A stretch of DNA of 64,000 nucleotides from Bacteroidetes bacterium HGW-Bacteroidetes-10 (GTDB taxonomy: Bacteria > Bacteroidota > Bacteroidia > Bacteroidales > UBA932). The DNA is taken from NCBI GenBank assembly GCA_002842695.1, contig PHDT01000006.1, positions 2,358 through 66,357 on the forward strand, given 5' to 3'. The number at the start of each line of letters is the position of its first letter. The stretch's first letter is position 1. Position numbers and translations under genes: made by a program. Below the pieces are notes generated by a model. It ran no database searches and was not told where the DNA came from. It saw nothing but the letters and a program-made list of their open reading frames with translations. This document shows positions 1 to 64,000 of the stretch, piece after piece.

Positions 1-809
1 CCTCTGTCAAGGATCTTACGGAACATTTCAACACCTGTAACAGTTGATTTTCTTGGCTCTTCTCCAAGACCAATGATCTGAATCTCTTCACCTGTTTTGA
101 TAACACCTGTTTCGATACGACCTGTAGCAACTGTACCACGACCTGTGATTGAGAATACGTCCTCAACCGGCATAAGGAATGGTTTTTCGTTTTCACGTGG
201 AGGAATTGGAATGAATTCGTCTACGCTCTTCATTAGTTCCATTACTTTATCTTCCCACTGAGCATCTCCGTTAAGAGCGCCAAGTGCAGAACCGCGGATA
301 ACTGGTGCGTTGTCGCCGTCGAAGTTGTAGAAGCTAAGAAGTTCGCGAACTTCCATCTCTACTAGGTCAATCATTTCGGGGTCGTCAACTATATCTACTT
401 TATTAAGGAATACAACGATTCTTGGTACGTTTACCTGACGTGCAAGAAGGATGTGCTCGCGGGTCTGAGGCATAGGGCCGTCAGTTGCAGCAACAACAAG
501 GATTGCACCGTCCATCTGAGCAGCACCTGTTACCATGTTCTTAACATAGTCGGCGTGACCAGGACAGTCAACGTGAGCATAGTGACGATTTTCAGTCTGA
601 TACTCAACGTGAGCTGTGTTAATAGTAATACCACGCTCTTTTTCTTCAGGAGCGTTGTCGATTGAATCAAATGAGCGAACTTCAGAGAGACCTTTTCTGG
701 CAAGCACCATGGTGATTGCAGCGGTCAGTGTGGTTTTACCGTGGTCAACGTGGCCAATGGTACCAATGTTAACGTGCGGCTTGTCCCTTTTAAAAGTTTC
801 TTTTGCCAT
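1..809 (-). CDS. tuf: Elongation factor Tu, N-terminal ~269 codons (gene runs off the window start)
   Basis: Minus-strand translation from the ATG at 807-809 reads [28 protein letters not shown]... and contains DCPGH. It is absent from the ORF track because no stop lies in the window. It sits downstream of a Thr-Tyr-Gly-Thr tRNA cluster, as in thrU-tyrU-glyT-thrT-tufB. Confidence 0.95.
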
Positions 810-852
810 GATAGTTAATTTTAATATTAATGAATTTATTACACACTTGTAG

Positions 853-924
<72 letters not shown>

Positions 925-932
925 TTACTAAG

Positions 933-1005
933 AGCGGAAGACGAGGTTCGAACCCGCGACCCTCAGCTTGGAAGGCTGATGCTCTACCGACTGAGCTACT
1001 TCCGC
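933..1005 (-). tRNA. tRNA-Gly (anticodon TCC)
   Basis: 73-nt minus-strand cloverleaf. Acceptor GCGGAAG/CTTCCGC is perfect, the D arm is GCTC-AGTCGGTA-GAGC, the anticodon arm is TCAGC-CTTCCAA-GCTGA, and the T loop is TTCGAAC. Confidence 0.92.
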
Positions 1006-1019
1006 AAAATAAAAAATCG

Positions 1020-1102
1020 TGGGGAGAGCAGGATTCGAACCTACGAAGGCGTACGCCAGCAGATTTACAGTCTGCCCCAGTTGGCCACTTTGGTATCTTC
1101 AA
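1020..1102 (-). tRNA. tRNA-Tyr (anticodon GTA), class II with long variable arm; acceptor stem imperfect
   Basis: Minus strand shows anticodon arm GCAGA-CTGTAAA-TCTGC, variable arm TGGCGTACGCCTTC and T arm GTAGG-TTCGAAT-CCTGC. The 3' acceptor strand is TCTCCCC but the 5' strand reads TTGAAGA, so pairs 1-72, 2-71 and 4-69 are mismatched (see findings). Confidence 0.7.
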
Positions 1103-1113
1103 AAAACTTCTAG

Positions 1114-1187
1114 AGCCGATGGAGGGATTCGAACCCCCGACCAGCTGATTACAAATCAGCTGCTCTGGCCAACTGAGCTACATCGGC
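1114..1187 (-). tRNA. tRNA-Thr (anticodon TGT)
   Basis: 74-nt minus-strand cloverleaf. Acceptor GCCGATG/CATCGGC is perfect, the anticodon arm is GCTGA-TTTGTAA-TCAGC, and the T arm is GGGGG-TTCGAAT-CCCTC. Confidence 0.92.
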
Positions 1188-1222
1188 GTTTACTGCTCAT
1201 TCCCTTTTGGAATTAGGGACTG

Positions 1223-1254
1223 CAAAGATATAGGTTTTTGATTAAACTCCAAAA
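1223..1254 (-). promoter_or_regulatory. Candidate Bacteroidota-type promoter of the tRNA-tuf operon
   Basis: On the minus strand, TTTG (1254-1251) is followed by a 20-nt spacer and TATCTTTG (1230-1223). This matches the -33 TTTG / -7 TAnnTTTG consensus and lies about 35 nt upstream of tRNA-Thr(TGT). Confidence 0.5.
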
Positions 1255-1293
1255 AAAAATATAAAATTCTTAGCCCTATACCTCAAAAGATTT

Positions 1294-2661
1294 TCAGATT
1301 AAAAGTATCAGCCCAATTCTGTATGCGAAAAAGGCTGCTACCCAGGCAACTGCAATTGTGCTGAAAATTGATATGACTGCCCATTTCCATGTGCCTGTCT
1401 CTTTTCTAATTGTGAATGCTGTTGCAACACACGGCATGTATAAAAGGGCGAATATCATGAATGATAACGCATTAGCTTTGTTGAAGACCTCTTCCTCCCT
1501 GATACGGGCCATCAGTGAAGTGTTAACTGCGGCCCCGGGGCTCGTCTCTTCTGCTTGATACACTACTCCAAGTGTGCTGATAATAAATTCTTTGGCAGTT
1601 ATACCGGTTACAAGGCTCACACTCATTTTCCAGTCAAACCCGAGAGGCTTCATTGCAGGCTCCATAGCCTTGCCAAAGTGTTCGAGATAGGAAACCCTTT
1701 CAGGCTGAGGGTTCTTCTTGTCCTGCAAAGGAAAATAGTCAAGCGCCCATACTATGATTACTGCAAGAAGAACAACTGTACCAATCTTTTTTAGATATTC
1801 CGAGGCTGTATCCCACATGTTCTTCACAGATGTTTTCAGTGAGGGGTTTTTATAAGCGGGGAGCGGAATAGAATAGTCTTTAATACCAAAGTTGAAGAAT
1901 ATTTTTTTAAACAGAATTGCCATTGCAATACCGGTAAGGATACCCCCAAAGTAAAGCAGACTAAGTACCATTACCTGGTTTTCAGGGAAAAATATTCCGG
2001 AAAAGAGCAGGAATGTTGGTATTCTTGCGCTGCATGGTATATAAGGTATCATGAGCATAGTCAGAATCCGGTCAGACTTGCGCTCAATGGTGCGTGTGGC
2101 CATAATAGCAGGTACATTACATCCAAATCCCATAAGTAACGGGATGAATGAACTGCCGTGCAGCCCAATTTTGTGCATGTATCTGTCCATTATTGTGGCA
2201 GCTCTGGGGAGATACTCCGTCTCCTGAAGCAATGATAAAAAGAAGAACAGAATAAGAATGTTTGGAAGAAAAGCGAGTACGCTTCCAACCCCCATTATTA
2301 CTCCCTGGCTTATAAAATCGTTGAGCCATCCCTGAGCCATTGTGTTGTTAATGTAAATGGCAGACTGATCCATAAGCCATTCAATTCCAGCCTGAGGGTA
2401 TGATCCCAGGCGGAATGTGGCAAAGAAGATGAACCAGATTATAAAAATAAAGGAGAGAAGACCCCAGACAGGATGGGTAAGAAATTTGTCAAGTCTCTCG
2501 CTTCTTTCATCAAGCCTGGGCGTAAAGTGTTTGTACTTTACACCTTTGATTAATGAGTATTTTGCCTTAGGCTTATGGTGCCCGGAATCACCGTTTTCGT
2601 TTCCTGAACGGGCTCCGTCTCGTACAAAGCTATATCTGTTATTTTCCTTTTTGTGTGACAT
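1294..2661 (-). CDS. FeoB-family membrane (gate / FeoB_C) domain protein lacking the N-terminal GTPase domain
   Basis: The ORF 1294..2757 was trimmed to the ATG at 2661 (MSHKKENN...). It is a multi-pass membrane protein with FeoB-permease-like blocks (LPNILILFFFLSLLQETEYLPRAA, GLHGSSFIPLLMGFGCNVPAIMATR, YMPCVATAF). No G1-G5 GTPase motifs are present. Confidence 0.75.
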   Translation of the reverse strand: MSHKKENNRYSFVRDGARSGNENGDSGHHKPKAKYSLIKGVKYKHFTPRLDERSERLDKFLTHPVWGLLSFIFIIWFIFFATFRLGSYPQAGIEWLMDQSAIYINNTMAQGWLNDFISQGVIMGVGSVLAFLPNILILFFFLSLLQETEYLPRAATIMDRYMHKIGLHGSSFIPLLMGFGCNVPAIMATRTIERKSDRILTMLMIPYIPCSARIPTFLLFSGIFFPENQVMVLSLLYFGGILTGIAMAILFKKIFFNFGIKDYSIPLPAYKNPSLKTSVKNMWDTASEYLKKIGTVVLLAVIIVWALDYFPLQDKKNPQPERVSYLEHFGKAMEPAMKPLGFDWKMSVSLVTGITAKEFIISTLGVVYQAEETSPGAAVNTSLMARIREEEVFNKANALSFMIFALLYMPCVATAFTIRKETGTWKWAVISIFSTIAVAWVAAFFAYRIGLILLI

Positions 2662-4510
2662 TAAGAATTGTATTAAGTATCCCTGCAGAGTCGTAACCGC
2701 ATTCAGCTTTAAGCTGAGCAACGGTTCCCTGCTCCACAAAATGATCTGGGATTCCAAGGTGAACCACCTTTACAGGAAGGCCTTCAGATGCGATGTATTC
2801 GGAGACTGCCGAAAACAATCCGCCTACAACGGAAGCGTCTTCAAGAGTAATGATGGTATTGCATTGTGCCGCCTTTTTAAGAGCGTCCGGGTCAAGAGGT
2901 TTAAGGAACCTCATATCGTAATGAAGGACTGATATCCCTCTCTCTTCTGCTTTTTTGATTGCATCTGCTGCCGAGAGTCCGGCTGTCCCGATGCTAAGAA
3001 TGGCAACATCTGTTCCTTCATTGAGCAGCTGAGCCTTTCCTACGGGAATCACTTCATATTTTGCCTCTTTCCACGGGAGGCCGACCCCATTGCCTCGCGG
3101 ATACCTTATGGTACACATTCCCCATGAAGGGAGCTGAGCTGAGTACAGCATGTTTTTGAGCTCTATTTCATTGAGCGGAGCTGCAATAATCATGTTAGGG
3201 ATGCATCTCATATAAGAGAGATCATATGCGCCGTGGTGTGTTGCTCCGTCTTCACCTACCAGCCCGCCTCTGTCAAGACAGAAGATCACTTTCAGATCCT
3301 GAGTTGCAACATCATGAATTACGCTGTCATAGGCTCTCTGCATAAAGCTTGAGTATATATTGCAGTAGGGTAGTAGCCCCTTAGCAGCCATGCCTGCAGA
3401 AAAAGTTACTGCGTGCTGTTCTGCTATTCCAACATCAAACGATCGCTCAGGAATCTCCTGCATCACAATATTCATTGAACATCCGCTTGGCATTGCGGGG
3501 GTAACTCCAACAATAGCCGGATTCATTCTTGCAAGTTCCAGCAATGTCTCCCCAAACACATCCTGGTATCTTGATGCCGCAGGTGTTCCATTGGATTTTC
3601 TCAACCCGGTGTTCTTGTCAAAATTACCCGGTGAGTGCCAGATAACCTGATCATCTTCGGCCGGTTTGTACCCTTTGCCTTTTTTGGTGACTATATGCAA
3701 AAGTTTTGGCCCTTTGATCTCTTTCAACTGAGCAATTGTCTCAAGTAAATGAGGTAGATTATGGCCGTCAATAACTCCAAAGTATCTGAATCCAAGCGCC
3801 TCGAATATTGACCCGCTTTTAAAGAAGGCAGCCTTTGTGCTGAACATGAACTTTCCGGCAAGGTTTCGCAGCTTTTCTGAGCCAAGAAACTTCCAGATCT
3901 TTGTTTTGGTAGTATTGTAAAAATGAGATGTAGTAAACCTTATAAGATAGTTGTGCATCGCTCCCACATTAGGGTCGATTGAAATCTGATTATCGTTAAG
4001 TATAACCAGAATATCTGTCTTGTGAGCACCTGCATTGTTGAGCCCCTCATATGCCAGACCTCCGGTAAGCGCACCGTCTCCAATCACAGCAACCACCTGT
4101 TCGTTGCTGCCTTCAAGATTTGATGCAACAGCCATTCCCAGTGCGGCAGAGATTGAAGTAGAGGAGTGTCCTACGCCAAATGAATCGTAAACAGATTCGC
4201 TCATTTTAGGGAAACCACTTATTCCTTTGTATTTGCGATTATTAACGAAGGCATCTCTTCTGCCTGTGAGTATTTTATGGGCGTAAGCCTGGTGACCTAC
4301 ATCCCAGATAAGTTTGTCCTTTGGTGTGTTATAAAGATAATGAAGGGCAACCGTAAGTTCTACGGTCCCCAGACTGGCCCCTATGTGGCCCGGATTTTCT
4401 GCACATGCAGATATAATAAACTCTCTCAGCTCCTCGCACAACTCCGGTAATTGTTCAGCTTTAAGTCTTTTGAGATCCTCAGGTGAATTGATTTTGTCCA
4501 AATACCTCAT
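2639..4510 (-). CDS. dxs: 1-deoxy-D-xylulose-5-phosphate synthase
   Basis: Start trimmed to MRYLDKINSPEDLK (ATG 4510). Typical Dxs blocks are present (GHIGASLG, DVGHQAYAHKILTGRR, thiamine-diphosphate motif GDGALTGG...NDN), along with transketolase-like C-terminal domains. Confidence 0.95.
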   Translation of the reverse strand: MRYLDKINSPEDLKRLKAEQLPELCEELREFIISACAENPGHIGASLGTVELTVALHYLYNTPKDKLIWDVGHQAYAHKILTGRRDAFVNNRKYKGISGFPKMSESVYDSFGVGHSSTSISAALGMAVASNLEGSNEQVVAVIGDGALTGGLAYEGLNNAGAHKTDILVILNDNQISIDPNVGAMHNYLIRFTTSHFYNTTKTKIWKFLGSEKLRNLAGKFMFSTKAAFFKSGSIFEALGFRYFGVIDGHNLPHLLETIAQLKEIKGPKLLHIVTKKGKGYKPAEDDQVIWHSPGNFDKNTGLRKSNGTPAASRYQDVFGETLLELARMNPAIVGVTPAMPSGCSMNIVMQEIPERSFDVGIAEQHAVTFSAGMAAKGLLPYCNIYSSFMQRAYDSVIHDVATQDLKVIFCLDRGGLVGEDGATHHGAYDLSYMRCIPNMIIAAPLNEIELKNMLYSAQLPSWGMCTIRYPRGNGVGLPWKEAKYEVIPVGKAQLLNEGTDVAILSIGTAGLSAADAIKKAEERGISVLHYDMRFLKPLDPDALKKAAQCNTIITLEDASVVGGLFSAVSEYIASEGLPVKVVHLGIPDHFVEQGTVAQLKAECGYDSAGILNTILNVTQKGK

Positions 4511-4725
4511 TACTCCTATTCTCTTTCTATTTAATAACAACCAACCCTTAGGTTTGTTGAAGGTTACTTAAATCAAATTTGCGGGAATATCCCGATAAAA
4601 AACAAGACAAGATACAACATATTTCCAAAAGGGCGGAAATAAATATTTATTTTGATTTTTGGAGAAATTAGCATAGTTTAGTGACCGCTTAACTAAAAAT
4701 TTTAATCACAAAAACCTTATTAACT

Positions 4726-6102
4726 GTGAAAAATAAAACTCTGTTACTGAAGGATAGAGGTCCAATCCGATGGACTGTTCTCATCCTTCTTTCTTTGATG
4801 ATGTTCTTTGCATACATGTTTGTAGATGTGCTCTCTCCTTTGCAAAGTTTGCTTGAAAGCGGCAAGGGATGGTCGCCGGAAAACTATGGAACATTTGCCA
4901 GTTCTGAGTATTTTCTGAATGTATTCGCACTGTTTCTGATTTTTGCAGGTGTTATACTTGACAAAATTGGAGTTCGTTCAACTGCGTTGCTTTCCGGAGG
5001 ATTAATGGTAATAGGTGCTTCAATAAAGTACTTTGCTGTAAGCCCTGCTTTTGCCGGTACAGAAATTGAACTCTGGCTCAACTCATGGTGGACAAGCTTC
5101 CCTGCATCTGCAAAGCTGGCCTCATTCGGATTCATGATTTTTGGATGCGGTGTTGAGATGGCCGGTATTACAGTATCAAAAGGAATCGTTAAATGGTTCA
5201 GAGGTAAAGAGATGGCTCTTGCAATGGGTATTGAGATGGCAATTGCCCGTCTTGGTGTATTTGCCGTATTCAGAATCTCTCCAAGGGTTGCAGACGCTTT
5301 TGGCGATGTAAGTGCTCCGGTATTAATGGTACTGATATTGCTTTTAATAGGTCTGTTGTGTTTCTCTGTCTATTTCTTTTTTGACAAGAAACTTGAAAAG
5401 CAACTTGGTGAAAGAGGAGATGAGCCTGAGGAACCATTTAAATTAAGTGATATCGGAATCCTGTTTACCAGCAAAACTTTCCTTATAGTTTCAGGTCTTT
5501 GCGTTCTATATTACTCAGCAATTTTTCCATTTCAGAAATATGCTGCCAACATGCTCGAGTGCAGACTTGGCATTAGTAATACCGAGGCAAGTGACATATT
5601 TTCATTCTTCCCTATTGGCGCAATGGTTCTGACTCCTCTTCTGGGCGGATTCCTTGACAAAAAGGGAAAAGGTGCAACTATGCTTATGATTGGTGCTATA
5701 CTAATGATATCATGTCACCTCATTTTTGCACTTACGCCTGCAGCATTGTTTACCAAGGGTGTTGCATATACTGCTATAGTAATTCTGGGTGTGAGCTTTT
5801 CACTTGTCCCCGCCGCTTTATGGCCTTCTGTTCCAAAACTTGTTGAAAACCGTTACCTGGGATCTGCATATTCAGTTGTATTCTGGATTCAGAATATTGG
5901 TCTGATGGCTTTCCCAATGCTTATAGGATGGTCTTTAGCCGTTACAAACAAGGATGTTGCAAACCCGCTTCAGTATGACTATACTGTTCCAATGCTCATT
6001 TTTGCATCACTGGGCGTACTTGCATTCTTCCTTGCAATCTGGCTTAAGAGTGAAGATAAGAAAAAGGGATACGGTCTTGAACTTCCTAATATCCAAAACT
6101 AA
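4726..6102 (+). CDS. MFS transporter (paralog 1)
   Basis: 458-aa ORF with a GTG start and about 12 predicted TM segments. It shares the KWF(R/K)GKEMALAMG...ARLG loop motif with the next gene. Confidence 0.8.
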   Translation: MKNKTLLLKDRGPIRWTVLILLSLMMFFAYMFVDVLSPLQSLLESGKGWSPENYGTFASSEYFLNVFALFLIFAGVILDKIGVRSTALLSGGLMVIGASIKYFAVSPAFAGTEIELWLNSWWTSFPASAKLASFGFMIFGCGVEMAGITVSKGIVKWFRGKEMALAMGIEMAIARLGVFAVFRISPRVADAFGDVSAPVLMVLILLLIGLLCFSVYFFFDKKLEKQLGERGDEPEEPFKLSDIGILFTSKTFLIVSGLCVLYYSAIFPFQKYAANMLECRLGISNTEASDIFSFFPIGAMVLTPLLGGFLDKKGKGATMLMIGAILMISCHLIFALTPAALFTKGVAYTAIVILGVSFSLVPAALWPSVPKLVENRYLGSAYSVVFWIQNIGLMAFPMLIGWSLAVTNKDVANPLQYDYTVPMLIFASLGVLAFFLAIWLKSEDKKKGYGLELPNIQN

Positions 6103-7526
6103 TGGAATCTGCAATCAAGTTACTGAAGAATTCTAAAAGAGCCCGCTGGTTTGTACTGCTTGCGCTCTCTATACCAATGTTCTCGTCATATTTCTTTGAT
6201 GACCTGTTTACAACAATAAGCCATATCTTCAAAAATCCTGAGATACTTGACCTTGGCTGGAATCTGAGCGACTACGGTTTTTACGGAGGAGCATACTCTC
6301 TGCTTTGTGTGTGGGGAGGTTTGGTGATTTGCGGAATGCTCCTTGACAAATGGGGCGTTCGTTTTACCGGATCGCTCTTTGTCGGTCTGATGGTTGGAGG
6401 TTCGGTAATTGTAATTTATGCAATTTCTGAAAGTTTCGCAAACAGCGCTCTGTACAGCTATATGTCTGGTTTCTTTGCAAAGCCTTCTCTGGCCCTTGCA
6501 TATGCAGGTGCTTCGATTTTTGGTCTGGGCAGCGAAATAGCAGGTGTGGCAGTTACCAGGTCAATTGCAAAATGGTTCAAGGGAAAAGAGATGGCTCTGG
6601 CAATGGGTCTTCAGCTTGCACTTGCACGACTGGGTACCGCTACTGCTCTTATTGTTATTCCAAGAATTGTTAACATTGAACAGGCATACATTCCGTTCTC
6701 GGAGACAAGCAAACCAGCGGCAGCAGCAATGATACTTATGATTATTGCAGTTGCGCTGTGGACTATGTTTGTTTTTACAGACAAAAGGTATGACAGACAA
6801 AATGATGAAGAGGATATCAGAAATGATGTAAAGAGTGTTAAAGACGATAAATTTAAATTTTCTGATATTTTCAAAATATTGGGAAACAAACACTTTATCC
6901 TGATTTCACTTCTTTGCGTCTTCTTTTATGCGTGCATAATCTCTTTCAGAAGGTTTGCAACAACTATAGTAATTCCAAGGTTTGATCTTGATGCAGATGT
7001 TGCTTCATTAATGGTTTCTCTGATTCCTTTTTCGACAATGATCTTTACTCCTCTGTTTGGCTCTATGATTGATTCAAAGGGTAAGGCTACAAGGTTTATG
7101 CTTCTTGGTTCGCTTCTTTTGCTGGTATCACACCTGATTATCGCTTTTGCCCCGGGTACGCAGTTCTTCGGTTATGCCGGAGTTGCCATACTAGGTGTGG
7201 CATATGCACTGGTTCCTGCAGCAATGTGGCCATCTGTTCCAAAGATTATTCCTGAGAAGAATCTGGGTACTGCATATTCTCTTATCTACTGGATACAAAA
7301 TATGGGTATGCTCATAGTTCCTATTGTTGTGGGCATAATTATCACAAAAACAAACGAATCCTTTCCAATTGCCGAGGAGGCCAGCCTCCAGAGTGCAATT
7401 AATGCTGAATATTTCTTTATTGCTCTCTCTCTTGTCGCTATTGCTGTTGCGGTAATACTCGGAAAATCTTCCGATAAAAATCCTCAGCTGGCACTTGATG
7501 TTCCAAATAAATCAAAGAAGAAATAA
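6102..7526 (+). CDS. MFS transporter (paralog 2)
   Basis: 474-aa ORF whose ATG overlaps the upstream TAA by 1 nt (TAATG). It has the same topology and motifs as 4726..6102 (AKWFKGKEMALAMG, PAAMWPSVPK, YWIQNMG). Confidence 0.85.
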   Translation: MESAIKLLKNSKRARWFVLLALSIPMFSSYFFDDLFTTISHIFKNPEILDLGWNLSDYGFYGGAYSLLCVWGGLVICGMLLDKWGVRFTGSLFVGLMVGGSVIVIYAISESFANSALYSYMSGFFAKPSLALAYAGASIFGLGSEIAGVAVTRSIAKWFKGKEMALAMGLQLALARLGTATALIVIPRIVNIEQAYIPFSETSKPAAAAMILMIIAVALWTMFVFTDKRYDRQNDEEDIRNDVKSVKDDKFKFSDIFKILGNKHFILISLLCVFFYACIISFRRFATTIVIPRFDLDADVASLMVSLIPFSTMIFTPLFGSMIDSKGKATRFMLLGSLLLLVSHLIIAFAPGTQFFGYAGVAILGVAYALVPAAMWPSVPKIIPEKNLGTAYSLIYWIQNMGMLIVPIVVGIIITKTNESFPIAEEASLQSAINAEYFFIALSLVAIAVAVILGKSSDKNPQLALDVPNKSKKK

Positions 7527-7541
7527 CATTGGTTATTATAT

Positions 7542-7580
7542 GAAAAATGAGCTGCTTTTTAAGGCAGCTCATTTTTTTTA
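7542..7580. terminator. Bidirectional intrinsic terminator between MFS (+) and purA (-)
   Basis: ATGAGCTGC (7547-7555) pairs with GCAGCTCAT (7564-7572). An A-run precedes the hairpin and a T-run follows it. Confidence 0.8.
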
Positions 7581-7598
7581 TTGTTACTAAGCGGGAGG

Positions 7599-8876
7599 TT
7601 ACTTTGAAAGCACCTCTCTGAAGATAGTCTGGTCTCTGTCCGGTCCAAGTGAGATAATGTTGATTGGAACTCCTGTCTCTTTCTCAATGAATCTTACATA
7701 GTTCATGAACTCAAATGGAAGATCACACTCCTGAGTTACTGCCGTAAGATCGCGTTTCCATCCCTTGAACTCTTTGTAAACTGGCTCAATCTCTGCGTAT
7801 GTGTCGAACGGAATTTCGTCAGTTTCAACTCCGTCAATTTTATATGATACGGCAATTTTAACAGTATCAAATGTGTCCATTACATCTGCCTTCATCATAA
7901 TGAGCTGGTCTACTCCGTTAACCATGATTGCATATTTGAGTGCAACAAGGTCAAGCCAGCCGGTTCTGCGCGGGCGGCCTGTAGTTGCACCAAATTCAAA
8001 TCCCAGTTTTCTGAGTTCTTCTCCTGTAGCGTCATTCAATTCAGTAGGGAATGGTCCGCTTCCAACTCTTGTGCAATATGCCTTGAAAATTCCTGAAACA
8101 GTTCCGATTTTGGAAGGAGAGACTCCAAGTCCTGTGCATGCGCCGGCACATGTAGTGGTTGATGATGTAACAAATGGGTATGATCCAAAGTCAACATCAA
8201 GCAGCGATCCCTGAGCACCCTCTGCAAGAACCCTTTTGTTGTCCTCAAGAAGGCTGTTCATCAGGTATTCTCCGTCAACAAGGTTAAAGCTCCTCAGATA
8301 TTCAACAGCATCGAGCCATTCTTCTTCGCGCTCATCTGCATTATATTCAAAGTCAAATTGTTTCAGGAAGGAGATGTGTTTGCTTTTGAGAGTGTTATAC
8401 CTCTCCAGAAAATTTGAAGCAAGAATATCTCCAACGCGAAGACCATTACGGCCGGTCTTGTCCATATATGTGGGGCCTATTCCCTTAAGGGTTGAGCCAA
8501 TTTTGGATGCGCCTTTAGCTGCTTCTGATGCTGCGTCAATTATCCTGTGAGTGGGGAGAATAAGGTGTGCCTTTTTTGAGATAGATATCCTCTCTCTTAC
8601 AGGAACTCCGCTCCCTTCAATCTGGAGGCACTCCTCCCTGAAGATAATTGGATCAATTACAACACCATTGCCAATGATGTTCATAGTGCTTTTACGGAAC
8701 ACTCCCGAAGGAATGGTGTGCAGGACGAATTTTTTATCGTCGAAATGGAGTGAGTGACCGGCGTTGGGACCCCCCTGGAATCTGGCAACAACCGGATAGC
8801 CCTTTGCAAGGACGTCAACGATTTTACCTTTCCCCTCGTCGCCCCATTGAAGGCCTAAAACTACATCAACTTTCAT
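7599..8876 (-). CDS. purA: Adenylosuccinate synthetase
   Basis: 425 aa starting MKVDVVLGLQWGDEGKGKIVD (P-loop QWGDEGKGK), with GIGPTY and TTGRPRR motifs. Confidence 0.95.
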   Translation of the reverse strand: MKVDVVLGLQWGDEGKGKIVDVLAKGYPVVARFQGGPNAGHSLHFDDKKFVLHTIPSGVFRKSTMNIIGNGVVIDPIIFREECLQIEGSGVPVRERISISKKAHLILPTHRIIDAASEAAKGASKIGSTLKGIGPTYMDKTGRNGLRVGDILASNFLERYNTLKSKHISFLKQFDFEYNADEREEEWLDAVEYLRSFNLVDGEYLMNSLLEDNKRVLAEGAQGSLLDVDFGSYPFVTSSTTTCAGACTGLGVSPSKIGTVSGIFKAYCTRVGSGPFPTELNDATGEELRKLGFEFGATTGRPRRTGWLDLVALKYAIMVNGVDQLIMMKADVMDTFDTVKIAVSYKIDGVETDEIPFDTYAEIEPVYKEFKGWKRDLTAVTQECDLPFEFMNYVRFIEKETGVPINIISLGPDRDQTIFREVLSK

Positions 8877-8890
8877 ACTGATTTATAATA

Positions 8891-9298
8891 TTAAAATGGT
8901 AGATCCCCGTCGTCCGGGGGTATTATTTCTTGGATATTCGGCTGGGTCTGTGCAGCAGGAGCTGAATCCTGTCTTTTACCCAGTATCTGAAGGTTATCTG
9001 CTACAATCTCCACAGTAAATCGCTGCACACCGGTTTTGTCTTCCCAGCTGTTTGAACGTATTCTTCCTTCAATAAATAACTGAGAACCTTTCTTCACATA
9101 TTTCTCTACTCTCTCTGCGAGGGCTCTCCAGCAGACGATGTTGTGCCATTCGGTCTGCTCCTGAAAATCACCGTTCTTGTCCTTGTATCTCTCTGTTGTA
9201 GCCAGAGAAAAGCGTGCCACCATTAACCCGTTTTCGAGGTGTCTGACCTCAGGATCTTTGCCGGCGTTGCCTATGAGCATGACTTTATTAAGTGACAT
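8891..9298 (-). CDS. ssb: Single-stranded DNA-binding protein
   Basis: 135 aa with an OB-fold N-terminus (MSLNKVMLIGNAGKDPEVR..TEWHNIV) and an acidic C-terminal tip DDGDLPF. Confidence 0.92.
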   Translation of the reverse strand: MSLNKVMLIGNAGKDPEVRHLENGLMVARFSLATTERYKDKNGDFQEQTEWHNIVCWRALAERVEKYVKKGSQLFIEGRIRSNSWEDKTGVQRFTVEIVADNLQILGKRQDSAPAAQTQPNIQEIIPPDDGDLPF

Positions 9299-9338
9299 TT
9301 TATTACTTGTTATTTAAACCAGACAAAGATAAAAAATT

Positions 9339-10094
9339 TTACCAAAGGGTGGTCAATAAATCCATCGCTTCTGTGTCCGGATTTTCACCTGTAAAAAGTT
9401 TAAATGATGGTACTGCCTGATTTACCAGCCATAATATACCACTGAGATATTTTCCGTTGTCAAGTGAACACTTTTCTTTAAGAGCAGGGTTCTTGTATTT
9501 TGCCTCAAATATCAGCTTTCCCGCGAAGGAAATGTTGTTGTAAAGAGAGGTTTCAGAAGGGAGAGTATCTACTATTACTGAGGCCTCCTGTGCGAAATGG
9601 TCAATTTTGTCAAGAGGGCAGGCGGCCGTCCCGAATTTTGTTGCATAGTTTTGTGCCTTTTTATAGTCTCTGTTGGCTATTGTGACATTCAGACCCAGAT
9701 CCCTTAAGGCGAGAGCCGCTGCCCTGCCTGCCCCGCCGCATCCGGTTATCAGTGCTTTCTCACCGGGTAAAACGAACGGAGAGAGTGATCTCTTCACCCC
9801 TTCGTAGTCTGTATTGAATGCATTGATAAGGCCTTTGTTAAATATCAGCAGATTTGCCGCAGCAGCCTCACGGGAGATTGAATCGGCATTATGTACAAAT
9901 GAGAGAACCTCCTCTTTAAATGGGGCTGTGATGTTTAAGCCGCCGAAACCTTCAGAAAGAGCTGCTTCAAGGCCATCTCTCAGACTGCTGTACTCAAGCA
10001 GCTGGTATGTGTGAGGGGTATGCCTGTAGGCAGCAGCAAAGAGCGCAGGGCTTTTGCTGTGTGCGACAGGATATCCGAGTAGTCCGAATTTCAT
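9339..10094 (-). CDS. aroE: Shikimate dehydrogenase
   Basis: Start trimmed to MKFGLLGYPVAHSKSP (ATG 10094), 1 nt after the upstream stop. Contains NITAPFK and GCGGAGRA motifs. Confidence 0.88.
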   Translation of the reverse strand: MKFGLLGYPVAHSKSPALFAAAYRHTPHTYQLLEYSSLRDGLEAALSEGFGGLNITAPFKEEVLSFVHNADSISREAAAANLLIFNKGLINAFNTDYEGVKRSLSPFVLPGEKALITGCGGAGRAAALALRDLGLNVTIANRDYKKAQNYATKFGTAACPLDKIDHFAQEASVIVDTLPSETSLYNNISFAGKLIFEAKYKNPALKEKCSLDNGKYLSGILWLVNQAVPSFKLFTGENPDTEAMDLLTTLW

Positions 10095-10095
10095 C

Positions 10096-10887
10096 TTATT
10101 TAAAATCTCTTTGTCTGAGAGCTTCGAAACAAATAATTGCTGCTGAGACAGATACATTGAGGGAGTCTAGCTCTCCTCTCATTGGAATTTTGATTCTTTC
10201 GTCTGCCCGCTCTCTCCAGTATGGTTTGAGGCCGTCTGACTCAGTGCCGAGTACGATGGCCATTGGCCCTTTCATATCCGAGAGATGGTACCAGTTTGAT
10301 GCCTGGAGCTCTGTCGTGAATATTCTTATTCCCTTTTTGCGCAGCCATTCGTATGCATGCTCAGATGAACAGGCTGCCACATTTGAAGTAAATATTCCGC
10401 CAAGACTCGAGCGAATTATGTTTGGATTATAAAGGTCTGTCAGAGGGTCGCAAATAAGAACAGCGTCTGCACGGGCTGCATCTGCAGTACGAAGAACGGC
10501 TCCAAGATTACCGGGTTTTTCAACTGATTCCAGTACAATCACCAGTGGATTTGGAGAGAGTCTGAAATCTTCCGGCTTTCTCTCTTTATAGTCTGCTGTG
10601 GCAATTATGCCCTCGGTTGTTCCTCTGTAAGCTATTCTTGAATAAAGTTCTTCAGAAACCTGAAAAACCTCTCTGGCTCCAAGTGAAAGTACCAGATCTG
10701 CATCTGCCAGCTCAGGAACATAAAAGAGAGTGTCGAACTTAAAACCGGCCTTGCTTGCGGCAGTACATTCCCTTACACCTTCAACGACAAACAGACCTGA
10801 CTTGCGCCTCTGGGAAGATTTTTCCCCAAGGGCAACCAGCTCTTTAATCCTTGGATTCTGTGCAGATGTAAGCAGACCTCCGGCCAT
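10096..10887 (-). CDS. TrmH/SpoU-family RNA 2'-O-methyltransferase
   Basis: Start trimmed to MAGGLLTSAQNPRIKEL (ATG 10887). SpoU blocks are present (LESVEKPGNLGAVLRTADAA, IVLGTESDGL, IPMRGELDSLNVSVSAAI). Confidence 0.85.
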   Translation of the reverse strand: MAGGLLTSAQNPRIKELVALGEKSSQRRKSGLFVVEGVRECTAASKAGFKFDTLFYVPELADADLVLSLGAREVFQVSEELYSRIAYRGTTEGIIATADYKERKPEDFRLSPNPLVIVLESVEKPGNLGAVLRTADAARADAVLICDPLTDLYNPNIIRSSLGGIFTSNVAACSSEHAYEWLRKKGIRIFTTELQASNWYHLSDMKGPMAIVLGTESDGLKPYWRERADERIKIPMRGELDSLNVSVSAAIICFEALRQRDFK

Positions 10888-10888
10888 A

Positions 10889-12406
10889 TTATTGTTGTTT
10901 TTCCGGGCGCATTTGAGGGAAGAAGAGTACATCCTGAATTGATGGCGAGTTTGTCATAAACATTGTGAGCCTGTCAATTCCAATACCCATTCCGGATGTA
11001 GGAGGCATTCCGTATTCGAGTGCCCTCACAAAGTCCATGTCTATAAACATTGCTTCGTCGTCTCCCTTATCCTTTAGTTTAACCTGATCCTTGAACCTTT
11101 CAAGCTGGTCAACAGGATCGTTCAGCTCACTGTATGCATTTGCAAGCTCCTTGCCGTTAACGAAGAGTTCGAACCTCTCTGTGAGGGCCGGATTTGATCT
11201 GTGTCTCTTGGTAAGGGGCGATGTCTCCACCGGATAATCTGTAATGAATGTAGGCTGAATAAGGTGCTTTTCGCAGAACTCCCCGAAAATTGCGTCAATA
11301 AGCTTACCTACTCCCATGCTTTTGTTCACAGGAACATTCAGCTTTTCGCAAACCTCTCTGAGCTGATCTTCATTCATTCCGGCAACATCTACGCCTGCAT
11401 ACTCCTTAATAGCATCAAGCATTGGAAGTCTGCGGAACGGAGCCTTGAACTCAATCTCTTCACCCCACAGGCTTACCTTGGTTTGCCCGTGCAGGTCCAT
11501 TGCCACCTTTTCAATCATCTTCTCAACGAACTCCATCATCCAGAAGTAATCCTTGTAGGCAACATAAATCTCAAGAACTGTAAATTCAGGATTATGAGTA
11601 CGGTCCATTCCCTCGTTGCGGAAGTCCTTTGCAAATTCATATACGCCTGTAAAACCTCCAACTATTAGTCGCTTAAGGTAGAGTTCATTAGCTATACGCA
11701 GATATAGCGGAATGTCCAGCGCGTTATGATGTGTGATAAACGGACGGGCAGTAGCACCTCCCGGTATCGCCTGAAGAATAGGGGTCTCTACCTCAATGTA
11801 TCCGTGATCATTGAAGAAGTTTCTCATGGTTGTCATGATGCGGGTACGCTTCATGAATGTCTCTCTTACCTCAGGGTTTACGATAAGGTCTACATACCTC
11901 ATTCTGTACCTCTGTTCCGGATCAGAAAAGGCATCATATTTTTGTCCCTCTTTCTCTTTAACTATTGGAAGAACACGCAGAGACTTGCTGAGAACCTTAA
12001 GCTCCTTTGCATGGATTGACAGCTCTCCAGCCTGAGTAATAAAGGCAAAGCCCTTAATTCCAACAATGTCACCAATGTCAAGAAGCTTCTTGAATACAGT
12101 GTTATACATTGTCTTATCCTCTCCGGGACAGATTTCGTCGCGTTTTATGTATACCTGGATCCTTCCCTTTTCGTCCTGAATCTCCATGAAAGCTGCTGCT
12201 CCCATGATTCTTCTGGTCATGATTCTGCCGGCTATAGAGATATCCTGCAGGTTTTTAAGTTCCGGATTATATTGTTCCTTTATCTGAGTTGTTGTTATGT
12301 TTATGTCGAATGCTTCTGCAGGGTAGGGGTCAATGCCAAGTTCCTGCATCTGTTTTAGAGACTCTCTCCTAATTACCTCCTGTTCGCTGAGCTCTGTATA
12401 TTCCAT
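10889..12406 (-). CDS. lysS: Lysyl-tRNA synthetase (class II)
   Basis: Start trimmed to [10 protein letters not shown] (ATG 12406). Typical LysS blocks are present ([42 protein letters not shown]). Confidence 0.95.
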
Positions 12407-12485
12407 ACAATTATAAGTTGATTTAAACGGCAAAATTAGCTTTTTTTATCAACTTTTGAAATTTAATCGCTATCTTTGTGGAGAT

Positions 12486-14219
12486 ATGGCACTAGATAAA
12501 CAATGGATTGTAAAGGATCCCGGTAATCCGGCTTTAGTTCGTCAACTTTCTAATGAATTAGGTGTTGATGAAGCACTCGCCAGTCTGTTGGTACAGAGAA
12601 ATATCAAGACTTTCGCAGAAGCAAAGTCTTTTTTTAGGCCAAGACTTGAAGAGCTTCATGACCCTTTTCTTATGAAGGATATGGACAAGGCGGTGGTTCG
12701 CCTGGACAAGGCACTGGCTTCAAACGAAAAAATCCTCATTTACGGAGACTATGATGTGGACGGCACAACTGCCGTTGCATTAGTTTTTTCTTTTCTGAGA
12801 AACCTGCATAAAAACCTGGGCTATTATATTCCAGACAGATATAACGAGGGCTACGGAGTCTCCTATAAGGGAATTGACTGGGCTCATGAAAATGATTATT
12901 CACTCATTATTGCGCTTGATTGCGGGATAAAGGCTGTTGAGAAGGTTGCATATGCAAAAACTCTTGGGATAGAGTTTATCATTTGTGATCATCACCTTCC
13001 TGATGACAGGCTGCCGGATGCAGCTGCAGTACTGGACCCGAAACGGACAGACTGTACATATCCTTTCGACGATCTTTCGGGATGTGGTGTAGGGTTTAAA
13101 CTGATGCAGGCTTTTGCCTCAACAAGGCATATCCCTTTTTCTGAACTGCTGCCTCTTCTGGACCTACTGGTAGTGAGCATTGCATCGGATCTGGTATTGA
13201 TGACGGGCGAAAACAGAATACTTGCCCATTACGGTCTGCAGCAACTGAATGAAAGTCCCCGCAAAGGACTTTTGTCAATTATCAAATTGTCCGGGCTTGA
13301 AAAGCATGTGATAACAATTGATGATATAGTCTTTAAAATAGGACCAAGGATAAATGCTGCCGGCAGAATGGAATCCGGCAAGACTGCAGTTGACCTTTTG
13401 ATAAGCAGAAATGACGATGAGGCCAGAAATATTGGCGACACAATAAATACCCACAATAACGACAGAAAGAGTATTGACAGGGAGATTACCCAGGAGGCAA
13501 TCGAGATGGCTGCGACAGCCGGCGATTATGCTACCAGAAAATCTACTGTATTATACAATCCTAACTGGCATAAAGGTGTTCTTGGCATAGTCGCTTCAAG
13601 GCTGGTTGAGACATATTACAGGCCCACAATTGTTCTTACACGTTCAAATGGGTTTATTACAGGTTCTGCAAGAAGTATTCCCGGTTTTGATCTCTACGAG
13701 GCTATTGAAAGCTGCGCAGATTTGCTTGAAAATTTTGGCGGACACATGTATGCAGCAGGACTCACTCTTAAGGAGACAAACTATGAGATCTTTTGTACCA
13801 GATTTGAGGATTTCGTAAAAAACAAGATTACCCAGGAGCTTCTTACTCCTATCGTAAATATTGATACATTTCTTGAATTCAAGCAGATAACGCCAAAGTT
13901 TTTCAGAATTCTAAAACAATTTCAGCCTTTTGGTCCCGGAAACATGTCTCCTGTATTCATAACACAGAATGTGTATGATAACGGAAACGGAAGGAGAGTG
14001 GGTTCAGACGCTGGTCACCTGAAACTTGAACTCATTCAGGAAAACGAACCACACAGACATATTTCTGCAATAGCATTCAACCGCTCAGAGCATTTTGAGC
14101 ATCTCAGGTCTGGAAATCCTGTGGATATCTGTTATTCTATAGCAGAAAACTACTACAGAGGAATTGCCAACATCCAGCTAAGGGTGAAGGATATCAAGCT
14201 ACGCGAAGAGATTATATAG
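12486..14219 (+). CDS. recJ: Single-stranded-DNA-specific exonuclease RecJ
   Basis: ATG at 12486 (the ORF track starts at an upstream TTG). DHH motifs are present (IYGDYDVDGTT, DCG, CDHH), followed by the DHHA1 region (GGHMYAAG). Confidence 0.92.
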   Translation: MALDKQWIVKDPGNPALVRQLSNELGVDEALASLLVQRNIKTFAEAKSFFRPRLEELHDPFLMKDMDKAVVRLDKALASNEKILIYGDYDVDGTTAVALVFSFLRNLHKNLGYYIPDRYNEGYGVSYKGIDWAHENDYSLIIALDCGIKAVEKVAYAKTLGIEFIICDHHLPDDRLPDAAAVLDPKRTDCTYPFDDLSGCGVGFKLMQAFASTRHIPFSELLPLLDLLVVSIASDLVLMTGENRILAHYGLQQLNESPRKGLLSIIKLSGLEKHVITIDDIVFKIGPRINAAGRMESGKTAVDLLISRNDDEARNIGDTINTHNNDRKSIDREITQEAIEMAATAGDYATRKSTVLYNPNWHKGVLGIVASRLVETYYRPTIVLTRSNGFITGSARSIPGFDLYEAIESCADLLENFGGHMYAAGLTLKETNYEIFCTRFEDFVKNKITQELLTPIVNIDTFLEFKQITPKFFRILKQFQPFGPGNMSPVFITQNVYDNGNGRRVGSDAGHLKLELIQENEPHRHISAIAFNRSEHFEHLRSGNPVDICYSIAENYYRGIANIQLRVKDIKLREEII

Positions 14220-14730
14220 AGTTGATTATGGTGCACAAGATATCGTGTACCGAGTTTTTATCTGCATTTACAACAAGTTTTGCAACCGCTTCGTAACCGG
14301 GTTCTCTTGCCTGAAAGAGCCTCTCGATCTCTGTTCTCAATTCATCTTCTGATTTGTCTTTAAGCAAGGGTCTGCTTTTTCTTGCCTTTGACAATCTGGC
14401 AGCCATAGTCTCAATTGATGCTCTCAGATAAATGCAGTATGTTTTATCCTTTAATAATTTCTGATTAACAGGCGACATAATTGCTCCTCCTCCAAGGGAG
14501 AGAACCATCACTTTATCGGTACAGCTATCGATGATATTGCTGAGATATCTCTCTTCAAGATGACGAAAATGTGCCTCTCCCCTGGTTGCAAAAATCTCCT
14601 CCACACTCATATGCTCTCCAGTTTCAATTTCATGATCAAGATCGGCATGGCGGCAGAAAAGGTGCTGGGCAAGTCTCGCAGCAATTGTGCTCTTGCCCAC
14701 TCCCATAAATCCGGTAAGTGTGATTATCAT
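14212..14730 (-). CDS. aroK: Shikimate kinase
   Basis: Start trimmed to MIITLTGFMGVGKSTIA (Walker A), 4 nt after the parC stop. The 3' end overlaps the recJ stop convergently. Confidence 0.88.
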   Translation of the reverse strand: MIITLTGFMGVGKSTIAARLAQHLFCRHADLDHEIETGEHMSVEEIFATRGEAHFRHLEERYLSNIIDSCTDKVMVLSLGGGAIMSPVNQKLLKDKTYCIYLRASIETMAARLSKARKSRPLLKDKSEDELRTEIERLFQAREPGYEAVAKLVVNADKNSVHDILCTIINSI

Positions 14731-14734
14731 TAAT

Positions 14735-17434
14735 CTAAAATAGAGTAGGTGAGTCGTCTTCCAGCTCAAAAAGCTCTCCGGATACTGCGCTGTCTGGTTC
14801 ATATCCGCTGCCATTGCCATTACCATTGGAGTCTACTACAGTCTCTAACTCCGGTTCATTCTCCTTCTCTTTGTCGAGAGGTTCTATGAACCTGATTGAA
14901 CTAACCTCGAATGTGGTGAGCCTCTTTCCCTTTGCACGGTAACTCTTCCCTGCAATAAAAGTCTCTACATCAATAATCTCGGGAGCTCTTTTGGCATGTT
15001 TGCCTCCAAATACAATCTCTATCTGAGGATATTTGTCGTGAGATACATCAAGAAGATAACTTCCTGGAGTATCTGAAATAAACGAGCTGACAATATTATC
15101 ATTTGGCTCAAAAGGGAATCTTTTGATATAGAAACAGGCCTGCTCTCCATCGTAATAGACAGCAGTATATATTTTTTGTGTATCCAGCTTCTCAATAATC
15201 TTGATTTCGCCCTGATAGCGGTTGCTAAGGTCAAAATTGGTAGTGTAGTACTCACCGTTTTTACAAACAACCAGAATATGGTCGTGATGCTGATACTCTC
15301 CCAGGAACAGTCCGCGGGAATCTGAGTTTAAACGGTTGATATCTCTGTCGAACCAGATCGACTGGCCGCCAAATTGAGACACACCTTTTGTCTTGAGCTG
15401 AATCTTGTGAATTGGATTTTTACTGAAGATGTTTCCCATAGAGCCCCTTCCTTTTATTCCCAGTGCTGAGAAATCATATTCGAAAATGAGTTTTTTGAGC
15501 TTGGGCCTTGGCTTAAGGAATACCTTGAGTACTTCAGCCTCTCCGTTTGGATTGGCAGTAAACCAGAGCAGTGAAGATCCCTCTTTACCCTGTGTTACAT
15601 CATACTCTTTGTCGCGTGTAACTCCTGTTACGGCAAATCTTTTCACATATACATCACCACTCTTTCCGTGGCGGTAAACTGCGTTGTAAACAGTACGCTC
15701 GTCGTTCTTCTTGAATATACCAACATGAAGAATGTTCTTGCCTACAAAAGCTTTGTCACTGATCTTTGTAACAATGTATTTTCCGTTATTGAGGAATACA
15801 ATAATATCGTCAATATCTGAACATTCGCATACAAATTCGGCATTCTCATCCCTCCTCAGATCCATTCCAACAAAACCCTCCTCTTTATTGGCATAAAGTT
15901 TTGCATTAACTGCAACAACCTTGGTTGCCTCAATGGTTTCGAAGCTTGTAATTTCTGTTTTGCGAGGGTATTTGTCGCCGTATTTCTTTTTGAGTTGCTG
16001 GAAATATTTTATTGTATAATTGTTAAGTGTGGCAAGGTTACCCTTTACCTCCTCCATCTCCTGCTCTGTCTTTTTAATAGAATCTTCCAGCGCCTTTACG
16101 TCAAAAACGGATATTTTCCTTACAGGCTTTTCAACCAGTCTGAGAACATCGTCTTTGGTGATTGGCTTTTTGAGCTGAGGCTGATACTTTAGAAGTTCAT
16201 TCTCTATATTGTCGAGCTGATCTTTCCATGTAGCCGTTTTCTGCTCCAGTTCACGATAAATTTTCTGTTCAAAGAAGATCTTTTCCAGTGAAGTGTAGTG
16301 CCATGAGTCTTCCAGTTCTGCAAGTCTTATCTCCAGCTCCATTTTTAGCAGAGCCTTGGTGTGGTCTGCATTGTGTCTCAAGATCTCGTCAACACCAATG
16401 AAGCAAGGGTGTTTATCCTTAATTACACAAGAGTTGGGAGAGATTGATATTTCACAGTCGGTGAAGGCATAGAGAGCGTCTATAGTCTTGTCAGGGGAGA
16501 CATCGTTGTGCAGATGCACTACAATCTCTGCTCCGCTTGATGTGTTGTCATCCACCTTGCGGATTTTAATTTTTCCCTTGTCGTTTGCCTTTAAAATTGA
16601 TTCAATGAGCTTTGATGTAGTGAGTCCGAAAGGAATTTCCGAGATCACCAGAGTCTTTTTGTCAAACTTGGAAATTTTGGCCCTGACTTTTATCGCTCCT
16701 CCGCGAAGTCCCTGGTTGTATTTACTGCAATCTGCGAGACCTCCTGTTGGAAAATCGGGAAGGATTGTGAACTCCTTGTCATTAAGGTAGGCTATACAGG
16801 CGTCAATAAGTTCATTTAAGTTGTGAGGAAGAATTTTGGAAGCAAGTCCCACTGCGATTCCCTCTACACCCTGCGCAAGCAGAAGGGGGAATTTAACAGG
16901 AAGACTAACAGGCTCCTGGTTCCTTCCGTCATAGGAGTTCATCCACTCTGTTGTCTTAGGGTTGAATACAACTTCACCGGCAAATTTGCTCAGCCTTGCC
17001 TCAATGTAACGAGGAGCAGCAGCGCTGTCTCCCGTAAGCGTATTTCCCCAGTTACCCTGACAGTCTACCAGAAGGTCCTTCTGCCCCAGCTGTACAAGGG
17101 CGTCTCCAATTGATGCGTCACCGTGCGGGTGAAACTGCATGGTGTGACCAATAATATTTGCAACCTTATTGTATCTGCCGTCGTCCATGCGTTTCATTGC
17201 ATGGAGGATACGTCTCTGAACAGGTTTAAGACCGTCGTTTATATGAGGCACCGCCCTCTCAAGTATGACATAAGAAGCATAATCAAGGAACCACTCTTTA
17301 TACATACCCGTGAGTTTGTACTTTTTGTCTCCCTCATTAATTAGTTTGTCGTATTTGCTGCTTTCGGAAGTATCGGAAACATCAAGTGAATCATCCTGAA
17401 GTTCCGGTTCGTAGTCAAGGTCGGGGGTGCTCAT
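14735..17434 (-). CDS. parC: DNA topoisomerase IV subunit A (GyrA/ParC family)
   Basis: 899 aa with the ParC/GyrA N-terminal block (LKPVQRRILHAM, HPHGDASIGDA, AAAPRYIEARL) and a C-terminal beta-pinwheel region. It ends in an acidic NGNGNGS tail. Confidence 0.85.
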   Translation of the reverse strand: MSTPDLDYEPELQDDSLDVSDTSESSKYDKLINEGDKKYKLTGMYKEWFLDYASYVILERAVPHINDGLKPVQRRILHAMKRMDDGRYNKVANIIGHTMQFHPHGDASIGDALVQLGQKDLLVDCQGNWGNTLTGDSAAAPRYIEARLSKFAGEVVFNPKTTEWMNSYDGRNQEPVSLPVKFPLLLAQGVEGIAVGLASKILPHNLNELIDACIAYLNDKEFTILPDFPTGGLADCSKYNQGLRGGAIKVRAKISKFDKKTLVISEIPFGLTTSKLIESILKANDKGKIKIRKVDDNTSSGAEIVVHLHNDVSPDKTIDALYAFTDCEISISPNSCVIKDKHPCFIGVDEILRHNADHTKALLKMELEIRLAELEDSWHYTSLEKIFFEQKIYRELEQKTATWKDQLDNIENELLKYQPQLKKPITKDDVLRLVEKPVRKISVFDVKALEDSIKKTEQEMEEVKGNLATLNNYTIKYFQQLKKKYGDKYPRKTEITSFETIEATKVVAVNAKLYANKEEGFVGMDLRRDENAEFVCECSDIDDIIVFLNNGKYIVTKISDKAFVGKNILHVGIFKKNDERTVYNAVYRHGKSGDVYVKRFAVTGVTRDKEYDVTQGKEGSSLLWFTANPNGEAEVLKVFLKPRPKLKKLIFEYDFSALGIKGRGSMGNIFSKNPIHKIQLKTKGVSQFGGQSIWFDRDINRLNSDSRGLFLGEYQHHDHILVVCKNGEYYTTNFDLSNRYQGEIKIIEKLDTQKIYTAVYYDGEQACFYIKRFPFEPNDNIVSSFISDTPGSYLLDVSHDKYPQIEIVFGGKHAKRAPEIIDVETFIAGKSYRAKGKRLTTFEVSSIRFIEPLDKEKENEPELETVVDSNGNGNGSGYEPDSAVSGELFELEDDSPTLF

Positions 17435-17453
17435 TAGTTTTCTTTAGGTTTTT

Positions 17454-18362
17454 CTAGTCTTGTATGTAACCGAACTGTCTAAGCTTTCTTTTATCTTCTC
17501 GCCAGTCCGGATTTACCTTTACAAATATCTGCAAAAAAACCTTTTTTTCAAAAAAGGATTCCATATCCTTCCTTGCCAGTGTCCCAACTTTTTTAAGTGC
17601 AGAGCCACCTTTGCCAATAATGATTCCTTTCTGGGAATCTCTCATAACATTGATAACTGCATCAATCTGATATAATCCTTCACCCTCCTTGAATTGTTCG
17701 ACAACAACTTCGGTTGAGTAAGGTATCTCCTTGTCGTATGTAAGGAGTATTTTTTCGCGGATAATCTCAGATGCAAAGAAACGCAGGTTTCTGTCCGTGA
17801 GGACATCCTTGTCGTACCAGGCCGGACTCTCCGGAATTAATTCAAGAACCCTGTTAAACAGAGCGGTAACATTGAACTTCTCCTGAGCAGAAACCGGGAA
17901 AATTTCGGCTCTTGGGATAAGTTGTTTCCACTTTTCATAAAGTTCTTCTATCTCTTTCTGACCGGAAAGGTCAATTTTATTGATTACGAGCAGTACAGGA
18001 GTGGTCACTTTGTTAAGTTTCTCAATGTACTCTTCGTTTTTTGTGCTTTTCTCCACAACATCGGTTACATAGAGAATGATGTCTGCATCGCCTATAGCGG
18101 TCTCGACAAAATTCATCATACTCTCCTGAAGTTTGTAGCTTGGCCTTAAAATACCGGGCGTGTCAGAGAAAACAATCTGATAATCTTCACTGTTTACCAT
18201 TCCCATTATCCTGTGCCTGGTTGTCTGCGCTTTGGCAGTTACAATAGAGAGGCGCTCACCTACGAGTGCATTCATAAGGGTAGATTTGCCAACATTAGGG
18301 TTCCCTAAAATGTTGACAAATCCTGCCTTGTGTTTCTTCTCTTCCTGAGAGATATTACTCAT
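17454..18362 (-). CDS. era: GTPase Era
   Basis: 302 aa with G1 GNPNVGKST, G3 DTPG, G4 NKID and a C-terminal KH domain (VNVMRDSQKGIIIGKGG). Confidence 0.93.
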   Translation of the reverse strand: MSNISQEEKKHKAGFVNILGNPNVGKSTLMNALVGERLSIVTAKAQTTRHRIMGMVNSEDYQIVFSDTPGILRPSYKLQESMMNFVETAIGDADIILYVTDVVEKSTKNEEYIEKLNKVTTPVLLVINKIDLSGQKEIEELYEKWKQLIPRAEIFPVSAQEKFNVTALFNRVLELIPESPAWYDKDVLTDRNLRFFASEIIREKILLTYDKEIPYSTEVVVEQFKEGEGLYQIDAVINVMRDSQKGIIIGKGGSALKKVGTLARKDMESFFEKKVFLQIFVKVNPDWREDKRKLRQFGYIQD

Positions 18363-19950
18363 AAGAGCCCATTTTGAGCATTGATGCTTCCTGATCTGTG
18401 AGGAAACGCCATTGACCCCTGCGCAGATTCTTTTTTGTTAAGCCTGCAAAATAAACCCTGTCCAGTCTCTTTACTTTGTAACCCAGGTGTTCGAAAATTC
18501 TTCTCACAATTCTGTTTCTGCCTGAGTGAATCTCAAGACCTACCTGAGCGTTGTCCTCATCCACATAAGAGAGAGAATCGGCAAAGATAAGACCATCTTC
18601 GAGTTCGATACCCTTAAGGATAGCGTCGAAATCTGGCTTGCTGAGGTTTTTGTCAAGGACTATGTGATAAATTTTCTTCCTGTTGTTTGAAGGGTGAGTC
18701 AGCTTGTCTGCAAGTTCACCATCATTTGTAAGCAGAAGCACACCTGTTGTTTGCTTGTCAAGTCTTCCCACAGGGTAAACCCTTTGTGTGCACTTGCCTG
18801 CAATAAGGTCCATAACAGTTTGTTCTGCATTTGGATCTGAAAGTGTTGTTACGAAATCTTTAGGTTTGTTCATCACAATGTACACCTTCTCCTCTCCCTT
18901 GAGACGCTCTCCGTTGAATCGGATATCGTCGTTAGGACTTACTCTCACTCCAAGTTCACTGATGATTGTTCCGTTAACGGAAACCAAACCTGCTGAAATA
19001 TACTCATCGGCCTCCCTGCGTGAGCAGATGCCTGAATTTGCGATAAATTTGTTAAGTCTTACAAGACCATCATCCCTTTTTGGGGTTGAAGGCTTCTTCT
19101 TAATAACCTGTCTTGGTCCGTCAAATGACGGGCGCTCACGGTTAAATGAGGGACGATCTCCATAAGGTCTGCGCTCTCTGTCGAAAGAGGGACGGTCACC
19201 GAATGGTCTGCGCTCTCTGTCAAATGGTTTGCGCTCTCTGTCGAACGGTTTGCGTTCTCTGTCGAATGACGGACGCTCGCGGTCCGAAGATGGACGATCA
19301 CCATAAGGTTTGCGGTCGCGGTCGAAAGAGGGGCGGTCACCGAATGGCTTGCGGTCTCTGTCAAATGGTTTACGATCTCTGTCAAATGGTTTACGGTCTC
19401 TGTCAAAAGGCTTGCGGTCTCTGTCGAATGATGGACGCTCGCGGTCAAAAGATGGACGGTCTCCATAAGGTTTGCGGTCGCGGTCGAATGAGGGGCGGTC
19501 GCCAAAAGGCTTGCGTTCTCTGTCGAATGGTTTGCGTTCTCTGTCAAATGAAGGGCGCTCGCGGTCGAAAGATGGACGATCTCCGTATGGTTTACGATCT
19601 CTGTCGAATGGTTTACGATCTCTGTCGAAAGGTTTACGATCTCTGTCGAAAGGTTTACGATCTCTGTCGAATGGTTTGCGTTCTCTGTCAAATGGTTTGC
19701 GTTCGCCGTCAAATGGCTTACGCTCTCTGTCGAACGGCTTTCTTTCCCTGTCAAATGGTTTGCGCTCTCTGTCGAATGGTTTGCGCTCTCCGTCAAACGG
19801 TTTGTCATTTCCTGATCTTCTTGCGAAAGGCCTCGCATCACTGCGACTGCTTCTTCCTGACCCTGCGGACCTCCCGGCTCCCGCTCCTGATGGGCCTCTC
19901 CTGCCTGAAGCTCCCGCTCCGGCACGATTACTTGATTGATTATTTCTCAT
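18355..19950 (-). CDS. rluB: RluB/RsuA-family pseudouridine synthase with ~290-aa repetitive N-terminal extension
   Basis: ATG at 19950 (MRNNQSS; the ORF track starts at an upstream TTG). The C-terminal 238 aa hold an S4 domain (RLNKFIANSGICSRREADEYI) and the catalytic block VGRLDKQTTGVLLLTNDG. The N-terminus is an FDRERKP repeat array. Confidence 0.88.
   Translation of the reverse strand: MRNNQSSNRAGAGASGRRGPSGAGAGRSAGSGRSSRSDARPFARRSGNDKPFDGERKPFDRERKPFDRERKPFDRERKPFDGERKPFDRERKPFDRDRKPFDRDRKPFDRDRKPFDRDRKPYGDRPSFDRERPSFDRERKPFDRERKPFGDRPSFDRDRKPYGDRPSFDRERPSFDRDRKPFDRDRKPFDRDRKPFDRDRKPFGDRPSFDRDRKPYGDRPSSDRERPSFDRERKPFDRERKPFDRERRPFGDRPSFDRERRPYGDRPSFNRERPSFDGPRQVIKKKPSTPKRDDGLVRLNKFIANSGICSRREADEYISAGLVSVNGTIISELGVRVSPNDDIRFNGERLKGEEKVYIVMNKPKDFVTTLSDPNAEQTVMDLIAGKCTQRVYPVGRLDKQTTGVLLLTNDGELADKLTHPSNNRKKIYHIVLDKNLSKPDFDAILKGIELEDGLIFADSLSYVDEDNAQVGLEIHSGRNRIVRRIFEHLGYKVKRLDRVYFAGLTKKNLRRGQWRFLTDQEASMLKMGSYE
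19120..19836 (-). repeat. In-frame tandem array of ~34 degenerate 21-nt (7-aa FDR[ED]RKP) units inside rluB
   Basis: The protein reads ...KPFDRERKPFDRERKPFDRDRKPFD... interspersed with GDRPSFDRDRKPYGDRPSFDRERPSF blocks that recur three times (higher-order repeat). All other frames are also open here, as expected for a short-period repeat. Confidence 0.9.
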
Positions 19951-19968
19951 TGATATATAATTCGGGTG

Positions 19969-19976
19969 CAAATGTA
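19969..19976 (-). promoter_or_regulatory. Candidate -7 box (TACATTTG) for rluB-era-parC-aroK
   Basis: Minus-strand TACATTTG matches TAnnTTTG and lies 18 nt upstream of the rluB ATG. Confidence 0.35.
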
Positions 19977-20033
19977 GGCTATTAAGAGATAATTTCCTAC
20001 TTTTACCAACTTATTAAGCAATATTGAATATCT

Positions 20034-21311
20034 ATGCCTAAGCTCAAAGCACAATTGGCGCGGGTTCTGGGAATTACCCCGCTCATGAAGGAGAATCTCA
20101 AGGTTTCACTGAGATCAATCAAGAGCACACGACTCCGTTCTTCGCTTACGATTCTGATTATTGCAATTGGTATTACATCTCTTGTAGGGATACTTACAGC
20201 TACGGACTCCCTTAAGGCTCTTATGACAGATAATTTTGGGAAAATGGGAGCAAATTCATTTTCCATTCGTTCTCAGTTTTCTGATAACGAGACAGGCGGC
20301 AGAAGAGCAAGAATTCTAAACAGAAGAAATATTTCATATCCACAGGCCAGAAGCTTTGCCGAAAAGTTCACCACTCCTTCTGTAATCTCAATTTCTGCTA
20401 CAGCAATTAACAATGCAACAATTAAATACGGCTCAAACAAAACAAATCCAAACATTAGAGTAACTGCAACAGACGAGCATAACCTTACATTTTCAGGGGC
20501 ATCTATTGGAAAGGGACGAAATTTCAGCAAACAGGATATTGAGTCTGCTACATTTACCTGTATAATTGGCTCCGGAGTTCAGACTGCCCTCTTTAAGGGG
20601 CAGGATCCAATTGGAAAGATTGTAAGCGTTGGAGCAGTGAGGTACGAAGTTATCGGAACTATTGCCAGCCAGGGCAGCAGCTTTGGCGGCGGTCCCGACA
20701 ATCAGGTCTGGATACCTCTCTCAAATGCCAGAGGCGCCTTTCTTACGGATAATACATATTATGTAATAAACATCATCCCTAAAGCAGGAGTTGATCAGGA
20801 GAAAGCAATTGAAGCTGCAGAGCAACTCTTTCGCTCTATCCGCAGACTTAGTCCTTCCGATGCGTCTGATTTCAGGGTAACCAAATCTGATGCGTTTCTG
20901 GAAGATATCATGAAAATTATGGGTTATGTAACAATTGCTGCATTTATTATTGGAATCATTACACTTCTTGGTGCAGCAGTTGGGCTGATGAATATAATGC
21001 TGGTATCTGTGAAGGAGAGAACAAGAGAAATTGGTACCAGAAAAGCCCTGGGAGCCAATTCAAAAACCATTAAACAACAGTTTCTGTTCGAATCCATTGT
21101 TATTGGACAGCTTGGAGGTTTATGCGGAATAATTCTTGGGATTATTGTTGGAAACCTTACTGCTCTTTTAATGAAGAGCCCGTTTGTAATGCCATGGCTT
21201 TGGATGTTTATGGGCGTAATGGTATGTCTTGCTGTAAGTGTTCTTTCAGGTTATCTTCCGGCAGTTCGTGCATCTAAACTTGACCCTATCGAAGCTCTTC
21301 GCTACGAATAG
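20034..21311 (+). CDS. FtsX/MacB-type ABC transporter permease
   Basis: 425 aa with an N-terminal TM ([18 protein letters not shown]), a ~250-aa extracytoplasmic MacB-like domain and a C-terminal FtsX 3-TM bundle ([16 protein letters not shown]). No ATPase gene is adjacent. Confidence 0.85.
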
Positions 21312-21350
21312 ATTTCAGGAAAACAAGAAATTAAAACGGAATTTTTAGAT

Positions 21351-22121
21351 TTACCTTAATCTGAAGATATAGGTAATTGTTCCCTCCTGAACGGCAGGGG
21401 CAGAGGCGCTGAGGTTGAATTTGGCCTTCATGGCTGCTCTTCTTGATGCCTCCCACAATGTCTTGCTTTGAACAGTTGTTCCCGGAGCTCCTGGCTTGGC
21501 TTCAATTACTGTTCCATATTGGTCAACAGATATTTTAACAACTACTTTCCCGGATTCGTTTACAGTATAATCAGGTTCGGGCAGATTTCCCATAAGGCTG
21601 CGTCCTGCAAGTCTGGCAGAAGGTTCGCCCTCAATTGCTCCGGTCTTTGTGTTGCCATCTGCATGTCCTGCAGATAGACTTTTACTTATCTCTTTAGATA
21701 CCTGTGCCTGAGTCTCATTTTTATTCTGAGCACTGGGAAAAAGTGCCTTTTTGTTAATGGGCTTAGGGCGGGGAGCTTCATATTGTTCGACATCTCCTTT
21801 ATCGCCGGACGTCGCCTCCTCTCCCTTGTTTTGTCCTGCACCTTTTATTGCAGATTCTGAACGCTGAACCAGCCGAACCTCTTCTCTGGGATTTGGATTT
21901 TCTACCCTGGGTTCATGGCCTGATTTAACTTCAATTGGCTTTGGCGGCTCCATTTCAAAATCTACTTCGATTCCAAGCTCTGCAGGAGGAGGATAAACTG
22001 TTTTGAATCCAGTTGAAAAGAAAAGGGTAAATGCAGCAAGGTGAACGCCAATGGCCAGACCGGCACCTATTGTGCGGGCTTTTCTCTCCTGAGGAGTTGG
22101 TCCTTTTGGCAATTTCGACAT
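21351..22121 (-). CDS. tonB: Energy transducer TonB
   Basis: 256 aa with an N-terminal TM, a Pro/Glu/Lys-rich linker and a TonB C-terminal domain (GKVVVKISVDQYGTVIEAK...). It is the last gene of an exbB-exbD-tonB set. Confidence 0.85.
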   Translation of the reverse strand: MSKLPKGPTPQERKARTIGAGLAIGVHLAAFTLFFSTGFKTVYPPPAELGIEVDFEMEPPKPIEVKSGHEPRVENPNPREEVRLVQRSESAIKGAGQNKGEEATSGDKGDVEQYEAPRPKPINKKALFPSAQNKNETQAQVSKEISKSLSAGHADGNTKTGAIEGEPSARLAGRSLMGNLPEPDYTVNESGKVVVKISVDQYGTVIEAKPGAPGTTVQSKTLWEASRRAAMKAKFNLSASAPAVQEGTITYIFRLR

Positions 22122-22139
22122 TACTTGTTTATAATTTAA

Positions 22140-22553
22140 TTATTCAGCGGCAGTTGCCAGTATAATTCTGTACTGGTTGCGCTTTGCAATATTCATAACA
22201 TTTACAACCTGCTCCATTGGAACAGTTTTATCTACGTGAAGAGAGATTGTTGGCTCCTCTTCGTCCATAAGCTCCTGCTGAATCATCCCTTCAATATCTC
22301 CCATTGCAACCGGAGTGTTTTTTCCATTGATATGATATGAAAATGTATTTGATTGGAGATAGTGCTTGATTGATATGCTCACCATTGGCTTTGCAGCAAC
22401 CTGGTTTGTGCTCTTTGGCAACAGCAGTTTAAGTGCATTTGGATTTACCAGTGTAGATGTCACCAGAAAGAATACAAGCAGTAAGAAGACAATGTCTGTC
22501 ATTGAAGACATGCTGAATGACGGATCTACCTTTGAGCGGCGTTTGATTGACAT
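22140..22553 (-). CDS. exbD: Biopolymer transporter ExbD/TolR
   Basis: 137 aa; the block MSSMTDIVFLLLVFFLVTS is typical of ExbD. Confidence 0.88.
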   Translation of the reverse strand: MSIKRRSKVDPSFSMSSMTDIVFLLLVFFLVTSTLVNPNALKLLLPKSTNQVAAKPMVSISIKHYLQSNTFSYHINGKNTPVAMGDIEGMIQQELMDEEEPTISLHVDKTVPMEQVVNVMNIAKRNQYRIILATAAE

Positions 22554-22574
22554 TTTCTTTTGATTATTAGTAAA

Positions 22575-23282
22575 TTATTTGCCGGCAGGTTCGTGGAGAA
22601 GATCCATAAACTCAATAGTATTGCTCTCCATCTTGTAAACAATATTGTCAATTCTGGCAACTAAATAGTTATAACCGAAATATGCAAGAATTCCCACTAT
22701 AAGACCGGCAACAGTAGTTACCATTGCAGTGTAAATACCTCCTGAAAGCAGCGTGATATCAACATTACTTCCGGCCTGAGACATATTGTAGAATGCCTGT
22801 ATCATTCCAATTACAGTTCCAAGGAAACCAATCATAGGAGCTCCGCCTGCAATTGTTGCAAGCATTGGAAGTCCCTTTTCCAGTCTTGATATCTCAACAT
22901 TGCCCATATTTTCTACAGCTGTCTGAATATCGTTGAGTGGACGTCCAATACGCTCAATTCCCTTTTCAATAAGTCTGGCTATTGGAGTTTGCTGTGACTG
23001 ACAAAGGTTAATTGCAGCCTTAATTTTTCCTTCATGTATATAATCGTGGATATTTCTCATGAAATTTTCATCAATCCTGGAGGCTTGTCTTATTGCCCAC
23101 CACCTCTCACCAAAAAGGTAAAGAGTAAGAATTGACAATGCAAGAAGCGGAATCATAATCCATCCGCCTTTGAATGCCATGTCAATCAATGAAAAGGAAA
23201 GTTCCTCCTTAACGGGAACAATTGCCTGAGTTGCAGCCTCTGCGGCATCCTGAGCCATTGCTGCCAAAACTGGAAATATCAT
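22575..23282 (-). CDS. exbB: MotA/TolQ/ExbB proton channel
   Basis: 235 aa with 3 TM segments and the conserved LATIAGGAPMIGFLGTVIGMI block. Confidence 0.88.
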   Translation of the reverse strand: MIFPVLAAMAQDAAEAATQAIVPVKEELSFSLIDMAFKGGWIMIPLLALSILTLYLFGERWWAIRQASRIDENFMRNIHDYIHEGKIKAAINLCQSQQTPIARLIEKGIERIGRPLNDIQTAVENMGNVEISRLEKGLPMLATIAGGAPMIGFLGTVIGMIQAFYNMSQAGSNVDITLLSGGIYTAMVTTVAGLIVGILAYFGYNYLVARIDNIVYKMESNTIEFMDLLHEPAGK

Positions 23283-23365
23283 AGTTGTGCTTTAATAATT
23301 GTTTTCTGTAATACGCAAAATTACAACAATTGAGCCATCTTTCAATGATTATATTGAAAAATGTA

Positions 23366-23373
23366 TATATTTG
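23366..23373 (+). promoter_or_regulatory. Candidate -7 box (TATATTTG) for the Tyr-leader transcript
   Basis: Exact TAnnTTTG match, 17 nt upstream of the first in-frame ATG of the leader ORF (23390). Confidence 0.45.
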
Positions 23374-23389
23374 CACAAGAGACACAGAA

Positions 23390-23470
23390 ATGATCAAAAC
23401 TACCATTAACGCCGCTTACATGTATTATTACTACCGCAGTTCAGCTTCGGTAGGCATTGGTATTGGATAG
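23390..23470 (+). CDS. Leader peptide MIKTTINAAYMYYYYRSSASVGIGIG (or the 16-aa version from ATG 23420) with a YYYY run
   Basis: Short ORF below the track cutoff. Four consecutive Tyr codons (TAT TAT TAC TAC, 23423-23434) overlap segment 1 of a four-segment attenuator that precedes the lyase gene. Confidence 0.65.
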   Translation: MIKTTINAAYMYYYYRSSASVGIGIG

Positions 23471-23498
23471 TTTTTAAAAAGCATACATTACACAAAGA

Positions 23499-23530
23499 GG
23501 GCTTACCATATTGGTAGGCCCTTTTTTTTT
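23499..23530 (+). terminator. Intrinsic terminator in the 5' leader of the lyase gene (attenuator)
   Basis: GGGCTTACCA (23499-23508), loop TAT, then TGGTAGGCCC (23512-23521) form a 10-bp stem, followed by T9 (23522-23530). It lies 32 nt upstream of the ATG at 23563, and no convergent gene needs it. Confidence 0.8.
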
Positions 23531-23562
23531 ACCACTAATTAATAACCCCCAAAAATCAAATT

Positions 23563-25023
23563 ATGAAAAATTCAAATGAGCAAAGCAGTGTGCGGTTCTT
23601 TTCAAGAAGACAAATCCCGGTGGAGATGCACAAAGTTAAAATTGTGCAGAGTATTAATCTTGCAAAACCTCAAAGGAGGCTGGATGCAATAGCGGAGGCC
23701 GGATTTAACACTTTTCTTCTTCAGACAGGCGACATATTTCTTGACATGCTTACTGACAGTGGAACAAATGCAATGAGCGATGAACAGGTTTCTAAAATGT
23801 TTGTTGCAGATGATGCATACGCAGGTTCTAAAAGTTTTCTGAAATTAAAGGAGAGTATTTTAGATGTTCTTGGAAAGGAGCTGGTACTCCCTGTCCATCA
23901 GGGAAGGGCTGCAGAGAATATCATCTCTTCTGCCTATGTTGGAATTGGCTCGCATGTGCCCATGAACTACCACTTTACAACAACACTTGCACATATTGAG
24001 AAGAACGGAGGAAAAGTTGCAGAGCTTTACACACCGGAGGCAATGAAAATATCAAGCAATCATCCCTTCAAGGGAAATATGGATATTGGCAGACTTGAAG
24101 AGTTCATAGTACGTCACGGGAAGGATAGGATACCTTTCATCAGGATGGAGGCCTCTACCAATCTCATAGGCGGGCAGCCATTCTCCATGCAGAACTTCAG
24201 AGATGTAAAAAAGGTTGCAGACAAAAATGGAATCCCGGTTGTACTAGATGCCAGTCTTATTGGAGAGAATGCATACTTCATTCTGAAAAGAGAGCCCGGT
24301 TTTGCCGGTTCTGACATGAGAAGCATTTTGAGGGAGATGTGTTCTCTTGCAGATATTGTATATTTCTCTGCGAGAAAACTGAGTTCTGCCAGGGGTGGAG
24401 CAATCTGTACAAACAGCAAAGAGCACTTTGACAAGATGAGGGATCTTGTTCCACTATTTGAGGGTTTTCTCACTTACGGAGGAATATCTGTCAGAGAGAT
24501 TGAAGCTATGGCTGTGGGGCTTAAAGAAACTACGGATGTGAATGTTGCCGGTCAGTCACCGCAATTTATAGAATACATGGTTAAAGAGCTTCAGGCTTTG
24601 TCTGTCCCGGTAATCTCTCCCGGAGGAGCTCTTGGATGTCATATTGATGCCGGAAGCTTTGCCCCTCATATTCCTCAAAGGGAATATCCTGCCGGAGCGG
24701 TAACAGCTGCTTTCTTTATTATTTCAGGTATAAGAGGAATGGAGAGAGGAACTATTAGCAGCACAAGGGACGCTGAGGGGAATGAAATTATGGCAGATAT
24801 GGAGCTGATGCGCCTTGCTTTGCCCAGGAGGCTCTTCACTCTCTCTCAGATTGAGTTTACTATTGACAGACTGCACTGGTTGTTTGAAAACAGAGACTTA
24901 ATAGGAGGGCTCAGATTTACAGAAGAGCCGCCCGTGCTGAGATTTTTTACCGGGCGGCTCGAGCCTGTCAGCGACTGGCCAAAAAGGCTGCTTGATAAAT
25001 TTCTTAAGGATATTTCAATTTAA
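23563..25023 (+). CDS. Beta-eliminating lyase family PLP enzyme, tyrosine phenol-lyase-like
   Basis: 486 aa. LTDSGTNAMSDEQ, DDAYAGS, HQGRAAEN, NYHFTTT, ENAYFI, SARK (PLP Lys), GIRGMERG and LRFFTGRL align to the TPL/tryptophanase family. The FTTT, MERG and RFFT signatures resemble TPL rather than TnaA. Confidence 0.85.
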   Translation: MKNSNEQSSVRFFSRRQIPVEMHKVKIVQSINLAKPQRRLDAIAEAGFNTFLLQTGDIFLDMLTDSGTNAMSDEQVSKMFVADDAYAGSKSFLKLKESILDVLGKELVLPVHQGRAAENIISSAYVGIGSHVPMNYHFTTTLAHIEKNGGKVAELYTPEAMKISSNHPFKGNMDIGRLEEFIVRHGKDRIPFIRMEASTNLIGGQPFSMQNFRDVKKVADKNGIPVVLDASLIGENAYFILKREPGFAGSDMRSILREMCSLADIVYFSARKLSSARGGAICTNSKEHFDKMRDLVPLFEGFLTYGGISVREIEAMAVGLKETTDVNVAGQSPQFIEYMVKELQALSVPVISPGGALGCHIDAGSFAPHIPQREYPAGAVTAAFFIISGIRGMERGTISSTRDAEGNEIMADMELMRLALPRRLFTLSQIEFTIDRLHWLFENRDLIGGLRFTEEPPVLRFFTGRLEPVSDWPKRLLDKFLKDISI

Positions 25024-26984
25024 TCCTCTTCAAAAACTTCTTCAGGCTCCCCGGTCAGGAGGGAATCGGTCTTTGCTGAATATAAGCTCTCTACAGCTTT
25101 TTTTGCGGCAGGAGAGAGGCTTACTTCTGCTCTTACGGCCATCTCCTGTTCCATACTGATTACCTCTTTGACCCTGAGCCTCTCTGCCAGTAATCTGTAG
25201 TAGTCTTCCTCTTCCTGCTTCAATTTAAAGTCAGGAGTAAACGAACGAAGTGCTCTCTTTGGTGACGGAATTATACTTGCCAGAAAAATTGATTCATTTA
25301 TGTCAAGATCAGATGGCTCCTTGTCAAAATAGAACCTGGAGGCTTCCCGGATTCCGTATATTCCGGGACCCCATTCTATGATGTTGAGGTATACCTCAAA
25401 CATGCGATCCTTGCTGCTTAGTCTGTTTGTCTCAACGAGCCACACAATGAGCATCTCCTCAAATTTTCTGGCGAGGGTTTTATGCCTGCTCAGGAATACA
25501 TTCTTAACAAGCTGCATTGAAATTGTGCTTCCGCCACGAACAAACCTGCGCTCTTTGATGTCCGTAACCAGTGCCTCTCTTATACTCTCTGGCAAGAAAC
25601 CGTTGTGGTAGAAAAATCCGCCGTCTTCTGACTGAAGAACGCACATTTTAAGATAGGGTGAAATTCTGTCCAGTGTTCGGAAGTTTGGATTTGACGGTCC
25701 CACATTGAAAGACTTTACGGGAACTCCTCTTTCATATGCGGTATACTCAAATTCAGAATTAATTCTGCGAAAATCTGTCCGCCCCGGAGAGATAATCCTG
25801 AATTTTCCCGGCCTTAACAATGAGTGGATTTTGAGACTGTCAATATTGGCCATATCAATATCTGCGAAAAATCTGTAGCTCAGGAATCCCTCAGTGGCTA
25901 TCCCCTCGAGGTTCCAGAATAACCCTTTTGGAAAGGATGCGAAGAGTTGATCTGCAGGAAAGTGCTCTTTTGTTACAGAAGCTGTAAAACGCCATGCTGA
26001 GTTTTTCTCGGCTCTGACAAAGGGAGAAAAACTGAGTTTGTTTACTGTAATAACAGATGAGGAGTCCAGCTCGAAATAATTGTTCCCGGTATTAATTCTG
26101 TATGATATATGTCCCTTGTCCAGGATTACATCTTCAGGAGACAGGTTTGTGTGGAATATTGTGAGCCCGTCTGCCAGTCCCTCTCCTGAGAAGGAGATTC
26201 CCTCTTTGTTTTCAGTTGCTTTAACATTAAATGAGAGTGTATCAAACTGAACTCTTGCGCCCCACCTGAATTCAAGAAACGGAACAGAAAATTTACTTCC
26301 ATTTTCTGAATGAATTTGTGTGGAAAGTGATCGCCCCGAGTCATCAAGTTTGCCGCTTGCCCGGAGTGTCTCCCTGAATCCGTTTTCATCTGTAATTATA
26401 GTTGCACTGTAAGTGTCTCTTTTAATTGATGATTCGGGAAGTTTTATGCTGAGGTTGTAGTCGCCGTTAATATACTGAATTTCAAAGTCTGATATTGTGG
26501 CAGTTGATGGAAGGATGTCAAGGAAAAGAGAGTAAAACCTCTCTGCCAGTCTTGAATAGCTTACTGCTGCATCTGTCCGGTTCTCAGGTTTAATATCGGA
26601 TGTGGAACCTGTAGTGGTTTTATAAAGAAACTCGAAGTTTGAAGTTGAATCTCTTTTAATGAATGAAATACGTGTGCCGGATAACTCAAGTTTTGTAATA
26701 TCGGGCCTCAGAAGCAGAAGTTTAAACGCATTCAGCCTAACAACAATTTTTGATGCTCTCATTAACTCCTCTTTCCCAAGGGGTGTTATTGTCAGAGAGT
26801 CTATCCTAACTCCGGCCAGTCCGGAAACCGATAGTTTTTTATAAGAGATATCCAGTGAAAGTTCTTTGTTGACGGACTTGATTCTGGAATTGACAACAAC
26901 CCGCATTATTGGTCCCCTTAGCAGAAACAATGTAAGCAGCAGTGCTGCAGCTGCGAGCAATGCAATTTTAATTTTTCGGTTCAT
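25020..26984 (-). CDS. Transglycosylase (GT51) domain protein with large N-terminal membrane-anchored domain
   Basis: 654 aa with an N-terminal TM. The C-terminal ~200 aa carry GT51 motifs (QSEDGGFFYHNGF, RGGSTISMQLVKN). Confidence 0.75.
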   Translation of the reverse strand: MNRKIKIALLAAAALLLTLFLLRGPIMRVVVNSRIKSVNKELSLDISYKKLSVSGLAGVRIDSLTITPLGKEELMRASKIVVRLNAFKLLLLRPDITKLELSGTRISFIKRDSTSNFEFLYKTTTGSTSDIKPENRTDAAVSYSRLAERFYSLFLDILPSTATISDFEIQYINGDYNLSIKLPESSIKRDTYSATIITDENGFRETLRASGKLDDSGRSLSTQIHSENGSKFSVPFLEFRWGARVQFDTLSFNVKATENKEGISFSGEGLADGLTIFHTNLSPEDVILDKGHISYRINTGNNYFELDSSSVITVNKLSFSPFVRAEKNSAWRFTASVTKEHFPADQLFASFPKGLFWNLEGIATEGFLSYRFFADIDMANIDSLKIHSLLRPGKFRIISPGRTDFRRINSEFEYTAYERGVPVKSFNVGPSNPNFRTLDRISPYLKMCVLQSEDGGFFYHNGFLPESIREALVTDIKERRFVRGGSTISMQLVKNVFLSRHKTLARKFEEMLIVWLVETNRLSSKDRMFEVYLNIIEWGPGIYGIREASRFYFDKEPSDLDINESIFLASIIPSPKRALRSFTPDFKLKQEEEDYYRLLAERLRVKEVISMEQEMAVRAEVSLSPAAKKAVESLYSAKTDSLLTGEPEEVFEED

Positions 26985-27004
26985 AACTTTAAGATAGGGA
27001 AAAT

Positions 27005-27625
27005 TTACATACCAAATGCAATCTTAAGCCCAATCAGAATGAAAATTATTCCTTTAGCTATGCTTATATATCTGGAGGCCGATTCACTTCTGCTGAGGAA
27101 GTTGCCTATATATCCGCTTAATACGGAGACAAGGGAAAATACAATTATTGCCTGAATTATAAATACAACCCCAAGTATGAGCATCTGAAGCGAAATATTT
27201 ACATCTCCGGGAATTACAAATTGAGGTAGAAAGGCAAGAAAGAATAGAGCAACTTTAGGGTTTAGCAGATTCATGAGGATGCCTTGTCTGTAAAGAGAAT
27301 GGTTACTTTTTTCAGGAGCAGCAACAAGACCGGGTAAGCCGCTCTTTTCCCTGAAAGCCTGCCATGCAAGCCAGAAAAGGTAAGCTGCACCGGCATATTT
27401 TACCAGATTAAAAGCAAGAGGAGAGTGCCTGAAGAGTTCAGATATTCCAAAAGCGGCGGCAGTTGTATGAAAAATCAATCCGGTACACAGTCCAAGAGCA
27501 GTTATTATTCCGGCACGCTTTCCGGATGAAATACTCTGAGCAGCAACATAGAGGATGTCTGGCCCGGGAGCGAGTGTAAGCAAGATCGAAGCAAATATGA
27601 ATGCCAGCAGGTTGGTCAGAAGCAC
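27005..27625 (-). CDS. LysE/RhtB-family amino-acid exporter
   Basis: 206 aa with 6 TM segments and the N-terminal LTLAPGPDILYV motif typical of LysE translocators. Confidence 0.8.
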   Translation of the reverse strand: MLLTNLLAFIFASILLTLAPGPDILYVAAQSISSGKRAGIITALGLCTGLIFHTTAAAFGISELFRHSPLAFNLVKYAGAAYLFWLAWQAFREKSGLPGLVAAPEKSNHSLYRQGILMNLLNPKVALFFLAFLPQFVIPGDVNISLQMLILGVVFIIQAIIVFSLVSVLSGYIGNFLSRSESASRYISIAKGIIFILIGLKIAFGM

Positions 27626-27735
27626 AGGGAAAAATTATTTTTATGTGAGTGTAATTAAAAAGGGCGATAAAGAATCAAAATTAATATATAAATTTATACT
27701 CACATTGATTTGGATGATTTAAAAACATAATAATT

Positions 27736-28578
27736 ATGAAAAAGCTTCTATTCCTTATTTCATTTGTACTATTCTTTGCAGTTTCATGCGACAAGGCAGA
27801 AACACAGTTTGCAGATGATAATGACATGATGACTCAGGATGCCGTGATTGAACAGGTTAGCGCAGAATCTAACGGAATACTTGATGAAATCATTTCATTT
27901 GGTATGCTTGGTGTTCAGACAAAGGCAATCTGGGGTGAGAGATTTCTTTCAGAGGGAGTAATCCTTACAGTAAAAGACTCTGCATCAATTAGAATTGTAA
28001 CTGTAGATTTTGGGACAACCGGTGTAAAAGGTGCTGACGGGAAGGTTAGAAGTGGAAAACTCGTTGGTTACTTTTCAGTAACAGACAAGACTAACTTTCA
28101 GCAGAAACTCAGATATGTTGGGTATAAAATTGACGGATATCAATATTCAGGAGAGGTTATAAGAGTAATTACAAGACAGATTGATCTGCACACACAGCAG
28201 GCTGTCATTACAGAAAATGTTAAGGTGGTGTTTCCTGACGGAGTAAAATTCGTTACACGAGTTGCAAATATGACAAGAGTCATTATGCACGGAGAGGTTG
28301 GAACTCTGGAGGATAATTTTATTAAGACTTTCGGGACAATAAGTATCACAAATGAACTGGGTGCTGTTTATACAAAAACAATTGCAGAGACAACACCTCT
28401 GATGTTCAAGGTTATTCCCGGAGAAATAGTTAGCGGAATTGCCAAAATAACTCAGAGAAACGGCAGAAATATTTCTATGGATTATGGTGATGGCACAGTA
28501 GATAATACCGCAACACTAACTGACGGAACCAAAACATGGACTATTCAGCTCAGAAGAGTTCAGACCACACAAAATTAA
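27736..28578 (+). CDS. Hypothetical lipoprotein
   Basis: 280 aa with a signal peptide and lipobox (FFAVSC). I recognise no family. Confidence 0.6.
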   Translation: MKKLLFLISFVLFFAVSCDKAETQFADDNDMMTQDAVIEQVSAESNGILDEIISFGMLGVQTKAIWGERFLSEGVILTVKDSASIRIVTVDFGTTGVKGADGKVRSGKLVGYFSVTDKTNFQQKLRYVGYKIDGYQYSGEVIRVITRQIDLHTQQAVITENVKVVFPDGVKFVTRVANMTRVIMHGEVGTLEDNFIKTFGTISITNELGAVYTKTIAETTPLMFKVIPGEIVSGIAKITQRNGRNISMDYGDGTVDNTATLTDGTKTWTIQLRRVQTTQN

Positions 28579-29186
28579 AGTTTAGACATAGTAAGGCTGA
28601 TTAGCTCTCTTGCAACATCGGAAGCATATACTCCCCTGTATTTTTTCAGGGGACCAATGAGTGCCCAGCCAAAGACTTTCATAAAGCCCATTCCAAGAGT
28701 TTCGCCAAAGCGGAACTCTTTTCTTTTGCCCATAAGAAGAGATGGTCTTACAAATACGGATTTTTCACCAATTATTTTTTCTACCTCCCGTTCCATCTTC
28801 CCCTTTGTGGAGAGATAGAAGTTTTTTGAAGCTGCATTTGCACCAATTGAAGATACAAAGCCGGCAGCCCTTGTACCGGTAGCATTAACCAGTCTGGCTA
28901 TGGTAACGGGAATTGCAAGATCTGTTCTTAAGAATTTATCTTTAGAACCTGCTTTGTTTATTGTTGTTCCTATACAACAGAAATATGCATCTGCCTTTAG
29001 CTCGGGTGCATACTGTTCTAACTTTGAGAAGTCTTTAATAATAATCTGTTCCAGTTTTGGGCTTGCATCCTTTATCCTTTCCCTGACAACAGCTGCAACA
29101 ACTATATCTTCCCTCTCAAGCAACTGTTCAACAACCAGACCTCCGGTGAGGCCGGTTGCGCCGAATACTATTGCTTTGATAATCAT
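28575..29186 (-). CDS. NAD(P)H-binding (atypical SDR-like) protein
   Basis: 203 aa with an N-terminal Rossmann motif VFGATGLTGG. Confidence 0.7.
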   Translation of the reverse strand: MIIKAIVFGATGLTGGLVVEQLLEREDIVVAAVVRERIKDASPKLEQIIIKDFSKLEQYAPELKADAYFCCIGTTINKAGSKDKFLRTDLAIPVTIARLVNATGTRAAGFVSSIGANAASKNFYLSTKGKMEREVEKIIGEKSVFVRPSLLMGKRKEFRFGETLGMGFMKVFGWALIGPLKKYRGVYASDVARELISLTMSKL

Positions 29187-29212
29187 TTTATTCTTAATTT
29201 GAGATATATAAC

Positions 29213-29244
29213 AAAAAACAGGGTCACTTGTTTAGTGCCCCTGT
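29213..29244 (-). terminator. Intrinsic terminator after the nuclease/TonB-receptor locus
   Basis: Minus-strand ACAGGGGCAC-loop-GTGACCCTGT followed by T6, about 30 nt downstream of the stop at 29274. Confidence 0.7.
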
Positions 29245-29273
29245 TTATAATCTTGACTATTAGTTGTTTCTGT

Positions 29274-30086
29274 TTAATTAAGAACAGTTACTCCCTCAAG
29301 CGAATTGATTGCAAGCTGCCATGTAGAATTGAACTTGGTCAAAACCCCGGTTATATCTACCTTTGAATTTAATGGAGGCGCAGGCTGATTTGCAAACTTT
29401 GCATATCCGCTGGTTCTGACAACAACTATTGTACCTCCTTCAAGTTTAAATTTCTGCTCGCCGTATCCTGCTTCAAGTTCAGGAGTTGCTTTTCTGGCCC
29501 AGGTTGTCATGTTTTGGTCTACCAACGTAACTTCTTTAAGAGTAACCAGGGTTCCCAGAAGGCCGTTGTGAATATCGGACGATGCTGTTATTTGCGCAGG
29601 CACAACCTTTTCTCCCGTTGCACCTCTGAAAATTGTCTCTTTGATTCTCAGGTCTGTCTCAATGTAAGAGGTCTCGTAGCGGGCCTCGGCAGATTTCTCT
29701 CCAAGCTGAACCATTCCGCCATAAGCACCAAGGAAAAGGTGTCTTGCCTTTACATATACTGTCTGACCCTCTTTGTATTCATTGTAGAGAGTGGTTTTCC
29801 CAATCTTAACCTCAATACCTCCGGTTGCATCCTGAATGTAAATTGAGCGGTAAAAGTTTCCAAACTCATCTGTGCTGTTCACTTTACCACCAATTATAAG
29901 ATTGTCGTTAATCTCATATGGAGTTCCGCTAACATATCTGGCTTTTAGATCCTTGATTGTAATGTTCGGAGTAAGAGCAACCGGTTTAAAAGGTTCAGGA
30001 TTTTCAAATTTTTCTGTGCAGGCTTGTCCAAGCAGGGCAGTAGCCATTAACGCCAGTGAAATGTATATTTTTTTCATATTCTTCAT
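29274..30086 (-). CDS. DUF5689-like surface lipoprotein (OB-fold-like), partner of the TonB-dependent receptor
   Basis: 270 aa with a lipobox (LLGQAC). It shares the IYIQDATGGIEV block with the 610-aa protein at 35122..36954 (IYIQDQNAGMCV). Confidence 0.65.
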   Translation of the reverse strand: MKNMKKIYISLALMATALLGQACTEKFENPEPFKPVALTPNITIKDLKARYVSGTPYEINDNLIIGGKVNSTDEFGNFYRSIYIQDATGGIEVKIGKTTLYNEYKEGQTVYVKARHLFLGAYGGMVQLGEKSAEARYETSYIETDLRIKETIFRGATGEKVVPAQITASSDIHNGLLGTLVTLKEVTLVDQNMTTWARKATPELEAGYGEQKFKLEGGTIVVVRTSGYAKFANQPAPPLNSKVDITGVLTKFNSTWQLAINSLEGVTVLN

Positions 30087-30107
30087 CTTTTCTGTTTATT
30101 ATTTCTG

Positions 30108-32852
30108 TTAGAAACGGAAGTAAAGATTCAGGTAGTATGTTGTACCATACATATAAAAATACTTCGAATCAAATCTGCTGTAATTCAGAACATTCCCATT
30201 GGCGTCTTCATTAGCTTTGAGTCTCATTTGCTCATAGCCACCTGTCTTGTTAGTCTGAGTGTTCAGCAGGTTTTTAACCTCAAGGCTGAATCCAATGTTG
30301 TAGTTTCTGAAGATATACCACGACTTGCCAATGTTTGCGCTCAAAACAATTGAGCTTCCAAACATCTCCTGTTTTGAGAGAATTTTACTCTCGTCCGGAG
30401 TAAGACCTATGTGAGCAAAGTCTGTTCTGTAAATAGGGTTCATATCAATGTATGAAGCGTCAAAGAAGGACATGTCAATACCTGCAAAAAGATAGTCAGG
30501 AGAGCGGTAGTCGATCCCTATGTTAATTGCGGTCTGAGGTGTTCCGGCAATTTTATAATCTTTCCAGTAAACTCTCTCATTTTGAAGTATGATTGCTTCA
30601 CTATTATCAACAGTCTGAGTTACGAATGGATTTGAAGAGTACTTGTACAGACCATAGCTTAATGCACCCTCGGCAGAGATCCCTCCCCAGATTGGGACAG
30701 AGAATCCAAGCTCCACACCGGTGTTAACCTGATCAATACCGCTCATAGCAAAATTGGTGAAACTTCTGTTGATGTCATCATAGAAGCTTATAAGCTTTGT
30801 CTGGTCTTGAATCTTAGTATAGAAAGCAGTAGCTCTCATCTTCAGGAAAGGAAGCTTTACTGAGTAGTTGATATCTGCACTCAATGTCTTTTCTGTCGTA
30901 AGGTTAGGAACCACACTGTTTCTTGTACGAGGCGACACAAATGACTCCTGGAAAAATGGAGCAGTCTGGAGATATGCAGCATTTGCATATACCATGTTGT
31001 TTCCGTCAATCTTGTAAGTAAAGCCTGCCTTTGCAGTAAATGTAAGGAAGTTGAGCTTCTCTGAATTTCCGAACGAATTGTTTGGGAACATTCCTTTACG
31101 GTACATACCCTCTCTCCAGAAGGTGGTTTGTCCGCCTTCACCTGCTACATAAGCCTCAATGTTTTTCTTGTTGTATTTATAGGTGAACCAAAGCTTTGCA
31201 TTTCTTACATGTCCCTTATAGTTGTAGCCGTATTTATCACCTTCTCGGATAACCCTGTTGGGGTTGTTAAGGTCGTTCTGAATAACATCTCCGCTTGCGA
31301 AATCTCTCTCAGCAAACTTATCGATATCTATCCAGTATTCTCCGCCCAGGAGGTCCTTCATTTTTTTATAATGGCTTGTTGTATTCCAGCGATACTCTGC
31401 TCCGGCATTCAGCTTGCTTGATGAAGATAACTGATATGCTGCCTGAATTTTGGCATTGATATCCTGCTGGTCAATATGCCTCTCTTCAAGTACATACTGA
31501 GAGCGTTTCTCTCCTGCTATTGATCCGGTTCCGTTAGAGTAGCTGTTGTAGTTGATATTGTATATTCTGTCCCAGTTAATCTGACGTATATTCCAGTCTG
31601 AAAGCCAGCCTTCCCTTATATAAGCTGCTTTGTAAGGATCATTTTCGTAATAGCTTGGAAGGTTACGATAGTAGTCTGGTCTTGGGTCCGGAGCATCATA
31701 CCAGTCAAGTGCAGAGTAACCATTTCTTCCGAATCTGTATGAGAGAGCGGCAGTAATGTTAAGTTTCTCGTTGTGCTTGTAGAAGTAGTTGAGCATTGCA
31801 ACAGGTTCGTTGTTAACTCTTACCCTGGAGTTACGAATCTTGCCATCCTGCCATCCCCAGTTAGGATTGTAATAGTTGCTGCCAATCATGTCATACACCT
31901 CCTGGGTTGAAGATCCCTGTGCTCCCCTTTCTGTTGGTGAGGCAAAGAAAGTAAAAGCGACTCTGTGCTGGTCGCTGAACTTCTTTTCAACAGAACCAAA
32001 ATATGCAAATGCGTTGTAATATAATCCGTTTACCCAGGCGTTTCCGCCCAGTCTTGCAGAAGCAGAGAGGGCATAGGACCATCCGTTATCCTTTTCACCG
32101 GAAGCGTATGTTCCCATAATTCTGTACCTGTACGAATCTGTTGCATTTACAACACTAAACCTGTATCCTTTTCTCATCTGAGATGCTCTTGCGTTGATAT
32201 TGGTAGTACCATTAACTCCACCTACACCAAAGTCAGAAATTGCAATACCGGTTGTGCTCTCCTGGTTTCTGGTAGCCTCATTAAGACCTGTCCACAGAGA
32301 CCATGGCGAGTAGCCGTTAAGTGCATCGTTAAAATAAACACCATTGAGATAGATCCCCTGTGTTCCTGTTTCGTAACCTCTGTTTTTGAATCTCATCGCT
32401 CCAAATTTGTATCCCGCAATGTTTTCATAAACATCTTTTGAAGAGGAGAGAACTACAGGCATTGACTGAGCGTCGCCTGAAAGGTCTGTGTCAAACTCTG
32501 CAAATGAACCTGCATCAATAGTCTGTGAAGGCGCATCTGAAACAAGGGTTATAAAGTTGATGTCCTTAATGAAATCATCAATTTTTACGCTCATTTGCAA
32601 TGGCTGGAAATCGGGAGCAGTAATTGTTACATTGTAGGTTCCTGCCGGAATTCCTACAAGGGAAAACTCTCCCTCCTTTGAGGTTACTGCTACTATCTCG
32701 TTGTCGAGTTTTACAGTAATTTTTGCTCCCGGGATTGGAACTCTTCCCTCCCTGTTAACTACCTTGCCTTTAACTCCTCTCTCCTGAGCTTCAAGTGAGA
32801 TGGAAGAGATTGCTAAAAAGGCGAATAGAATGAAAGCTGCTTTTATTTTCAT
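30108..32852 (-). CDS. TonB-dependent outer-membrane receptor with N-terminal carboxypeptidase-regulatory-like domain
   Basis: 914 aa with a signal peptide, a CarboxypepD_reg-like domain (VKGKVVNREGRVPIPGAKITV), a plug, a long beta-barrel and a terminal aromatic residue (..YLNLYFRF). Confidence 0.88.
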   Translation of the reverse strand: MKIKAAFILFAFLAISSISLEAQERGVKGKVVNREGRVPIPGAKITVKLDNEIVAVTSKEGEFSLVGIPAGTYNVTITAPDFQPLQMSVKIDDFIKDINFITLVSDAPSQTIDAGSFAEFDTDLSGDAQSMPVVLSSSKDVYENIAGYKFGAMRFKNRGYETGTQGIYLNGVYFNDALNGYSPWSLWTGLNEATRNQESTTGIAISDFGVGGVNGTTNINARASQMRKGYRFSVVNATDSYRYRIMGTYASGEKDNGWSYALSASARLGGNAWVNGLYYNAFAYFGSVEKKFSDQHRVAFTFFASPTERGAQGSSTQEVYDMIGSNYYNPNWGWQDGKIRNSRVRVNNEPVAMLNYFYKHNEKLNITAALSYRFGRNGYSALDWYDAPDPRPDYYRNLPSYYENDPYKAAYIREGWLSDWNIRQINWDRIYNINYNSYSNGTGSIAGEKRSQYVLEERHIDQQDINAKIQAAYQLSSSSKLNAGAEYRWNTTSHYKKMKDLLGGEYWIDIDKFAERDFASGDVIQNDLNNPNRVIREGDKYGYNYKGHVRNAKLWFTYKYNKKNIEAYVAGEGGQTTFWREGMYRKGMFPNNSFGNSEKLNFLTFTAKAGFTYKIDGNNMVYANAAYLQTAPFFQESFVSPRTRNSVVPNLTTEKTLSADINYSVKLPFLKMRATAFYTKIQDQTKLISFYDDINRSFTNFAMSGIDQVNTGVELGFSVPIWGGISAEGALSYGLYKYSSNPFVTQTVDNSEAIILQNERVYWKDYKIAGTPQTAINIGIDYRSPDYLFAGIDMSFFDASYIDMNPIYRTDFAHIGLTPDESKILSKQEMFGSSIVLSANIGKSWYIFRNYNIGFSLEVKNLLNTQTNKTGGYEQMRLKANEDANGNVLNYSRFDSKYFYMYGTTYYLNLYFRF

Positions 32853-32853
32853 A

Positions 32854-33906
32854 TTATTCAGATTTAACTAGATATATGTATACAGGAAGGTGATCGCTGT
32901 ATCCTCCCTGGAAATTTGTACCCACATAGGTTCTGTAGGGATAGTTCTTAAATTGACCGCCAGGATTGAGCAGGAACGGCTTATTAAAGATGTTACCCCA
33001 GAATTTGTTGTAATCCGGTTTGTACAGATGCACTTTGCCGGCATTTCGATTAACAAGATTCTTGTTTACAATAATATTGTCAAATATGTTCCATGAATCC
33101 TGATATCCGAGAGTTCCATAACCCTTTTTGAACATTTCAAAATATGGATTGAACAGATCCGATACCTTATCAAGATCCTTGATACTTCCTCTTGCGTCAA
33201 GTGTTTCAATAACGCTCTTGTCTACAGGGTCGTCATTAAGGTCTCCCATAAGAACAATTTTTGCATTGGGATTAACTGCCAGGACAGAATCAATGGCTCT
33301 ACGCGAGGTCATTGCTGCAGAGACTCTTAAGAACTCCGATTCTGAACCGCCTCTTCTTGAAGGCCAGTGACATACAAAGAAGTAGAATTTTTCCCCCTCG
33401 ATTGTACCCCAGGTCATGAGTATATCGCGGGTTTTGAAATCTGGTTTACCTTCGACCTTTACTCTGATAGGCTCGCTGCCTTCGTATTTGAAAATATCCG
33501 GTCTGTAGAGAAGGGCAACATCGATACCACGGGCATCCGGAGAGTCATAATGAACAATCTGGTATGCAGCTTTTGCAAGCTTTGGCAGTGCAACTATATC
33601 CTCAAGTACATTTCTGTTCTCAATTTCGGAAACACCTATGATAACAGGAAATGCCTGTGCTGTAGCTGCAATTTTATAGAAAACCTCCTCAAGGTTAGCC
33701 ATTTTTTTATTGTACTTCTGACTGTTCCAGGCATAAGGGCCGGCAGGAGTAAACTCCTCGTCCAAAACACCGGGAGATTTGAGAGTATCAAAAACATTTT
33801 CAACATTGTAGAAGACAACGGGTAATTTTCTCTCCTGAGCCTGCATCACAGCTGATAGTGCTGTGGAGACTGCAATGAGAAGTAATAATGTGTATAGTTT
33901 CTTCAT
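32854..33906 (-). CDS. Endonuclease/exonuclease/phosphatase (EEP) family protein, secreted
   Basis: Start trimmed to MKKLYTLLLLIAV (ATG 33906). EEP-type blocks are present (FYNVENVFD, VSEIEN, GDLND, SDHLPV). Confidence 0.8.
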   Translation of the reverse strand: MKKLYTLLLLIAVSTALSAVMQAQERKLPVVFYNVENVFDTLKSPGVLDEEFTPAGPYAWNSQKYNKKMANLEEVFYKIAATAQAFPVIIGVSEIENRNVLEDIVALPKLAKAAYQIVHYDSPDARGIDVALLYRPDIFKYEGSEPIRVKVEGKPDFKTRDILMTWGTIEGEKFYFFVCHWPSRRGGSESEFLRVSAAMTSRRAIDSVLAVNPNAKIVLMGDLNDDPVDKSVIETLDARGSIKDLDKVSDLFNPYFEMFKKGYGTLGYQDSWNIFDNIIVNKNLVNRNAGKVHLYKPDYNKFWGNIFNKPFLLNPGGQFKNYPYRTYVGTNFQGGYSDHLPVYIYLVKSE

Positions 33907-33916
33907 TTTAATGATT

Positions 33917-35053
33917 TTATAAATTCCAGGCACTTGGATTCCACGCTGCCTCTGCAGGATCTTGTTTCTCCCTTGGAAGATTTGCAAAGAAATCAAATCC
34001 TGTGAGTGTCTCAATCTGATCTACAGATTTTGTAACTGCCGCAGTTGCGTTACCGGTGCCGTATGATCTGTGTTCAAACCAGAATCCGATTGCATCGTAG
34101 TTTCCTCCTTTGAGTCTGAGCAGAACCTTATAATAGTAATTTGGAACAGCAACTTTACCTCCGCGGTCATCAGTTGCATAGCTTACAGTTTCATTTCCTC
34201 CTGCTGTTTTTAGAATAGCTCCGGTAACAACATACAACGTATCACTTCCGGACATCCATCCGCGTACTTGTCCCTCAAGGTTTGCCCAAACTCTTTGATT
34301 TAAATCTCCAAGCTGAGGCGTCATGTTTGTGAAAAAGAATGTTTGACTGTTTGCTAGATATGAGACTGTTCTGTCTGCAGATGGGATCTGATGGCCTCTG
34401 TCAAAACCGGATATTCCGGAAAAATACCAAGGCTGAATATCTGAAGCGAATTTAGGATCCGGCTGCCAGTTATCTGTTCTGCCTGTGCTGCCCAGATAGC
34501 TTGGGTGATGCGGATATGCTACCCAGTAAGCAATTTTCTCCTTTTTGTCATACATAAGGGAAAAGTTTCTCACTGATTTGTTGTCAATTGTTATTGAATG
34601 CGATACAACTTCACAATCTGCAGTCGCTCCTCCTGAAGGTATTTCAACCCAGCTTAAAGCCGGATTTTGAGGAGGCGGTGGTGAGACAGCAGCTTTCTGC
34701 TGAGTAAGTACATGCCTGACCTCTTTGTCGCCGCATGTAATTGTTAACTGAGCAACTCTCTCCTGATCTGACTTGTTCTCTGCAAAGCTAATAACAACGT
34801 TTGCACTGCCGGTTCCTGCAGAGGGCTGCAAAGTAATCCAGCCTGTTTCACCTGAAGTATAAGAGAGAGCAGTCTGCCACTGGTCGTTTGCCTGAATGTT
34901 CAAAAACTGGCTGGTCGTGGTCGCAGGGATTGAAGTGCTGGCCAGTTGTGCCGACAGTTCATACACCTTCTCCTCTTTTTTACACGATGAAAAGAGAAAA
35001 GTAATGGCTATCAGACCAGGAATCAGCAGGGTTTTTAATTGGAATGGACTCAT
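33917..35053 (-). CDS. DNA/RNA non-specific endonuclease (Serratia NucA-like) lipoprotein with N-terminal BACON-like domain
   Basis: 378 aa with a lipobox (FSSC) and the catalytic DRGHQIPSADR motif with downstream N...F(F)TNMTPQ. Confidence 0.85.
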   Translation of the reverse strand: MSPFQLKTLLIPGLIAITFLFSSCKKEEKVYELSAQLASTSIPATTTSQFLNIQANDQWQTALSYTSGETGWITLQPSAGTGSANVVISFAENKSDQERVAQLTITCGDKEVRHVLTQQKAAVSPPPPQNPALSWVEIPSGGATADCEVVSHSITIDNKSVRNFSLMYDKKEKIAYWVAYPHHPSYLGSTGRTDNWQPDPKFASDIQPWYFSGISGFDRGHQIPSADRTVSYLANSQTFFFTNMTPQLGDLNQRVWANLEGQVRGWMSGSDTLYVVTGAILKTAGGNETVSYATDDRGGKVAVPNYYYKVLLRLKGGNYDAIGFWFEHRSYGTGNATAAVTKSVDQIETLTGFDFFANLPREKQDPAEAAWNPSAWNL

Positions 35054-35072
35054 TTATAATTATATATTAGCC

Positions 35073-35104
35073 AAAAATAGCCCAAAAAATTTGGGCTATT
35101 TTTT
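35073..35104. terminator. Hairpin / intrinsic terminator between the BACON-protein gene and the nuclease gene
   Basis: ATAGCCCAA (35077-35085) pairs with TTGGGCTAT (35091-35099), flanked by an A-run and a T-run. Confidence 0.6.
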
Positions 35105-35121
35105 AAAGCTGTGCAAGTTAA

Positions 35122-36954
35122 TTAGTTAACTGAAATAGTTACATCAGCAAGGCGAGAGTTTCCGCCATCTGCAATTGGACTTCCGTTTGTAGCTGTAGGA
35201 GAACTAACTCTGATTCTTACCTTGAATGCTGCGCTTACTGACTCAGACAGAACAGCTGTGCGGGTAAATGTTGCAATGCTTGAAGTATATACAATTGCAT
35301 CACCCATTTGAACCCAGGTTGTTCCATTCTTTGAGTATTCAACAACTACATCTCTTGGACCGGTACTTGTACTGTATCCTTTGAATTCAACAGTCAGTGT
35401 TTTACCAGAAGCAATAGATGCTGAAGGAGTCAGTGAGAACTCCCATGCCTTATTTTCTGCCCATGTATTAACATAAATGGTCTTAGATGACGCTGTATGA
35501 TTTAATGTTGGAAGTGTGGTAAATCCTGTTAGGGTCAGAGAAGCTCCGGTTGAACCAGTAGCAGTTGAGGCTGCAATAGGGAATGCCGCTGGTTTCTCAG
35601 CGAATACCCATGTAGCAAGTGAAGAAGAAGATGCAGGATCGGTTACTGTTCCGTTAACAATAATTGGAGTAGTTATACCGGTACCGGTGATAGTGAAAAC
35701 TACAGCACCTGCTACTGTTGGAGTACCTGCAAGTTCAATTGTAATGTTGCCTGATGCAGCTGCAAAATTACCGGTTGCAGTAGCCGGGGTTGTTATACCT
35801 GCTGCGGCAGCACCAGATACAGCAACAGAAATATTATATGCAGCACCTGTGGTAGCCTCAGTGAAAGGAAGAGTTATCTTGTTTGCATTTGTAAATGCAA
35901 CGTCTTTATTCATAGTGCCTGCAAGAGTTGCTGTGCCGTAAGTAAGTTCAGGTGCATTACCAAAACGAGCTCCGGTGAGAGCGCTAAAGTCTGCTCTTAC
36001 CTGAGGCATAAGTTGAATTGTAGTGTTGTTGATAGTTGCAATACCTTTAATAGTACCGCTTCCCTGAGGTACATTAAGGGCTTTGAACTCAGAGTATGAA
36101 GCATTAAACATTACGAATTTCTCGCCTGTACCAGCCTCCATTCCTATTGAGGTATGACTTGTTCCAACTACCATTGTTTTGCCAAGGTCTGCATTAACAA
36201 CCTGAACATTAGCAACAGAGACATACATTGATTCGTAGTTACCTGTGAGAAGTTGAGCGGCAGTAATTGATTTGGCCGGCATAACAACTGTTGCACCTGT
36301 CTTGGTCATATTTGCGTTGGCAAAGTTGTTAAGTTGAAGCAAACCATTATATTTTGACAGAACTGCTCCCTGAAGCTTGAATTCAAGTTCAGTACCAACT
36401 GCCATTGTCTCAGCGTTAGCGGTAAGTCTTACGCACATACCGGCATTCTGGTCTTGAATATAAATGTTTTTAAGAGAGGTATTGTTTCCTCCCTCCTGAT
36501 CATTAATGAGGCTTGCCTTGAGGTATACATCAGAGGTGATTGTTGTTTCGCCCATAGCCCTCAGTTCAGAAACTGTGACATAGGTCTTGACTGCAGCACC
36601 GGCCTGAATTATTCTAACATACTCGTAAGCTGTTGCAGTCTTAACTTTGACATCTGCCTGCCTCTCCAGTCCTGAGTTAGGAAGAAGGGTAAAGGTGATT
36701 GTGCCATTGTTTGTTCCTGATGCAGGATTTGCTGCAATCCAGGTTGCATCTGTTGGTATTTCAACGCTCCATGCTCTGTTTGATTCCACAGTGAGAGTTG
36801 CAGTACCGCCCTCCTTGACAACTGGAATAGTCTCGCTTCCAAGATTAACAAATGGAGTTTCGTTGTTTACATCTTCCTTGTTACAGCTTGTTGTGGCAAA
36901 AGACAAAGCAATTACCAATGCAAAACTGAACAGTTTTAGCATCATTTTTTTCAT
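35122..36954 (-). CDS. BACON-domain surface lipoprotein with DUF5689-like module
   Basis: 610 aa with a lipobox (ATTSC), an N-terminal BACON-like domain (GGTATLTVESNRAWSVEIP..WIAANPASG), a central DUF5689-like block and a Thr/Ala/Gly-rich C-terminal beta domain. Confidence 0.7.
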   Translation of the reverse strand: MKKMMLKLFSFALVIALSFATTSCNKEDVNNETPFVNLGSETIPVVKEGGTATLTVESNRAWSVEIPTDATWIAANPASGTNNGTITFTLLPNSGLERQADVKVKTATAYEYVRIIQAGAAVKTYVTVSELRAMGETTITSDVYLKASLINDQEGGNNTSLKNIYIQDQNAGMCVRLTANAETMAVGTELEFKLQGAVLSKYNGLLQLNNFANANMTKTGATVVMPAKSITAAQLLTGNYESMYVSVANVQVVNADLGKTMVVGTSHTSIGMEAGTGEKFVMFNASYSEFKALNVPQGSGTIKGIATINNTTIQLMPQVRADFSALTGARFGNAPELTYGTATLAGTMNKDVAFTNANKITLPFTEATTGAAYNISVAVSGAAAAGITTPATATGNFAAASGNITIELAGTPTVAGAVVFTITGTGITTPIIVNGTVTDPASSSSLATWVFAEKPAAFPIAASTATGSTGASLTLTGFTTLPTLNHTASSKTIYVNTWAENKAWEFSLTPSASIASGKTLTVEFKGYSTSTGPRDVVVEYSKNGTTWVQMGDAIVYTSSIATFTRTAVLSESVSAAFKVRIRVSSPTATNGSPIADGGNSRLADVTISVN

Positions 36955-37015
36955 AAAAAAATATTGTTTATTATTAAATATGTTGAGTTTCAGATAAAAT
37001 ACAATTTTGTAATGG

Positions 37016-37023
37016 CAAATATA
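37016..37023 (-). promoter_or_regulatory. Candidate -7 box (TATATTTG) for the nuclease locus
   Basis: Minus-strand TATATTTG lies 62 nt upstream of the ATG at 36954. Confidence 0.35.
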
Positions 37024-37053
37024 TAAAAATGTTTTAAAAATCTATGTTTTTTA

Positions 37054-38178
37054 TTATAACAGTAACAGAATGTAACCAGTCAGAGATCCTGCAATTACAA
37101 TCAGAGCGCTGTTTACCTTCTTATATTTTAAAGCAATAAAAAGTGATGACGAAGCGATGAGAATACTTCTCCAATCCATAACAGCATCTGCTCCCATCTT
37201 TATGCAAACCGCCCCAATTACTGCTACTGATGCTGCATTAACTGCATCAAGAAATGCAGAAAAAAGTTTAGATTTTCTTAGTTTTGGCAGAATTGGATTG
37301 AGAAGTGCCACGAACAGGAAAGAGGGAAGAAAGATTCCGGCTGTTGCAACCAGTGCTCCGGAGAGTCCGTTCATCTGCCATCCTATAAAAGTGGCCGTTG
37401 AGAGAACAGGCCCGGGTGTAAACTGACCTGCTGCGACAGCATCTGTGAGAACCTCTCTGCTTAGCAGCCCTGTTGAGACCAGTTCTGCGTCAAGAAATGC
37501 AAAAAGCACATATCCGCTGCCGTAAAGCAGCGCTCCTGTCTTTAGGAAAATCAGAAATATTTTTAGAGATGGTACAGTCACTGCCGGCAGGGCAGAAGCG
37601 AGGGCAGCAAATGGCACAAAGGAATTTGTTTGTCTCCTGTATTTTTCTGCAAGGAAAATCAGCACGCCGGCACCTCCGCATGCAAACATGGCAATAATCT
37701 CATTAAGCCCGGCTACTGATGCAATCAGTGTTGCCAATCCCATGGCAATGAGCATATTATTTTTAAATGCTTTTTTTGCCAGAGGAACTATTGCTGCGGC
37801 AATAATTGCAATCACAGCCGGTTTTATTCCAAAAATAAACGGCTCTGCATTGGGGAGAGCGCCATATTTCTGATATACCCAGGCAAGGATTGCAGTAATA
37901 ATAACGGCGGGGAAAATGAAAGAGACTCCTGCAACAATTAGCCCCTTCCAGCCGGCTCTTTCATAGCCGCAGTGCATGGTCATCTCCGTGGAGTTGGGGC
38001 CGGGTATAAGATTGGTTGCTCCAATGAGATCAAGAAAATGTTCGTGTGTCATCCACTTTCTCTTTTTGACAACTTCGTCTTCCATCATAGCAATATGTGC
38101 AGCCGGTCCTCCGAACGACACTGTACCAAGTTTGAGAAAGAGTTTTGCAATTTCACCGAGTGGGGTGGTTTTTTCCAT
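37054..38178 (-). CDS. chrA: Chromate transporter ChrA (fused two-domain form)
   Basis: 374 aa. The block FLKLGTVSFGGPAAHIAMMEDEVVKKRKW and a second FLKTGALLYGSGYV repeat are typical of the CHR family. Confidence 0.85.
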   Translation of the reverse strand: MEKTTPLGEIAKLFLKLGTVSFGGPAAHIAMMEDEVVKKRKWMTHEHFLDLIGATNLIPGPNSTEMTMHCGYERAGWKGLIVAGVSFIFPAVIITAILAWVYQKYGALPNAEPFIFGIKPAVIAIIAAAIVPLAKKAFKNNMLIAMGLATLIASVAGLNEIIAMFACGGAGVLIFLAEKYRRQTNSFVPFAALASALPAVTVPSLKIFLIFLKTGALLYGSGYVLFAFLDAELVSTGLLSREVLTDAVAAGQFTPGPVLSTATFIGWQMNGLSGALVATAGIFLPSFLFVALLNPILPKLRKSKLFSAFLDAVNAASVAVIGAVCIKMGADAVMDWRSILIASSSLFIALKYKKVNSALIVIAGSLTGYILLLL

Positions 38179-38245
38179 AAACAGAAAAATATTTATGATT
38201 TCAGAAAATAATTTGCAAATTCACATTTATAAAACATAAAAATAG

Positions 38246-38764
38246 ATGGAAAAGTTCGGATTTAAAAGAATCAGACCGGAAGATATTGAACCCAACCTGA
38301 TAAGACTCGTTGAAAAAGAGTGGATGCTGGTTACTGCCGGAACAAAGGAGAGGATAAATACAATGACTGCCAACTGGGGAGGAATGGGTTATTTATGGAA
38401 CAGGCCTGTTGTCTTTATTTTTATCCGTCCGGAGAGGTATACCTATGAATTTGTTGAGAGCAACGAATCATTTACTCTTACTTTCTTTGATGAAAGTTAC
38501 AGAGCTGCTCTTGATATCTGCGGAACAAAATCGGGAAGAGATTGCGACAAAATTGCTGAGGCAAATCTTACTCCGCTCTTTTCATCAGAAGGAAACCCGG
38601 CATTTGAGGAGTCTGAGATGGTTCTTGAGTGTAAGAAGCTATATGCCGGAATGTTAAGGGACGAAGAGTTTCTTGACCCACATATTCTTACGGCTGCATA
38701 TGGTCTTAAAGGTAATCTGCACAAGCTTTACATTGCAGAGATTAAAAGTGTCTGGATAAAGTAA
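38246..38764 (+). CDS. Flavin reductase-like (FMN-binding split-barrel) protein
   Basis: 172 aa. The block LVTAGTKERINTMTANWGGMGYLWNRPV resembles flavin-reductase-domain proteins. Confidence 0.6.
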   Translation: MEKFGFKRIRPEDIEPNLIRLVEKEWMLVTAGTKERINTMTANWGGMGYLWNRPVVFIFIRPERYTYEFVESNESFTLTFFDESYRAALDICGTKSGRDCDKIAEANLTPLFSSEGNPAFEESEMVLECKKLYAGMLRDEEFLDPHILTAAYGLKGNLHKLYIAEIKSVWIK

Positions 38765-38807
38765 CAACCTTCGTGGTATTTGCTGTGAATGTCCGGCAAA
38801 CTCTGAA

Positions 38808-41800
38808 TTACTGAACTTTTTCCAGCAGGGCCTCTATTACAAGAGCCTTGTTGACATCAACATTCATATTATTGTTCCACTCTTCAAATACGAGGCTGAA
38901 TCTGTTCGGCCCTTTTTTGAGTTTTATCCTGACTGAATTGGTGACTCCCCATTCATCCCAGAGGTTCTCGCCTCTCTGGGGGAAAACAATTGTTCCGGCA
39001 GTGGTTCCGTTGATATAAACGGTTCTGATTGCGCACTTATTGTCTGTGTTCCACGGGCCGCTGCCGTTTGCATAGCTGAAGGAGAGCAGGTACATTCCCT
39101 CTTGTGTAACATTTGCTTTAAATTCAAGATTCCGGTTAATCTCGCTGGAAATTTCCGTAAAACCATTACCACTGTTTGAATTTCTGAGGTCAATCTTAAT
39201 CTTGTCCCGGGTTTTCAAAACGAGAACAGGTTCAGATGTGAAGGACTCCCAGCCCAGCGAATCAACAGCACTTACCCTAAACTGAGACCCTTCCGGATTT
39301 GAAATCTTAAAGCTGGTTTTATCTGTAACATTATCAACTCTTCCATTATTGTAGATTCTGTAATTTACTGCACCTGCAACAGGGTTCCAGGTTAGCTCTC
39401 CCTTTCTGAGGCTGACCTGCGGGGCAGGAAGAGATGTGTGATTGGATGAGACCTCAAATCTGTCGCCGTCAAATTTATTGTTGTCCATTATGATCTCAAC
39501 AGAGTGCCTGCCATTGAGAGAAGCGGGAAGGAATCCGTTTTCAAGCGGAGCTCCGTCCAGGGTTACAGATTTGGTATTGCGTCCGAATCCCTTTACTGTA
39601 ATGTCCAGAATTGCGTTGCGGTATTTGAAATTCTTAAGTTTTCGGGTGCCTTTGTAAACTTCCGGAATAACGGGTGAAAACCGGATTCCGTCAATTTCAA
39701 AATTCATTCCGGTAAATACCCTGTGAACCATTGCCAGGTTGCCGGCCATACTCCAGAGCATCCTGTCTGAATTGATTTCTGTGCCATTGTAATCTCCAGT
39801 TTCGGCAACCATATTTTCATAGTTTGTAAGAAAGAAAGCACCTGCTCTGTAAACAGAAGCCAGACCGTGAACCAGAGCCTTTTCATTTCCTGCCTTTGCG
39901 GCTGCAAGGTTCCAGAAGCTCTGTACAAATGGCCAGATTGCATTATTGTGATAGGGTGGAATTCCCGGAATCTGAGGATAGATGCAAGATGCGCCAAATT
40001 CAGTGACAGGAGAGGCAGAGAGAATCAGCCTTGCTTTTTCCTCTCCTGCTACTCCAAAGAGGATATTGAGTGCCTCTCCAAGCGCTTCATACCTTTCTGA
40101 CAGCAGGAGGTGGTCTCTTCCGTAAAGGAAGTTTCCGTAGAATCCTCTCTCCTCCATCCAGAATTTTTTATTGATAGCATTTTTGATGCCCTCTGCGCGC
40201 TGCTCGTATATGGATCCATCCTCTCCAAGGAGTTTTGCGGCCATTGCCAGAATCTTGTGTGCCTGATAGTGTACGGCATTTGTTCCAAGATTCTCAGATA
40301 CAAAGATATCCTTGTTATCCATCCATTTGGGATAGGTCTGTTCGCGCCAGTCCAGAAATGATGACTCTCCCCGGAATAGCCCTGTTCCTGGATTGTAAAG
40401 GGTGAGGAAATCGTCGTCGAGAGTGTTTTTAATAATGGGATAAATTGTTTTGAGCCACTCTTTATCACCTGTAACTTTATAAATCTCCCATGCGGCTATA
40501 GCCCATGTTGTTCTGTCCGATGATACCGGCCATGCTCCGCCGGAGCCGGTGTCCTGAATAATTCTGCCGCGCTTTACCTTCTTCATGAGGCTTATTTTTG
40601 CCACCTCAGGTTCGTGGTAAGCAAAGGCAAGCAGAATGCTGTATGATATGTCCCTTGTCCATACTCCGCTCCACTTGGCTCCTGTGCGGAAAGTGCTGTC
40701 GGCCTCAATGTTAATTAATGCCTCTTCGAGAGACATGTTAAAAAGGGCATCAACAATTGGCTGTTCAGATGTGTATCTTGGTTTTGCGGAAAGATCTCTG
40801 GAAATAACTCTTGTTTTTGTTGTTCCGGCAGGTTCTGTCCCAAGCGGGCTGAAGTAATCTGATTCAATTGAATCTCTCGAGATTATTGTAGCTGTATTGC
40901 TGCCCTGAATTACCTTGTCTGAAAAGAGAGAGAATTTTTCGCTGATGTAAATAGCCGGGCTGAATGCTTTCTCTGCGGGAGAGGGAGACATCTCAAATGT
41001 AAGGGTGCCGCCGGCGGTGATGTCGCTGTGCTTGAGGTGAGGGCGGGAGAGAGGCACTCCGTTGAGGAGTGCTCTCTTGACGTATACATTTTGTTTGCTT
41101 TGGTTCTTTGTCTCAATCCGGAACTCTCTCCCGCCCTCCAGCTTAATAACAGCAGATACAACGGAGGGACTGCCAATATCGTATGAATCGCTGCCCGGGG
41201 CAACAGGGTAAAAGCCCAGGGACGAGAAGATGTACCATGCGCTCATCTGCCCGCAGTCATCGTTACCGCTAAGGCCGTCAACAGCCGGATTGTATTTTGT
41301 TTCCAGAATTTCCCGGATGTATTTCTGTCCTTTCCATGGCATACCTGCATAGTTAAAGAGATATGGCACATGGTGAGATGGTTCATTTCCGTGAATGTAA
41401 TTGCCCATGATTCCTTCCCGGGTTATATCCTCAGTCTGCGCAAAATATTTGTCAGGCAGCTCCATTGTGAAAAGGGAGTCAAGATGCTCTGCAAACCTTT
41501 TGCTGCCGCCCATAAGTGAGATAAGGGAATCTGGATGATGGGGAACATAGAGGCTGTAGTTCCATGCGTTACCCTCTATGAAACCCTGCCCGTGTGTATC
41601 CAGCGGGTCAAACTCCTTCCTGAATGTGCCATCTGAAAGCTTCGGACGCATAAAGCCGGACGATTTATCGAAGAGATTTCTGTATGAGAGTGCCCTTTTT
41701 GAGAACTCTTCGTACAAATCTTTTCTTCCGAGCTTGAGTGCCATCTGAGCTATTGCCCAGTCGTCGTATGCATATTCGAGTGTTTTTGAGACAGAGTTGC

Positions 41801-43238
41801 CGCTCAGATCTTCGGGAACATATCCTCTCCTGATATATAGCCCCAGCCCGTCGTAATAATTGTTTCTTGCAGTAACAGCACAAGCCTCCAGTGCAGCCTC
41901 TGCATCAAAACCGCCAATTCCCTTAATAACAGCATCTGCCAGAACAGAGACTGAATGGTATCCTATCATACACCAGTTTTCGTTTGCATAGTGCGACCAG
42001 ACAGGGAGCATTTTGTGAACACTCTGATTGTAATGGGCAATCATGGAATTAACCATGTCTGAATTACGTTTGGGCTCAATTATATTGTAAAGCGGATGGA
42101 GTGCCCGGTAGGTATCCCAAAGTGAGAATGTTGTATAGTTAGTAAAGCCGGTGGCCTTGTGGATATTCATATCGAGCCCCCTGTAGCTTCCGTCTGTATC
42201 CATATAGATGGTCGTTCCAAGCATTGCATGGTACATTGCTGTATAGAAATTAATCTTCTCTCCGTCAGTAAGAGTTTCTATCTCAATTTTTGCAAGTTCT
42301 TTTTCCCAGGCCTCATATCCATCCCGACGATACTTTTCAAAGTCCCAGCCCGGAGCCTCTGCTGCCATATTTGCCAAAGCCCCGTTTGTACTGACAGGCG
42401 AAAGCGCAACTTTAACCACAATCTTCTCTCCCTCCTTCGTGTCAAAGTCAAAATGGGCCCTCAGCTGGGAACCTGCCAGTTCCGGAAAGTTCGTGGTCTG
42501 ATCGAATTTGCGCCAGAACCCTCTGTACACAGACTGGGGTCCAAAGTTCTTGCTTCCGTAGCTTTTAAATGGTTTTGAAAACTTAATTGCAAAATATACA
42601 GTGCGGGTTCTTGCCCAGCCGTTTGTCTGTCTGTAACCTGTAATAGTTGAGTCGTTTTCTATCCTCACAAATGTCCATACATTTTTTCCTTCGTAGTTAT
42701 AGATTCCGTGAACCAGGTCAAGTATTATATGGGCACTGTCACTTTTGGGGAATGTATATCTGTGAATGCCCACCCGGGTAGTTGCAGCAAGTTCTGCCTC
42801 AATACCGTGGTCATCCAGATGAACCTTGTAGTATCCTGGCTCTGCCATCTCCCTGTCGTGTGAAAAGGAGCTTCTGAAGCCGCTCTGCGGATTCTCTGCC
42901 GTTCCGGGATTAAGCTGAAGCCGCCCTGTCGCTGGCATAATAAGGATATCCCCAAGGTCTGAATGGCCCGTTCCGCTAAAGTGCGTATGGCTGAAGCCCA
43001 CAATTGTCCTGTCTGAATACTGGTAGCCTGCGCAGTATCTGTAGACCTCCTTGTTGTATTTTCCTCCGGACTCATAGCTTAAGGTATCCGTATCCGGGCT
43101 TAACTGTACCATCCCAAAGGGCATTGAAGCCCCCGGATAGGTGTGTCCCATTTTGTCAGTACCAATGAATGGATTTACATATTGAGCCAGATTTCCCTGA
43201 AGCAGAAAAAATGTAGCTAAGGAGAAGAGGAGATTCAT
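38808..43238 (-). CDS. GH92 alpha-mannosidase fused to a six-hairpin (COG3408/GDE_C-like) glycosidase domain, an Fn3-like domain and a CBM6-like domain
   Basis: 1476 aa. The N-terminal ~750 aa carry GH92 blocks (VNPFIGTDKMGHTYPGA, FSHTHFSGTG, GNEPSHHVPYLFNY, DDCGQMSAWY). Residues ~800-1250 are (alpha/alpha)6-like (GVWTRDISYS, FRGESSFLDWREQTYP). The C-terminus is a lectin-like beta sandwich. Confidence 0.8.
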   Translation of the reverse strand: MNLLFSLATFFLLQGNLAQYVNPFIGTDKMGHTYPGASMPFGMVQLSPDTDTLSYESGGKYNKEVYRYCAGYQYSDRTIVGFSHTHFSGTGHSDLGDILIMPATGRLQLNPGTAENPQSGFRSSFSHDREMAEPGYYKVHLDDHGIEAELAATTRVGIHRYTFPKSDSAHIILDLVHGIYNYEGKNVWTFVRIENDSTITGYRQTNGWARTRTVYFAIKFSKPFKSYGSKNFGPQSVYRGFWRKFDQTTNFPELAGSQLRAHFDFDTKEGEKIVVKVALSPVSTNGALANMAAEAPGWDFEKYRRDGYEAWEKELAKIEIETLTDGEKINFYTAMYHAMLGTTIYMDTDGSYRGLDMNIHKATGFTNYTTFSLWDTYRALHPLYNIIEPKRNSDMVNSMIAHYNQSVHKMLPVWSHYANENWCMIGYHSVSVLADAVIKGIGGFDAEAALEACAVTARNNYYDGLGLYIRRGYVPEDLSGNSVSKTLEYAYDDWAIAQMALKLGRKDLYEEFSKRALSYRNLFDKSSGFMRPKLSDGTFRKEFDPLDTHGQGFIEGNAWNYSLYVPHHPDSLISLMGGSKRFAEHLDSLFTMELPDKYFAQTEDITREGIMGNYIHGNEPSHHVPYLFNYAGMPWKGQKYIREILETKYNPAVDGLSGNDDCGQMSAWYIFSSLGFYPVAPGSDSYDIGSPSVVSAVIKLEGGREFRIETKNQSKQNVYVKRALLNGVPLSRPHLKHSDITAGGTLTFEMSPSPAEKAFSPAIYISEKFSLFSDKVIQGSNTATIISRDSIESDYFSPLGTEPAGTTKTRVISRDLSAKPRYTSEQPIVDALFNMSLEEALINIEADSTFRTGAKWSGVWTRDISYSILLAFAYHEPEVAKISLMKKVKRGRIIQDTGSGGAWPVSSDRTTWAIAAWEIYKVTGDKEWLKTIYPIIKNTLDDDFLTLYNPGTGLFRGESSFLDWREQTYPKWMDNKDIFVSENLGTNAVHYQAHKILAMAAKLLGEDGSIYEQRAEGIKNAINKKFWMEERGFYGNFLYGRDHLLLSERYEALGEALNILFGVAGEEKARLILSASPVTEFGASCIYPQIPGIPPYHNNAIWPFVQSFWNLAAAKAGNEKALVHGLASVYRAGAFFLTNYENMVAETGDYNGTEINSDRMLWSMAGNLAMVHRVFTGMNFEIDGIRFSPVIPEVYKGTRKLKNFKYRNAILDITVKGFGRNTKSVTLDGAPLENGFLPASLNGRHSVEIIMDNNKFDGDRFEVSSNHTSLPAPQVSLRKGELTWNPVAGAVNYRIYNNGRVDNVTDKTSFKISNPEGSQFRVSAVDSLGWESFTSEPVLVLKTRDKIKIDLRNSNSGNGFTEISSEINRNLEFKANVTQEGMYLLSFSYANGSGPWNTDNKCAIRTVYINGTTAGTIVFPQRGENLWDEWGVTNSVRIKLKKGPNRFSLVFEEWNNNMNVDVNKALVIEALLEKVQ

Positions 43239-43296
43239 TGCAGATATTTTTCAGGTTCGAAGAATAAAGGTAAGCAACGAAAACCATCCGGCAAAA

Positions 43297-44274
43297 CTAC
43301 ATTAATGCTATTCCAAGCTTTTGCTGTTCCATGAGAATATCTTCAGGCCAGATTCCAACCTGCACTTCACCAATATGGCTTTTTCTCAAAAGGAACATGC
43401 AAAGTCGTGACTGGCCTATTCCTCCCCCTATGCTCTCCGGAAGTTCACCTGCCAGCAGCATTGAGTGGTAGGCAAGCTTACTCTTTTCAGTACAATTTCT
43501 GATTTCCAGCTGTCTCTGAAGAGCCAGACTGTCTACCCTTATTCCCATTGAGGATATTTCAAAAGCCCTCTTAAGAAGAGGATGCCATACAAGAATATCG
43601 CCGTTAAGGCTCCAGTCGTCGTAATCTGCAGCTCTTCCGTCATGAGGCTTTCCATCTGAAAGATTCCCTCCAATTCCAATTATGAAGACTGCACCAAGTT
43701 TGCCGGTAATCATGTTTTCGCGCTCCTTTGCCGTAAAGCCGGGGTACATGTCAAGCAGCTCCTGAGATTTAACAAATGAGATTTTTTCAGGTAAAACAGG
43801 TCGAAGCTCAGGATCTATTTCGAAAAGCTTATGCTCAGTGTCTCTGATTACCGAATAGATTTTTTCAACACAATTCATAAGATATGAAAGAGTGCGCTCA
43901 TGTTTTTCAATTCTCAGCTCCCAGTCCCACTGATCTACATAAAGAGAGTGAATTGAGGTGAAATCTTCATCGGGGCGAAGTGCCCTCATATCTGTTATTA
44001 TTCCCTCTCCGCAGGCAGCACCTGTCTGCATCAGCCTTACTCTCTTCCATTTTGCAAGTGAGTGGACAACAACTGCCCTTCTCTCCTGCATTGCCTTAAC
44101 AGGGAATGAAACAGCTCTCTCAAAACCATTAAGATCGTCATTAATGCCTGTTCCGTCCATAACGGCTATTGGGGATGACACTTTTACAAGGTTGAGCTGC
44201 TTTTCCAGTCCTGCAGAAAATGACTCTTTTACATAGGCAATTGCCTTTTCGGTTTTAAGAATTTCCGGTTTCAT
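43297..44274 (-). CDS. asnA: Aspartate--ammonia ligase (asparagine synthetase A)
   Basis: Start trimmed to MKPEILKTEKAIAYVKESF (ATG 44274). It aligns throughout to AsnA (HSLAKWKR, ALRPDED, YVDQWDWE, GIGG.LSDG, DYDDW, NGDILVW, SSMGIRVD, GGGIGQSRL). Confidence 0.93.
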   Translation of the reverse strand: MKPEILKTEKAIAYVKESFSAGLEKQLNLVKVSSPIAVMDGTGINDDLNGFERAVSFPVKAMQERRAVVVHSLAKWKRVRLMQTGAACGEGIITDMRALRPDEDFTSIHSLYVDQWDWELRIEKHERTLSYLMNCVEKIYSVIRDTEHKLFEIDPELRPVLPEKISFVKSQELLDMYPGFTAKERENMITGKLGAVFIIGIGGNLSDGKPHDGRAADYDDWSLNGDILVWHPLLKRAFEISSMGIRVDSLALQRQLEIRNCTEKSKLAYHSMLLAGELPESIGGGIGQSRLCMFLLRKSHIGEVQVGIWPEDILMEQQKLGIALM

Positions 44275-44293
44275 AATGATGGTAATTTGGTAC

Positions 44294-44325
44294 AAAAAAA
44301 AAGCCCCCTGCAGAGTGCAGAAGGC
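44294..44325 (-). terminator. Intrinsic terminator immediately upstream of asnA (attenuator)
   Basis: Minus-strand GCCTTCTGCA (44325-44316), loop CTC, then TGCAGGGGGC (44312-44303) form a 10-bp stem with 2 G-U pairs, followed by T9 (44302-44294). It ends 19 nt before the asnA ATG. Confidence 0.85.
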
Positions 44326-44353
44326 TAATATTTATAAAAAGGGTTAGTTGAAT

Positions 44354-44440
44354 TTACATGTTAAAAAACAATAGCCTCCCGCTCCGAATAAGATTATTAT
44401 TCGAATTATTATTGAAAAGGTTATTGTTTAAATGGGCCAT
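44354..44440 (-). CDS. Asn-rich leader peptide MAHLNNNLFNNNSNNNLIRSGRLLFFNM
   Basis: 28-codon ORF below the track cutoff, with 10 Asn codons in three NNN runs plus one more. Its 3' part contains the antiterminator segment GCGGGAGGCT. Confidence 0.75.
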   Translation of the reverse strand: MAHLNNNLFNNNSNNNLIRSGRLLFFNM

Positions 44441-44458
44441 TGTTTGTTGATTACGACG

Positions 44459-44466
44459 CAAATATA
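44459..44466 (-). promoter_or_regulatory. Candidate -7 box (TATATTTG) for the asnA leader transcript
   Basis: Exact TAnnTTTG match on the minus strand, 18 nt upstream of the leader ATG at 44440. Confidence 0.5.
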
Positions 44467-44511
44467 ACCAGAAAATTAATTCAAGGTTCATTTTTTATTA
44501 AAAATTGTAAA

Positions 44512-45726
44512 TTATTTTAACAAACCGGCAATATAACCGGTTGTCCAGGCGTTCTGAAGGTTATACCCGCCAGTAATTGCATCAATATCCAGAACTTCAC
44601 CCGCAAAATAGAGACCTGTACATCTCTTGCTCTCCATGTTTTTGAAATTGACATCATCCAGACTCACTCCGCCGCAGGTGACAAACTCCTCGCGGAAGGT
44701 TGTCTTGCCCTTTATTGAATATTCATCATTAGTAAGCAGGTTAACGAGCCTGTTCTTCCCTTTGCTTCCAACCTCCACCCACTTCTTGTCTGAGGGAAGT
44801 TCACACTTCCCCAGAAGAAAATCCCACAGACGGACCGGTATAGCATATGGTCTTACTGTTGTGAGCATTTTGCCGGGATGGTCAGAAATAATTTTATCAA
44901 TTACTTCTGTTACCTTATCATTGTTAGTCTCATTTACCCAGTTAACCTGAATTTTGAAGTCATATCCCCTCTCACTCATTATCCTTGCACCATGAGATGA
45001 CAGCTTAAGAATTGCAGGACCGCTCATTCCCCAGTGGGTTATCAGGAGCGGGCCACCTGTTCTTATTTTTGTACCCTGAAGAGTTACCAGTGCCTCTTCA
45101 ATAACAATTCCCATAAGTTTCCTTATATCTTCTCCGGGCATGTTGAAGGTGAAGAGTGAGGGTACAGGTTCTTCGATTTTGTGGCCCAGTCTCTCAAGCC
45201 ACTCCAGCCCGCTCCGCTTTGGAGATCCTCCGGTAGTTATAATAACTTTGTCGAACGATAAGGGTACCCTCTCTGGATTAATAAAAGTAAGTTCAAGTGA
45301 ATTACCGGCCCGGGTAATGGATTTTACACCTGCATCTGTAATTACCTCCACACCCAGTCGTTTTGCCTCTCTGGTCAGACAGCTGGTGATGCTGCCGGAA
45401 TCCTGCGTCCTGGGGAAGATGCAGCCATCAGCCTGTAAAACAAGCTGAACACCTCTTGATTCAAACCACTGAACAGTATCTTTATTGTTAAAAAAGGGAA
45501 ATATTTTTCTAAGCCTGCGTCCGCCGCGGGGGTATGCGCCGCAAAGCTCGTCAATGGTTTCACAGCCGTTGGTGACATTACACCTGCCGCCTCCTGAAAC
45601 CCTTACTTTGTGCAGTACTTTTGATGATTTTTCGAAAATGGTAACTGATGCCTCCGGGTGATTCTCCTTTGCTGTAATTGCAGAGAAGAAACCGGCCGCA
45701 CCTCCGCCTATGATGGCAACATTCAT
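44512..45726 (-). CDS. NAD(P)/FAD-dependent oxidoreductase (HI0933/BaiN-like)
   Basis: 404 aa with N-terminal IIGGGAAGFF, GGGRCNVTN and C-terminal FAGEVLDIDAITGGYNLQ blocks. Confidence 0.85.
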   Translation of the reverse strand: MNVAIIGGGAAGFFSAITAKENHPEASVTIFEKSSKVLHKVRVSGGGRCNVTNGCETIDELCGAYPRGGRRLRKIFPFFNNKDTVQWFESRGVQLVLQADGCIFPRTQDSGSITSCLTREAKRLGVEVITDAGVKSITRAGNSLELTFINPERVPLSFDKVIITTGGSPKRSGLEWLERLGHKIEEPVPSLFTFNMPGEDIRKLMGIVIEEALVTLQGTKIRTGGPLLITHWGMSGPAILKLSSHGARIMSERGYDFKIQVNWVNETNNDKVTEVIDKIISDHPGKMLTTVRPYAIPVRLWDFLLGKCELPSDKKWVEVGSKGKNRLVNLLTNDEYSIKGKTTFREEFVTCGGVSLDDVNFKNMESKRCTGLYFAGEVLDIDAITGGYNLQNAWTTGYIAGLLK

Positions 45727-45729
45727 TGA

Positions 45730-46566
45730 TTAACTCCTTTTTCCCATATCGTAAGTCATTTGTCTAACAATCTGGGCCCATTCGTAATGAGAGTGGCTCT
45801 TGTCAAAAGTAGTCCACGGAATGGGTTTACCGATACTTACTTTGATAGTGGTATTCCTTTTGCGGAAAATTTCATGTGGCAAAAGCATCAGTTCAATGTT
45901 TGCTTTAATGCCAAAGAATTTTCTGATATTATTAATTCTGTAGAAGAGCTTTGAGTTTGTTCCATGGAAAAATAGCGGAACAATATCCCTCTGGTGAGCA
46001 ACTGATTTGGCAATGAAGCTTTTCTGCCAAGGCAAATCCTGAATCATTCCATCTCTCTTTCTTGAAACAATTCCGGCAGGGAAGTGGGTTATTGCTATAT
46101 CCTGACTATAAGTCTCTTCAATAGCTCGAAGGTACTCTTTTGAAGATGAACCAAACACATTTACCTTAACAACGAATGGCTGAAGCTGAGGAATAAACCT
46201 GAAAGTGTCGTTGGCAATGGCTTTAAGAGTTCCGTATTTCTGAGAGACAATATATGTGAGAACAAGACCATCTGCAAACCCAAAAGGGTGGTTTGCCGCA
46301 AAAAAGCACTTGCGGTGTTCCGGCAGATTTTCCAGTCCGTCAATGTCAAGTGTGATATTGAAATCCTTAAGAACACACTCCAGAAATTCTGCTCCCTCTG
46401 TGTGAGAAAATTTGTTGAGCAGAACATTCAAATCCTTCTCGTGTACAATTCTTGCTATGATTTTAAGAATAAAACCGGGTAGATTTTTGAGGAGTTTAGA
46501 GCTCGATTCAGCTACATTTTTCTCAACATCAATGTATTTAATATATTTCTTCTCGTCTGTAGACAT
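45730..46566 (-). CDS. Lysophospholipid/glycerolipid acyltransferase family protein
   Basis: 278 aa with an acyltransferase-type ANHPFGFADG block and a downstream FPAG motif. Confidence 0.65.
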   Translation of the reverse strand: MSTDEKKYIKYIDVEKNVAESSSKLLKNLPGFILKIIARIVHEKDLNVLLNKFSHTEGAEFLECVLKDFNITLDIDGLENLPEHRKCFFAANHPFGFADGLVLTYIVSQKYGTLKAIANDTFRFIPQLQPFVVKVNVFGSSSKEYLRAIEETYSQDIAITHFPAGIVSRKRDGMIQDLPWQKSFIAKSVAHQRDIVPLFFHGTNSKLFYRINNIRKFFGIKANIELMLLPHEIFRKRNTTIKVSIGKPIPWTTFDKSHSHYEWAQIVRQMTYDMGKRS

Positions 46567-46610
46567 TCTTGGGTTATTTAAAAGCCTGCGAAAGTACTGA
46601 AAAAATGGAA

Positions 46611-47525
46611 TTAATATTTAATTCCTGTAATTTCTTCTGATACTTTCCAGAGCTCTTGTGCCACCTTTTCGTTGTAAAGTGACTCTATCTCCTTGCTAAT
46701 GGCCGGATTGCCACGCCAGTTGCCGCGACCCTCTGGTCCAACATATTCTCCACCCTTAAGATCAGGATAAGTGGCCGCAAACAGGGTAGGGAGCGCTCCC
46801 ATTTCTGCAGGCTGACCAACAAGTCTGAATCCCCAGTTGATAAATCCTCCGGTTTGTTTTCCTGACCCCCTTGACATTAGATTTGTAGCAGATACACCAG
46901 GGTGGCATATAATACTTTTTGTATCAGCACCTCTCTCTTTAAGAAGCATATCCAGTTTCCGGCCAAAGAGCATGTTTGAGTATTTGCTCTGACGGTAAAA
47001 CTTCATTGGAGAGTAGCCCTTTTTGCCGTCAAGATTTGTAAAATCAATCTTTGCACCTCTGCTGGCAATACTGCTGACTGTAACTATCCTTGAGCCCGGT
47101 GTTGCAGTAATGACCGGAAGAAGCAAACCTGTAAGAAGAAAGTGAGCAAGGTGATTTGTGCCAAACTGAAGCTCCCATCCCTGAAGGGTATGCCTGAGAG
47201 GCGGAATCATAACGCCGGCATTATTAATTAGCAGATCAAGCTTTTGACCTCTAAGAGCGTAGGTCTCTGCAAAGAGCTTTACGCTTTCAAGGTCTCCAAG
47301 GTCAATATGCATCAGCTCCACTTTTGCGTTTGGATATTCTGCCAGAATAAGGTCAGCAGCTTTCTGTCCCTTCCCTATGTTTCTTACAGCAAGAATCACA
47401 TGAGCACCTTTTGCTGCCAAAACCTTTGCAGCGTCAAAACCAATTCCGCTTGCACCTCCTGTGACAATTACATTTTTTCCGGTGAGGTCTCCAATATTAT
47501 CCTTTGTCCAGTTACTTTTAGTCAT
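46611..47525 (-). CDS. SDR-family oxidoreductase
   Basis: 304 aa with VTGGASGIGF, NNAG and YRQSK motifs. Confidence 0.85.
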   Translation of the reverse strand: MTKSNWTKDNIGDLTGKNVIVTGGASGIGFDAAKVLAAKGAHVILAVRNIGKGQKAADLILAEYPNAKVELMHIDLGDLESVKLFAETYALRGQKLDLLINNAGVMIPPLRHTLQGWELQFGTNHLAHFLLTGLLLPVITATPGSRIVTVSSIASRGAKIDFTNLDGKKGYSPMKFYRQSKYSNMLFGRKLDMLLKERGADTKSIICHPGVSATNLMSRGSGKQTGGFINWGFRLVGQPAEMGALPTLFAATYPDLKGGEYVGPEGRGNWRGNPAISKEIESLYNEKVAQELWKVSEEITGIKY

Positions 47526-48979
47526 TGTTTTAAATTTTGCCCAAAGTTAATAATCTTTCCTGCCATACCTCCAAACATAATCAGATGCACAGGCAGCAGG
47601 ATGTACCAATATGCCCTGCCGGAGAGACCCTTAGGTCTGAAAGTTGCTTTCTGGAACAGAAACTCCTTTCCATCTATTGATGTGATTCGAAATTCAAGCC
47701 AGGCCTCACCCGGGAGCTTCATCTCAGCAAAAAGCAGAAGCCTGCGGCCTGGTTTGTCTGCAACCAGAACCCTCCAGAAATCAAGGGTATCTCCTGCATT
47801 TATTGCAAGGCGGTTTGTTCTTCCTCTTCTGAGCCCCACACCACCGGCCATTTTGTCTATCAGCCCCCTGATACGCCACAAAAAATTCCCGAAGTACCAG
47901 CCTCTGTCACCGCCAATAGACCAAATATTTGACAGCACAATCCGGGAGCTGCCTTTTATCTCTCTTACTCTCTCATCTGTCAGTACTCCGTTCTCAGGTA
48001 CATTTACATTTGAAAAGAGAGAGTTGTCATTATAACTGGATACTAGTGAGTCCTTCCAGCTGGAAGGAACTTCGTCCTGCTCAATTACCCTTAATGCCTC
48101 AGCAACTGCTTCACTGTATGGTGTCAGAGTTATTCCCAGAAGCTTTGCCAGATTATTTTTTCTTGCAACTACTTCAATTTTCATGCTGTTAACAAGATTG
48201 GATGCCAGGGAAAAAGAGGTTGAGGTTATGAAATACAGCCAGTATGAAGACAACTTTGGAGTCATTACAGGTACCGTCAGAATGTATCTTTTGAGTCCTC
48301 TCTCTCGGCCGAAACCAAGTAGCATATCTTTGTATGTGAGTATATCCGGGCCGCCAATATCGTATGAGTGACCATATGTTTCGGGTTTATTTAAAACTCC
48401 GGTAAGAAATTCAATTACATTTCTTACAGAAATGGGCTGAGTTCTGGTGTTTAGCCATTTGGGCGCTACCATTACAGGGAGTTTTTCCACAAGATCGCGG
48501 ATAATTTCAAATGATGCACTGCCGGAGCCAACAATAATTCCGGCTCTTAATGTTGTTAGAGGGACGGAGCTCTTACTCAGAATGTCCTCAACATTTTTTC
48601 TTGATGCAAGGTGTTGTGAGAGCCTCTCTTCATTTACAATTCCACTCAGATATACAATCTGCTTAGCACCGGTTCCTTCAATAAAACTAACAAAATTTCT
48701 GGCTGAGAGAGCCTCCATTTCTGTGAAGCTGCCTTTATTGGTGCTCATTGAATGAATAAGATAATATGCTGCATCAATATCTTTTATGCTGTCATATATC
48801 TCAACACCCCTAAGAAAGTCGGCCTCAATTACAGAAACTGAAGGATGAGACAGAATGCCTTCTGCCCTGAAACGGTTGCGGTCTCTTACGCAACAAACTA
48901 TTTCGTGCCCCTGCGCAAGCAAAGATGGCAATAACCGTTTGCCAATATATCCGTTAGCTCCTGTAAGCAATATCTTCAT
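47522..48979 (-). CDS. NAD(P)H-binding (NmrA-like) domain fused to DUF2867-like C-terminal domain
   Basis: 485 aa with N-terminal LTGANGYIGKRL. The C-terminal ~150 aa (WRVLVADKPGRRLLLFAEMKLPGEAWLEF) resemble DUF2867. Confidence 0.7.
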   Translation of the reverse strand: MKILLTGANGYIGKRLLPSLLAQGHEIVCCVRDRNRFRAEGILSHPSVSVIEADFLRGVEIYDSIKDIDAAYYLIHSMSTNKGSFTEMEALSARNFVSFIEGTGAKQIVYLSGIVNEERLSQHLASRKNVEDILSKSSVPLTTLRAGIIVGSGSASFEIIRDLVEKLPVMVAPKWLNTRTQPISVRNVIEFLTGVLNKPETYGHSYDIGGPDILTYKDMLLGFGRERGLKRYILTVPVMTPKLSSYWLYFITSTSFSLASNLVNSMKIEVVARKNNLAKLLGITLTPYSEAVAEALRVIEQDEVPSSWKDSLVSSYNDNSLFSNVNVPENGVLTDERVREIKGSSRIVLSNIWSIGGDRGWYFGNFLWRIRGLIDKMAGGVGLRRGRTNRLAINAGDTLDFWRVLVADKPGRRLLLFAEMKLPGEAWLEFRITSIDGKEFLFQKATFRPKGLSGRAYWYILLPVHLIMFGGMAGKIINFGQNLKQ

Positions 48980-48980
48980 G

Positions 48981-49238
48981 CTACTCTTCTGATTCAGTCA
49001 GGTTTTTCTGATACTCATCAACTATGGGCTTTGCCCTGTCCAGATCTATTACAGATATAACAACCTTCACGGCAAATCCGCCTCCGCCGGAAACCCACCA
49101 TGGAGTCATGGTGCCAAGAATGTCATCCTTAAGATATGCCTTGATCTCGGCTGCTTCAAGCAAACTTTTGACCATCTCTGCCTGCCAGCTTGTGCCGGCA
49201 AAAATTTCTACTGTGTCTGTGTATTTATGACTTTTCAT
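48981..49238 (-). CDS. Small DUF2007-like protein
   Basis: 85-aa ORF tightly coupled to the neighbouring genes. The family call is tentative. Confidence 0.5.
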   Translation of the reverse strand: MKSHKYTDTVEIFAGTSWQAEMVKSLLEAAEIKAYLKDDILGTMTPWWVSGGGGFAVKVVISVIDLDRAKPIVDEYQKNLTESEE

Positions 49239-49271
49239 GATTGTATATCTTTAAGTTTAATTATAAGCTAT

Positions 49272-49850
49272 CTAAATCTGTCTCCTACCCAGCTCCTCTG
49301 TCTCTTTAATCCATTTGTCCCGTCGCTTTTCTGTAGAGCTCTTAACCTGGTCGAAAGTTGTTATCCTTACAGGTTTGATTCCGCAGAACTCAAGGATGCA
49401 CCTTTTGATTGAGTGGTGCCCCGGTTGCCTGAAGACCAGTTTATAGTACCATACAGGTGTATCCATAGTGACAATTACTCGTGCACTTCTTCCTGTTAGC
49501 AACTTGTCCCACATAGGAGAGTTTTCTCTGTAGCTGAAAGCATATTTTGGAAGAAATACCCTGTCAAAGAATCCTTTAAGAAGAGCGGGGTATGTTCCCC
49601 ACCATGTAGGGTAAATGAAAACCAGGTGGTTTGCCTCAAGAATATCTTTCTGAATTTCAACCAGATCTGGCTCCAGCTCTGTTCTCTGTCTGTAGCCATG
49701 TTTAAGAACAGGCTCAAACTCCAGGTCTGCCAGATTCACAAGCTTAATCTGTGCTCCGGATTGCCTGGCACCTTTTATGTAAGCATCTGCAAGAATTGTG
49801 TTGAGACTCTCTTTGTCGGGATTTCCGTTGATTACCAGGATCTTTTTCAT
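49272..49850 (-). CDS. Flavodoxin-like-fold NAD(P)H dehydrogenase (quinone)
   Basis: 192 aa. MKKILVINGNPDKESLN and FIYPTWWGTYPALLKGFFDRV are typical of the MdaB/KefG-like family. Confidence 0.8.
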   Translation of the reverse strand: MKKILVINGNPDKESLNTILADAYIKGARQSGAQIKLVNLADLEFEPVLKHGYRQRTELEPDLVEIQKDILEANHLVFIYPTWWGTYPALLKGFFDRVFLPKYAFSYRENSPMWDKLLTGRSARVIVTMDTPVWYYKLVFRQPGHHSIKRCILEFCGIKPVRITTFDQVKSSTEKRRDKWIKETEELGRRQI

Positions 49851-49965
49851 ATCTGATATTTGAGTTCTAATTTACTAATTCATTTCCACAGAATGCCTAT
49901 TATTTTTCTTTAACAGAAATTCCCTGCTCTGGCAACTATACTTGTATGCTGCCCTTAATAACTAT

Positions 49966-50367
49966 CTACTCAATGACAGGGACTGCCGGTCTGCCTCTAA
50001 GCGCACTCCAGGTGTCATCTATTGCAATCTGAGTAACCGGTCTCAGACCTATGAGCTCAAATGCACTCCAGACTGTCTCTCTTTTAATATCGCTTTTAAT
50101 CGCTCCTGTTCCTTTAGGATAACATGCCCAAAACATACAGTCATGTTTGCCGGCGTTCCTGAGGTGTTTTATCAGGAATTCAAGCTCCTGCTGATTTGTG
50201 GCAAACACCATAATAAAGTCATATTGTTTCTCATTAGAGGCTCCATCGTAGCGGTTGTCGAATTTGATTTCATAAAACGAGGTAAGAAGTTCAGAAGGCG
50301 CATTATGTATAAGAGCCTTCATTGAGGGATCGTACTTTAGTTTTTTGATAACAGCGGCTGCATCCAT
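49966..50367 (-). CDS. Hypothetical protein (DUF3052-like?)
   Basis: The ORF 49966..50442 was trimmed to MDAAAVIKKLKY (ATG 50367). The family call is tentative. Confidence 0.5.
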   Translation of the reverse strand: MDAAAVIKKLKYDPSMKALIHNAPSELLTSFYEIKFDNRYDGASNEKQYDFIMVFATNQQELEFLIKHLRNAGKHDCMFWACYPKGTGAIKSDIKRETVWSAFELIGLRPVTQIAIDDTWSALRGRPAVPVIE

Positions 50368-50456
50368 TGACTTTGAGTTGTTAATTGATTTTGTGTAAAT
50401 ATAGAAAAAAAGTGGCTGCGCCGCAATTTCTGTTAATTGCATGTATATCAGTAAAA

Positions 50457-50497
50457 TGAAAAAGACAAACTTTTCATATTGAGAAGTTTGTCTTTTG
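50457..50497. terminator. Intrinsic terminator after the DsrE-like gene
   Basis: AAAGACAAACTT (50461-50472) pairs with AAGTTTGTCTTT (50484-50495) in a 12-bp stem with flanking A/T runs. Confidence 0.7.
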
Positions 50498-50553
50498 TAA
50501 ACATCAGAAATACAAAATGTTAACAGAAATTGCGGCGGAGATTTCTTGCTCCT

Positions 50554-50910
50554 TTAAAACGTCAGCACCCTGTCACTATCCGTAACCCACTCAGCAAGAG
50601 TTGCCATAGTCGATTTCTCAGCTCCCTCAAAATATGGATGGTTTTTGTAAATACCGCACCTCGCCATACATGTTCCGCAAACTTTAACGGGAACATTGTT
50701 TGAAATGAGATCCCTTAACATCTGAGAGAGATCCTGGTCGTAACCTTCAGGCGCTTTGCAGACATCCCTTGCCATATCTACAGAGTCATTCATAAGGAAG
50801 ATTCTTACATCGTTGCCGTTCTTTCTGAGAGTTTCGGCGAGACGAAGGCCGTTCCAGGTGACATCTGTGTTGTCGTATGGTTCACGGTTGAATATTATAA
50901 GGACTTTCAT
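50554..50910 (-). CDS. DsrE/DsrF-like family protein
   Basis: 118 aa. The MKVLIIFNREPYD start and the VCGTCMARCG block resemble the DsrE-like fold. Confidence 0.7.
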   Translation of the reverse strand: MKVLIIFNREPYDNTDVTWNGLRLAETLRKNGNDVRIFLMNDSVDMARDVCKAPEGYDQDLSQMLRDLISNNVPVKVCGTCMARCGIYKNHPYFEGAEKSTMATLAEWVTDSDRVLTF

Positions 50911-50947
50911 GATTGATTTTATTATGCTTATGGAAAATATTGTTAAA

Positions 50948-50979
50948 CAAAAATAATTAATCTATGCCACATATGCAAA
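50948..50979 (-). promoter_or_regulatory. Candidate promoter of the DsrE-like gene
   Basis: On the minus strand, TTTG (50979-50976) is followed by a 20-nt spacer and TATTTTTG (50955-50948). It lies 37 nt upstream of the ATG at 50910 and abuts the outer end of repeat A. Confidence 0.5.
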
Positions 50980-50980
50980 T

Positions 50981-51406
50981 CTGACATGTTAGTTTTTCAT
51001 GAATAAAACTCTATCAGCAATTATTTCACCAAACCCAGATTAGCAAACAGTTTCCTAAGATTTCGGCTAACGACCCGTACGGCTGTATCGCGCTGTAAAT
51101 CAACGAGAGCCACTTTGTCCCCGCGGATGATCCGCGGGGATAAAGTGCTACTTGCAGATATACAATTAGTTACAGCCGTACGGGTCCGTGAAAAATTGAC
51201 ATTTAAAACATACTCGAAACCCTTACCAGGCAATGAAAACGACCTTCTGCGAGCAAGCTTGATAAACCTGTGCCGAAGGCTAACTCCCGCCGGGCATTTG
51301 CCCGGCACCTTTTAATTCTTATTAATTCTGCTACAATATTTCCAAACCGTTCATATATGGTACCATCCGCTTCGCAGCCGGTGGAGGTGCAGCGCTTCGC
51401 GCGCGC
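50981..51406 (+). repeat. Repeat copy A (~426 bp) of an unclassified structured element; inverted partner at 56703..57129
   Basis: It aligns end to end with the reverse complement of 56703-57129, roughly four-fifths identical by eye. It contains a 115-nt hairpin (51072-51186) and a terminator-like hairpin GCCGGGC-ATTT-GCCCGGC (51289-51306) followed by ACCTTTT. Confidence 0.85.
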
Positions 51407-51443
51407 AAGCAGCCTAAAGTTACCGCATGCGGCTGCTTACCTC

Positions 51444-51489
51444 TGAGGCAAGGTCGGTGAGGCAAAGGCGTCGAGGTAAGGTCATCGAG
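51444..51489. repeat. Three and a fraction tandem ~14-nt repeats (GAGGCAAGG core)
   Basis: The sequence reads TGAGGCAAGGTCGG / TGAGGCAAAGGCGT / CGAGGTAAGGTCAT / CGAG, directly abutting repeat A. Confidence 0.6.
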
Positions 51490-51496
51490 TTGTTAA

Positions 51497-51535
51497 ACGA
51501 AAAACAACCTGACAGATGTCCTGTCAGGTTGTTTT
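51497..51535 (-). terminator. Intrinsic terminator after the BFD-like gene
   Basis: AAAACAACCTGACAG (51501-51515) pairs with CTGTCAGGTTGTTTT (51521-51535) in a 15-bp stem with a T-rich tail on the minus strand. Confidence 0.75.
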
Positions 51536-51608
51536 GCAATATGGATATTTAGCTTGTTATGGCAATAAGGGTGGCGTTTGCAACGCGATTGAGGCTGTGT
51601 GGGTGAGG

Positions 51609-51788
51609 TTATCCGTTGATTTCGTTCAGGATATCCTGAATGTCGTCCTGACATTGTCCGCAGACGGTGCCTGCTGTGGTTATATCTCCAACCTCATCGA
51701 CTGTTTTTAAACCATTTTCTTTGATTGCCTTAACAATTTCGCTTTTGTAAATTTCATTGCAAGTGCAAATGAGTGTATCTTCTGCCAT
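51609..51788 (-). CDS. BFD-like [2Fe-2S]-binding domain protein (59 aa)
   Basis: Not in the ORF track (<60 aa). The minus strand encodes MAEDTLICTCNEIYKSEIVKAIKENGLKTVDEVGDITTAGTVCGQCQDDIQDILNEING, with the C-x-C...C-x2-C pattern of bacterioferritin-associated-ferredoxin-like domains. Confidence 0.75.
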   Translation of the reverse strand: MAEDTLICTCNEIYKSEIVKAIKENGLKTVDEVGDITTAGTVCGQCQDDIQDILNEING

Positions 51789-52050
51789 CTTTTTTATTGT
51801 TTAGTTAATATTAATCGTTTGGTGTGAAGTTTTTAAAGTCAGGAGTTATAATAACGGCTTATTTTATTTATTGTTCATTTGAAAACAGAATTGTTCGGAA
51901 AAGTTACCGGATGTATCTCTTTACGTTAGTTTGACCGAGGTCATGGTAAGTGAGCCGCCAACCGCTTTGTCGTTGAAGATGTGTGCATGCTCATCTTTGC
52001 TTTGCAGGGCAAGGATGAGGGCTTTGGGTGTCTGATAAGGGACAGCTGGT

Positions 52051-52722
52051 TTAGCGGGAGTACCTGGCGGCAAGCAGGAAGGATAAGATTGTAAGCTGAG
52101 TCCAGGCTATAGAAATTACAGCCACTTCAAAGATATACTCACGCATAATCCCATAGCTGTATATGACAGATGCCAGCGACAGCAGGGCGAGGATGAATCC
52201 GCATACCATGGTAACTCTGATGCTCTTGCCAAGCGGGCTCTTCCAGGAGTAGGCCGGGGCGGCGGTAAAGAGGGCAAGGGTCATGAGCAGAAATCCCGCC
52301 TCTTCAAGAGCAATAAAGATTCCGTGCGGGTTGAACTGGGTGAGAAGGGCGATTCCTTGGGTTTCGCCGCTGAGAAGACTTTGCTGAATTACAGTTACCT
52401 GTATAAAGTAATCAGATATAAGCATTACTGCGGATATAATAGCGAAGGAGAGTCCCATTCTGCTGAATAGTTTTTTCTCTGCAGGTGCATCGTTGTGTAT
52501 AAGAGAGAGAAGTGAGACAAACAACAGGGAGATGAACATTGCAGGGAACATCCACCAGTAGTCGCGTGGGAAACGGGAGGCTATCTCTGCGTAGGGATAT
52601 TCAAAACAGTTACCGGTGGTGCAAAAGGGGCCTGAGAGGGGCGGAGTCATTACCGCAAGGACAAAGGTTCCAAGGGTTACGAGGCCGGTTGTAAGAGCCA
52701 GCCATTTGCCGGGGTTTTTCAT
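52051..52722 (-). CDS. Hypothetical integral membrane protein (~6 TM)
   Basis: 223-aa hydrophobic ORF whose start overlaps the stop of the upstream gene. I recognise no family. Confidence 0.6.
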   Translation of the reverse strand: MKNPGKWLALTTGLVTLGTFVLAVMTPPLSGPFCTTGNCFEYPYAEIASRFPRDYWWMFPAMFISLLFVSLLSLIHNDAPAEKKLFSRMGLSFAIISAVMLISDYFIQVTVIQQSLLSGETQGIALLTQFNPHGIFIALEEAGFLLMTLALFTAAPAYSWKSPLGKSIRVTMVCGFILALLSLASVIYSYGIMREYIFEVAVISIAWTQLTILSFLLAARYSR

Positions 52723-53906
52723 TATATGTTTTTTTTGAGTTCTTGTTCCTTGTTTGGCGACAGGGTTCCAATCATCATAATGAGGGTTGTTATCACAACA
52801 ATCTGCAGAATAAGGTTTTGGTTAACAAAACCAATTTTATCAAGCGGAGAGATGGTAAGGAAGAGAAGAATTGTGATTAGACCGCGGGGTGCAATAAAGA
52901 CAAGAGGGAAGATTTTCTGGCCGGTTAGTTTTAACTGTAATGCCCGGATGATCAGTATAACACCCACTATACAAAAGGCCCACTGAAGGGAGTCGGCATT
53001 AAGAATTTCAGAGGTCTCAACAAGGAATCCGAACATAAGAAAGAAGAGTGAGCGGATTAGAAAAGTTGCTTCTGATGTGATTTCGCGGAAGCGGGTAACC
53101 TCTTTGTCAAGTGATCCGGTGTCCAGGCTATTAAGAATACTGATTCGTTTAAGTTTATCAAGATTTCCTATAGAAATACCAAATAGTAAAATAAAGATTA
53201 AAGCTGGTAGGTGGTAAAACTCGGCTATAGAGTATATTAGTATAACAAGAAGAATGATAGGAATAAACTTGATGTGATGATCGAGCTTGCTCAGCAGGAA
53301 AGAGAGGCCCACTGTAGCAATCGTTGATATAACAACCATCAATAGAAGTTCTAAACCAAAATCAACAAATGCTCCAAGAGTATATTTGGTGCTCATGGCA
53401 ACAAACGTAAAGAAAATTACACCAACTATATCTGAAAAGCTGGTGTCGTAAACAATAAATTCACGGTGTCTGCGTGACATGTTTCTGGAACTGGGAATTG
53501 CTATTGCGCTGCTTATAATGCTTATTGGAATTGCGTTCACCAGTGCCGAATTGAATGATTGGTCATCTATCATATAAAACAACCAAGCTATAGCGAAAGC
53601 GATTGCAAAGATTGAAAAGAGAGACCCCAGAAATGATTTTGAAATTAATTTTAGCTTTGATTTGTTGAAATCAAGTTCCATCGAGCCGTCCAGTACGATG
53701 AGAATCAGCCCTACAGATCCTAAAACAGGCAGAGTTGTTGTAAAATCGGGTACTTTAATACCCAGGAAGGTAGTTAATTCCTGAAGCAGCCAGCCAAGAA
53801 CCAGCAGCAGTATTACGGAAGGGACTTTGGTTTTTGTAGAGGTGAGGTCAAAAATATATGCAACCAGCAGCAAAGCGCAGAATGTTATGATTATAGTCGC
53901 TGTCAT
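52722..53906 (-). CDS. Cation:proton antiporter (Na+/H+ exchanger family)-like membrane protein
   Basis: 394 aa with ~11 TM segments. The N-terminal pattern (VPSVILLLVLGWLL...LGSVGLILIVLDGSMELD) resembles CPA-family exchangers. Confidence 0.55.
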   Translation of the reverse strand: MTATIIITFCALLLVAYIFDLTSTKTKVPSVILLLVLGWLLQELTTFLGIKVPDFTTTLPVLGSVGLILIVLDGSMELDFNKSKLKLISKSFLGSLFSIFAIAFAIAWLFYMIDDQSFNSALVNAIPISIISSAIAIPSSRNMSRRHREFIVYDTSFSDIVGVIFFTFVAMSTKYTLGAFVDFGLELLLMVVISTIATVGLSFLLSKLDHHIKFIPIILLVILIYSIAEFYHLPALIFILLFGISIGNLDKLKRISILNSLDTGSLDKEVTRFREITSEATFLIRSLFFLMFGFLVETSEILNADSLQWAFCIVGVILIIRALQLKLTGQKIFPLVFIAPRGLITILLFLTISPLDKIGFVNQNLILQIVVITTLIMMIGTLSPNKEQELKKNI

Positions 53907-53940
53907 GCAGGTGCGTCCGGTTAATTTTTAATAAATGTAG

Positions 53941-54774
53941 TTACTTTTTTAACATTTTCTGCAATGAAAAAATTGTAATAATTGTAATGGATGGAATAAT
54001 GAACACTGCGGGTATTACATTTACTCCCTGAATAGCCATTGCGGCAATCTTTGCGCAGAGCGCTGTCATGAGAAGCGAAAGAAACCCAAGGTATACGGTT
54101 CCCAGAACAAACCCGGCCGCCTTCCCTCTGTATAGCATAAGCCCTGTAATAAAACTGGCAGGAAGAAGCAGACCAAGGTCAAATCCCTGAACTATTAGTG
54201 TAGTGTAGTGGTCAAGTTCTCCGGGATAAATGGTGCCGTCTAAAAGCGGTGGCAGGACTACACTTAACCAAAGCATAGCAATAATAACTGAGTTAAATAC
54301 GAGTAAACCGCCGGCAAATTTATGAGGGGCCTTTTCTGAGAATTCTCCTGAACCGGCTGTGAAATTAAAGGAGAGAATCAGCCTTAAAAAGGTAAAGAAA
54401 GTTAGACCGAGAAGTGTCACCCACACAAGAAACATATAGTTATACATCCCCATTGCAGTGTAAAAGAGATAGGTAACAAGCAGATAGCCGGTTGTGCCTG
54501 TCAGGATATATTTTGAGCGGATGCTTCCTTTGCGGAATCCGGCAAATGAGAAAATGAGCAATGGTATTGCAATGAACAGAGTGACATAATCCTGAGCAAT
54601 TCCCTGAATGGCTACATCTGAGGACATATGCTTATAAATACCCTGTCCGTACAATTCAATGGTTTCACCTCTGACAGTTGTGTACTCCGATGGCCCGGGG
54701 CCGTCATTTGTGAAGATTCCACAGCATGCTGCGACTGCCGCGAGTATTGATATGAGGGTAATCTGGAGTTTCAT
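53941..54774 (-). CDS. Hypothetical integral membrane protein (~8 TM)
   Basis: 277-aa hydrophobic ORF in the same operon. I recognise no family. Confidence 0.6.
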   Translation of the reverse strand: MKLQITLISILAAVAACCGIFTNDGPGPSEYTTVRGETIELYGQGIYKHMSSDVAIQGIAQDYVTLFIAIPLLIFSFAGFRKGSIRSKYILTGTTGYLLVTYLFYTAMGMYNYMFLVWVTLLGLTFFTFLRLILSFNFTAGSGEFSEKAPHKFAGGLLVFNSVIIAMLWLSVVLPPLLDGTIYPGELDHYTTLIVQGFDLGLLLPASFITGLMLYRGKAAGFVLGTVYLGFLSLLMTALCAKIAAMAIQGVNVIPAVFIIPSITIITIFSLQKMLKK

Positions 54775-54848
54775 GGGCGGGATGATTATAAATTTGTTTT
54801 GATGATTCTAAATATGTTTCTCAAATTCTAATTCCGGTGACAAAGACT

Positions 54849-55427
54849 CTAAACAATTTCAATCCCAAAAACATCAAGGAGACCCGAAAGACCGCTTTGG
54901 GAAAACTTTGCTTTTTTGATTTTGTTCGATGTGGGATCAATTGAGTAGTTGAAGGATGTTGAGAGGTCTGCCTTCTCCAGGTTTGTACCGGAAAAGGTGG
55001 CATTCAGCATATCACATCCGTCCAAAAGTGAGCCGGAAATGTCTGAATCTGTGAAATCTGCCTCCTGGAGTGAGGATTTTCTGAAAATTACCTTTTTGAT
55101 TTTCATTCCAAAAAAGGAGGAGTTGTTCAGTATACACCCCTGAAAATCGAATGAAATCCCAATCTGGTCGCAATCTTCAAAATGGAGCCCCACCATTTTG
55201 CACTCACTGAAGGTAATATCCCGAAGGGCTGTCCGTTTTAGTTTAGCAAGGCTGAGGTTACTGCGAAAAAACGTGCATCCGTCAAAGATGAATTCTGACA
55301 GGTCTGAATTTGAAAAGTCGCAGTCGGTGAAGGTGCAGTTTTCGTACTCACCCTTTAAAGGCCCGCTCTCTCTGAGGTCTGCGCCGGTAAATGTTTGTGA
55401 AGCGATTAAAATTGGCTCGGATCTCAT
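54849..55427 (-). CDS. Pentapeptide-repeat protein
   Basis: 192 aa of consecutive A(D/N)LxX-type pentads (CTFTDCDFSNSDLSEFIFDGCTFFRSNLSLAKL...). Confidence 0.8.
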   Translation of the reverse strand: MRSEPILIASQTFTGADLRESGPLKGEYENCTFTDCDFSNSDLSEFIFDGCTFFRSNLSLAKLKRTALRDITFSECKMVGLHFEDCDQIGISFDFQGCILNNSSFFGMKIKKVIFRKSSLQEADFTDSDISGSLLDGCDMLNATFSGTNLEKADLSTSFNYSIDPTSNKIKKAKFSQSGLSGLLDVFGIEIV

Positions 55428-55448
55428 CTTTGAATCTGGAGTTTTTAC

Positions 55449-55631
55449 TTACGCTGCAAGGTGCTTAAACAGTTCGTATACCATGAACGCCGGCCATATT
55501 AATGCTTTCAGGAAACCAAGCACTCCTGTCCAGAAGGAGGTTGAGGCTCCAATAAAATAGATAGCTGCTCCAATGAGTCCGAGTCCGTAAACTGCACCAC
55601 ACGGAGCAGTGTTGTTCATCTCTTTTTTCAT
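55449..55631 (-). CDS. Small membrane protein (60 aa, 2 TM)
   Basis: Gly-rich TM segments (GAVYGLGLIGAAIYFIGAS) in a tight operon context. Confidence 0.5.
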   Translation of the reverse strand: MKKEMNNTAPCGAVYGLGLIGAAIYFIGASTSFWTGVLGFLKALIWPAFMVYELFKHLAA

Positions 55632-55655
55632 AGTTATTTGATTGAGGTTATGATG

Positions 55656-56159
55656 TTATTTTAAGTCCAAATCCAGTTGCCTTCCCTCTTCTGCCGCCTT
55701 TTTATCCATTCCAGAGCCAACCGCCATTCCAATGGCAAGTCCAATTGGAAGGCCGATTCCCAGATATGCCATGTTTCCAAGTGAGGTTCCGAATGCCACT
55801 CCCAGCGGAATCCCAAAAGCTGCCATTCCAATCGCCATCCACTGATTCTGATAATAATTTTTTGGAACAAGCTTCAGTTCCTTTTCCAGCATAGTTAGTG
55901 TGCTGCTGATAAAGTTTCTGAGCATTCTGCTCATCTCTTTGCTTTGGCCGGGAAAACCATTAATTGAGGTTATTTCGGCATTGATCTTTTCAACAATGTG
56001 TTCCGGAATTTCCCTGCTGCGAAGAACCTCAGTCAGCCTTACAGCCTGCCAGAAAGCAGCGTCAAATCTTTTGTCTCCGGCAAAATCAGGGCGCTGAATC
56101 AGTTTTTGAATTTCTGTATGCATGTGTGTTAGTGTTTTGATGACCTTAATGGAAAACAT
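55656..56159 (-). CDS. Hypothetical protein with C-terminal glycine-zipper membrane segment
   Basis: 167 aa with a soluble helical N-terminus followed by GMAAFGIPLGVAFGTSLGNMAYLGIGLPIGLAIGMAVGSG. Its start abuts the upstream stop. Confidence 0.55.
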   Translation of the reverse strand: MFSIKVIKTLTHMHTEIQKLIQRPDFAGDKRFDAAFWQAVRLTEVLRSREIPEHIVEKINAEITSINGFPGQSKEMSRMLRNFISSTLTMLEKELKLVPKNYYQNQWMAIGMAAFGIPLGVAFGTSLGNMAYLGIGLPIGLAIGMAVGSGMDKKAAEEGRQLDLDLK

Positions 56160-56567
56160 TTAAAACGGGAACCAGTAGCTCTCAGGCATTGAGATAACTC
56201 TGTCTTCTGTCATTACCACATCTGTTTCAGTAACAAAATCGCCACCATCGGGCATAGGGTCATTCAGGCCGGCATTTTTATTCATGTCAATGAAAGAGTA
56301 CAGCCTGTAGGTTTTGGGAACAATGTCTTCAATGACTACAGTTGCAATAGAGCTGGTAAATGCTGCATCACCTTCATATAGCGTAGGATCATCAGCTTCA
56401 CCGTTTTCCTGCACCAGTTTGATGTAAACCTTTACACCGTTAGGCACATTCTGTTTGCTGACCATTGCATTGAGATATACATTCGGGGACTTTTCACAGG
56501 AACTCAGCAACGGAGTTATAATTGCCAATGCAAGAAGCATTGCAAAAATGCGTGAAATGTTTTTCAT
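56160..56567 (-). CDS. Hypothetical lipoprotein (first gene of the operon)
   Basis: 135 aa with a signal peptide and lipobox (LLSSC). Confidence 0.6.
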   Translation of the reverse strand: MKNISRIFAMLLALAIITPLLSSCEKSPNVYLNAMVSKQNVPNGVKVYIKLVQENGEADDPTLYEGDAAFTSSIATVVIEDIVPKTYRLYSFIDMNKNAGLNDPMPDGGDFVTETDVVMTEDRVISMPESYWFPF

Positions 56568-56604
56568 AATATTGATGTTTTTGAACTTGTCTCAGAAACG
56601 TGTG

Positions 56605-56612
56605 CAAATATA
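56605..56612 (-). promoter_or_regulatory. Candidate -7 box (TATATTTG) of the membrane-protein operon
   Basis: Exact TAnnTTTG match on the minus strand, 37 nt upstream of the ATG at 56567. The -33 element is poor. Confidence 0.4.
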
Positions 56613-56702
56613 ATTATTTATCTAACCAAAAGTGTTGCCTGGCAGGATGAAAATTGCCTGCCAAAGTTTCCACGTGCAGTTTTCCCCAGGGGTAAACTGC
56701 CT

Positions 56703-57129
56703 CGCGCGCGAAGCGCTGCACCTTCACCGGCTGCGAAGCGGACGGTACCTTATAAGAGTGCTTTGCTCACCGGCAGGAGCGAGATTTGTCAGAAATGTAT
56801 GGTGCCGGGCTGCACCCGGCGGGAGTTAGCCTTTGGCAAAGGTCTTCAAGCTTGCATGCCTGAAGTTGTTTTTCTTTGTGTGGTGCGGGTTTCGAGTGTG
56901 TTTTGCCTTGTTATTTTTCATGGACCCGTATGGCTGTAACTATCTGTACGTCTGTGTGTAGCACTTTGTCCCCGCGGATCATCCGCGGGGACAAAGTGGC
57001 TCTCAGTGATTTACAGTGCGTTGCAGCCGTACGGGTCGTTAACAGGAATCTTATGAAACTGTTTGCTAATATGGGTTTGGTAAAAAAATACTGACTGAGT
57101 TTTGTTCATGAAAAACTAACATGTCAGCC
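56703..57129 (-). repeat. Repeat copy B (~427 bp), inverted relative to copy A
   Basis: Its reverse complement aligns with 50981-51406. It carries the same hairpin (56923-57037) and the same GCCGGG...CCCGGC hairpin (56804-56820). Confidence 0.85.
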
Positions 57130-57245
57130 TAAATTGCATTTATCTGATTTACTTGCTTTTAACTTTGCAGAAAATTATAAAAATTCAAATTTAGAAATCG
57201 TATATTATTGATATAATGACGATTGTAATTTAGGCTGACATGTGT

Positions 57246-57416
57246 CTAAAGTTTCCCACGTGCAGAACTCTGCCAGAGTTCCATTTTACCCCTGGGGAAA
57301 AGTGTCAGATTATTGATAAACAAGCGCTTATGTAAAATAGAAATATTTCACAACTAGCTGTATGTGTGACGTTTGACACTTTTCCCCAGGGGTAAATTGC
57401 ACGTGGGAAACTTTAG
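57246..57416. repeat. Large imperfect palindrome (19 + 24 bp arms) at the 3' end of the LysE-like gene
   Basis: CTAAAGTTTCCCACGTGCA (57246-57264) pairs with TGCACGTGGGAAACTTTAG (57398-57416). ATTTTACCCCTGGGGAAAAGTGTCA (57283-57307) pairs with TGACACTTTTCCCCAGGGGTAAAT (57374-57397). The left arm is interrupted by the mini-hairpin GAACTCTGCCAGAGTTCC. Confidence 0.8.
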
Positions 57417-58135
57417 TAGGCAACAATCGCGACGGCTGAATATATCAGCATCAGGGACATCACTACATTGAAAGTGTAGTAGAAGAGTTTGTTTTTAAAG
57501 TAAGCGGAGAAGGTTGACCCGATTAGAGTCCAGAGCGCGATTGAGAAAAAGCCCGCAACAGTCAGAAAGAATGCCGATGCCAGTACGGCTGTGGCTGAGG
57601 TGCCTATCAGGAGCGAGAAAGATGAGTAGAGTGTTATGCCGTAGAGGATCACTTTGACGTTTACCAGCTGCAATATCATTCCGTTGAAGAGGGTGTAGCC
57701 AGCGAACCTGTTTTTAGTTTTTTTGTTAGGAATGTTTGAATTTGAATGCCCGAGCTTACTATCTGATGAATCATCTAACTTGCTATCAGATAGGATGCTT
57801 GTATGTTTTGCAGACTGGTCAACTGGTTGGTTTTGGAAATCTGGTGTTTTGCCTGGCAAAAATGGCATCAGCGCAAGCCAGAGCATGTAGAGGGCGCCAA
57901 TCCAGCGGAGGTAGGGGGAGATGGTGCCGTAAATGTTGAGGATAAAATCAAGCATTAGCCCGCATGCCGCAAGAATTGCGAAAAAGCCAATTGAAATGCC
58001 GGTGAGGTATGGAAGGGTTTTACTGAAGCCCTGCTGCATTCCGGCCTGGGAAGAGGAGGCGTTGTTTGGGCCGGGGGTGAAGGTTGTTACGATTGCGTAT
58101 GTTATAAAAGGGGCTAGCAGTTCCGGATGAGTCAT
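57413..58135 (-). CDS. LysE-family translocator-like protein with low-complexity central insertion
   Basis: 240 aa with the N-terminal TFTPGPNN motif and 6 TM segments. A ~50-aa Ser/Asp/Lys/Asn-rich loop (SILSDSKLDDSSDSKLGHSNSNIPNKKTKN) lies between the two halves. Confidence 0.7.
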   Translation of the reverse strand: MTHPELLAPFITYAIVTTFTPGPNNASSSQAGMQQGFSKTLPYLTGISIGFFAILAACGLMLDFILNIYGTISPYLRWIGALYMLWLALMPFLPGKTPDFQNQPVDQSAKHTSILSDSKLDDSSDSKLGHSNSNIPNKKTKNRFAGYTLFNGMILQLVNVKVILYGITLYSSFSLLIGTSATAVLASAFFLTVAGFFSIALWTLIGSTFSAYFKNKLFYYTFNVVMSLMLIYSAVAIVAY

Positions 58136-58929
58136 TGCTGATTTTCTTTTTGGAAGGTCGGATATGGGTATTCGATATTTGTGAGGAAGAGGGGATGGGC
58201 GGGGACGGAGTTACCGGCGGAGCTGCGGTTTTTTTCTGCCAGGAGTTCTTTAATCCAGACGGGCTCTTTGCGGCCGCGGCCTACTTCAAGGAGTGAGCCG
58301 ACAACTGCCCGCACCATGTTGCGGAGGAAGCGGTTGGCGGTTATTGTAAAACATAGTGTTTTGCCATTCAGCGGCGAGAAGGTGAGCGGGGCGGCGGGGT
58401 GCCAGAGGGCCCGGGTGACAGTGCAGATGTTGGTTTTGACATCTGTGTGGAGTTTTGCCATTGAGGTGAAGTCCTGTTCGCCTAGTAAAAAGAGGGCGGC
58501 TTCGTTCATTTTGTCAATGTCAAGTTCGTATGGATAAAAGTATGAATATTGTCCAAGAAAGGGGTCTTTGGCGGTGTGAACGAAATAGTTATAGCTGCGT
58601 GAGGTTGCGTCAAAGCGGGCGTGTGCGTCGTCCTGAACCTGACAGATGTCATGTATGACAATGTCAGAAGGAAGAATGGCATTTATTTTGTAAATTGTTG
58701 TTGGCAGATCTCCGGGCTTGATGAGCCCCTCATCAATATCGACATGGGCAACATAATTTACGGCGTGGACACCGCTGTCTGTTCTGCCGGCGCCCGTCAG
58801 CGAGAGAGGTGTTCCAAGGTAGACGGAGAATGCGCGTTCCAGTTCGCTCTGGACAGAGGGCTGACGGGGCTGTACCTGCCACCCGTTGAAACTTCTGCCA
58901 TTGTATGAAAGTGATATGAAAAAGCGCAT
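58132..58929 (-). CDS. truA: tRNA pseudouridine(38-40) synthase TruA
   Basis: Start trimmed to MRFFISLSYNGRSFNGWQVQP (ATG 58929). The catalytic block GAGRTDSGVHA is present. Confidence 0.9.
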   Translation of the reverse strand: MRFFISLSYNGRSFNGWQVQPRQPSVQSELERAFSVYLGTPLSLTGAGRTDSGVHAVNYVAHVDIDEGLIKPGDLPTTIYKINAILPSDIVIHDICQVQDDAHARFDATSRSYNYFVHTAKDPFLGQYSYFYPYELDIDKMNEAALFLLGEQDFTSMAKLHTDVKTNICTVTRALWHPAAPLTFSPLNGKTLCFTITANRFLRNMVRAVVGSLLEVGRGRKEPVWIKELLAEKNRSSAGNSVPAHPLFLTNIEYPYPTFQKENQQ

Positions 58930-59038
58930 ATGAGGAATGTCAAAATGGATGATTATAGATAGATTTTTTAAACTAAATTTGTAGGTTTTAGCGACAAAAT
59001 ATATTGCGACACAAAAATACAAAAATTGATTCAATAAT

Positions 59039-60031
59039 ATGGAAACCGTCAACATCAAAGAACTAAACGAAAAAATCCAGAGGGAGAGCGCCTTTGTGGA
59101 TATGGTCACTCTGGAGATGAATAAGGTTATTGTGGGTCAGAAACAGCTGGTTGAGAACCTGCTTATTGGCCTGCTTGCCAACGGACACATTCTCCTTGAG
59201 GGTGTTCCCGGTCTTGCAAAAACTCTGGCAATCAACACTCTTGCATCAATAGTGGATGCTAAGTTCAGCCGTATTCAGTTTACTCCGGACCTTCTTCCGG
59301 CAGATTTGATTGGAACAATGATTTACAGCCAGAAACAGGAGAAATTCCAGATTCGCAAGGGACCGGTTTTCGCAAACTTTGTATTGGCAGATGAGATAAA
59401 CCGTTCTCCGGCAAAGGTGCAGAGTGCACTTCTGGAGGCGATGCAGGAGCGTCAGGTTACAATCGGAGACGAGAGTTTCAAGCTTCCTGAGCCATTCCTG
59501 GTAATGGCAACCCAGAACCCCATTGAGCAGGAGGGAACATATCCGCTTCCTGAGGCTCAGGTAGACAGGTTCATGCTCAAGGTGGTTGTGAGCTATCCTA
59601 AGAAAGAGGAGGAGAAGCTGATTATCCGCATGAACAATACAGGTACATTCCCTAAGGCAAATGCCGTTATTAAGCCTGAGGATATTATCAGGGCCAGGGA
59701 GGTTGTTCGTGAGGTTTACATGGATGAGAAGATTGAAAAATATATTGTTGACATAGTGTTTGCTACCAGAAATCCGCAGGATTACGGTCTGGAGAGGCTG
59801 AAAGACCTTATCTCATACGGCGGATCGCCTCGCGCAAGTATCAGCCTTGCTATGGCAGCAAAAGCATATGCATTTATCCGCAGAAGGGGATATGTAATTC
59901 CAGAAGATGTGAGGGCAGTGTGTTACGAAGTTCTGCGCCACAGAATCGGCCTTACTTATGAGGCGGAGGCAGAGAATATCACAACTGAGAACATCATCAC
60001 AGATATTATGAACGCAATAGAGGTTCCTTAG
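59039..60031 (+). CDS. MoxR-family AAA+ ATPase
   Basis: 330 aa with Walker A LLEGVPGLAKT, Walker B VLADEINR, and the typical MoxR C-terminus. Confidence 0.92.
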   Translation: METVNIKELNEKIQRESAFVDMVTLEMNKVIVGQKQLVENLLIGLLANGHILLEGVPGLAKTLAINTLASIVDAKFSRIQFTPDLLPADLIGTMIYSQKQEKFQIRKGPVFANFVLADEINRSPAKVQSALLEAMQERQVTIGDESFKLPEPFLVMATQNPIEQEGTYPLPEAQVDRFMLKVVVSYPKKEEEKLIIRMNNTGTFPKANAVIKPEDIIRAREVVREVYMDEKIEKYIVDIVFATRNPQDYGLERLKDLISYGGSPRASISLAMAAKAYAFIRRRGYVIPEDVRAVCYEVLRHRIGLTYEAEAENITTENIITDIMNAIEVP

Positions 60032-60032
60032 T

Positions 60033-60911
60033 ATGACCAGCGATTTGCTTAAAAAAGTACGGAAAATTGAGATAAAGACCCGCGGACTCTCAAGACAGAT
60101 CTTTGCAGGGGAGTACCACTCGGCCTTCAAGGGGAGGGGTATGGCCTTCAGCGAGGTGAGGGAGTATCAGTTTGGCGACGATGTGAGGAATATGGACTGG
60201 AATGTTACAGCCCGCCTCAATGCGCCATATATCAAGGTCTTTGAAGAGGAGAGGGAGCTTACAGTTATGTTGCTGGTAGATGTGAGCGCTTCCCGCATTT
60301 TCGGGACAACCATCAAGAGCAAACGCGACCTCATAACAGAAATAGCAGCAGTACTTTCCTTTTCTGCGTCGGCAAATAATGACAAGGTTGGAGCGCTATT
60401 TTTTAGTTCTAAGGTAGAGAAGTTTATACCTCCAAAGAAAGGGAGAAGCCATCTGCTGAGAATTATCAGGGAACTCCTTGAATTCGAGCCGCAGGAGCAG
60501 GGGACAGATATTGGAGAGGCTCTCAGGTACCTCACAAATGCAATCAAGAGGAGATGTACCGCATTCCTTCTTTCAGATATGATTGATGTCGATTCATCCC
60601 TGCGTCCGCGCTGGGAAGAGGCTCTTAAAATTGCAGCCAACCGCCACGAACTGTCGGTTATCTCTGTTTTTGATCCGAGAGAGAGAGAGCTGCCTTCGGT
60701 TGGACTTATGAAACTGGCAGATGCAGAGACAGGCAGGGAGAGCTGGGTTGATACATCCAGCAGGAGTGTGCGTGAACACTTCGACAAATGGAACAGGGAG
60801 GTAAACACTGCCATTTCTCAGACTTTAAGAAGATACAGCGTAGATACAGTCTCTATCTCCACTGAGAGCGACTTTGTGAAAGGGTTGGTAACACTATTTA
60901 AAAACAGGTGA
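60033..60911 (+). CDS. DUF58 domain protein (vWA-like), MoxR partner
   Basis: 292 aa. The block REYQFGDDVRNMDWNVTAR is typical of DUF58. Confidence 0.85.
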   Translation: MTSDLLKKVRKIEIKTRGLSRQIFAGEYHSAFKGRGMAFSEVREYQFGDDVRNMDWNVTARLNAPYIKVFEEERELTVMLLVDVSASRIFGTTIKSKRDLITEIAAVLSFSASANNDKVGALFFSSKVEKFIPPKKGRSHLLRIIRELLEFEPQEQGTDIGEALRYLTNAIKRRCTAFLLSDMIDVDSSLRPRWEEALKIAANRHELSVISVFDPRERELPSVGLMKLADAETGRESWVDTSSRSVREHFDKWNREVNTAISQTLRRYSVDTVSISTESDFVKGLVTLFKNR

Positions 60912-61786
60912 CTTCTATGATTCAAAAAGATACATTACTCATAGGCGACCAGGTTACGCTGAGTTTTAAGACCAGGGTTCCAAAAGGAGGGCAACTCTTC
61001 CTTCAGGAACTTCAGAATCCCATTTCCCAGGGAGTAGAACTGGTTGGTCGTCCAAAAATTGACACACTTTCCAGTGCAGGAGGGGAGATGGAGCTTCAGA
61101 CAAGCTTCACCCTCACCTCATTTGACAGCGGAACCCATGTTGTTCCGCCTATAGCAGCATATTTGCAGAAACTCGACGGCTCTGTGGATACTGTTATGTT
61201 TGATCCCGGAACTCTTGAGTTTACCACAATCCAGATTGATACCACATCATACAGGCCTTTTGATGTGAAGGATCAGATGAATTATCCCTACACAGTCAAA
61301 GAGTTTCTTCCGTGGTTTGGCGGGCTGATTCTTCTTGCTGCCCTTATCTGGGGAGCAATCAGAATTTTCCGCAGGCTGAAGGCTAAAAGGTCGCTCTTTA
61401 TGCCGGAAAGGGAGCCGGATCCTCCATACATCATGGCTCTCAGAACTCTCGAGCAGATCAGAAACGAGAAGCTGTGGCAGAATAATCAGGAGAAGTTATA
61501 TTACACAAAGATTACCGATACTCTGCGCGAGTACATGGAGTCTCAGTTTTTCATTCAGGCAATGGAGAAGACCTCTGCCGAAATCCTTGCAGAACTTAAA
61601 GGCAAGGGGATTGAGAAGAGCTCCTTTGAATCCCTGAAAGAGCTGCTGGAGCTGAGCGACATGGTAAAGTTTGCAAAATACAGGGCAACAGAACTAGAAA
61701 ACGAGAATGCAGTACCTGTGGCAATCAGGTTTATCAATGTAACATGTCAGCCAAGTGAATCACCATTAAAAAACAAGGAGGTATAA
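60908..61786 (+). CDS. Hypothetical membrane-anchored protein of the Bat operon
   Basis: 292-aa ORF (GTG at 60908, alternative ATG at 60917) with one central TM (FLPWFGGLILLAALIWGAI). Confidence 0.6.
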   Translation: MTSMIQKDTLLIGDQVTLSFKTRVPKGGQLFLQELQNPISQGVELVGRPKIDTLSSAGGEMELQTSFTLTSFDSGTHVVPPIAAYLQKLDGSVDTVMFDPGTLEFTTIQIDTTSYRPFDVKDQMNYPYTVKEFLPWFGGLILLAALIWGAIRIFRRLKAKRSLFMPEREPDPPYIMALRTLEQIRNEKLWQNNQEKLYYTKITDTLREYMESQFFIQAMEKTSAEILAELKGKGIEKSSFESLKELLELSDMVKFAKYRATELENENAVPVAIRFINVTCQPSESPLKNKEV

Positions 61787-61787
61787 G

Positions 61788-62774
61788 ATGTTTTTCGAAT
61801 ATCCGGGCTTGCTTTTTCTCGAGCTGATTCTAATTCCTGTTGTTGCTCTTTATATCTGGAGGGAGATGCGGGGCGGCGCGCCGTCGTTAATGGTTTCGTC
61901 TCTTGGCCCGTGGGCGGGCAAGGGCGGCAGGGTAAAAAAATATGCGCGCCATCTGCCCTTTGTTCTGAGATCCATTGCCATTTCAATGCTCATTCTGGCC
62001 ATTGCAAGACCTCGTTCGTCCGACGATTTTGAGAAGGTTAACACAGAGGGTATAGACATTGTGCTTACCCTTGACGTCTCAACCAGTATGCTTGCACGCG
62101 ACTTTAAGCCGGACAGGATAAATGCTGCAAAAGAGATTGCCATTGAGTTCATTGCCCAGCGTCCATCGGACAGAATGGGTGTAGTGGTTTTTGCCGGTGA
62201 GAGTTTTACACAGTGTCCCCTCACAACAGACAGGGCAACGCTCATAAACCTCATGAAGGAGGTTGAGACTGGGCTTATTGAGGATGGTACTGCGATAGGA
62301 AACGGGCTGGCAACGGCAGTTGCCCGTCTTAAAGATTCTCCGGCAAACAGCAGGGTGATAATTCTGCTTACAGATGGTGTTAACAACAGAGGGGAGATTG
62401 CTCCGCAGATGGCGGCAGAGATTGCCAAGACATACGGTATAAGGGTTTATACCATTGGTGTTGGTGCAATGGGAATGGCACCGTATCCCGTAATGACTCC
62501 GTTTGGAGTGGAGATTCAGCAGGTAAAGGTTGAGATTGATGAGCCGCTGCTTCAGCAGATTGCTAATGATACAGGAGGAAAGTACTTCCGTGCCACTGAC
62601 AACACAAAGTTGCTGGAGATTTACGGAGAGATAAATGATATGGAGAAGAGCCGTACGACTGTCGATTCATTCCCCATTTACAGAGAGCTCTTCATGACCT
62701 TTGCACTTTTTGCACTTGCTGCAATTGCGCTGGAGCTGTTTCTCAGATTGTTCGTTTTAAAGAAAATTCCATAA
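61788..62774 (+). CDS. batA: vWA-domain aerotolerance protein BatA
   Basis: 328 aa with an N-terminal TM, a vWA MIDAS motif (LDVSTSM), a C-terminal TM and operon context. Confidence 0.8.
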   Translation: MFFEYPGLLFLELILIPVVALYIWREMRGGAPSLMVSSLGPWAGKGGRVKKYARHLPFVLRSIAISMLILAIARPRSSDDFEKVNTEGIDIVLTLDVSTSMLARDFKPDRINAAKEIAIEFIAQRPSDRMGVVVFAGESFTQCPLTTDRATLINLMKEVETGLIEDGTAIGNGLATAVARLKDSPANSRVIILLTDGVNNRGEIAPQMAAEIAKTYGIRVYTIGVGAMGMAPYPVMTPFGVEIQQVKVEIDEPLLQQIANDTGGKYFRATDNTKLLEIYGEINDMEKSRTTVDSFPIYRELFMTFALFALAAIALELFLRLFVLKKIP

Positions 62775-62792
62775 TGAAGATATTTTAAGAAT

Positions 62793-63827
62793 ATGATACA
62801 ATTTGCACAAATAGAATATCTTGCGTTAATACTGATAATCCCGTTCCTCTTTATCTTTCACGGATTGTACAGGAGGAGCAGGAGAAAGAGACTGGAGAAG
62901 TTCGGAGATCTGAAACTTATTACTCCTCTAATGCCTCACGCATCAAGAGCCAGGGGATGGATAAAAATCACCCTCTACTCTTTTGCAATCTTCTTCTTTG
63001 CAATTGGATTGTCTCGCCCTCAGCTGGGAGCCAGACTTAAGGAGGTTGAGACCCGCGGTGTTGAAATTATGATTGCACTCGATGTCTCGAATTCAATGCT
63101 GGCAGAGGATTACTCTCCAAACAGACTGGAGAGGGCCAAGCTGGCAATCTCAAGACTTGTTGATAAACTCAGGGATGACCGAATAGGACTTATAGTCTTT
63201 GCAGGGAAATCATTTGTTCAGCTCCCAATAACTGCAGACTATGTTTCAGCGAAGATTTTCCTCAATTCAATCACAACCGGTTCTGTTCCTGTTCAGGGGA
63301 CAGCAATAGGAGATGCGATCAACACTGCCATTAAGGGATTCAGCCTTGAGAGCCAGAACAGCCGTGCGATTGTGATTATTACCGATGGCGAGAACCACGA
63401 AGATGACCCTGTTGCTGCTGCAAAATCTGCACTTGATCTGGGAATACCTGTCTACACAATAGGAATCGGGACAGAGGGGGGAAAACCTATACCGGCCGGC
63501 AATGGAGAGCTTTTGAAGGACAAGGAGGGCAATATAGTGGTGACCAAGCTCGATGAAGCAGCCCTCTCGGCTATCGCCGAGGCAGGAGGCGGAGCCTACC
63601 TGAGGGCCGGCAACTCCGACTTTGGACTCGAAGCAATTGTAGACAAGATTCACAATATGGACAAACAGAGCTACAAATCTGTTGTATTCGAGGATTTTGA
63701 TGAACAGTACATGTACTTTTTTGCTATAGCACTCTTCTTCCTGCTCCTCGAGTTTATGGTAGGAGAGCGAAGAGGTTTCAACCTCTTTAACCCGGGGGCA
63801 AGAGCTTACAGGTCAGTTAAGAAATGA
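62793..63827 (+). CDS. batB: vWA-domain aerotolerance protein BatB
   Basis: 344 aa with a vWA MIDAS motif (LDVSNSM); paralog of BatA. Confidence 0.8.
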   Translation: MIQFAQIEYLALILIIPFLFIFHGLYRRSRRKRLEKFGDLKLITPLMPHASRARGWIKITLYSFAIFFFAIGLSRPQLGARLKEVETRGVEIMIALDVSNSMLAEDYSPNRLERAKLAISRLVDKLRDDRIGLIVFAGKSFVQLPITADYVSAKIFLNSITTGSVPVQGTAIGDAINTAIKGFSLESQNSRAIVIITDGENHEDDPVAAAKSALDLGIPVYTIGIGTEGGKPIPAGNGELLKDKEGNIVVTKLDEAALSAIAEAGGGAYLRAGNSDFGLEAIVDKIHNMDKQSYKSVVFEDFDEQYMYFFAIALFFLLLEFMVGERRGFNLFNPGARAYRSVKK

Positions 63828-63844
63828 TTTTGACATACGAGAAT

Positions 63845-64000
63845 ATGAAAAGGATATTAGTTACATTAATGCTGATTCTCTCCGTGACAGCCCTCTTTGC
63901 ACAAAAAGAGAGGTGGCAGGTGCGTTCGGGCAACAAGGCGTATGGCAAGGGAGATTACCAGAAGGCCGAGCTTGAATACAGAAGGGCACTGGATAAGGAT
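63845..64000 (+). CDS. batC: TPR-repeat protein BatC (5' fragment, runs off the window end)
   Basis: ATG at 63845 gives MKRILVTLMLILSVTALFAQ..GNKAYGKGDYQKAELEYRRALDKD (signal peptide plus the first TPR). Confidence 0.7.
   Translation, partial: MKRILVTLMLILSVTALFAQKERWQVRSGNKAYGKGDYQKAELEYRRALDKD

Follow-up and report, generated by a model that had tools for sequence, protein, structure and literature searches.

A predicted tyrosine-codon attenuator upstream of a beta-eliminating lyase of the tyrosine phenol-lyase/tryptophanase family in Bacteroidales

Background

Leader-peptide attenuation is a textbook mechanism. In the Escherichia coli leaders trpL, pheL, hisL, thrL and leuL, a short open reading frame (ORF) carries a run of codons for the cognate amino acid, mutually exclusive 1:2, 2:3 and 3:4 pairings precede an intrinsic terminator just 5' of the structural gene, and read-through is predicted when the cognate tRNA is uncharged. 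The Bacteroid-trp motif (RF01692) is a Trp-codon leader of the trp operons of Bacteroidetes. In tnaC-tnaA of E. coli, a short leader ORF lies 5' of a tryptophanase gene; TnaC has a single critical Trp and conserved residues at a fixed spacing from the stop codon, termination is Rho-dependent, and the system is induced by an excess of the amino acid. The tpl genes of Citrobacter freundii and Erwinia herbicola, which encode tyrosine phenol-lyase (TPL), are activated by the protein regulator TyrR and are induced by tyrosine for catabolism. TPL also catalyses the formation of tyrosine, either from phenol, pyruvate and NH4+ or from phenol and serine.

Here we describe a leader region in a window (the whole stretch of DNA that was analysed, 64,000 nucleotides) from a member of the Bacteroidales. 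This leader resembles the classical E. coli leaders in its short ORF with a cognate-codon run, in its exclusive pairings and intrinsic terminator, and in the predicted read-through, but it differs from them in the codon used, in a Bacteroidetes-type promoter and start without a Shine-Dalgarno sequence, in a very short 5' UTR, and in its target, one gene whose family is known to degrade aromatic amino acids rather than make them. It shares the phylum and the general device with the Bacteroid-trp motif, whereas the latter uses Trp codons and controls a biosynthetic operon. As in tnaC-tnaA, the leader ORF lies 5' of a gene of the same enzyme family, but here the codons form a run, no other residue is conserved, the stop codon shifts between loci and termination is intrinsic. 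As with tpl, control of a phenol-lyase-type gene would respond to tyrosine, although the switch would consist of RNA and a ribosome, and its predicted sign is the opposite. We found no tyrosine-specific codon leader in Rfam 15 or in the literature searched, and literature searches on TPL attenuation, a natural role of the reverse TPL reaction and the enzymology of this lyase clade returned nothing relevant.

Organisation of the leader region

A preliminary description had placed a promoter box, a leader ORF, pairing segments, a terminator hairpin and a T9 tract in front of a lyase gene, and the coordinates of each of them hold on direct reading. The features are as follows (window coordinates).

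23366..23373, + strand: Bacteroidetes-type -7 promoter box TATATTTG (TAnnTTTG), 16 nt 5' of the leader ATG
23390..23470, + strand: leader ORF of 26 codons, peptide MIKTTINAAYMYYYYRSSASVGIGIG; ATG at 23390, stop codon TAG at 23468-23470
23417..23434, + strand: putative regulatory Tyr codons; TAC at 23417-23419, an ATG, then TAT TAT TAC TAC at 23423-23434
23431..23436, + strand: segment 1, CTACCG, overlapping the last Tyr codon; partner of segment 2
23448..23455, + strand: segment 2, CGGTAGGC, which repeats the sequence of the terminator 3' arm; partner of segment 1 or segment 3
23499..23508, + strand: segment 3, GGGCTTACCA, terminator 5' arm and antiterminator partner of segment 2
23512..23521, + strand: segment 4, TGGTAGGCCC, terminator 3' arm
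23522..23530, + strand: T9 tract of the intrinsic terminator (direct reading)
23563..25023, + strand: putative regulated gene for a PLP-dependent beta-eliminating lyase of 486 amino acids, ATG at 23563

Within segment 2, CGGTAG lies at 23448-23453 and GGTAGGC at 23449-23455, and GCTTACC lies at 23501-23507 within segment 3 (all by direct reading). The terminator hairpin (23499-23521) has the form GGGCTTACCA-TAT-TGGTAGGCCC with a 10-bp stem, and 32 nt separate the T9 tract from the lyase ATG. The lyase gene is monocistronic, and its neighbours, exbB (22575-23282) and a transglycosylase gene (25020-26984), are both on the minus strand. The leader contains YMYYYY, and YYYY occurs once in the six frames of the 64-kb window, compared with a shuffle mean of 0.36.

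The preliminary description had also allowed for a shorter, 16-codon ORF starting at 23420. This version has no counterpart elsewhere, and the spacing between box and ATG, together with all orthologs, favours the upstream ATG at 23390 instead. The 26-codon version is likely the ORF in use, because its ATG follows the TAnnTTTG box at 16 nt, as the leader ATG does at 16-17 nt in most orthologous loci (range 4-26).

When the whole window was searched with Rfam at the gathering threshold, tRNAs alone passed. At a permissive threshold, the leader region gave matches to the trpB motif (23.6, gathering score 59), Thr_leader (20.6, gathering score 55) and, on the opposite strand, Phe_leader (18.3, gathering score 55), all below gathering, and these scores derive mostly from the terminator. 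The Bacteroid-trp motif, listed by Weinberg et al. 2010 (PMC2864571), was absent from the leader-region matches even at E up to 10. A simple terminator scan omitted the hairpin at 23499-23521 although this hairpin meets the criteria of the scan, and folding tools detected it.

Conservation among orthologous loci

A search upstream of lyase homologs extended the pair of Tyr-run ORF and terminator, which the preliminary description had reported from a single locus, to 24 further loci, with its spacing conserved. The promoter box, Tyr-run ORF, segment 2, terminator and a spacer of 20-42 nt follow in the same order in these 24 loci, whose orthologs show 63-98% protein identity. Together, the leaders of the window and of the 24 other loci represent 21 distinct sequences. 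Of the 30 sequences that form one clade in a neighbour-joining tree, 25 are leader-bearing lyases, and the five leaderless members look like secondary losses. Among the 161 subfamily members sampled, 131 are without the Tyr leader. A second TAnnTTTG box between the leader ATG and the lyase ATG was absent in 24 of 24 loci, and transcription of the lyase gene must therefore cross the terminator. The elements, their conservation and spacing, the exclusive pairings and the lack of a second promoter box are shown by the sequences themselves.

The orthologous leader ORFs have 18-29 codons with 2-7 Tyr (24 loci). All 25 leader peptides have the Tyr run in common and nothing else; TAT and TAC are exchanged between loci, and the flanks of the run vary. 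The stop codon lies 2-15 codons past the Tyr run, depending on the locus, at positions from just 5' of segment 2 to about 25 nt past its start. In a subclade of 12 loci, the variable sites in the leader ORF are distributed 6/7/13 over the first, second and third codon positions, and pairwise comparison of codons 2-10 gave 166 synonymous and 133 non-synonymous codon differences; this third-position variation and synonymous excess argue that the leader ORF is translated. A reading as a RiPP or other peptide product was rejected, as only the Tyr run is conserved and the terminator stands between the ORF and the PLP lyase gene. NAU/NAC codons abound in the leaders; we considered a connection with queuosine-dependent decoding and set it aside, since AT-rich composition accounts for their abundance equally well.

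Clustering of the neighbourhoods of 80 loci revealed no partner conserved across the clade, whether a transporter, an enzyme that forms phenol or a gene of aromatic biosynthesis. The same clustering showed synteny with hydE/hydG in one subclade and arylacetate-type genes at three loci. No other Tyr-run leaders before different genes were found in the window or in about 1 Mb of fetched loci. We also compared the Tyr content of the lyases, seeking a signature of expression under Tyr starvation, and the difference between leader-bearing (3.07%) and leaderless (3.25%) orthologs was not significant (p = 0.18).

Predicted RNA folds

The region 23380-23532 folds into a 1:2 hairpin and the terminator (MFE -40.7 kcal/mol, z = -4.5 with 200 shuffles), and the terminator on its own has -15.9 kcal/mol. 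Over the 21 distinct sequences, the terminator helix is 98.6% paired with three pairs changed on both sides, and none of 500 shuffles reached the observed pairing or covariation score. A tract of T4-T9 occurs at the matching place in all orthologous leaders.

The alternative folds proposed in the preliminary description are supported by the computation, in that the 1:2, 2:3 and 3:4 pairings are mutually exclusive and 2:3 is predicted when a ribosome masks the Tyr codons. The 2:3 antiterminator helix (7 bp) is 95.2% paired, compared with 18-56% when slid. Compensatory change in this helix was not above shuffles, because segment 3 barely varies, and it is conserved complementarity, not covariation, that speaks for the putative antiterminator. 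The GGTARG core of segment 2 is kept at the nucleotide level in the 21 distinct leaders whatever the reading frame, even where a stop codon lies inside or just 5' of segment 2, and segment 2 starts 14-20 nt (mode 17) past the first base of the last Tyr codon. With the Tyr codons masked and the RNA ending before segment 4, 2:3 is the MFE fold in nearly all tested loci; in four of them (L011, L014, L018 and L025) 2:3 under this ribosome mask also holds at equilibrium with the full terminator sequence. The antiterminator of the window, 7 bp that include G-U pairs, has far less stability than the terminator, so read-through would depend on kinetics. MFE folds of the window and of most loci include the 1:2 hairpin, which varies in position and is weak in some loci (e.g. 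L008); the form of segment 1 differs by locus and is often a GCAGG...CCTG pairing.

The lyase

The gene product matches PF01212 (169 bits, cutoff 27, E = 1.5e-49) and the subfamily model NF009709 (565 bits, cutoff 285). It falls below the cutoffs of the TPL equivalog TIGR02618 (419.7 bits, cutoff 720.7) and of the TnaA equivalogs TIGR02617 (335, cutoff 826) and NF053783 (385, cutoff 750). Its best solved relatives are TPLs (E = 1e-110), and its identity is 38% to the TPL of E. herbicola and 35% to tryptophanase. By these curated cutoffs the lyase is predicted to be neither a TPL nor a tryptophanase and is assigned to a third subfamily within the TPL/tryptophanase family. Relatives of the lyase occur in more than 570 species genomes, and 161 subfamily sequences were sampled; genes of this subfamily are now labelled tryptophanase or TPL interchangeably.

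Three changes relative to TPL, R217L, K256R and H343L, are invariant in 161 of 161 subfamily sequences; Arg217, Lys256 and His343 are conserved in both TPL and tryptophanase, and in the window protein the changed positions are Leu232, Arg271 and Leu357. A further change, M288F, is common to the subfamily and tryptophanase. Tyr71, Lys257 (the position of the PLP lysine) and Arg404 of TPL are also invariant (161/161), as are Thr124, Arg381, Phe448 and Phe449 (161/161), which in TPL hold and strain the phenol ring (PMC11301627). In tryptophanase, an Asp (E. coli 137) and a His (463) bind indole (PMC11301627), and these positions are Thr and Phe in the lyase subfamily. The earlier designation of the target as TPL-like thus stands as far as the phenol-pocket residues are concerned, whereas the enzyme belongs to a separate subfamily and scores below the TPL equivalog cutoff.

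An asparagine leader in the same window

We applied a combined filter (a TAnnTTTG box, an ATG ORF of 8-45 codons with at least three identical residues in a run, and a hairpin with a T-run) to the window, and it returned two sites, the Tyr leader and an Asn leader before asnA. The second feature is as follows.

44440-44293, - strand: predicted Asn-codon leader before asnA, with nine Asn, an antiterminator and a T9 terminator

Like the Tyr leader, it has a TAnnTTTG box, a short ORF with codon runs and a segment 2 repeating the 3' arm of the terminator; its T9 terminator lies about 20 nt 5' of asnA. The identity of asnA is given by the equivalog TIGR00669, an unambiguous biosynthetic enzyme. This predicted leader shows codon-run attenuation employed by the organism at a biosynthetic gene. 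As an internal control, the same device is seen twice in one organism, with the difference that the control of asnA follows conventional biosynthetic logic.

Proposed mechanism and alternative explanations

Taken together, the sequence data make it probable that this region is a ribosome-mediated attenuator which senses charged tRNA-Tyr and turns the gene on in starvation; by the regulatory logic set out below, the lyase would be tyrosine-forming. Transcription would begin just past the TAnnTTTG box, and the 26-codon leader would be translated during synthesis. With ample Tyr-tRNA, the ribosome would reach the stop codon and cover segment 2, so that the 3:4 terminator forms and transcription ends at the T-run. 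With scarce Tyr-tRNA, it would stall on the Tyr run and cover segment 1, so that segment 2, about 17 nt further on, could pair with the emerging segment 3; the terminator would then be blocked and the lyase gene transcribed. If the leader were not translated, the 1:2 hairpin and then the terminator would form. We infer both the starvation-ON direction and its physiological meaning. This direction is the opposite of what would be expected for a tyrosine-degrading enzyme. The preliminary description had already predicted read-through on a shortage of Tyr-tRNA, which the comparative data back, and had offered tyrosine supply by the reverse TPL reaction as one way out of the paradox.

The lyase is probably tyrosine-forming, because under starvation-ON control the feedback is negative and stable only where the enzyme adds to the tyrosine pool, and with a tyrosine-consuming enzyme the same control would lead to runaway positive feedback. 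This regulatory logic, taken by itself, suggests a tyrosine-supplying role by phenol salvage. Against such a role stand the Tyr content of the leader-bearing lyases, which is not below that of the leaderless ones, the lack of a conserved neighbour for phenol generation or aromatic biosynthesis, and the 131 of 161 sampled subfamily members that are leaderless. The lyase would form tyrosine from phenol, pyruvate and NH4+, or from phenol and serine by beta-replacement, and the gene would be off when tyrosine is plentiful, so that a reversible enzyme would waste no tyrosine and free no phenol. The full proposal, in which the third-subfamily lyase serves as a tyrosine synthase in a Bacteroidales lineage, salvages environmental phenol and is wired through the first described Tyr-codon attenuator, is put forward tentatively, as possible rather than probable.

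The same starvation-ON attenuator might instead control an enzyme that does not supply tyrosine, acting on another phenolic amino acid, serving as a tolerated catabolic TPL, or removing analogues; in the last case the lyase would clear competitors for TyrRS that mimic starvation (m-tyrosine, DOPA, halogenated or aza-tyrosines). The invariant R217L, K256R and H343L changes (161 sequences) at residues common to TPL and tryptophanase are in line with this explanation, as is the near-equal distance to TPL (38%) and tryptophanase (35%), by which the substrate need not be tyrosine, and the leaderless state of most subfamily members would fit a general catabolic role elsewhere. We nevertheless consider it unlikely: a consumer under starvation-ON control would create a positive feedback that is hard to maintain, yet 25 of the 30 clade members retain the leader although protein identity in the clade has fallen to 63%, every pocket residue that binds the hydroxyl of tyrosine is retained, and nothing in the present data points toward an analogue.

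Two further explanations concern the switch itself. The preliminary description had offered TnaC-like sensing, in which the poly-Tyr chain and free tyrosine would together stall the ribosome and make the gene for a catabolic lyase tyrosine-ON. The paradox would then vanish, the enzyme family includes tnaA, which is under such control in E. coli, and the RNA geometry alone is silent on the cause of the stall. However, outside the Tyr run no residue is conserved, the number of Tyr (2-7) and the distance from run to stop (2-15 codons) vary, and termination is of the intrinsic type, with a classical antiterminator and no Rho site; cognate-codon runs are moreover the hallmark of charge-sensing attenuators, asnA of this genome is likewise preceded by an Asn run, and no poly-Tyr example of arrest was found in the literature searched. 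We therefore regard an arrest peptide as very unlikely. It is scarcely credible that nothing is regulated here and that a chance ORF in an AT-rich spacer precedes an ordinary terminator or the end of a small RNA, even though the simple scan did not list the hairpin and nothing reached the Rfam gathering score. The gene 5' of the leader is read from the opposite strand, which leaves the hairpin nothing to terminate, a promoter box is absent 3' of the hairpin, YYYY is unique in the window, and the architecture recurs at 24 other loci with a synonymous-substitution pattern.

Conclusions

That attenuation should act on one gene of a degradative enzyme family is unexpected, and the sign of the regulation may serve as a functional annotation, according to which this lineage would want the lyase when tyrosine is scarce. 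The resulting concrete hypothesis is that a reversible phenol-lyase is used for tyrosine supply. The distinct subfamily matters for gut and environmental surveys in which "TPL" genes are counted as phenol producers. The occurrence of Tyr and Asn attenuators in one window suggests that codon-run leaders may be commoner in Bacteroidales than RNA family libraries show. If the hypothesis is true, the tyrosine synthase would be a second natural route to tyrosine beside prephenate/arogenate dehydrogenase, in anaerobic phenol-rich habitats.

A Tyr-codon leader and terminator upstream of the lyase gene

The preliminary description placed a Tyr-run leader peptide and an attenuator upstream of a gene resembling tyrosine phenol-lyase (TPL), and every element it listed is present at its position on the plus strand of the window. 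The elements, read from the sequence, are as follows.

23366-23373, plus strand: Bacteroidetes -7 box, TATATTTG
23390 (ATG) to 23468-23470 (stop), plus strand: leader ORF, peptide MIKTTINAAYMYYYYRSSASVGIGIG
23423-23434 and 23417-23419, plus strand: run of four Tyr codons and one separate Tyr codon
23431-23436 and 23448-23453, plus strand: segment 1 (CTACCG) and segment 2 (CGGTAG)
23449-23455 and 23501-23507, plus strand: segment 2 (GGTAGGC) and segment 3 (GCTTACC)
23499-23521, plus strand: terminator hairpin, followed by T9 ending at 23530
23563-25023, plus strand: lyase ORF of 486 codons, starting at 23563

The computed fold of RNA 23380-23532 contains both the proposed 1:2 hairpin and the terminator (-40.7 kcal/mol, z = -4.5), and the terminator folded alone has -15.9 kcal/mol. 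Across all six frames, the 64-kb window encodes YYYY at a single place (shuffle mean, 0.36). A filter that required a Bacteroidetes -7 box, a hairpin/T-run and a short ATG ORF containing three or more identical residues in a row left two sites across the window, the Tyr leader and an Asn leader before asnA. A simple terminator scan of the window did not list the 23499-23530 hairpin (10-bp, G+C-rich, T9) though its criteria were apparently met, which we take to be a shortcoming of the scan, whose results need not be exhaustive. The lyase gene is monocistronic in the window; its neighbours, exbB/exbD and a transglycosylase gene, both lie on the opposite strand.

Orthologous leaders and their phylogeny

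Orthologs were sampled from species-representative genomes (at least 80 loci) and from a metagenome scan (at least 80 more). The closest orthologs have a short Tyr-run ORF upstream in every case, for example MKSTNYNINSLYYYYRRLPRVGYGIGLC, MGIFKLNIGIYYYYYYRLIYK, MLNKINTDNHLDGNYYYRRLPLVSLKKE, MIINGCNYYHYYYYHGLPGVSRDW, MKFRNNLHRYYYYYFMIPMVSQNME and MTLINYKKRFYYYCCRIIVVSQDVF. The expected pairing of such an ORF with a terminator before homologs in other Bacteroidales was found at 24 further loci; counting the window, 25 sequences (21 of them distinct) have one architecture in common.

Promoter: TAnnTTTG box, mostly 16-17 nt 5' of the leader ATG
Leader ORF: 18-29 codons, 2-7 Tyr
Segment 2: contains GGTARG
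Terminator: AAGGCTTRCC / GGYRRGCC and a T-run
Spacer to the lyase ATG: 20-42 nt

This recurrence at orthologous loci excludes a chance origin of the layout. A neighbour-joining tree groups the 25 leader-bearing sequences in one clade with five loci that have lost the Tyr ORF (L005:3700-4000, L010:1-246, L012:3700-4000, L087:1-228 and L085:217-516), and no other leaderless ortholog falls inside it. The first four of these still have the promoter and the terminator, with an element resembling segment 2 between them; in L085 the terminator is missing too. A single clade of this composition means that the device arose once and was then retained as protein identity fell to about 63%.

In L010, L012 and L087, the segment-2-like element is GTTGGYAGGGCCG and a hairpin of varying sequence replaces the ORF, and in L005 a short hairpin with T8 lies immediately 3' of the promoter. 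The lyase gene lies near genes for phenylacetate-CoA ligase-like, ACT-domain and ADP-forming acyl-CoA synthetase proteins in L005, L012 (0-3.5 kb upstream, minus strand) and L044:5623-6951, genes of the kind usual in arylacetate/arylpyruvate metabolism; this neighbourhood is not conserved. In a 12-locus subclade (L004, L006, L007, L008, L009, L013, L083, L084, L086, L088, L089 and L090), the leader and lyase gene are directly 3' of hydE on the same strand (e.g. L004:2613-3701, plus; L008:6309-7733, minus), and in at least five of these loci they face hydG, which encodes the radical-SAM maturase that consumes tyrosine in [FeFe] hydrogenase maturation. This adjacency may be inherited synteny or a tie to tyrosine demand.

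Conservation of the proposed RNA switch and signs of leader translation

Segments 2, 3 and 4 were aligned without gaps to examine pairing. In this alignment, the terminator (segments 3 and 4) is 98.6% paired, with three pairs altered on both sides, and none of 500 shuffles reached the observed value of either pairing or covariation score. The 7-bp antiterminator helix 2:3 is 95.2% paired, compared with 18-56% after a shift of the partner by one to three columns. Covariation in this helix was not above that of the shuffles because segment 3 barely varies, and the support for the antiterminator thus lies in conserved complementarity and in the copying of segment 4 by segment 2. When the leader was hidden to 13 nt past the A-site Tyr codon and the RNA was cut before segment 4, the 2:3 helix was the minimum-energy fold at nearly all tested loci, and in L011, L014, L018 and L025 it remained so with the full terminator included. 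A ribosome placed at the stop codon allowed the terminator alone to form. Folding and conservation support the proposed switch between 2:3 and the terminator. From the leader ATG to the lyase ATG, none of 24 loci has a TAnnTTTG box, so that transcription can reach the lyase gene only through the terminator.

The residues flanking the Tyr run differ between clades, the number of Tyr differs, and TAT and TAC are exchanged. The stop codon lies just 5' of segment 2 (L013), within it (L008) or up to about 25 nt past its start (L007). Because the peptide flanks and the stop position vary, segment 2 is conserved as nucleic acid and not as codons. Counted from the first nucleotide of the final Tyr codon, segment 2 begins after 14-20 nt (mode, 17); the 3' edge of the ribosome lies 12-13 nt beyond the A-site codon in toeprint and footprint data, and segment 2 would start just past a ribosome with its A site on the last Tyr codon. 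In the MGIxKLNIGIYYYY subclade (12 members), codon positions 1/2/3 hold 6/7/13 variable sites, and codons 2-10 have 166 synonymous versus 133 non-synonymous pairwise differences, a pattern characteristic of translated ORFs.

The Asn leader before asnA as an internal control

The second site has a comparable layout.

44440-44354, minus strand: ORF MAHLNNNLFNNNSNNNLIRSGRLLFFNM (9 Asn, three NNN runs), preceded by a TAnnTTTG box
44326-44302, minus strand: terminator hairpin, with T9 at 44301-44293
44274, minus strand: probable ATG of asnA (leader region 44440-44272)

Its segment GCGGGAGGCUA can form 11 bp with UAGCCUUCUGC, the 5' arm of the terminator, the asnA product passes the TIGR00669 equivalog model (370 bits versus 293), and the leader region has no Rfam match. 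This is a candidate second leader-peptide attenuator; the organism would then use the codon-run device at a biosynthetic gene, where starvation-ON is the expected logic, and this supports the attenuator reading of the Tyr leader.

A distinct subfamily of beta-eliminating lyases

The lyase belongs to PF01212 (beta-eliminating lyase). It scores 565 bits against the broad NCBIfam model of the "tryptophanase" subfamily, above the cutoff of 285, and it fails the equivalog models of TPL (420 versus 721) and tryptophanase (335 versus 826 and 385 versus 750). The nearest solved structures are TPLs (E = 1e-110), followed by tryptophanases (1e-96 and weaker). We aligned 161 subfamily members from two collection scans with Erwinia herbicola TPL and Escherichia coli tryptophanase (TnaA), the latter serving only as a guide. 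The TPL-specific Thr124, Arg381, Phe448 and Phe449 and the shared catalytic Tyr71, Arg100, Asn185, Asp214, Lys257 and Arg404 are unchanged in all members. In TPL, Thr124 and Arg381 form hydrogen bonds to the hydroxyl group of the substrate, and Phe448/Phe449 put strain on the ring (PMC11301627). Tryptophanase binds indole by an Asp/His pair (PMC11301627), in place of which the aligned members have Thr and Phe. Arg217/Lys256/His343, common to TPL and TnaA, are Leu/Arg/Leu in 161/161 members, which also share Phe at TPL position 288 and Ser at 216; the window protein (gene 23563-25023) has L232, R271, L357, F302 and S231 at these sites. Identity is about 38% to TPL and 35% to TnaA, and about 45% between those two. 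These identities, the invariant residues and the failed equivalog models define a third subfamily, separate from both, whose pocket is of the phenol type. The earlier label "TPL-like" is fair in view of the pocket residues kept; identity as TPL is not established. The members include sequences assigned to Oxalobacter, Alistipes, Planctomycetes and Kiritimatiellae and human-gut contigs, and public annotations use tryptophanase and TPL interchangeably.

Regulatory logic and possible physiological role

The Tyr leader, with the anatomy of the trp/phe/his attenuators, is very probably a leader-peptide attenuator. Stalling on the Tyr codons would leave segment 2 free and block the terminator, and smooth translation of the leader, or none, would result in termination before the lyase gene. 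The switch is probably starvation-ON, with the lyase predicted to be expressed when tRNA-Tyr is poorly charged. The only tRNA-Tyr in the window (Rfam score unusually low, 33.9 bits) belongs to a minus-strand cluster, Thr(GGT)-Gly(TCC)-Tyr(GTA)-Thr(TGT), at 852-1187.

Degradation is the known role of TPL and tryptophanase, and each is induced by its substrate, through TyrR for tpl and TnaC for tnaA, whereas the predicted sign of the Tyr leader is reversed. A TnaC-like arrest peptide that senses tyrosine would restore the catabolic logic, but it is disfavoured, since no residue is conserved outside the Tyr run, the Tyr number and stop position vary, and the terminator is intrinsic. Under starvation-ON, a tyrosine-consuming enzyme would create positive feedback on its own induction, and only a tyrosine-forming one would give negative feedback of the ordinary kind. 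TPL catalyses a reversible reaction and also makes tyrosine from phenol and serine, and this is exploited industrially and in engineered cells. From this regulatory logic, we tentatively suggest that the lyase supplies tyrosine. No supporting neighbour genes were found around the sampled loci, and no Tyr depletion was found in the lyases of leader-bearing compared with leaderless orthologs. Alternatively, the enzyme may have a different substrate or a detoxifying role, as the three invariant active-site changes of the subfamily would allow.

With tyrosine supply, the simplest consistent reading is that the lineage would draw on phenol to form tyrosine during tyrosine shortage, the gene being otherwise off, sparing tyrosine and avoiding phenol release. 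Several leader-bearing genomes have record names that suggest anaerobic digesters, a fen, soil and a biofilm, where phenol would be expected. Rfam has no family matching the Tyr leader, and no description of a Tyr-codon leader or of attenuation of a TPL-type gene was found in the literature searched. The type of mechanism is known; what is new is its specificity for this amino acid, together with the target and the physiology that these imply.

Follow-up and report, generated by a model that had tools for sequence, protein, structure and literature searches.

A probable asparagine-codon leader-peptide attenuator upstream of asnA in Bacteroidota

Introduction

The closest described counterparts of the locus reported here are the leader-peptide attenuators of Proteobacteria, trpL (RF00513), hisL (RF00514), thrL (RF00506), leuL (RF00512), pheL (RF01859) and the ilv leaders. 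In these systems a short ORF carries tandem codons for the amino acid that is sensed, the leader RNA forms overlapping 1:2, 2:3 and 3:4 helices and an intrinsic terminator sits before the biosynthetic gene. Stalling of the ribosome on the control codons frees segment 2, and we propose the same here. In Escherichia coli asnA is controlled by the AsnC protein, and Kim et al. are said to have described, in J Bacteriol in 1996, a T-box at the Lactobacillus asnA-asnS operon. In Firmicutes an ABC transporter is also preceded by an Asn-specific T-box, and asnS is under the control of a T-box in a few species (PMC2494555). A T-box binds uncharged tRNA directly, by means of a specifier codon and the T-box sequence, and does so without translation. 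The element described below would resemble the Asn T-boxes in sensing the charging of tRNA-Asn and in answering by antitermination in the 5' leader, but it is without T-box motifs and has an ORF instead.

Leader-peptide attenuation has also been reported in Bacteroidota. The Bacteroid-trp RNA (RF01692) is one instance (PMC2864571), leaders for Ile, His and the aromatic amino acids are predicted in Flavobacterium psychrophilum (PMC9723704 supplement) and Bacteroides thetaiotaomicron has 5' UTRs that contain sORFs (PMC7366714). An earlier reading of the present DNA from sequence alone had called the mechanism sparsely documented in this phylum, a remark that does not stand, since it is already documented (PMC2864571; PMC9723704 supplement). 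The Bacteroid-trp and F. psychrophilum leaders share with ours the phylum and the inferred mechanism, but the amino acid and the regulated genes differ, and RF01692 gave no match to our region at E ≤ 10. No Asn or asnA element is listed in either of the two papers that describe them (PMC2864571, PMC9723704), and the annotation of F. psychrophilum lists asnB and not asnA (PMC9723704 supplement). Neither asnA nor Bacteroidetes appears in the broad survey of attenuators by Naville and Gautheret (PMC2965389). Our search of the open-access full-text literature returned no description of an Asn-codon leader or of asnA attenuation, in agreement with the earlier reading, which knew of no Asn leader for asnA; subscription journals may hold one.

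Here we analyse the gap between a flavoprotein gene and asnA in a 64,000-nt stretch of DNA, which we refer to in its entirety as the window. This gap probably contains a ribosome-mediated leader-peptide transcription attenuator that senses the supply of charged tRNA-Asn and controls asnA. Unlike the Proteobacteria leaders the element would sense asparagine, act on asnA and belong to a different phylum; it also has one more conserved hairpin, P1, which sits between segments 1 and 2, and shows no sequence or covariance model (CM) similarity to them.

Results

Layout of the region upstream of asnA

The product of asnA scored 370.7 bits against TIGR00669 (cut-off 292.8, E = 7e-111), an equivalog-level match, and its ATG (44274) lies 19 nt beyond a T tract. 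The features upstream of the gene are collected in Table 1. Every element that the sequence-only reading had picked out was found on the minus strand where it had been placed, including the -7 box at 44466-44459, which we identified by reading the sequence. The position of this box predicts a transcription start approximately 10-15 nt 5' of the leader ATG, and by eye we observed a TAnnTTTG-like box 19-30 nt 5' of the leader ATG in the homologous loci.

Table 1. Features of the leader region and their positions in the window
Feature	Position	Strand	Remarks
Gap between the flavoprotein gene (44512-45726) and asnA			237 nt; all leader elements on the minus strand
Putative promoter -7 element, TATATTTG	44459..44466	-	Bacteroidota sigma-A type, TAnnTTTG; sequence reading
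Leader ORF	44354..44440	-	28 codons and stop, encodes MAHLNNNLFNNNSNNNLIRSGRLLFFNM; ATG 44440, TAA 44356-44354
Segment 1, AACAAUAACCUUUU	44415..44428	-	Asn run 1 and Leu/Phe codons; 5' strand of P0
P1 hairpin, UUCGAAUAA-UAAUC-UUAUUCGGA	44383..44405	-	Asn run 3 in 5' arm and loop
Segment 2, GCGGGAGGCUAUUGUU	44367..44382	-	44382-44373, antiterminator strand; 44380-44367, P0 strand
Segment 3, AGCCUUCUGCA	44316..44326	-	Terminator 5' arm; common to antiterminator and terminator
Segment 4, UGCAGGGGGCU	44302..44312	-	Terminator 3' arm; 11 pairs, loop CUC
U9 tract of the intrinsic terminator	44294..44302	-	Predicted premature 3' ends
asnA, aspartate--ammonia ligase, predicted regulated gene	43297..44274	-	325 aa; TIGR00669

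The unannotated 28-codon ORF with ten Asn codons, from 44440 to 44354, which had been claimed from the sequence was confirmed. Nine of the ten fall in three NNN runs (44428-44420, 44413-44405 and 44401-44393) and a further Asn codon lies at 44362-44360. The 64-kb window contains 950 sORFs that start with ATG and span 10-60 codons, and this ORF ranks first among them for Asn codons, the next unrelated one having six. A longer 45-aa ORF, starting at an ATG at 44491, was considered as the leader and rejected. That ATG precedes the -7 box, and in a relative (L201) with a 91% identical AsnA and the leader peptide MAHLNNNLINNNSNNNLIRSGRLLFFNL the codon is TTG, from which we take the 28-codon ORF to be the conserved unit.

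The arrangement might have arisen by chance, the hairpin being the terminator of the flavoprotein gene and the Asn-rich ORF an accident of AT-rich DNA. The region is indeed AT-rich (31-35% GC) and the terminator does lie 3' of a gene on the same strand. However, it sits approximately 190 nt beyond the flavoprotein stop codon with the -7 box intervening, and sORFs with at least ten Asn codons appeared in just 4 of 20,000 dinucleotide-preserving shuffles of the intergenic region, so that a chance origin of the Asn-rich ORF is unlikely. The comparative data described next also contradict this explanation, as the arrangement recurs next to different or divergent upstream genes and, with compensatory changes, in distant orders of the phylum. 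Taken with these data we consider coincidence extremely improbable.

The unit recurs upstream of asnA in about 20 lineages

A scan for relatives of AsnA in species-representative genomes returned 80 loci, nearly all from Bacteroidota, with 52-64% identity. Upstream sequence was sufficient in 75 of these, and we scored a locus as Asn-rich where a 12-codon window contained at least five Asn codons. Such a window was present in 8 of the 75 loci, and in all eight the Asn codons were followed by a terminator, that is a hairpin and a T tract; nine of the other 67 showed a terminator-like site upstream. The carriers include Hymenobacter pini, H. endophyticus, H. frigidus, Myroides odoratimimus, a Flavobacteriales MAG and Bacteroidales MAGs. 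Protein-based look-ups gave further examples in seven of ten cases, namely L201, a Seonamhaeicola sp., a Flammeovirgaceae MAG, a Rikenellaceae MAG, 'HGW-Bacteroidetes-8' and two more metagenomic lineages. The same layout is thus found 5' of asnA in about 20 distinct Bacteroidota lineages. Its distribution is patchy: among the loci examined the element is absent from most asnA loci of Prevotella, Bacteroides, Muribaculaceae and Sphingobacterium, and in the look-ups from those of Sphingobacterium, Pseudopedobacter and one other lineage.

We also scanned metagenomes with the pattern TCGAATAATAATN{1,3}TATTCNG, which is very AT-rich and returned at least 120 matches. Among the matches listed (at least 120) seven were true multi-run Asn leaders, and all seven lay directly 5' of asnA; the other 113 of those listed were rejected as chance occurrences of a single NNN within unrelated ORFs. 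The neighbouring gene on the upstream side varies among asnA loci and is divergent in three of them (L211, L213 and L215), which argues that the terminator belongs to the asnA unit and not to the preceding gene. Whatever the other neighbours, we found the unit invariably adjoining the 5' side of asnA and sharing its strand. The check that the sequence-only reading had suggested, co-occurrence in relatives, gave a positive answer, in that the Asn-run ORF, the terminator and the antiterminator are conserved together upstream of asnA.

A covariance model built from 15 leader sequences, R1, scored the window element at 134 bits and true members at 47-144 bits, with class-II and truncated units at 24-47 bits against an unrelated background of at most about 30 bits. 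Over approximately 400 kb of collected loci R1 matched only upstream of asnA, apart from weak terminator-only matches; one match (L079) proved spurious, being the terminator after asnA. A MAG labelled Pseudomonadota (L028) has an Asn-rich stretch and a terminator 5' of asnA, with no short ATG-led ORF and no CM match. The units fall into two classes. Class I has the codon pattern NN(N)...SNNN, the P1 hairpin and the motif GGRAGGYUAUUG, and class II encodes M..NNNNNN..PP*. The window itself has a single unit, and two Asn-leader-plus-terminator units in tandem precede asnA in six related loci (L023, L043, L069, L209, L213 and L217).

Control codons are conserved as codons, segment 2 as RNA

An equivalent short ORF was found in all 18 class-I units and all six class-II units. 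In each of the class-I units an ATG opens the frame that reads the AAY repeats as Asn, and the homologues place 6-10 Asn codons 5' of segment 2. AAU and AAC alternate synonymously among these homologues. In the alignments, indels in the control-codon region are of 3 or 6 nt, and those of 1-2 nt appear only 3' of P1. Outside the Asn runs we saw no conservation of the peptide, which ranges from 15 to 30 codons in length and in the position of its stop. The motif GGCUAUUG falls in three different reading frames (G-AGG-CUA-UUG in the window, GCU-AUU in Hymenobacter pini, GAG-GCU-AUU in H. frigidus), and it lies 3' of the stop codon in L209 and in Seonamhaeicola. These differing reading frames indicate that the segment 2 motif is conserved as RNA. 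In-frame control codons followed by RNA conservation that is independent of frame form a pattern that marks a regulatory leader peptide and not a functional small protein.

It could still be argued that the unit, approximately 150 nt long, is an independent small gene that makes an Asn-rich micropeptide or an sRNA, possibly acting in trans, and that asnA is a mere neighbour. The promoter-like box and strong terminator of its own would suit such a gene, and terminated attenuator RNAs act in trans elsewhere, for example rnTrpL of Sinorhizobium according to one report (PMC7968998). Against this stand the strict association with asnA described above and the lack of conservation in the peptide outside the Asn runs, and none of ten leader peptides looked up by exact match was present among 15 billion collected proteins. 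The conserved antiterminator described below would moreover have no purpose in a stand-alone gene. We regard this explanation as very unlikely, and the terminated RNA of the attenuator that we favour may have a secondary role in trans.

A conserved antiterminator helix predicted to compete with the terminator

The strong terminator that had been called from the sequence is present, with a stem of 11 bp. In DNA letters AGCCTTCTGCA (44326-44316) pairs with TGCAGGGGGCT (44312-44302), six of the 11 pairs being G-C, across a 3-nt CTC loop that is followed by T9 (44302-44294), and the terminator was also recovered by the consensus scan. Our first MAFFT alignment was gapped in the terminator, and the helix figures were taken from the cleaned structure and a CM-based realignment. 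Across species the terminator helix is 97% paired, and both sides have changed in five of its eight pairs.

The sequence-only reading had further proposed that leader codons pair over 10 bp with the 5' arm of the terminator. We confirmed this pairing and found it to be conserved and to covary. In the window GCGGGAGGCT (44382-44373) pairs with AGCCTTCTGC (44326-44317) to give 10 bp, two of them G-U, at -18.2 kcal/mol in RNAduplex (z = -6.0 against shuffled leaders). In all 18 units a conserved GGRAGGYU site is the best upstream partner of the terminator 5' arm, and the antiterminator duplexes range from -9 to -18 kcal/mol with z values of -2.0 to -6.0 against shuffled leaders. Given a plain MAFFT alignment RNAalifold predicted the antiterminator and P1 unprompted. 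In the MAFFT alignment, which was fitted to no structure, 95.2% of the antiterminator cells are paired and four of seven pairs have changed on both sides, with compensatory examples such as GGAAGG/CCUUCC, GGGAGG/CCUCCC and GAAAGG/CCUUUC. The figure rises to 97.5% in the CM alignment, for which the model included the terminator and not the antiterminator. None of 500 shuffles paired as well on either the MAFFT or the CM alignment, and slid partners reached at most 63% on the MAFFT alignment and at most 64% overall. The two predicted helices, antiterminator and terminator, are mutually exclusive.

P1 and the putative anti-antiterminator P0

The leader of the window folds with a minimum free energy (MFE) of -45.2 kcal/mol (z = -4.2, with none of 200 shuffles as good), and this fold contains the hairpin TTCGAATAA/TTATTCGGA (44405-44397/44391-44383), which we call P1. 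The pairing of CGAATAA with TTATTCG within it had been put forward as a 1:2 helix. The hairpin is real and covaries, with 80-86% of cells paired across species and three to four of eight pairs altered in both strands, as in CGGAAC...GUUCCG of L220 and CUGAAUG...CAUUCGG of L213. It is not the anti-antiterminator, however. The 3' arm of P1 ends one base before segment 2, and the hairpin therefore cannot compete with the antiterminator strand. P1 may instead serve in nucleation or as a pause hairpin between segments 1 and 2.

A second helix, P0, is a better candidate for the 1:2 pairing. Here segment 1, comprising Asn run 1 and CUUUUC, pairs with GGGAGGCUAUUGUU (44380-44367) and encloses P1. With leaders folded up to the terminator, P0 enclosing P1 appears in the MFE folds of most homologues, with the consensus AAUAAUCUCUU opposite GGGAGGYUAUUGUU, and it reaches 18 bp in a Bacteroidales relative (L006). 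P0 cells are 81-82% paired, versus at most 59% with a slid partner, and one of its 11 pairs covaries. In the MFE fold of the window itself GGCUAUUGUUU pairs with the start-codon region, AAACAAUGGCC, and not with Asn run 1. P0 spans the whole of the antiterminator strand, and on this ground it would be the classical 1:2 anti-antiterminator; an anti-antiterminator role for the segment 1/segment 2 helix fits what we observe.

Ribosome spacing and folding of the proposed switch

In 16 of the 18 units the last Asn codon 5' of segment 2 begins 11-16 nt before segment 2. A ribosome holding the last Asn codon in its A site reaches this far 3', so that stalling on the last control codon would melt P1 and halt the ribosome exactly at the antiterminator strand. 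We folded transcripts ending after segment 3 with a ribosome masked at each Asn codon 5' of segment 2. The antiterminator formed at every such codon in 15 of the 18 units; in each of the remaining three a single codon was the exception. Without a ribosome the same transcripts still formed the antiterminator in 13 of the 18 units. In folding of the full-length leader, by contrast, the terminator was preferred for most of the simulated stalls. The comparison of alternative folds that the sequence-only reading had suggested therefore gave a divided result, in which the structures are found but equilibrium folding does not reproduce the switch. The terminator wins in the full-length leader and the antiterminator forms without a ribosome when the 3' end is shortened, and we have for this reason dropped MFE energies as evidence for or against the mechanism. 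Thermodynamically the antiterminator is stronger than the AU-rich P0, which at equilibrium would lose to it; the decision must then be kinetic, as in the trp paradigm, and depend on what forms first.

The position of the stop codon bears on how segment 2 would be kept from segment 3 when translation runs to completion. In the window the stop codon begins 26 nt after the start of segment 2, so that a terminating ribosome does not physically cover segment 2. We infer that pairing of segments 2 and 3 is sterically prevented by a ribosome between them, with P0 forming again in its wake. In five other units (L209, L217, L220, L123 and L043) the stop codon is near enough for segment 2 to be masked directly.

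Comparison with Rfam families

With cmscan against Rfam at E ≤ 10 the only leader model to match the region was Phe_leader, at 18.4 bits against a gathering threshold of 55 and over the terminator only; the other sub-threshold matches were spurious and leaned on the terminator. None of the leader families RF00513, RF00514, RF00506, RF00512, RF01859 and RF01692 reached its gathering threshold, and the T-box model (RF00230) had no match in the region at E ≤ 10. Searched at gathering thresholds the whole window yielded only four tRNAs. Elsewhere in the window, at 23391-23531, we observed a Tyr-codon leader with a terminator, a second instance of this layout that we count in favour of the attenuator reading.

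These searches also bear on whether translation is needed at all. P1 together with GGGAGGCUAUUG might be the binding site of a protein, of a metabolite or, as in a T-box, of uncharged tRNA-Asn, and the ORF would then be incidental to an RNA switch in which this binding selects terminator or antiterminator. GGRAGGYUAUUG and the P1 stem are conserved as RNA regardless of frame, P1 covaries and the AAU/AAC repeats are complementary to the GUU anticodon of tRNA-Asn, all of which such a switch would account for. It would leave unexplained why the ATG, the open frame and the in-frame Asn codons are kept in every unit, including those of the non-homologous class II, why indels in the codon region come in multiples of three and why AAU and AAC alternate as synonyms. 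The conservation of segment 2 is already explained by its complementarity to segments 1 and 3, there is no match to a T-box or another Rfam family, and the 11-16 nt between the last Asn codon and segment 2 fits the footprint of a ribosome. A translation-independent switch is in our view improbable.

Discussion

A trp/his-type design that switches on asnA when Asn-tRNA is low had been proposed for this locus from its sequence, and the conserved ORF and terminator together with the covarying antiterminator support it. In the mechanism that we propose, transcription would begin just 3' of the -7 box and a ribosome would translate the 28-codon leader behind the advancing RNA polymerase. When Asn-tRNA is plentiful the ribosome would pass the nine Asn codons and then segment 2 (GGGAGGCU) on its way towards the stop codon. 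Segment 2 would at this point be inside the ribosome or re-captured by segment 1 in P0, leaving segment 3 free to pair with segment 4, and the hairpin and U9 would end the transcript at approximately 44294, before asnA. When Asn-tRNA is scarce the ribosome would stall on one of the Asn runs and cover segment 1, P1 or both, with its 3' edge just short of segment 2. Segment 2 could then pair with segment 3 as soon as this is made, which would block the terminator and allow the polymerase to enter asnA. Promoter use, translation of the leader, stalling at the Asn codons and the timing of the switch are all points that we infer from sequence.

What is new here is the amino acid specificity, the target gene and the sequence family; the mechanism itself is that of the textbook. 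To our knowledge this would be the first ribosome-mediated attenuator for asparagine. On balance we favour the view that the locus is the founding example of an undescribed, phylum-wide family of Asn-sensing leader-peptide attenuators, with two structural classes that are often placed in tandem 5' of asnA. The tandem units of the related loci are reminiscent of tandem T-boxes and tandem riboswitches and would sharpen the response; we know of no described tandem leader-peptide attenuators.

If the proposal is true, the family fills in Bacteroidota the role that the Asn T-boxes have in Firmicutes and AsnC has in E. coli, and asparagine is added to the few amino acids for which sensing by leader-peptide attenuation is known or predicted. 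It would also point to tight coupling of transcription and translation in Bacteroidota, whose unusual initiation of translation is not known to rely on Shine-Dalgarno sequences. An attenuator of this kind needs a ribosome close behind RNA polymerase, and the element would for this reason be a simple natural reporter for transcription-translation coupling in these bacteria. The family defined by R1 is broad and sharply delimited and seems to be unannotated; it is a candidate Rfam entry and would improve the annotation of intergenic regions and sORFs, and the leader may serve as a compact Asn-responsive part for engineering gut and environmental Bacteroidota. Within the phylum, neither a protein regulator nor a T-box would then be needed for control of asnA in a sizeable part of the members, Hymenobacter, Myroides, Seonamhaeicola, Flammeovirgaceae and several Bacteroidales lineages among them.

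Context of the predicted Asn attenuator

The ORF listing contained a longer version of the window's Asn-codon leader, a 45-aa frame that extends it upstream. We rejected this frame as the leader, as it would start 5' of the -7 box, the Bacteroidota-type promoter element, and its ATG reads TTG in L201, a comparison locus whose AsnA is 91% identical. The upstream ATG is probably not used.

Comparison of the regions preceding asnA in other genomes revealed several departures from the arrangement in the window. At L023, L043, L069, L209, L213 and L217 we observed a tandem pair of Asn-leader-plus-terminator units. The downstream member of each pair, the second unit, is of another class, with a short ORF that carries prolines at its end (examples of the peptides are MIKQFVNNNNNNNSSP, MKRNYNTNNNNAPP, MRVNNFSHNFFNTPP and MINLNINNRNNSPPLSPV), a CCNCC...AAAGG hairpin and an antiterminator-like pairing of its own. 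An EF-P-dependent pause might be added by the Pro-Pro codons that close this ORF. In the Hymenobacter loci (L002, L003 and L008) the attenuator terminator is followed by approximately 175-200 nt of additional sequence before asnA begins, compared with 19 nt in the window; a short GC hairpin, CTCCCGCAGGGGAG, occurs in this stretch, which is devoid of Asn codon runs. A further case is L028, from a metagenome-assembled genome labelled as Pseudomonadota, where positions 1100-1290 hold an Asn-rich stretch, HNQSPINNQNNNN, and a strong terminator, approximately 230 nt upstream of asnA. This region has neither a short ATG-led ORF nor a match to R1, the covariance model built from 15 Asn-leader units, and could represent a different, degenerate or mis-binned variant.

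The gene directly downstream of asnA encodes a fusion of a GH92 alpha-mannosidase-like domain with a GDE_C / rhamnosidase-like domain. No obvious terminator was seen in the gap between the two genes, and transcription of the downstream gene could therefore also be affected by the predicted Asn attenuator.

Features of the window discussed in this section
Feature	Position	Strand	Details
tRNA cluster	852-1187	-	four genes: Thr-GGT, Gly-TCC, Tyr-GTA, Thr-TGT
Second leader-peptide-type element (Tyr leader)	23366-23531	+	5' of gene 23563-25023 (+)
-7 box of Tyr leader	23366-23373	+	TATATTTG
Tyr-leader short ORF	23391-23471	+	product MIKTTINAAYMYYYYRSSASVGIGIG, 5 Tyr
Terminator of Tyr-leader element		+	GGGCTTACCA-TAT-TGGTAGGCCC then T9
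Symmetric hairpin	35070-35104		AAAAATAGCCCAAAAAATTTGGGCTATTTTTT; A run on one side, T run on the other
1476-aa protein gene	38808-43238	-	directly 3' of asnA, gap 58 nt
45-aa ORF	44354-44491	-	MNLELIFWLYLRRNQQTM...

A putative Tyr-codon leader and a symmetric hairpin

The symmetric hairpin gave a weak R1 match on both strands, and looks like a bidirectional terminator.

The second leader-peptide-type element precedes a gene for a beta-eliminating lyase of the tryptophanase / tyrosine phenol-lyase family. Within the leader sequence CGGTAGGC mimics the 3' arm of the terminator. The element has a fold z of -4.7 and scores 30 bits with R1, for which unrelated background reaches approximately 30 bits. 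A relative with a 75%-identical lyase (L221, L223) carries a comparable leader, MKSTNYNINSLYYYYRRLPRVGYGIGLC, and a terminator; in a relative with a 70%-identical lyase (L224, L225) a Tyr-rich ORF was not found. A degradative lyase behind a Tyr-codon attenuator is a counter-intuitive pairing. By analogy with TnaC, which senses tryptophan, the element might instead respond to free tyrosine as its signal.

Follow-up and report, generated by a model that had tools for sequence, protein, structure and literature searches.

Inverted repeats around a membrane-protein operon in a Bacteroidota genome as probable members of a dispersed, REP/RAYT-like family of intergenic mosaic units

The BIMEs of enterobacteria and the BOX elements of pneumococci are built from a palindromic core and modules that vary in order, number and orientation. 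The PATEs and MITEs from IS200/IS605 are non-autonomous, carry subterminal hairpins and need a Y1 transposase that is provided in trans. GTAG-tagged REPs and REPtrons have also been described (PMC3733652). Earlier surveys of the Bacteroidota recorded only CGTC repeats, the sole type reported for the phylum in PMC3733652, or "atypical structures" (PMC3733652, PMC6006769). Genes for the Bacteroidetes TnpA_REP subclass 2.6 are bordered by atypical secondary structures, copies of which occur elsewhere in the genome, and the proteins of this subclass carry the motifs NH[LIV]H and YIH[QN]NP and average 179 aa in length (PMC6006769).

The DNA analyzed here, referred to as the window, is a stretch of 64,000 nt from contig PHDT01000006.1 of Bacteroidetes bacterium HGW-Bacteroidetes-10. 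The original prediction described a pair of inverted repeats bracketing a membrane-protein operon in this window and offered three explanations for it, namely two copies of a structured RNA, the terminal repeats of a decayed or non-autonomous mobile element, or arms for inversion of the enclosed segment. The evidence presented below favors, with a probability of about 0.8, a reading in which each repeat belongs, independently of the other, to a REP/RAYT-type family of mosaic units that is dispersed over intergenic DNA and can be compared with BIMEs and REPINs.

Structure of the two repeats and their companion modules

The left repeat and the reverse complement of the right repeat aligned end to end, as had been predicted, with 80.7% identity over 430 columns (blastn within the window, 50981-51406 against 57127-56703, E 8.7e-109). 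The same end-to-end alignment was obtained with MAFFT, with indels of 1-2 nt and a weak homology between left and right that runs ~50 nt beyond 51406. A blastn search with the left copy found no third copy in the 64-kb window. The start and end strings quoted in the original prediction were found in both copies, eight minus-strand ORFs are present between them, and the reported lack of a coding signature was borne out by indels that are not multiples of 3 and by short ORFs that differ between the copies. The description of the repeats as GC-rich islands in AT-rich spacers held only in part: the copies, at 47-50% GC, do exceed the adjacent spacers (21-39%), but the enrichment is only mild (window mean, 43%).

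Table 1. Coordinates of the repeat units, their parts and the neighboring modules within the window
Feature	Position	Strand	Description	Evidence
Left composite copy	50981..51406	+	Order: 5' block, 115-nt hairpin, M/N block, P/Q block	blastn, MAFFT, nhmmer
Right composite copy	56703..57129	-	Modules ordered as in the left copy when read on the minus strand	blastn, MAFFT, nhmmer
Left 115-nt imperfect palindrome (long hairpin)	51072..51186	.	Arms 57 nt, 1-nt spacer	Inverted repeat I5
Right 115-nt hairpin	56923..57037	.		Inverted repeat I6, folds
Left REP-like hairpin tip	51111..51151	-	37-nt palindrome CACTTTGTCCCCGCGGATGATCCGCGGGGATAAAGTG; GTAG at 51148-51151 (-)	
Right tip	56958..56998	+	GTAG (56958-56961) and 37-nt palindrome	
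Left M/N block	51278..51306	+	GGCTAACTCCC, then 7-bp GC hairpin GCCGGGC-ATTT-GCCCGGC	
Right M/N block	56804..56831	-		
Left P/Q block (3' module of the unit)	51341..51406	+	GGTACC...CGCTTCGCAGCCGGTG.AGGTGCAGCGCTTCGCGCGCG	
Left weakly homologous tail	51407..51480	+	Degenerate TTACCyCTGrGG motif and G-rich repeat	Alignment columns 494-520
Module Z remnant	56638..56665	+	CCTGGCAGGAT...	
Module X half-site, directly adjoining the right copy on its inner side	56667..56699	+		I9, D2
Module Y	57119..57243	.	125 bp; 20-nt TIRs ACATGTCAGCCTAAATTGCA / TGTAATTTAGGCTGACATGT, AT-rich core	Inverted repeat I18
Module X	57252..57410	.	Half-site with small palindrome AACTCTGCCAGAGTT (57252-57281), and full unit	I9, I10
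Module X, full 129-bp inverted-repeat unit	57282..57410	.	TGACACTTTTCCCCAGGGGTAAATTGCACGTGGGAA and its inverse	

Each copy is a composite of several parts (Table 1) built around the 115-nt hairpin, an extended imperfect palindrome that bears just one REP-like palindrome, located at the tip. This hairpin dominates the predicted fold of the left copy (z -7.8 and -4.7 for the + and - strands, respectively), and both window copies fold far better than shuffled sequences, with z values from -4.7 to -7.8. The good folding of either strand is explained by the palindromic core. In 33 of ~52 family tips, the 37-nt tip palindrome is immediately preceded, on its 5' side, by GTAG on one strand only, and the tag was never seen on both; the tag is missing from variants with a TTAAC stem or a GGTCTGACATCT tip. 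The tip swaps CACTTAACCCC/GGGGTTAAGTG and GGTCTGACATCT/AGATGTCAGACC retain the complementarity of the hairpin. The GTAG strand was the better-folding strand in 19 of 26 copies, although this count, like those on GTAG and on gene context, does not consist of independent observations because the copies are related to one another. It was also noted that the hairpins of the repeats break short-read contigs.

No other block of the family is as conserved as M/N, which is near-invariant over 26 diverse copies with one compensatory change, and the M/N hairpin in the left copy was the only terminator-like call in a scan for sigma-70 promoters and terminators. The P/Q block could be found at 14 sites in related loci, at some of which it is detached from the body of the unit or inverted relative to it. 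G-rich repeats like the one in the left tail adjoin units in L052 and L035. A core of 335 nt, comprising the hairpin, the M/N block and the 3' block, recurs in distant genomes with periods of 335 and 307 nt, and the lineage of the window has an extra 91-nt 5' block on the unit. The ends of the unit (CTGACATG... and ...CGCGCGCG) are non-complementary and hence do not form terminal inverted repeats, and no target-site duplication was seen in the flanks, which differ among copies.

The repeat system extends around the right copy, with further local repeats at 56638-56699 and 57119-57410. With ~125 bp, terminal inverted repeats of 20-30 nt and an AT-rich core, modules X, Y and Z suit the layout of a REPIN, in which a pair of inverted REP units across a short spacer makes up a single hairpin, better than the 115-nt hairpin does. 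Module Y shares a few bases with the start of the right copy and also precedes copies in 8 other loci, and a variant of it with the termini CACCTGCCAGCC / GGCTGGCAGGTG retains their complementarity. Module X was found at 12 sites in 10 other loci. No fixed Bacteroidetes-type promoter (TAnnTTTG) was found upstream of the unit; matches to this motif lie inside module Y (57160-57167 on the + strand and 57186-57193 on the - strand), and copies without module Y have none.

Dispersal, site polymorphism and associated transposase genes

Scans with the hairpin tip, together with blastn and nhmmer searches, showed that the pair is not private to this locus and belongs to a multi-copy family. The tip pattern matched 46 metagenome loci, and more than 30 related units were identified. 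Exact tips occur at 11 sites on the 1.6-Mb contig Ga0209639_1000001 and at 7 on the 767-kb contig Ga0074193_1000003, a density of ~7-9 exact tips per Mb that is low for a REP family. Two Bacteroidota MAGs among 185,579 species representatives scanned also contained the pattern. Searches with blastn and nhmmer yielded at least 17 near-full-length copies with 80-97% identity, together with many copies that consist of the hairpin and the M/N block or of the hairpin only; in the nhmmer profile search the left copy scored 474 bits (profile positions 2-437) and the right copy 514 bits. All 35 oriented copies are intergenic, and none of the 35 lies between divergent genes.

Other candidate matches were discarded. 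Of the 34 tip matches in the genome collection, 29 were attributed to chance, as 21-nt matches without flanking similarity, mostly in GC-rich genomes. Blastn searches of phage and plasmid collections gave no match to the repeat, and IMG/VR scans with the 5' block and with the tip gave 0 matches. The 3' block AGGTGCAGCGCTTCGCGCGC was found in nine GC-rich IMG/VR phage contigs, where it lies by chance inside one related coding sequence and reads EVQRFARD. A reading of the repeats as integron attC sites was dropped because the RYYYAAC/GTTRRRY boxes are missing by eye.

Both sites occupied in the window show presence/absence and replacement polymorphism. L087 is collinear with positions 44807-58129 of the window and contains the operon with the left copy only, the two orthologous left copies being 97% identical. 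At the right-copy site, one of the two spacers occupied in the window, this relative carries a Y1_Tnp-like (RAYT-type) locus. The gene falls below the Pfam cut-off (18 bits versus 23), shares 33% identity with hairpin-associated RAYTs and is flanked by intact Z modules (each a 123-bp inverted-repeat unit), not by the 115-nt hairpin. The flanks in L072 are 96-97% identical to those in L087, yet the right copy is present there; orthologues of the right copy at the same site were found in L072 (91% identity) and L070 (87%). L010 lacks most of the left copy through a 344-bp internal deletion between CAGCCG microhomologies. Hot spots at which strains differ by intergenic rearrangement are marked by these hairpins.

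In three relatives (L052, L088 and L100), Y1_Tnp (RAYT-type) genes were found with hairpin units on both sides. The PF01797 scores were 36 bits in L052 and 33.8 bits in L088, and the PF01797 protein of L100 is P0002, named RayT by JGI. Contig Ga0074193_1000003 holds both a Y1_Tnp (RAYT-type) gene and full-length copies of ~90% identity. The genes for P0002 and P0003 occupy a conserved locus adjoining rpmA-rplU, and the hairpin-associated transposase looks to be single-locus and vertically inherited. By analogy with the mechanism of IS200/IS605 and REPs, a RAYT would spread and reshuffle the units by acting on single-stranded DNA hairpins formed by the GTAG strand; once in place, the units would be at most passive hairpins (terminator or mRNA-end structures). 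RAYT-driven mobility of the units is something that we infer: the presence/absence and replacement polymorphism between near-identical strains bears on it indirectly, and a search for a clean empty site returned only the internal deletion in L010 and module-level replacements, with no target duplication found. Other points that weigh against the REP/RAYT reading are that tblastn located no RAYT homologue in the 64-kb window, that the Y1_Tnp-like gene of L087 is divergent and lies between Z modules, and that the copy density is low.

Alternative readings of the inverted pair

The best surviving alternative, although an improbable one, is that the copies belong to a gene for a structured non-coding RNA, present in many copies, which functions as RNA and whose genomic spread is secondary. 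The folds that beat shuffled sequences, the retention of pairs through compensatory changes, the enrichment of G.U pairs on one strand and the near-invariance of non-palindromic blocks such as M/N over distant genomes are all consistent with such a gene, and REPs are often transcribed (PMC3733652). The quality of folding on both strands is, however, that of a palindromic core, and Rfam contained no matching family at gathering or relaxed thresholds: only tRNAs in the window pass the gathering threshold, and the relaxed hits to the repeats are spurious matches to plant and animal miRNA hairpins, far below threshold. There is no constant promoter because the sequence upstream differs between copies (a Y module, an X module, a terminator or none). 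Copies are also truncated, permuted or assembled from shuffled modules, and in some the hairpin points the other way with respect to M/N. In addition, transposase genes are flanked by the units, and the strain represented by L010 does without most of the left copy.

It is very improbable that a composite or decayed mobile element, with the eight-gene operon as cargo, is delimited by the two copies. Inverted repeats do bracket the gene block, and the flanking DsrE-like and LysE-like genes are functionally unrelated to it, but in L087 the operon lies at the same place without the right copy. The two copies, 80% identical to each other, belong to different subfamilies and are each nearer to a copy at another locus (L058 for the left, 91%; L065 for the right, 93%). 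The non-complementary unit ends and the lack of a visible target duplication also speak against such an element, as does the occurrence of single units at dozens of unrelated loci. Equally hard to credit is inversion of the 5.3-kb operon segment by homologous or site-specific recombination between the copies: the inverted 427-bp copies do have stretches of 36 and 23 bp in which they are perfectly identical, and inverted repeats of 33 nt and 20 nt also surround the right copy, but the arms are just 80.7% identical, L087 carries one copy only, tblastn found no RAYT homologue in the 64-kb window, and a small sample of same-species sequences (L001, L005 and L006) and relatives (L087, L072 and L070) is collinear throughout, in one orientation and with no inversion.

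The two repeats are therefore best regarded as separate members of a dispersed REP/RAYT-like family. Of the three explanations first offered, the non-autonomous mobile element comes closest, in that the family is dispersed and its units flank Y1_Tnp/RAYT genes in relatives; the notion of a 5.3-kb unit with the repeats as its termini or inversion arms is not supported in view of the single copy in L087, the deletion in L010, the closer relatives at other loci and the collinearity. The inverted layout around the operon results from two separate occupancies of neighboring intergenic spacers, and it is neither a functional unit nor an operon-specific device. The apparent oddity of the locus is removed, with no unknown RNA pair, inversion switch or cargo transposon around the membrane-protein operon. 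A structured RNA in the sense of transcribed hairpins is conceivable.

Comparison with known repeat systems

BIMEs and BOX elements share with the units a mosaic build and a clustering in particular intergenic spacers; they differ in that there is no sequence relationship and the modules here are much longer. Like PATEs and MITEs, the units appear to be non-autonomous, hairpin-bearing and dependent on a Y1 transposase in trans, but an autonomous IS in multiple copies whose ends match those of the units was not found, and the units lack terminal inverted repeats of their own.

TnpA_Y1 subclass 2.6 (RAYT group 5; PMC6006769) is found in the same phylum and likewise has a Y1 gene flanked by unusual multi-copy hairpins. 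The hairpin-associated RAYTs differ from it in their motifs (NHVH/NHAH and YILQNP) and in their length of 264-271 aa and, judged by motif comparison alone, would agree no less well with the motif printed for subclass 2.7 than with that for 2.6.

The closest likeness is to the GTAG REP/RAYT systems, including REPtrons and REPINs (PMC3733652, PMC3116915, PMC6006769). Shared features are intergenic palindromes with a one-strand GTAG at one end, many copies per genome, avoidance of divergent promoter regions and a Y1 HUH transposase gene flanked by repeats, which is seen here in the three relatives named above. The tip stem, in contrast, is 18 bp here versus 5-13 bp in PMC3733652, and the tip tops a 115-nt hairpin within a unit of 335-430 nt with conserved non-palindromic blocks. 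The density of ~7-9 per Mb is low, the phylum is Bacteroidota, and the RAYTs have a long C-terminal extension and few homologues (only 16 at E<1e-10 among 5.8 billion proteins).

The unit is much longer than classical REPs and REPINs and more conserved outside its palindromes, and there is therefore room for an added function. A small but appreciable chance exists that this is the first described GTAG-REP/RAYT system of the Bacteroidota, in the form of a large composite of 335-430 nt whose M/N and P/Q blocks have a function of their own. These blocks would then be more than hitch-hiking sequence and might serve, for example, as a transcribed RNA element or as the context in which a rare subfamily of long RAYTs recognizes or cleaves its target. 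Taken with the known systems, the family probably documents a REP/RAYT-type system in uncultured Bacteroidota that combines a GTAG tag with very long nested hairpins, mosaic modules and a rare long RAYT subfamily.

The repeat pair and the anatomy of its unit

By anatomy and association, the two repeats bracketing the eight-gene membrane-protein operon (left copy, 50981-51406, plus strand; right copy, 56703-57129, minus strand) belong to a new repeat family of known type (REP/RAYT), RAYT being the Y1_Tnp (PF01797) transposase of REP systems. The start and end strings named in the original prediction were found in the left copy and in the reverse complement of the right, and the predicted end-to-end alignment at about four-fifths identity was recovered (80.7% over 430 columns, E 8.7e-109); no third copy was found in the 64-kb window. 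Eight minus-strand ORFs are present between the copies, as claimed. Indels are of 1-2 nt and the short ORFs of the two copies do not correspond; therefore, nothing indicates coding, again in line with the original prediction. The copies have a GC content of 47-50%; that of the window is 43% and that of the adjoining spacers 21-39%.

The core of the unit is a long hairpin with a conserved foot (GACCCGTRCGGCTGTAAC and its complement), a variable middle, and a conserved tip, the 37-nt palindrome CACTTTGTCCCCGCGGATsATCCGCGGGGACAAAGTG. The 36 nt around the tip are identical in the two copies, and both strands of both copies fold far better than shuffled sequences (z -4.7 to -7.8) because of the 115-nt palindrome. 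The tetranucleotide GTAG lies directly 5' of the tip palindrome on exactly one strand in 33 of approximately 52 family tips and never on both. Hairpins on the GTAG strand contain more G.U/G.T pairs, and this strand folds better in 19 of 26 copies; since the copies are related to one another, the bias is no more than suggestive. Tips have been swapped wholesale with complementarity kept (CACTTAACCCC/GGGGTTAAGTG in L052, GGTCTGACATCT/AGATGTCAGACC in L061 and L088; L-numbers denote loci or contigs of other genomes and metagenomes), and paired changes on both sides (ten pairs) were seen in 3 of 26 sequences.

The family varies least in the M/N block downstream of the hairpin (GGCTAACTCCC and a hairpin GCCGGGC-loop-GCCCGGC), which shows one compensatory change; the P/Q block follows. 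On terminator scoring, the left M/N hairpin is terminator-like and the right one has no such score. The window units measure 335 nt between hairpin start and P/Q end. L052 and L027 show this order again, repeated every 335 and 307 nt, respectively; the 91-nt 5' block is an addition of the window lineage. Relative to M/N, the hairpin of short hairpin plus M/N copies is inverted compared with full-length copies. This "flip/flop" of the palindrome was seen when L069, L071, and L061a were compared with the window copies, the central loop base being G or C by turns.

A cluster of other small repeats, modules X, Y, and Z, surrounds the right copy. Each recurs at several further loci, and elsewhere Y or X stands before many copies of the unit; in a Y variant, terminal complementarity is maintained by paired changes. 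BIMEs have a similar build, mosaic and clustered. G-rich short repeats (e.g. GAGGCAAGGTCGGTGAGGCAAAGGCGTCGAGGTAAGGTC; GGTGGAGGTGGAGGGAGGCAG in L052) directly adjoin hairpin units in three different lineages. Between the left copy and the last operon gene, a perfect 13-bp stem (51503-51533; AACAACCTGACAG/CTGTCAGGTTGTT) with T-runs on either side looks like a bidirectional terminator, and a near-identical hairpin lies directly upstream of another repeat copy in L099. Within the pentapeptide-repeat gene, 21 nt (55318-55338) show 95% complementarity to positions 56716-56736 in the P/Q block, probably by chance.

Features of the repeat units and their surroundings
Feature	Position	Strand	Remarks
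115-nt imperfect palindrome, left copy	51072-51186
GTAG, left copy	51148-51151	minus
115-nt imperfect palindrome, right copy	56923-57037
GTAG, right copy	56958-56961	plus
Module Z remnant	56638-56665
Module Y	57119-57243		125 bp, 20-nt terminal inverted repeats
Module X	57282-57410		half-sites at 57252-57281 and 56667-56699
G-rich short repeats, window	51440-51480
G-rich short repeats, L052	1960-2200 and 3630-3680
G-rich short repeats, L035	520-600

Dispersal of the family and the associated transposase genes

The hairpin tip was scanned against 185,579 species-representative genomes, and extended homology was limited to two Bacteroidota MAGs, HGW-Bacteroidetes-14 (L027, L032, and L035) and Bacteroidales P24860_112_MAG_60 (L040 and L052); the remaining matches were 21-nt chance matches. 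The metagenome scan gave 46 loci, two contigs, of 1.6 Mb and 767 kb, accounting for 11 and 7 sites, respectively. Near-full-length copies numbered at least 17 (80-97% identity; blastn and nhmmer profile), and there were many shorter forms. Some of these extend over profile positions 2-347 or 2-270, and others consist of the hairpin with the M/N block or of nothing but the hairpin. The pair is thus not private to the operon locus, related units being present at many others. All 35 copies of settable orientation are intergenic, and their flanking genes are co-directional in 14 cases, convergent in 8, and divergent in none.

Identities over the stretch from hairpin to M/N are 91% between the left copy and L058 and 88-89% between the left copy and L055, L067, and L084; the right copy shares 97% with its L072 orthologue and 93% with L065, and the two window copies share only 80%. 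With each closer to other loci than to its partner (91 and 93% versus 80%), the window copies fall into two subfamilies and do not form a duplicated pair. Short-read contigs repeatedly stop within the 115-nt hairpin or at the repeat edge (at the start of L002 and L007-L009, at both ends of L105 and L106); the units break assemblies.

A 271-aa ORF of L052 (of which L063 and L090 are further assemblies) has NHVH and YILQNP motifs, matches Y1_Tnp (PF01797, 36 bits), and has hairpin units on both sides. A Y1_Tnp in L088 (33.8 bits, 58% identical to the L052 protein), its gene likewise bordered by hairpin plus M/N units, two on either side, lies on the 767-kb contig together with approximately 90%-identical full-length copies. 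Among 5.8 billion proteins, only 16 homologues were found at E<1e-10. One of these (P0002, 69% identity) bears the JGI name "REP element-mobilizing transposase RayT," and its gene is flanked by hairpin units with the window-type tip and GTAG. P0002 and a second homologue, P0003, share 67-69% identity with the L088 protein, and both of their genes adjoin the ribosomal protein genes rpmA-rplU (L100-L104, L108-L111), which suggests a fixed, conserved, vertically inherited chromosomal locus. No RAYT homologue was found inside the 64-kb window.

The Rfam scan of the window, suggested as a check on identity, returned only tRNAs at 853-1187; relaxed scans gave only spurious miRNA-precursor matches on the hairpins, far under threshold, and blastn against phage and plasmid collections gave no match to the repeat, which fits no catalogued family. 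The tRNAs form a four-gene cluster on the minus strand, of which that at 1025-1098 scores only 33.9 bits (threshold 29). The hairpins may be transcribed, but an RNA gene is disfavoured: upstream context varies between copies, copies are truncated and permuted, Rfam gives no match, and the units are associated with a transposase.

The window sites in relatives

L087 aligns collinearly with window positions 44807-58129 (81-96.5% identity). Its left copy is 97% identical, with an X module in place of the first 26 nt. Its right-copy site, from the start of the operon to the LysE-like gene, is occupied by a Y1_Tnp-like gene (280 aa) with two flanking Z modules; the gene shares 33% identity with the L052 protein (tblastn E 2e-36) and has a Pfam score of 18 bits, under the cut-off of 23. 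The right copy is present at that site in L072, the flanks of which are 96-97% identical to L087, and in L070 (the 1.6-Mb contig). In the strain variant L010, 344 bp of the left copy are deleted between CAGCCG microhomologies. Therefore, the operon occurs with one copy, copies are gained and lost at the level of modules, and in one relative a RAYT-type locus occupies the right spacer. L087 7976-10233 has no nucleotide match to window 52722-53972 and is approximately 1 kb longer; the unmatched region is that of a 394-aa membrane-protein gene, so operon gene content differs between close relatives.

The non-coding repeat pair of the original prediction was confirmed, but the proposal that its members are arms for inversion of the enclosed segment is contradicted, since the same-species contigs (L001, L005, and L006) and every syntenic relative are collinear with the window, the segment being inverted in none. 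Two observations contradict a composite transposon: L087 has the operon and the left copy only, and each window copy is closer to other loci than to its partner.

Comparison with known REP/RAYT systems

The explanation of the pair is ordinary, although some structural features are unusual. As in known REP/RAYT systems (PMC3733652, PMC3116915), palindromes carry a one-sided GTAG, the repeats are intergenic and multi-copy and avoid divergent promoters, and they lie on either side of transposase genes. RAYT would have the GTAG strand as its substrate, in the form of single-stranded DNA hairpins, and its action may copy and reshuffle units; afterwards, these would be passive hairpins at most. The repeats reported in Bacteroidetes are of the CGTC type only, and those of the GTAG type come from Proteobacteria, Cyanobacteria, Chloroflexi, and the PVC group (PMC3733652). 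Bacteroidetes TnpA_REP genes have been described with flanking atypical structures that have copies elsewhere (PMC6006769), a description that the present family fits. Unlike classical REPs, the tip stem is 18 bp and nested in a 115-nt hairpin, the unit is 335-430 nt with conserved non-palindromic blocks, copy density is low, and the RAYT is long.
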